This document shows positions 1-18,661 of a stretch of 18,661 bases of DNA, one piece after another. This DNA comes from Octopus sinensis. Lineage: Eukaryota. The notes below the pieces were generated by a model, which worked only from the letters and a program-made list of their open reading frames with translations, had not been told where the DNA came from and made no database searches. A program made the translations under genes and the position numbers. Where the stretch lies: the NCBI RefSeq assembly GCF_006345805.1, contig NW_021824445.1, positions 1 through 18,661 on the forward strand. Reading direction: 5' to 3'. The number at the start of each line of letters is the position of its first letter. Position 1 is the stretch's first letter.

Positions 1-4
1 TAAC

Positions 5-44
5 CCAGCAGGCCGCAATTTATGACTGAAACAATTAAAAAAAG
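5..44 (+). mobile_element. 3' tail of a SINE cut by the window edge (same family as 450-852 and 1060-1448)
   Basis: ccagcaggccgcaatttatgactgaaacaattaaaa matches the tail ccagcatggcc(a/g)cagtcaaatgactgaaac seen at ~813-842 and ~1412-1441. Confidence 0.75.
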
Positions 45-449
45 AAGAAGCAATATACGAAAATTGTCATCGATGTCAACAACTTCTCCGTCCCGCTTTC
101 CACACATTCAGCGAAACAGAAATGAAAGCACACACACACACACCACACACACACACCACACATATTGGCTGACCCACACACTCATACAATTTCTTCAGAA
201 TGTCACGGTTTTAAGGTCAACATTTTAAAAGCATAAATAGCTACGAGTGTGCGTCTTTGCATGTATCTATATGTGTGGGTGTTTGTGCGTGTTTGAGCAC
301 AGTCCACCCATACCCAAGGTGGTCGCATCGTCTCATTTGACCCAGCCACGAAATTTTTTTTCTCCCTCGAGTGTTCCGGATCCCATTAATGAACTAATTT
401 GCATACAACCAGTCAGAGCTCACCTTCAACTTGTTGTCAGGTTAATAAA

Positions 450-852
450 CAGGAGTGTCTGTATGGGAAGTAGCTCGCTTACCAACCACATGATTCCGTG
501 TTCAATCCCACTACGTGGCACCATGGGCAAATGTCTTCTACCATAGCCTACGGACCGACCAAAGCTTTGTCAGTGGATTTTGTTCACGGAAACAGAAGGA
601 AGCCTGTCGTATATATGAATATATATATGTATGTATGTGTGTGTGTGTATGTTACTGTGTCTGTGTTTGTCCTCCCAACATAGTTTCACAACCGATGGTG
701 GTGTGTTTGCGTCCCCATAACTTAGCGGTTCGGTATATGAGACCGATAGAATAAGTACTAGGTTAACAAATAATAGGTCCTCGGGTCGATCTACTGGACA
801 AAAGTCGGTGCTCCAGCATGGCCACAGTCAAATGACTGAAACATGTAAAAGA
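450..852 (+). mobile_element. tRNA-derived SINE, diverged copy 1 (internal TA/TG microsatellite)
   Basis: Colinear over its whole length with the copy at 1060-1448. Has a degenerate B box (gtgttcaatcc, ~498-508), a CORE-like atgggcaaatgtctt and the tail hairpin cagtc-aaat-gactg, followed by (TA)n. Confidence 0.85.
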
Positions 853-853
853 G

Positions 854-871
854 TATACATATATATAGAAC

Positions 872-943
<72 letters not shown>

Positions 944-1003
944 TATATACATACAACCATATATGTATACATATATATATGTATACATATAATATATATA
1001 TAT
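854..1003. repeat. (TA)n microsatellite
   Basis: Directly visible imperfect TA run between the two SINE copies. Confidence 0.95.
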
Positions 1004-1059
1004 ATGGTTTAATTCGGAATGGTCATTTTGCCAGTTTAGGCAATAAATATATAAACATA

Positions 1060-1448
1060 GTCGCTGGAGTGGCAGTGTGGCTTGCTAACCAACCACATGG
1101 TTCCGGGTTCAGTCCCACTGCGTGGCATCTTGGGCAAGTGTCTTCTGCTATAGCCCCGGGCCGACCAAAGCCTTTTGAGTGGATTTGGTAGACGGAAACT
1201 GAAAGAAGCCTATCGTATACATGTACATATATATATATATGTATGTGTGTGTTTGTGTGTCTGTGTTTGTCCTCCTAGCATTGCTTGACAACCGATGCTG
1301 GTGTGTGTACGTCCCCGTCACTTAGCGGTTCGGCAAAAGAGACCGATAGAATAAGTACTGGGCTTACAAAGAAAAGTCCCGGGGTCGATTTGCTCGACTA
1401 AAGCTGGTGCTCCAGCATGGCCGCAGTCAAATGACTGAAACAGTAAAA
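1060..1448 (+). mobile_element. tRNA-derived SINE, copy 2
   Basis: A-box-like tggcagtgtgg, B box gggttcagtcc (1105-1115), CORE-like ttgggcaagtgtctt, internal microsatellite and tail ctccagcatggccgcagtcaaatgactgaaac. About 7 bp are missing after the A box relative to copy 1. Confidence 0.88.
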
Positions 1449-1628
1449 TATAATATATATATTATATTAGATATAGATATATAGATATATATTATATGTA
1501 TCTATATATCTATCTATCTATTTATCTATCTATCTTTATATATACCTTTATAAATGTCTATATATCTTCATACATACATACATACATACATACATACATA
1601 CATACATACATACATACATACATACATA
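1449..1628. repeat. Compound microsatellite (TA/TAGA/TATC) ending in perfect (CATA)n at 1569-1628
   Basis: Directly visible. Confidence 0.95.
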
Positions 1629-1916
1629 GGTGTATATACTCAGACACGCATATCTGAAACAAAATAATAACAAAGGTTTGTACTAGATATTGTTATTACT
1701 TTATATAGTTGTGGTGTGTAATTAAATGTAAATTATAAGCTAGTCGATGTTTAATTGTTAAAGGTATCAGCAGGAAGCTTGCATGCGTATGTGTGTCTGT
1801 TGGTGCGCCAATGCTCGTGTCCCCTTCGCAAGCGAAAAACGAGCCCATTTTAATTCGAAACTCTCACGTCGTTTTTATATGACCCAAGGGAAGTGATTCT
1901 AGATGTTATTTTTTAA

Positions 1917-1983
1917 ACCCTCCAGCCTTCATCAGGTGTCTTGGGGAAATTTGAAACCTGAGTTCACATTCCTAAGGTATTTT
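1917..1983 (-). mobile_element. Fragment of a dispersed repeat carrying the 5' half of a hammerhead core
   Basis: The minus strand reads gacac-CTGATGA-aggctggagggt (CTGATGA = 1935-1929), but no GAAA half follows. Assignment to a Penelope-type terminal repeat is inference from recollection of similar repeats. Confidence 0.35.
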
Positions 1984-2008
1984 TATGTACCTGTATCTAT
2001 AGTTATAT

Positions 2009-2082
2009 TTCTCTCTCTCTCTCTCTCTCCCCGCACACATATATGTATATATACAGATAGATAGATAGATAGATAGATAGAC
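2009..2082. repeat. (CT)n, (TA)n and (GATA)n microsatellites
   Basis: Directly visible. Confidence 0.9.
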
Positions 2083-2167
2083 AGAGAAGTATAAACACAA
2101 GTAGTGTGTATGTTCATACACTTCTTGTGCGCCTGTATGAATAGCAGACAATAACAAAAGAAAATCC

Positions 2168-2489
2168 AAAAAATTAACGAGAAATATCATAGAAGCCAGA
2201 ATATTTTTTGTCTTTGGAAAAGGTGAAGATATATTTATGCCTCACTTAAGTTTAATACCTTCAAATATTCCCTTCGAACTCAAACGACTTAAATTTCCAA
2301 TACGTCAGTCTCTTGCGATGTCCATTGATAAGTACCAAGATCAGACGTTCAAAGTTACTTCTTTGCAATTAGAGAAGGCTTGTTTTTCACACAGACATAT
2401 CCTGGGGTTCCAGAGTGGGGAGCAAAGACAATTTTTTCATTTTCACCCCTACAGCTAAAACTCAAACCAATGTCTATAAGGACGTTTTT
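2168..2489 (+). pseudogene. Decayed C-terminal fragment of a Pif1-family helicase, most likely a Helitron RepHel remnant
   Basis: Manual translation gives KKLTRNIIEARIFFVFGKGEDIFMPHLSLIPSNIPFELKRLKFPIRQSLAMSIDKYQDQTFKVTSLQLEKACFSHRHI, then a frameshift near 2400, then GSRVGSKDNFFIFTPTAKTQTNVYKDVF. This follows the Helitron/Pif1 pattern NVIEA..[57 protein letters not shown]. Motifs V and VI are damaged. Confidence 0.85.
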
Positions 2490-2666
2490 AGCATGGGATC
2501 AACGGACAAGATTTGCAGAATGAATAAAAACTTTGAATTGAAATTGTCAACGCAACACTATATTCGCATAAGAAAATGTGTTTCTATTTTATGGTTGTTC
2601 TAATACTGAAGTTCAATAATTCCGTTGTGTCTGGAGAGAATCATTTTCTTTTTGTGCCTTATTGTG

Positions 2667-2787
2667 TAAAACACTCACCGGTAAAATTCCCACTTTTTTC
2701 TTATTTTTATTGTCCTAAAATTTTCGTTGCGTCTTGCAACCTATATACATATGTATGTATTTATATATATACATATATATATATATC

Positions 2788-2823
<36 letters not shown>

Positions 2824-2880
2824 GGTTGCAAGTACAATAAAAATAAGAAAAAAGTGGGAAATTTACCGGTGAGTGTTTTA
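2667..2880. repeat. Inverted repeat (fold-back / MITE-like) enclosing a (TA)n tract
   Basis: 2667-2713 is the reverse complement of 2834-2880 (47 bp, 1 mismatch). Inner arms cttgcaacctat (2733-2744) and ataggttgcaag (2821-2832) also pair. The left arm has ~19 extra bp. Confidence 0.92.
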
Positions 2881-2891
2881 TATTATAACAT

Positions 2892-5800
2892 CCGAAGGGA
2901 TGAAAGGCAAAGTCGACCTCGGCGGAATTTGAACCCAGAACGTAACAGTAGACGAAATACCTATTTCTTTACTACCCATAAGGGGATAAACACAGAGAGG
3001 ACAAACAAGGACAGACAAACGGATTAAGTCGACTATATCGACCCCAGTGCGTAACTGGTACTTATTTAATGGACCCCGAAAGGATGAAAGGCAAAGTCGA
3101 CCTCGGCGGAATTTGAACTCATAACGTAACGGCAGACGAAATACCTATTTCTTTACTACCCACAGGGGCTAAACACAGACGGAACAAACAAGGACAGACA
3201 AACGGATTAAGTCGACTATATCGACCCCAGTGCGTAACTGGTACTTATTTAATGGACCCTGAAAGGATGAAAAGGCAAGTCGACCTCGGCGGAAGTTGAA
3301 CTCAGAACGTAACAGCAGACGAAATACCTATTTCTTTATACCCACAAGGTGCTAAACACAGAGAGGACAAACAAGGACAGACAAACGGATTAAGTCGACT
3401 ATATCGACCCCAGTGCGTAACTGGTACTTATTTAATGGACCCCGAAAGGATGAAAAGGCAAGTCGACCTCGCGGAATTTGAACTCATAACGTAACGGCAG
3501 ACGAAATACCTATTTCTTACTACCCACAGGGGCTAACACAGACGGAACAAACAAGGATAGACAAATGGATTAAGTCGACTATATCGACCCCAGTGCGTAC
3601 TGGTACTTATTAATGGACCCCGAAAGGATGAAAAGGCAAGTCGACCTCGGCGGAATTGAACTCAGAACGAACGGGCAGACGAAGTACCTATTTCTTTACT
3701 ACCCACAAGGGTTTAAACACAGACAGGACAAACAAGGACAGACAAACGGATTAAGTCGTCTGTATCGACCCCAGTGCGTAACTGGTACTTATTTAATGGA
3801 CCCCGAAAGGATGAAAGGCAAAGTCGACCTCGCGGAATTGAACTCAGAACGTAACGGCAGATGAAATACCTATTTCTTTACTACCCACAAGGGGCTAAAC
3901 ACAGAGGGGACAAACAAGGACAGACAAACGGATTAAGTCGATTATATCGACCCCAGTGCGTAACTGGTACTTATTTAATGGACCCCGAAAGGATGAAAAG
4001 GCAAGTTGACCTCGGCGGAATTTGAACTCAGAACGTAACGGCAGACGAAATACCTATTTCTTTACTACCCATAAGGGGATGAACACAGACGGGACAAACA
4101 AGGACAGACAAACGAATTAAGTCGACTATATCGACCCCAGTGCGTAACTGGTACTTTTTAATGGACCCCGAAAGGATGAAAGGCAAAGTCGACCTCGGCG
4201 GAATTTGAACTCAGAACGTAAGGGCAGACGAAATACCTATTTCTTTACTACCCACAGGGGCTAACACAGAGAGAGACAAACAAGGACAGACAAACGGATT
4301 AAGTCGACTATATCGACCCCAGTGCGTAACTGGTACTTATTTAATGGACCCCGAAAGGATGAAAAGCAAAGTCGACATCGGCGGAATTTGAACCCAGAAC
4401 GTAACGGCAGACGAAATACCTATTTCTTTACTACCCATAAGGGGATAAACACAGAGGTGACAAACAAGGACAGACAAACGGATTAAGTCGATTATATCGA
4501 CCCCAGTGCGTAACTGGTACTTATTTAATGGACCCCGAAAGGATGAAAGGCAAAGTCGACCTCGGCGGAATTTGAACTCAGAACGTAACGGCAGATGAAA
4601 TACCTATTTCTTTACTACCACAAGGGGCTAAACACAGAGAAGAAACAAGGACAGACAAACGGATTAAGTCGATTATATCGACCCCAGTGCGTAACTGGTA
4701 CTTATTTAATGGACCCCGAAAGAATGAAAAGCAAAGTCGACCTCGGCGGAATTTGAACTCAGAACGTAACGGCAGACGAAATACCTATTCTTTACTACCC
4801 ACAGGGGCTAAACACAGACGGAACAATCAAGGACAGACAAACGGATTAAGTCGTCTATATCGACCCCAGTGCGTAACTGGTACTTATTTAATGGACCACG
4901 AAAGAATGAAAGGCAAAGTCGACCTCGGCGGAATTTGAACTCAGAACGTAACGGCAGACGAAATACCTATTTCTTTACTACCCACAAGGGGCTAAACACA
5001 GAGAGGACAAACAAGGACAGACAAACGGATTAAGTCGTCTATATCGACCCCAGTGCGTAACTGGTACTTATTTAATGAGACCCGAAAGGATGAAAGGCAA
5101 AGTCGACCTCGGCGGAATTTGAACTCAGACGTAAGGGCAGACGAAATACCTATTCTTTACTACCCACAAGGGGCTAAACACAGAGAAGACAAACAAGGAC
5201 AGACAAACGGATTAAGTCGTCTGTATCGACCCCGGTGCGTAACTGGTACTTATTTAATGGACCCCGAAAGGATGAAAGGCAAAGTCGACCTCGGCGGAAT
5301 TTGAACTCAGAACGTAACGGCAGATGAAATACCTCTTTCTTTACTACCCATAAGGGGCTAAACACAGAGAGGACAAACAAGGACAGACAAACCGATTAAG
5401 TCGTCTATAACGACCCTAGTGCGTAACTGGTACTTATTTAATGGACCCCGAAAGAATGAAAAGCAAAGTCGACCTCGGCGGAATTTGAACTCAGAACGTA
5501 ACGGCAGACGAAATACCTATTTCTTTACTACCCAGAAGGGGCTAAACACAGACGGAACAAACAAGGACAGACAAACGGATTAAGTCGTCTATATCGACCC
5601 CAGTGCGTAACTGGTACTTATTTAATGGACCACGAAAGAATTAATGGCAAAGTCGACCTCGGGGGAATTTGAACTCAGAACGTAAGGTCAGACGAAATAC
5701 CTATTTCTTTACTACCCACAAGGGGCTAAACACAGAGAGGACAAACAAGGACAGACAAACGGATTAAATCGTCTGTATCGACCCCAGAGCGTAACTGGTA

Positions 5801-8800
5801 CTTATTTAATGGACCCCAAAAGGATGAAAGGCAAAGTCGACCTCGGCGGAATTTGAACTCAGAACGTAACGGCAGATGAAATACCTATTTCTTTACTACC
5901 CACAAGGGGCTAAACACAGAGAGGACAAACAAGGACAGACAAACGGATTAAGTCGACTATATCGACCCCAGTGCGTAACTGGTACTTATTTAATGGAACC
6001 CGAAAGGATGAAAAGCAAAGTCGACATCGGCGGAATTTGAACCCAGAACGTAACGGCAGACGAAATACCTATTTCTTTACTACCCATAAGGGGATAAACA
6101 CAGAGGTGACAAACAAGGACAGACAAACGGATTAAGTCGATTATATCGACCCCAGTGCGTAGCTGGTACTTAATTTGTCGACTCCGAAAAAACGAAAGGC
6201 AAAGTCGACCTCGGCGGAATTTGAACCCAGAACGTAACGGCAGACGAAATACCTATTTCTTTATAACCCACAGGGGCTAAACACAGACGGGACAAACAAG
6301 GACAGACAAACGGATTAAGTCGTCTGTATCGACTCCAGTGCGTAACTGGTACTTATTTAATGGACCCCGAAATGATGAAAGGCAAAGTTGACCTCGGCGG
6401 AATTTGAACTCAGAACGTAACGGCAGACGAAATACCTATTTCTTTACTACCCATAAGGGGATAAACACAGACGGGACAAACAAGGACAGACAAACGGATT
6501 AAGTCGACTATATCGACCCCAGTGCGTAACTGGTACTTATTTAATGGACCCTGAAAGGATGAAAGGCAAAGGCAACCTCGGCGGAATTTGAACTCAGAAC
6601 GTAAGGGCAGACGAAATACCTATTTCTTTACTACCCACAAGGGGCTAAACACAGAGAAGACAAACAAGGACAGACAAACGGATTAAGTCGTCTGTATCGA
6701 CCCCAGTGCGTAACTGGTACTTATTTAATGGACCCCGAAAGGATGAAAGGCAAAGTCGACCTCGGCGGAATTTGAACTCAGAACGTAAGGGCAGACGAAA
6801 TACCTATTTCTTTACTACCCACAAGGGGCTAAACACAGAGAGGACAAACAAGGACAGACAAACGGATTAAATCGTCTGTATCGACCCCAGAGCGTAACTG
6901 GTACTTATTTAATGGACCCTGAAAGGATGAAAGGCAAAGTCGACCTCGGCGGAATTTGAACTCAGAACGTAACGGCAGAGGAAATACCTATTTCTTTACT
7001 ACCCACAAGGGGCTAAACACAGAGGGGACAAACAAGGACAGACAAACGGATTAAGTCGATTATATCGACCCCAGTGCGTAACTGGTACTTATTTAATGGA
7101 CCCCGAAAGAATGAAAAGCAAAGTCGACCTCGGCGGAATTTGAACTCAGAACGTAACGGCAGACGAAATACCTATTTCTTTAGTACCCACAGGGGCTAAA
7201 CACAGACGGGAAAAACAAGGACAGACAAACGGATTAAGTCGTCTATATCGACCCCAGTGCGTAACTGGTACTTATTTAATGGACCCCGAAAGTATGAAAG
7301 GCAAAGTTGACCTCGGCGGAATTTGAACTCAGAACGTAACGGCAGACGAAATACCTATTTCTTTACTACCCATAAGGGGATAAACACAGACGGGACAAAC
7401 AAGGACAGACAAACGGATTAAGTCGACTATATCGACCCCAGTGCGTAACTGGTACTTATTTAATGGACCCGGAAAGGATGAAAGGCAAAGTCGACCTCGG
7501 CGGAATTTGAACTCAGAACGTAAGGGCAGACGAAATACCTATTTCTTTACTACCCACAAGGGGCTAAACACAGAGAAGACAAACAAGGACAGACAAACGG
7601 ATTAAGTCGTCTGTATCGACCCCAGTGCGTAACTGGTACTTATTTAATGGACCACGAAAGGATGAAAGGCAAAGTCGACCTCGGCGGAATTTGAACTCAG
7701 AATGTAACGGCAGACGAAATACCTATTTCTTTACTACCCACAGGGGCTAAACACAGAGAGGACAAACAAGGACAGACAAACGGATTAAGTCGTCTATATC
7801 GACCCTAGTGCGTAACTGGTACTTATTTAATGGACCCCGAAAGAATGAAAAGCAAAGTCGACCTCGGCGGAATTTGAACTCAGAACGTAACGGCAGACGA
7901 AATACCTATTTCTTTACTACCCACAGGGGCTAAACACAGACGGAACAAACAAGGACAGACAAACGGATTAAGTCGATTATATCGACCCCAGTGCGTAACT
8001 GGTACTTATTTAATGGACCCCGAAAGGATGAAAGGCAAAGTTGACCTCGGCGGAATTTGAACTCAGAACGTAACGGCAGACGAAATACCTATTTCTTTAC
8101 TACCCATAAGGGGATGAACACAGACGGGACAAACAAGGACAGACAAACGAATTAAGTCGACTATATCGACCCCAGTGCGTAACTGGTACTTATTTAATGG
8201 ACCCCGAAAGGATGAAAGGCAAAGTCGACCTCGGCGGAATTTGAACTCAGAACGTAAGGGCAGACGAAATACCTATTTCTTTACTACCCACAAGGGGCTA
8301 AACACAGAGAGGACAAACAAGGACAGACAAACGGATTAAGTCGACTATATCGACCCCAGTGCGTAACTGGTACTTATTTAATGGACCCCGAAAGGATGAA
8401 AAGCAAAGTCGACATCGGCGGAATTTGAACCCAGAACGTAACGGCAGACGAAATACCTATTTCTTTACTACCCATAAGGGGATAAACACAGAGGTGACAA
8501 ACAAGGACAGACAAACGGATTAAGTCGATTATATCGACCCCAGTGCGTAACTGGTACTTATTTAATGGACCCCGAAAGGATGAAAGGCAAAGTCGACCTC
8601 GGCGGAATTTGAACTCAGAACGTAACGGCAGATGAAATACCTATTTCTTTACTACCCACAAGGGGCTAAACACAGAGAAGACAAACAAGGACAGACAAAC
8701 GGATTAAGTCGATTATATCGACCCCAGTGCGTAACTGGTACTTATTTAATGGACCCCGAAAGAATGAAAAGCAAAGTCGACCTCGGCGGAATTTGAACTC

Positions 8801-10435
8801 AGAACGTAACGGCAGACGAAATACCTATTTCTTTACTACCCACAGGGGCTAAACACAGACGGAACAATCAAGGACAGACAAACGGATTAAGTCGTCTATA
8901 TCGACCCCAGTGCGTAACTGGTACTTATTTAATGGACCACGAAAGAATGAAAGGCAAAGTCGACCTCGGCGGAATTTGAACTCAGAACGTAACGGCAGAC
9001 GAAATACCTATTTCTTTACTACCCACAAGGGGCTAAACACAGAGAGGACAAACAAGGACAGACAAACGGATTAAGTCGTCTATATCGACCCCAGTGCGTA
9101 ACTGGTACTTATTTAATGGACCCCGAAAGGATGAAAGGCAAAGTCGACCTCGGCGGAATTTGAACTCAGAACGTAACGGCAGATGAAATACCTAGTTCTT
9201 TACTACCCATAAGGGGATAAACACAGAGGTGACAAACAGGGATAGACACACGGATTAAGTCGTCTATATCGACCCCAGTGCGTAACTGGTACTTATTTAA
9301 TGGACCCCGAAAGGATGAAAAGCAAAGTCGACCTCGGCTGAATTTGAACCCAGAACGTAACGGCAGACGAAATACCTATTTCTTTACTACCCATAAGGGG
9401 ATAAACACAGAGGTGACAAACAAGGACAGACAAACGGATTAAGTCGATTATATCGACCCCAGTGCGTAGCTGGTACTTAATTTGTCGACTCCGAAAGGAA
9501 GAAAGACAAAGTCGACCCCGGCGGAATTTGAACCCAGAACGTCACGGCAGACGAAATACCTATTTCTTTACTACCCACAAGGGGCTAAACACAGAGAGGA
9601 CAAACACGGACAGACAAACGGATTAAGTCGTCTATATCGACCCCAGTGCGTAACTGGTACTTATTTAATGGACCCCGAAAGAATGAAAAGCAAAGTCGAC
9701 CTCGGCGGAATTTGAACTCAGAACGTAACGGCAGACGAAATACCTATTTCTTTACTACCCACAGGGGCTAAACACAGACGGGACAAACAAGGACAGACAA
9801 ACGGATTAAGTCGTCTATATCGACTCCAGTGCGTAACTGGTACTTATTTAATGGACCCCGAAAGGATGAAAGGCAAAGTTGACCTCGGCGGAATTTGAAC
9901 TCAGAACGTAACGGCAGACGAAATACCTATTTCTTTACTACCCATAAGGGGATAAACACAGACGGGACAAACAAGGACAGACAAACGGATTAAGTCGTCT
10001 GTATCGACCCCAGTGCGTAACTGGTACTTATTTAATGGACCCTGAAAGGATGAAAGGCAAAGTCGACCTCGGCGGAATTTGAACTCAGAACGTAACGGCA
10101 GATGAAATACCTATTTCTCTACTACCCACAAGGGGCTAAACACAGAGAGGACAAACAAGGACAGACAAACGGATTAAGTCGTCTATATCGACCCTAGTGC
10201 GTAACTGGTACTTATTTAATGGACCCCGAAAGAATGAAAAGCAAAGTCGACCTCGGCGGAATTTGAACTCAGAACGTAACGGCAGACGAAATACCTATTT
10301 CTTTACTACCCACAGGGGCTAAACACAGACGGAACAAACAAGGACAGCCAAACGGATTAAGTCGTCTATATCGACCCCAGTGCGTAACTGGTACTTATTA
10401 ATGGACCACGAAAGAATGAAAGGCAAAGTCGACCT
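2892..10435 (-). repeat. Tandem satellite array, ~41 copies of a 184-bp monomer derived from a 5'-truncated tRNA-SINE (SINE sense = minus strand)
   Basis: Period measured directly (ggatg at 2898 and 3082; ccccgaaagg at 9121 and 9305). The minus-strand monomer has a B box gagttcaaattcc followed by gaggtcgactttgcctttcatcctttcggggtc...aataagtaccag, which from memory resembles the Meta/MESC-type conserved SINE domain. No A box is seen. Confidence 0.95.
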
Positions 10436-10771
10436 TTTGTTTTTTGTAGCATAGTTACAATTTTGAAAGACTAGATGGCAGTTTAGTTGCTCCCTTATTT
10501 ATTTATTTATCTATGTGCTAGGGGTTGATTGTAGATATGTTTGTATACAAGTGTATGTGTGTGTGTACATGTAATTATGTATGTATGTGCGTTTGATCCA
10601 TGGATGTGCGTGTGCGTATATGCGTTTCTTGACTAACCAACCGTAAAATTTCTTTCGTGATTCAAATTTCAAACTACAAGCCAATCGAATTAATCGAGAA
10701 TAATCAATTCCAAGCGGACAGACTAACTTAACTCATAGTTTATCAATTTTGAAAGGATGGACTTGTTACAA

Positions 10772-11693
10772 ACTTAACTGTATCTATTATTTTATTATTA
10801 TTATTATTATTAATATTAATAGTAATTATTATTGACTTTTATAGATTTATATTTTATGAACTGAACTATGGTTTTCTATTATTATTATTATTTTTCAGGT
10901 ATAGATAGAATATTAATTTAAATAGTAGTGAGCATATATCTCCCTATGTGTTAATTTTTAGAACTATTAGCCAAATATGTAAAATAACTGTGCTTATTAA
11001 TATTAATATATACACTGATATATATTTTATATTTTGTTTTTTTATATATTTTGTTTTATTTTGTTTTGTTTACCTTGCATTAGTGTATCAATGAGTATTG
11101 TATATGTGTAGCAGGATGGAGTTTATGCATAAGTTTTTATATATTACATGTTTATATTTTTATATTTATATGTATATGGAAAAATAATTTTTTCATAATT
11201 TTTTCACAATTATAACATTAAATTCTCTGAAGAGGCCGTGGGGCATCCTTGTTAATGCCTCATTTATACCTGCCTTAATGGCTTATAGGTTAAATGAGGT
11301 ATAACTGCCCTTACTGCCGAAACAGCTGTCAGATATGTTACAATTACATATTATATTTTTATATTTTTATATTTCCAGTTCCTTGTCTATTTATATTTAC
11401 TATATATGTTATATAGCCTTTACTGATATGTAATGGTGTAATAAAGTATTGATTGGGTATCATCTTATGGTTGATGTTTTATTGATTTAAGTATGTTTCT
11501 CCATTTTCTAATTCTGTAGCATAAATTTACGGTAATATTATTACCTTTGCCCAAATAATACAATATGTGAACTAATTGCTTGGTAATTTTTAACATCTAT
11601 GTGTTAGTCTCGTTGGGTACCTATCAAGCAGTATATTGGATATATGTTATCCCATGGTGGGTTGAATTTTCAACCCTCATCTCATTTTATAAC
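10772..11693 (+). mobile_element. AT-rich non-coding repeat remnant carrying a hammerhead ribozyme; probable Penelope-like terminal repeat / retrozyme (boundaries approximate)
   Basis: Very AT-rich segment with the HHR at 11224-11333, ending abruptly in (TA)n at ~11694. It has no credible ORF and occurs once in the window, so its limits are inferred. Confidence 0.45.
11224..11333 (+). ncRNA. Type I hammerhead ribozyme with long stem II and palindromic stem III
   Basis: tct-CTGAAGA(11227-11233)-ggc...gcc-GAAA(11319-11322)-C-agct-GTC(11328-11330)-aga. All core nucleotides are canonical, with a G10.1-C11.1 pair, a GUC triplet and 3-bp stem I tct/aga. Stem III lies in the palindrome ACAGCTGT. 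Confidence 0.85.
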
Positions 11694-11727
11694 CTATATA
11701 TATATATATATATATATAATAAACATA

Positions 11728-11967
11728 ATAAACATAAAGAAGTTATTATGCACGTACGCTGCGAAATATATAATAAACCTTTACATAAATAAATAACGTG
11801 AAATACACGAAGGGACGAACAAAAAGACAAACGGGTCATTCAAAGCCTTCATTCTTCAATCAGAAACTGATCCCTCATCGCAGATTTCGGCTGTTTAATT
11901 CTAAGATCCGCTCCGAATCAGCCAGCCACAGAAGGAAAGAATGCAACGCAACAGAGACGAACATGAA
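11728..11967. repeat. Dispersed repeat, copy 1 of a ~240-bp segment also present at 16086-16289 and 16713-16957
   Basis: Near-identical sequence (…gtgaaatacacgaagggacgaacaaaaagacaaacgggtcattcaaagcc…gaacatgaa) occurs three times in the window. Confidence 0.92.
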
Positions 11968-12368
11968 CACACACACACATATATATATGCATACACACAC
12001 ACACATATATATACATACACCCATACATATATATATACATACACACATACATATATATATATATATGTATATAATAAACCTTTAGATAAATAAATAATAA
12101 TATATATATATATACATACACCACACATATATAACACACACACACACACATATATACATACACACACACACACATATATATATACATACACACATACATA
12201 TATATATACATACACACATACATATATATATATATATGTATATAATAAACCTTTGCAGAAATAAATAATAGCATATATATATATATATACATACACACAC
12301 ACATATATATACATGCACACACACACATATATATACATACACACACACACATATATATACATACACAC

Positions 12369-12399
<31 letters not shown>

Positions 12400-12844
12400 A
12401 TAAACCTTTAGATAAATAAATAATAACATATATATATATATACACACACACATATATATATATATGTATATAATAAACCTTTACATAAATAAATAATAAC
12501 ATATATATATATATACATACACACATATATACACATACACACAAACATATATATACATGCACACACACACATATATATACATACACACACACACATATAT
12601 ATACATACACACACACACACAAACACACATATATATACTTACACACACACACACATATATATATACATACACACACACACACACATATATATACATATAC
12701 ACACACATACATATATACATACACACACACATACATATATACATACACACACACACATATATATATATACATACACGCACACATATATATACATACACAC
12801 ATATATATATATACACATATATATATACATACATACATACATAT

Positions 12845-12892
<48 letters not shown>

Positions 12893-13575
12893 TATACATA
12901 CACACACAGACATATATATACATACACACACACACACCAAACACACATATATATACTTACACACACACACATATATATATACATACACACACAAACACAC
13001 ATTATATACATACACACACACACATATATATATACCTATACACACACACACATATATATACATACACACACACATACATATATACATACACACACACACA
13101 TATATATATACACATACACACACACATATATATATACATACACAAATATATATATATACATATATGTATATACATACACACACACACATATATATACATA
13201 CACAAATACATATATATATATATGTATATATAAACCTTTACATAAATAAATAATAACATATATATATTATACATACACACACACATATATACATACACAC
13301 TACATATATATATGTATATAATAAACCTTTACATAAATAAATAATAACATATATATATACACACACACAATATATACATACACACACATATATATATATA
13401 TACATACACACATACATATATATATATGTATATAATAAACCTTTAGATAAATAAATAATAACATATATATACATATACATACACACACACACAAACACAC
13501 ATATATATACTTACACACACACACACATATATATATATACATACACACACAAACACACATATATATATACATACA
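11968..13575. repeat. Compound (TA)n/(CA)n microsatellite field with 7 embedded copies of a ~35-bp motif
   Basis: Motif gtatataataaaccttta(c/g)ataaataaataataac at about 12070, 12240, 12395, 12468, 13226, 13316 and 13430. Confidence 0.92.
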
Positions 13576-13578
13576 GTG

Positions 13579-13898
13579 AGGGCGCGTGGCTTAGTGGTTA
13601 GGGTATTCGGCTCATGATCGTAAGGTTGTGAGTTCGATTCCCGGCGACGCGTTGTGTCCTTGAGCAAGACACTTTATTTCACGTTGCTCCAGTCCACTCA
13701 GCTGGCAAAAATGAGTTGTACTTGTATTTCAAAGGGTCAGCCTTGTCACTCTCTGTGTCACGCTGATTATCCCCGAGAACTACGTTAAGGGTACACGTGT
13801 CTGTGGAATGCTCAGCCATTTGCACGTTAATTTCACGAGCAAGCTGTTCCGTTGATCGTATCAGCTGGGACCCTCGTCGTCGTAACCGGCGGAGTCTT
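13579..13898 (+). mobile_element. tRNA-derived CORE-type SINE, well preserved, inserted in microsatellite
   Basis: A box tggcttagtgg (13587-13597), B box gagttcgattcc (13630-13641), then CORE-like ttgtgtccttgagcaagacactt. It is flanked on both sides by (TA/CA)n. Confidence 0.88.
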
Positions 13899-14074
13899 TA
13901 TACATACACACACACACATATATATATACATACACACACATACATATATACATACACACACATACATATATACATACACACACACACATATATAATATAC
14001 ATACACACACACATATATATATACATACACACATATATATATATATACATATATATATATACATACATACATAT

Positions 14075-14152
<78 letters not shown>
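13899..14152. repeat. (TA/CA)n microsatellite ending in a long pure (TA)n
   Basis: Directly visible. Confidence 0.95.
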
Positions 14153-14157
<5 letters not shown>

Positions 14158-14910
14158 CATTCAACAATTGAGGGTAAAATTAATTAATTATTAATTAATT
14201 TCACCAAGTGTTCAGTATGCAAAGGGACCATTTAAGGCGAATTCAAATTATTACAATATATAAAAGGGCTTAGTAAAATAATTACTTTGCCGCATACTGA
14301 ACTCATTAGAAATAGCAGCTAAAAAACTTTTTTAAACCATTTCTAATACTTAAGAAAATCTCTCTCATATAGTGTTTGGTCAACTCAACTCACGAAAGTT
14401 TGGGGGTAAGACATCAAAAAATCAAATGCAAAGGTTATTTGAGAACGTACGTTTCAAGATTAGTCATCACGACACTTCTATCATCAGCTCAGAAACTCCT
14501 TGGTTTGGATTTGAAAACACTGAAAGTGAGAGCATACTCTTTCGGCCTCTCATCGCTTTCGAATCTGCTCGTAACTAACAGTGCCAACAAACTCAAACAT
14601 GCAAGCGAAGAATTTCTGCTCTCCCTTTCCACCAGCGTGGGTTAAAATCAACAAACACTCTGCTTATTTCGGTAAAATCCGAAGCATTAATTAGAGGGAG
14701 ATTAATTATAATTTCAACAATTGAGGGTAAAATTAATTAATTATTAATTAATTTCACCAAGTGTTCAGTATGCAAAGGGACCATTTAAGGCGAATTCAAA
14801 TTATTACAATATATAAAAGGGCTTAGTAAAATAATTACTTGCCGCATACTGAACTCATTAGAAATAGCAGCTAAAAAACTTTTTTAAACCATTTCTAATA
14901 CTAAAGAAAA
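14151..14910 (-). repeat. ~553-bp HHR-bearing repeat unit, ~1.4 tandem copies, inverted relative to 14909-16077
   Basis: caacaattgagggt at 14162 and 14715 gives period 553. The sequence is the reverse complement of the block that follows. Confidence 0.93.
14440..14491 (-). ncRNA. Type I hammerhead ribozyme motif (copy in inverted arm)
   Basis: Exact reverse complement of 15279-15330, with tcatcag at 14481-14487 and aacgtacgtttc at 14444-14455. Confidence 0.65.
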
Positions 14911-15278
14911 TGAGTTCAGTATGCGGCAATGTAATTTATTTTACTAAGCCCTTTTATATATTGTAATAATTTGAATTCGCCTTAAATGGTCCTTTGCATA
15001 CTGAACACTTGGTGAAATTAATTAATAATTAATTAATTTTACCCTCAATTGTTGAAATTATAATTAATCTCCCTCTAATTAATGCTTCGGATTTTACCGA
15101 AATAAGCAGAGTGTTTGTTGATTTTAACCCACGCTGGTGGAAAGGGGAGAGCAGAATTCTTCGCTTGCATGTTTGAGTTTGTTGGCACTGTTAGTTACGA
15201 GCAGATCTTCGAAAGCGATGAGAGGCCAAAAGAGTATGCTCTCACTTTCAGTGTTTTCAAATCCAACCAAGGAGTTTC

Positions 15279-15330
15279 TGAGCTGATGATAGAAGTGTCG
15301 TGATGACTAATCTTGAAACGTACGTTCTCA
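15279..15330 (+). ncRNA. Type I hammerhead ribozyme motif
   Basis: tgag-CTGATGA(15283-15289)-25-nt stem II region-GAAA(15315-15318)-C-gtac-GTT-ctca. Stem I is tgag/ctca and stem III lies in the palindrome AACGTACGTT. Atypical features: U.U at 10.1/11.1, weak stem II and a GUU triplet. Confidence 0.65.
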
Positions 15331-15837
15331 AATAACCTTTGCATTTGATTTTTTGATGTCTTTACCCCCAAACTTTCGTGAGTTGAGTTGACCAAACACT
15401 ATATGAGAGAGATTTTCTTTAAGTATTAGAAATGGTTTTAAAAAGTTTTTTAGCTGCTATTTCTAATGAGTTCAGTATGCGGCAAAGTAATTTATTTTAC
15501 TAAGCCCTTTTATATATTGTAATAATTTGAATTCGCCTTAAATGGTCCCTTTGCATACTGAACACTTGGTGAAATTAATTAATAATTAATTAATTTTACC
15601 CTCAATTGTTGAAATTATAATTAATCTCCCTCTAATTAATGCTTCGGATTTTACCGAAATAAGCAGAGTGTTTGTTGATTTTAACCCACGCTGGTGGAAA
15701 GGGGAGAGCAGAAATTCTTCGCTTGCATGTTTGAGTTTGTTGGCACTGTTAGTTACGAGCAGATCTTCGAAAGCGATGAGAGGCCGAAAGAGTATGCTCT
15801 CACTTTCAGTGTTTTCAAATCCAAACCAAGGAGTTTC

Positions 15838-15889
15838 TGAGCTGATGATAGAAGTGTCGTGATGACTAATCTTGAAACGTACGTTCTCA
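15838..15889 (+). ncRNA. Type I hammerhead ribozyme motif (next tandem unit)
   Basis: Identical to 15279-15330. CTGATGA at 15842-15848, GAAA at 15874-15877, predicted cut after 15885. Confidence 0.65.
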
Positions 15890-16085
15890 AATAACCTTTG
15901 CATTTGATTTTTTGATGTCTTTACCCCCAAACTTTCGTGAGTGGAGTTGACCAAACACTATATGAGAGAGATTTTCTTTAAGTATTAGAAATGGTTTAAA
16001 AAAGTTTTTTAGCTGCTATTTCTAATGAGTTCAGTATGCGGCAAAGTAATTTATTTTACTAAGCCCTTTTATATATTATATATAT

Positions 16086-16957
16086 ATATATAATAAACCT
16101 TTACATAAATAAATAACGTGAAATACACGAATGGACGAACAAAAAGACAAACGGGTCATTCAAAGCCTTCATTCTTCAGTCAGAAACTGATCCCTTATCG
16201 CAGATTTCGGCCGTTCAATTCTGAGATCCGCTCCGAATATGCCAGCCACGGAAGGAAAGAATGCAACGCAACAGAGACGAACATGAAACGAAAAGTCTTT
16301 CTTGGAGACAGTAACGGTTAAAAACATGGATGACACAGGCGCCCTATGGCTTTAACACAAAAAGAGAGACACAAAACAATATCAGCAAGCGTGGAAAAAT
16401 AACAACCTTTTCGGTGATAAGACACATGTTGAACAAGTGGGCGATGGAAAGAGAATGGCTGAGGCAGCAAGTCGCAAGAGGGTAGAGAGAGGAGGGGCTA
16501 AGAGAGAGAGGGGACCAAGGAGGGTAGAAGGCGAGGACAGAAGCAGTGACCGAGAGAGAGAGAAGGAATCAGAGAAGGAGCAGTGATCAAGAGAGAGAGG
16601 GAGAGAAGGAATCAGAGAGGCTGGAAGAAAAAGGCGCCAAAACAATTTGGCAACGAAGCAATGGCGAAGGAAAGAAAATAGTTTAAAGACATCGTGCAGG
16701 GGTTTTGATATGATAAACATAAAGAAGTTATTATGCACGTAGGCTGCGAAATATATAATAAACCTTTACATAAATAAATAACGTGAAATACACGAAGGGA
16801 CGAACAAAAAGACAAACGGGTCATTCAAAGCCTTCATTCTTCAGTCAGAAACTGATCCCTCATCGCAGATTTCGGCTGTTTAATTCTGAGATCCGCTCCG
16901 AATCAGCCTGCCACAGAAGGAAAGAATGCAACGCAAACAGAGAACGAAACATGAAAC
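16086..16957. mobile_element. Non-autonomous element or partial tandem: ~200-bp direct repeats (16086-16289 and ~16750-16957) around a ~460-bp purine-rich interior; period 665 bp
   Basis: gtgaaatacacga at 16118 and 16783 gives offset 665. The interior has a GA-rich tract (~16480-16620) and no credible protein. Confidence 0.7.
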
Positions 16958-17568
16958 ACAAACACACATTATATACAAACACACACACACATATATATAC
17001 ATACACACATACATATATATATATGTATATAATAAACCTTACATATATAAATAATAACATATATATTATATATATATAGATATATACAATAACACACACA
17101 CATATATACACATACACACACACATATATATATATATATGTATATAATAACCTTTAGATAAATAAATAATAACATATATATATATACATACACACACACA
17201 ATATATATATGTATATAATAAACATTTGCATAAATAAATAATAACATATATATATATATACATACACACACATATATATATACATGCACACACAACACCA
17301 TATATAATACACACACACACATATATATACATACACACATACATATATATTATTGTATATAATAAACCTTTAGATAAATAAATAATAACATAAATATATA
17401 TATACACACACACACACATATATATACATACACACATACATATATATATATATATATGTATATAATAAGCTTTAGATAAATAAATAATAACATATATATA
17501 TATATACATACACACACACATATATATATATGTATATAATAAACCTTTAGATAAATAAATAATATATT
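16958..17568. repeat. Second compound (TA/CA)n field with 6 embedded copies of the ~35-bp motif
   Basis: Motif at about 17028, 17140, 17212, 17357, 17459 and 17533. Confidence 0.9.
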
Positions 17569-17765
17569 TACCCACTATAGACACCGATATCTACTGGAAA
17601 ATAGCGAACGTAATGAATACGACGCTAATGTATAGCTTCACTGCGTATGTACTATATATACATATACATACATATATATATATACATATACATACATATC
17701 TATATACATATACATATATATATATACCCACTATATACCAGACCACCACAGCAAACAGACCCAGG

Positions 17766-18661
17766 ATGGACACCGCCGGCAACAACGTACACCTCACGTC
17801 GATGCTCCTACTGAACATCAGAGGGCTGCAAACACTCAGTAACAGGACAAAAATCCCGTTCCTGAGAGACTTTGTTGCATGCAATCAAGCCTTATGCATA
17901 GCACTTACGGAAACGCACCTGAAACCGGACATAGCAGATGCGGAGTTACACATACCACAGTATGCTGTACTACGGACCGACAGTAAAGAAAGGAGTCATG
18001 GAGGTGTTGCTATGTACATCCGTGAGGACCTCACACCCCTAGGTCCTCTTGTCATACTCACACTCGGTGTGTGACACCTAATTGTCATATTAAGCAACTT
18101 GATGTAGTTGTGTGGTGCTACATATCGCCCTCCAGATCCCCAAGCCATGTGGGCAAGTTTGAAGACTGCCTTATAAAAATAGGAGAAGTTCTAACCACAT
18201 TAGAACAACACATAAGTGTACTTCTTATGGGAGACTTCAATCTGCTCAATGTCAGATGGCCCGAGGGCCTTTCTCTCCCAGGAATGACAAGATGTGAACG
18301 AGGACAGGCGAGGTACCTCCTGAACCTCATCAACACCCTGTACATGGAGCAGGTAATACTCCAACCACCCAGGGCAGGTAACACACTGGATCTCTGCTTC
18401 ACAAATGACATGGATCTCATCCATAATGTGAAAGTGACACCGACACTACTTTCGGCCCACAACATGGTAGAGCTGACCATGTACGGACCGAAGGAAAGCA
18501 TGGACATACAGCCTACAAGAAACTCTCAGAATCTTTTCAGCTTGAACTTCCATAAGGCAAACTGGAAAAAAATTGAGAAAGGGATCCTCAAACAAATCTG
18601 ACCTGAATATCTTTCCTCGCCAGTCATCGACATGAAACTTCAATAATTCATGTCTGTAATG
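17766..18661 (+). pseudogene. LINE (non-LTR retrotransposon, probably CR1/L2/Jockey group) ORF2 N-terminal apurinic-like endonuclease, frameshifted; continues beyond the window
   Basis: EEP/APE motifs appear in order: LLNIRGL, IALTETHL, LRTD..SHGGVAMYIRE, YRPP (tat cgc cct cca at 18123, in a different frame from the downstream ORF), LMGDFN, QPPRAGNTLDLCFTN, LSAHNMV (SDH with the Asp lost), then NFHKANW. There are several frameshifts at ~18035-18145 and an in-frame TGA at 18599. Confidence 0.92.

What the first reader, a model, noticed from the sequence alone, without database searches (positions are those of the whole stretch)
14151..16077. Tandem ~557-bp non-coding repeat with one hammerhead ribozyme per unit: candidate retrozyme / non-autonomous Penelope-like circular RNA system
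Seen: three identical HHR motifs (14440-14491 minus; 15279-15330 and 15838-15889 plus), one per full unit. Stem III lies in the 10-bp palindrome AACGTACGTT, the units have no coding capacity, and both ends abut (TA)n. Established: Penelope-like element pseudo-LTRs and metazoan non-LTR retrozymes are tandem repeats with type I HHRs whose short palindromic stem III works as a dimer, releasing monomers that can circularise. Inference: a read-through transcript would be cut after 15326 and 15885, releasing a 559-nt monomer. That monomer could circularise and be re-inserted as a multimer by a Penelope RT supplied in trans. I do not recognise this family as described, but could not search.
Basis: partly seen in the sequence, partly recalled or inferred. 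Interest (0 to 1): 0.85.

Follow-up and report, generated by a model that had tools for sequence, protein, structure and literature searches.

The report
Hammerhead retrozyme with Penelope-type insertion ends
This 559-base non-coding repeat, present in thousands of copies in an animal genome, carries a predicted self-cutting hammerhead RNA in every unit and sits in TA microsatellites as back-to-back arrays whose ends match those of Penelope-like jumping genes, so it is likely a new, unusually well-documented member of the known 'retrozyme' parasites.

Summary
Observation confirmed: three identical type I hammerhead motifs, a 559-bp unit and (TA)n at both ends. The locus is a head-to-head insertion (inverted 1.4-unit arm, direct 2.1-unit arm).

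It belongs to a large dispersed family: 7,231 exact hits of one 27-mer. In 87 loci picked by end-region motifs, 148 of 150 arms stop at one of two sites 103 nt apart, 146 abut (TA)n, and 60 of 63 two-armed insertions have one long and one short end. This is the inverted-repeat and 'tail' anatomy of Penelope-like elements (PLEs), with a longer tail.

Sister families keep the hammerhead (compensatory stems, palindromic stem III) and a predicted stem around the end sites. Neptune-like RT+GIY-YIG elements using (TA)n targets occur in the genome, but none shares sequence with the unit.

Cleavage, circles and expression are not shown. This hammerhead looks weak (U·U at the stem II base, GUU site, no Rfam hit), and 5 of 52 arrays spread with an altered core.

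Verdict: a new member of the known animal non-LTR retrozymes, probably in an octopus (recalled motifs). Interest is moderate.

The parts
14151..14911 (-). Inverted arm, about 1.4 units; 5' end at unit position 86; 3' end at the 'long' site (unit ~293, with a 4-nt duplication) running into (TA)n
14909..16080 (+). Direct arm, about 2.1 units; 5' end at unit position 139; 3' end at the 'short' site (unit ~190-195) running into (TA)n
14909..14911 (.). Head-to-head inversion junction with a 3-nt overlap
14440..14491 (-). Type I hammerhead motif, copy 1
15279..15330 (+). Type I hammerhead motif, copy 2; predicted cut after 15326 (GUU)
15838..15889 (+). Type I hammerhead motif, copy 3; predicted cut after 15885
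15327..15885 (+). 559-nt unit between predicted cut sites (candidate monomer/circle); 35% GC; folds as a circle better than 40 shuffles (z -4.7)
15470..15619 (+). Conserved end element: stem 15470-15480/15553-15563 enclosing the short end site (15516), AU-rich hairpin 15568-15600, long end site (15619); the 103-nt 'tail' is 15517-15619
13988..14153 (.). (TA)n target, left
16071..16092 (.). (TA)n target, right

Best explanation
This is a non-coding, multi-thousand-copy tandem retroelement (an animal non-LTR retrozyme) that sits in (TA)n with two fixed 3' ends, and it is likely copied by a Penelope-like RT/GIY-YIG enzyme supplied in trans from RNA that its hammerhead is predicted to cut, probably as a dimer, into 559-nt monomers that would circularise. 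Steps: (1) read-through transcription (inferred). (2) Hammerhead cleavage through the paired palindromes (predicted, about 0.6). (3) Ligation to a circle (inferred from other retrozymes, about 0.5). (4) The enzyme nicks (TA)n and starts cDNA at one of two AU-rich sites in a conserved structure 190 and 293 nt past the cut site (end positions shown; enzyme inferred, about 0.85). (5) Copying runs across unit junctions and stops at variable points (shown). (6) A second, inverted arm arises by fold-back or second priming and ends at the other site (arrangement shown; route inferred).
For: Copy number: 7,231 exact hits of an end-region 27-mer, control 0. Ends: 148 of 150 arms at two sites, 146 of 150 into (TA)n, 60 of 63 two-armed loci with one long and one short end (first set 29 of 32, binomial p 3e-8). 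In 18 of 63 the two arms meet within 15 nt of the same unit position (11 of 32 against 2.8 by permutation). An inverted arm, a tail on one side, junction palindromes and (TA)n bias are described PLE traits (PMC3846280 passages; PMC8557442 passages), and the tail equals the distance between two RT start sites in vitro (PMC11167929). Hammerhead: core columns vary 1.2% against 3.0% elsewhere over 52 arrays; the palindrome is nearly invariant; H17 is U or A. Sister family B has stem I UACG/CGUA, a G-C stem II base and a GUC site, and a weak Rfam Hammerhead_1 match (21 bits, E 0.006, below the 34-bit cut-off). The two palindromes pair in the MFE of a two-unit transcript. Arrays are homogeneous: 0.7% within, 0.9% across arms, 6.1% between. 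5' ends are enriched 1-20 nt past the cut site (15 of 129, expected 5.2, p 2e-4); both arms of L328 meet exactly at it. Neptune-like RT+GIY-YIG ORFs ending in (TA)n are present.
Against: No partner: no blastn or profile link between the unit and any PLE's own 3' region; where an end element lies downstream of a PLE ORF, the four cases inspected have (TA)n between them. The window hammerhead has U.U at the stem II base and a GUU site; its catalytic fold (-1.1 kcal/mol) is not the MFE (-6.6), and in the two-unit MFE stems I and II are not formed as required. Rfam misses family A. 5 of 52 arrays share a core change CUGAUGA to CCGAUGA and still spread. 96 of 150 arms run through the cut site, which needs a circle or uncut RNA. 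The 5'-end peak at the cut site is matched by an equal peak at unit 81-100 (16 of 129, expected 6.0), so it is not specific. In vitro a PLE did not need its hammerhead for insertion, and only 1 of 9 frog retrozyme dimers cleaved.
Confidence: 0.8

Rival explanations
1. A PLE-mobilised non-autonomous element copied from uncut linear read-through RNA of existing arrays; the hammerhead is a weak or dispensable passenger and circles are not the template.
For: Unprocessed RNA was the dominant substrate for a PLE in vitro; U.U mismatch, GUU site and unfavourable fold; 5 of 52 arrays carry an altered core; homogeneous source arrays would also give homogeneous daughters. Two unchecked earlier notes describe similar tandem elements without a ribozyme (leads only).
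Against: The core, the palindrome and covarying stems are kept across families that are otherwise 67% or less alike; there is a modest excess of 5' ends at the cut site; arrays reach 23 full units at 0.8% divergence.
Confidence: 0.35
2. The units are detached pseudo-LTRs of an autonomous PLE that I did not find, and arrays grew locally as satellites by unequal crossing-over (the route discussed in the 2026 preprint).
For: In Xenopus 24 of 57 retrozyme families match known elements, 21 of them PLEs, at pLTR regions. My partner search covered only 150 scored of 5,029 GIY-YIG candidates and 63 held loci.
Against: None of the 87 loci extends into an ORF; multi-unit arms keep the same two ends and the long/short rule, and opposite arms share locus-specific variants, which points to arrays being inserted ready-made.
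Confidence: 0.12
3. An ordinary satellite or foldback DNA repeat with a chance hammerhead-like motif.
For: No Rfam hammerhead hit for family A; the long inverted arms resemble foldback elements.
Against: The two ends differ by a fixed 103 nt, so they are not terminal inverted repeats; 5' ends are variable; a complete type I core with compensatory changes is kept between families.
Confidence: 0.03

Closest known systems
Animal non-LTR retrozymes (Cervera & de la Pena 2020, PMC7229834; parts 2-4 of 6 and passages read), especially axolotl Rtz353/HHR_Amex2
   Same: Low-GC non-coding tandem units with one type I hammerhead each; a 2-bp helix III with tetraloop and U.U at the base of helix II as in HHR_Amex2; a stable predicted circle; thousands of copies; coexisting PLEs.
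   Different: The unit is 559 nt (theirs 170-400). No target duplication can be read inside (TA)n. Fixed PLE-type ends, inverted arms and a tail are not described in the parts read. No RNA data here.
Retrozymes as non-autonomous PLE derivatives (Li, Clavereau & Pollet, bioRxiv 10.64898/2026.07.22.740005; parts 1-3 of 5 read)
   Same: Tandem HHR units within their 51-972 bp range; co-occurrence with Neptune-type PLEs.
   Different: Their link is sequence similarity to pLTRs in frogs, with no mollusc sampled. Here no pLTR similarity was found and the link is the insertion anatomy.
EN+ Penelope-like elements: Neptune, Naiad, Poseidon (PMC8557442 and PMC3846280 passages; PMC11167929 parts 1-2 of 4)
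   Same: 5'-truncated partial tandems, an adjacent inverted copy, a tail on one end, palindromic junctions, (TA)n bias, and a hammerhead upstream of two RT start sites.
   Different: No ORF; the tail is about 103 nt instead of 30-40; the long/short pairing is nearly strict (60 of 63).
Non-autonomous Chlamys PLEs such as MRC1 (PMC8557442 passage)
   Same: Non-coding, multicopy head-to-tail insertions moved in trans.
   Different: Those generally resemble an autonomous family at the 3' end, and most Chlamys lack hammerheads.

Membership tests
Animal non-LTR retrozyme | Short non-coding tandem repeats, low GC, no LTR | tested here: met
   559-bp units, 35% GC, no Pfam match in the two frames tested, arrays of up to 23 full units
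Animal non-LTR retrozyme | A type I hammerhead motif in each unit | tested here: met
   Motif, conservation and covariation; Rfam sees only sister family B, below cut-off
Animal non-LTR retrozyme | Dispersed multi-copy family | tested here: met
   7,231 exact motif hits; about 47 loci in the first 21.5 Mb of contig C1
Animal non-LTR retrozyme | Self-cleavage as monomer or dimer | not testable with these tools
   Folding only; indirect 5'-end excess is not specific
Animal non-LTR retrozyme | Expressed as linear and circular monomers | not testable with these tools
   Only assembled contigs of runs guessed to be RNA were available
Animal non-LTR retrozyme | Target-site duplication longer than 4 bp when present | tested here: inconclusive
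   Ends lie in (TA)n, so a duplication cannot be read
Non-autonomous PLE | Fixed 3' ends with optional tail, variable 5' ends, adjacent inverted copy | tested here: met
   148 of 150 arms at two sites; 63 of 87 loci head-to-head
Non-autonomous PLE | Microsatellite target like Neptune/Naiad | tested here: met
   146 of 150 3' flanks are (TA)n
Non-autonomous PLE | Shared terminal sequence with an autonomous PLE | tested here: inconclusive
   None in 63 loci with PLE ORF hits, a small part of 5,029 candidates
Autonomous PLE | RT + GIY-YIG ORF | tested here: not met
   No PLE protein match in the window; hits in 2 of 124 family-A loci lie outside the arms
Plant LTR retrozyme | Type III hammerhead within LTRs | tested here: not met
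   Type I topology, tandem units

The most novel reading that the evidence does not exclude
A superfamily of hammerhead circles (at least four families, units about 480-600 nt) parasitises a Neptune-type enzyme through a conserved folded RNA element instead of a shared pLTR. Each insertion records rolling-circle reverse transcription from both target ends, one starting or ending at each of two sites 103 nt apart. That would be the clearest natural record of how retrozymes and PLEs integrate, and would give a compact cis-element for testing the PLE cycle.
Probability: 0.3. Interest if true: 0.7.

Novelty: new member of a known kind. Interest (0 to 1): 0.45.

Why it matters
That PLEs mobilise animal retrozymes has so far been argued from co-occurrence and pLTR similarity. 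This family adds insertion-site evidence in numbers: two fixed ends, near-strict long/short pairing, fold-back junctions and (TA)n targets. It also offers a 150-nt conserved element to test with purified PLE protein. Origin of the PLE tail and inverted repeat is an open mechanistic question (PMC8557442), and thousands of young non-coding copies make it tractable. The element class itself is known, so surprise is limited.

Tried and rejected
Rfam: no hammerhead for family A.

Autonomous partner: not found by blastn or nhmmer in GIY-YIG loci. A hammerhead-plus-end-element next to a 781-aa Neptune-like ORF (L061) first looked like its pLTR. Five other long-ORF copies of that family lack it and end earlier at (TA)n, so it is a separate tandem family (D). 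L168 and L268 are also side-by-side insertions.

Second hammerhead-like motif in the unit (about 15768-15810): rejected, because it lacks CUGA in the 12 commonest variants.

Expression: no RNA holder listed on record. Four runs guessed to be RNA hold pieces of the unit as contigs, which cannot show ends, strand or circles; not used as evidence. Four runs under other organism codes hold 80-99% alike pieces, but their nature is not on record, so no host range is claimed.

End-element structure: RNAalifold on 14 diverse copies recovered only the hairpin base (7 pairs, 3 with double changes). The outer stem was recovered on 7 copies and by motif-anchored pairing (13 of 14 with at least 9 of 10 pairs, one of them at a different partner site), which is fitted to the hypothesis. 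Single-sequence z-scores were -6.5 (A), -1.7 (B) and -1.5 (D).

Earlier findings by sequence or in this genome: none.

Full report
OBSERVATION. The topology is type I, with the predicted cut after 15326 and 15885, giving a 559-nt unit. The locus is a head-to-head insertion: an inverted arm 14151-14911 and a direct arm 14909-16080, with a 3-nt overlap and both outer ends in (TA)n. The arms differ by 2-3 substitutions in about 700 nt. The longest ATG frame is 105 aa and the two long frames tested have no Pfam match. Rfam does not detect this hammerhead.

FAMILY. The genome G000 has 2.72 Gb. From recalled SINE and satellite motifs it looks like an octopus; no call confirms this. The unit gave 1,737 candidates, of which 40 were scored, yielding 202 matches. 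Exact patterns give 1,144 and 602 hammerhead cores (controls 0 and 2) and 7,231 copies of an end-region 27-mer (control 0). In 170 full units from 52 arrays, substitutions were 0.7% within arrays, 0.9% between opposite arms and 6.1% between arrays. The nearest unit was in the same array for 124 of 151 units.

ENDS. I took every locus among the first 100 hits of two end-region patterns. Set 1 has 47 loci and 79 arms after dropping 4 neighbouring or duplicated arms. Set 2 has 40 loci and 71 arms after dropping 5 duplicated arms and 4 family-B hits; one locus shared with set 1 was left out, and 7 of the 40 were already among the loci that suggested the rules. Together, 148 of 150 arms end at unit 284-299 ('long', 75) or 186-208 ('short', 73), and 146 run into (TA)n. 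63 of 87 loci are head-to-head, and 60 of these 63 have one long and one short end (29 of 32 and 31 of 31). 5' ends are variable. In 18 of 63 loci both arms start within 15 nt of the same position, as a fold-back would give (11 of 32 against 2.8 expected by permutation). The window itself follows the long/short rule.

These are described PLE traits. An inverted 5'-truncated copy, a 30-40 bp tail on one end and (TA)n bias are in PMC8557442 (passages). A tail on one of the inverted pLTRs and palindromic junctions are in PMC3846280 (passages). In vitro the tail equals the stretch between two internal RT start sites downstream of the hammerhead (PMC11167929, parts 1-2 of 4). Here the tail is about 103 nt.

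SISTER FAMILIES. Family B (~590 bp) matches the unit at 67% only over unit 92-284 and has the same two-end pattern about 103 nt apart. Family C is older, at about 570 bp (1,458 pattern hits). Family D (~477 bp) has ends about 78 nt apart. The shared region is predicted to form a 10-bp stem enclosing the short end site, followed by an AU hairpin before the long site. Support is good for A (z -6.5) but weak for single B and D copies (z -1.7, -1.5). It is partial in alignments: 35 pairs with 9 double changes on 7 copies, only 7 pairs on 14 copies.

HAMMERHEAD. For: core columns vary less than the rest of the unit (1.2% against 3.0%), and H17 is U or A. Stem I changes in pairs between families (UGAG/CUCA, UACG/CGUA, CAUG/CAUG), stem II base pairs change in pairs, and a C-family copy keeps the palindrome with a different loop. 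Family B gives a weak Hammerhead_1 match. The palindromes of two units pair in the MFE. The axolotl HHR_Amex2 has the same U.U and 2-bp helix III and cleaves better as a dimer (PMC7229834). Against: the catalytic fold is about 5.5 kcal/mol above the MFE of the isolated motif, and 5 of 52 arrays share a U4-to-C core change (that U4 matters is recalled knowledge). Only 1 of 9 frog dimers cleaved. 5' ends fall 1-20 nt past the cut site more often than expected (8 of 66, p 0.004; 7 of 63, p 0.014, one of the 7 from the hypothesis set), and L328 folds back exactly at the site. An equal peak at unit 81-100 means this is only suggestive.

ENZYME. The genome has many GIY-YIG loci (5,029 candidates, 150 scored). 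They include several copies of a 781-aa RT+GIY-YIG ORF with the CxxxxCxxC linker described for Neptune/Nematis, ending in (TA)n with a short tail of its own. None of 63 held loci with PLE ORF hits carries the unit or its end element as its own terminus. The partner is therefore inferred, not identified.

MECHANISM. Most likely: transcription, hammerhead cleavage as a dimer, circularisation, priming from nicked (TA)n at one of two AU-rich sites, copying across unit junctions (96 of 150 arms cross the cut site), and a second inverted arm ending at the other site. The ends, target and array structure are shown. PLE mobilisation is strongly inferred (about 0.85). Cleavage (about 0.6) and a circular template (about 0.5) are untested, and uncut linear RNA is the main rival.

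NOVELTY. Non-LTR retrozymes and their proposed PLE dependence are published (PMC7229834, parts 2-4 of 6 and passages; bioRxiv 10.64898/2026.07.22.740005, parts 1-3 of 5). Full-text searches for octopus or cephalopod retrozymes or hammerheads returned no description of this family. Repbase and Dfam could not be searched; the preprint's supplements are closed, and those of PMC8557442 (which list Octopus PLE families) and PMC7229834 were not read. It is a new member of a known kind. What it adds is a longer tail, a near-strict long/short rule and a conserved end element. Interest 0.45.

Noticed in passing
window 2892-10435: 41 tandem copies of a 184-bp unit (93% matches); it resembles a SINE-derived satellite (recalled).
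   Followed up: no
window 16089-16960 and 11725-11973: A 665-bp partial tandem, pyrimidine-rich on the minus strand, with a degenerate hammerhead-like core; its 28-bp end motif recurs about 10 times in the TA/CA tracts 12068-13458 and 17212-17562. It may be another PLE terminal repeat.
   Followed up: partly
window about 11230-11310: A lone hammerhead-like motif with a long stem II and palindromic stem III, seen in the print.
   Followed up: no
window 13563-13900: tRNA-like SINE (weak tRNA hit at 13582-13651, E 0.98).
   Followed up: no
window 17559-18601: Broken APE-type LINE endonuclease frame (PF14529).
   Followed up: partly
L112-L135, L156-L185, L196-L255: Sister tandem families B, C and D with hammerheads and the shared end element; 978 long-stem-II hammerhead pattern hits genome-wide.
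   Followed up: partly
L268:1730-2594: A diverged family-A subfamily whose stem III has an insertion allowing 3 bp plus a tetraloop, possibly active as a monomer.
   Followed up: no
L061:674-5479: Young two-ORF Neptune-like family (479-aa and 781-aa frames) whose 3' UTR holds a degenerate hammerhead-like motif and a tail of about 35 bp.
   Followed up: partly
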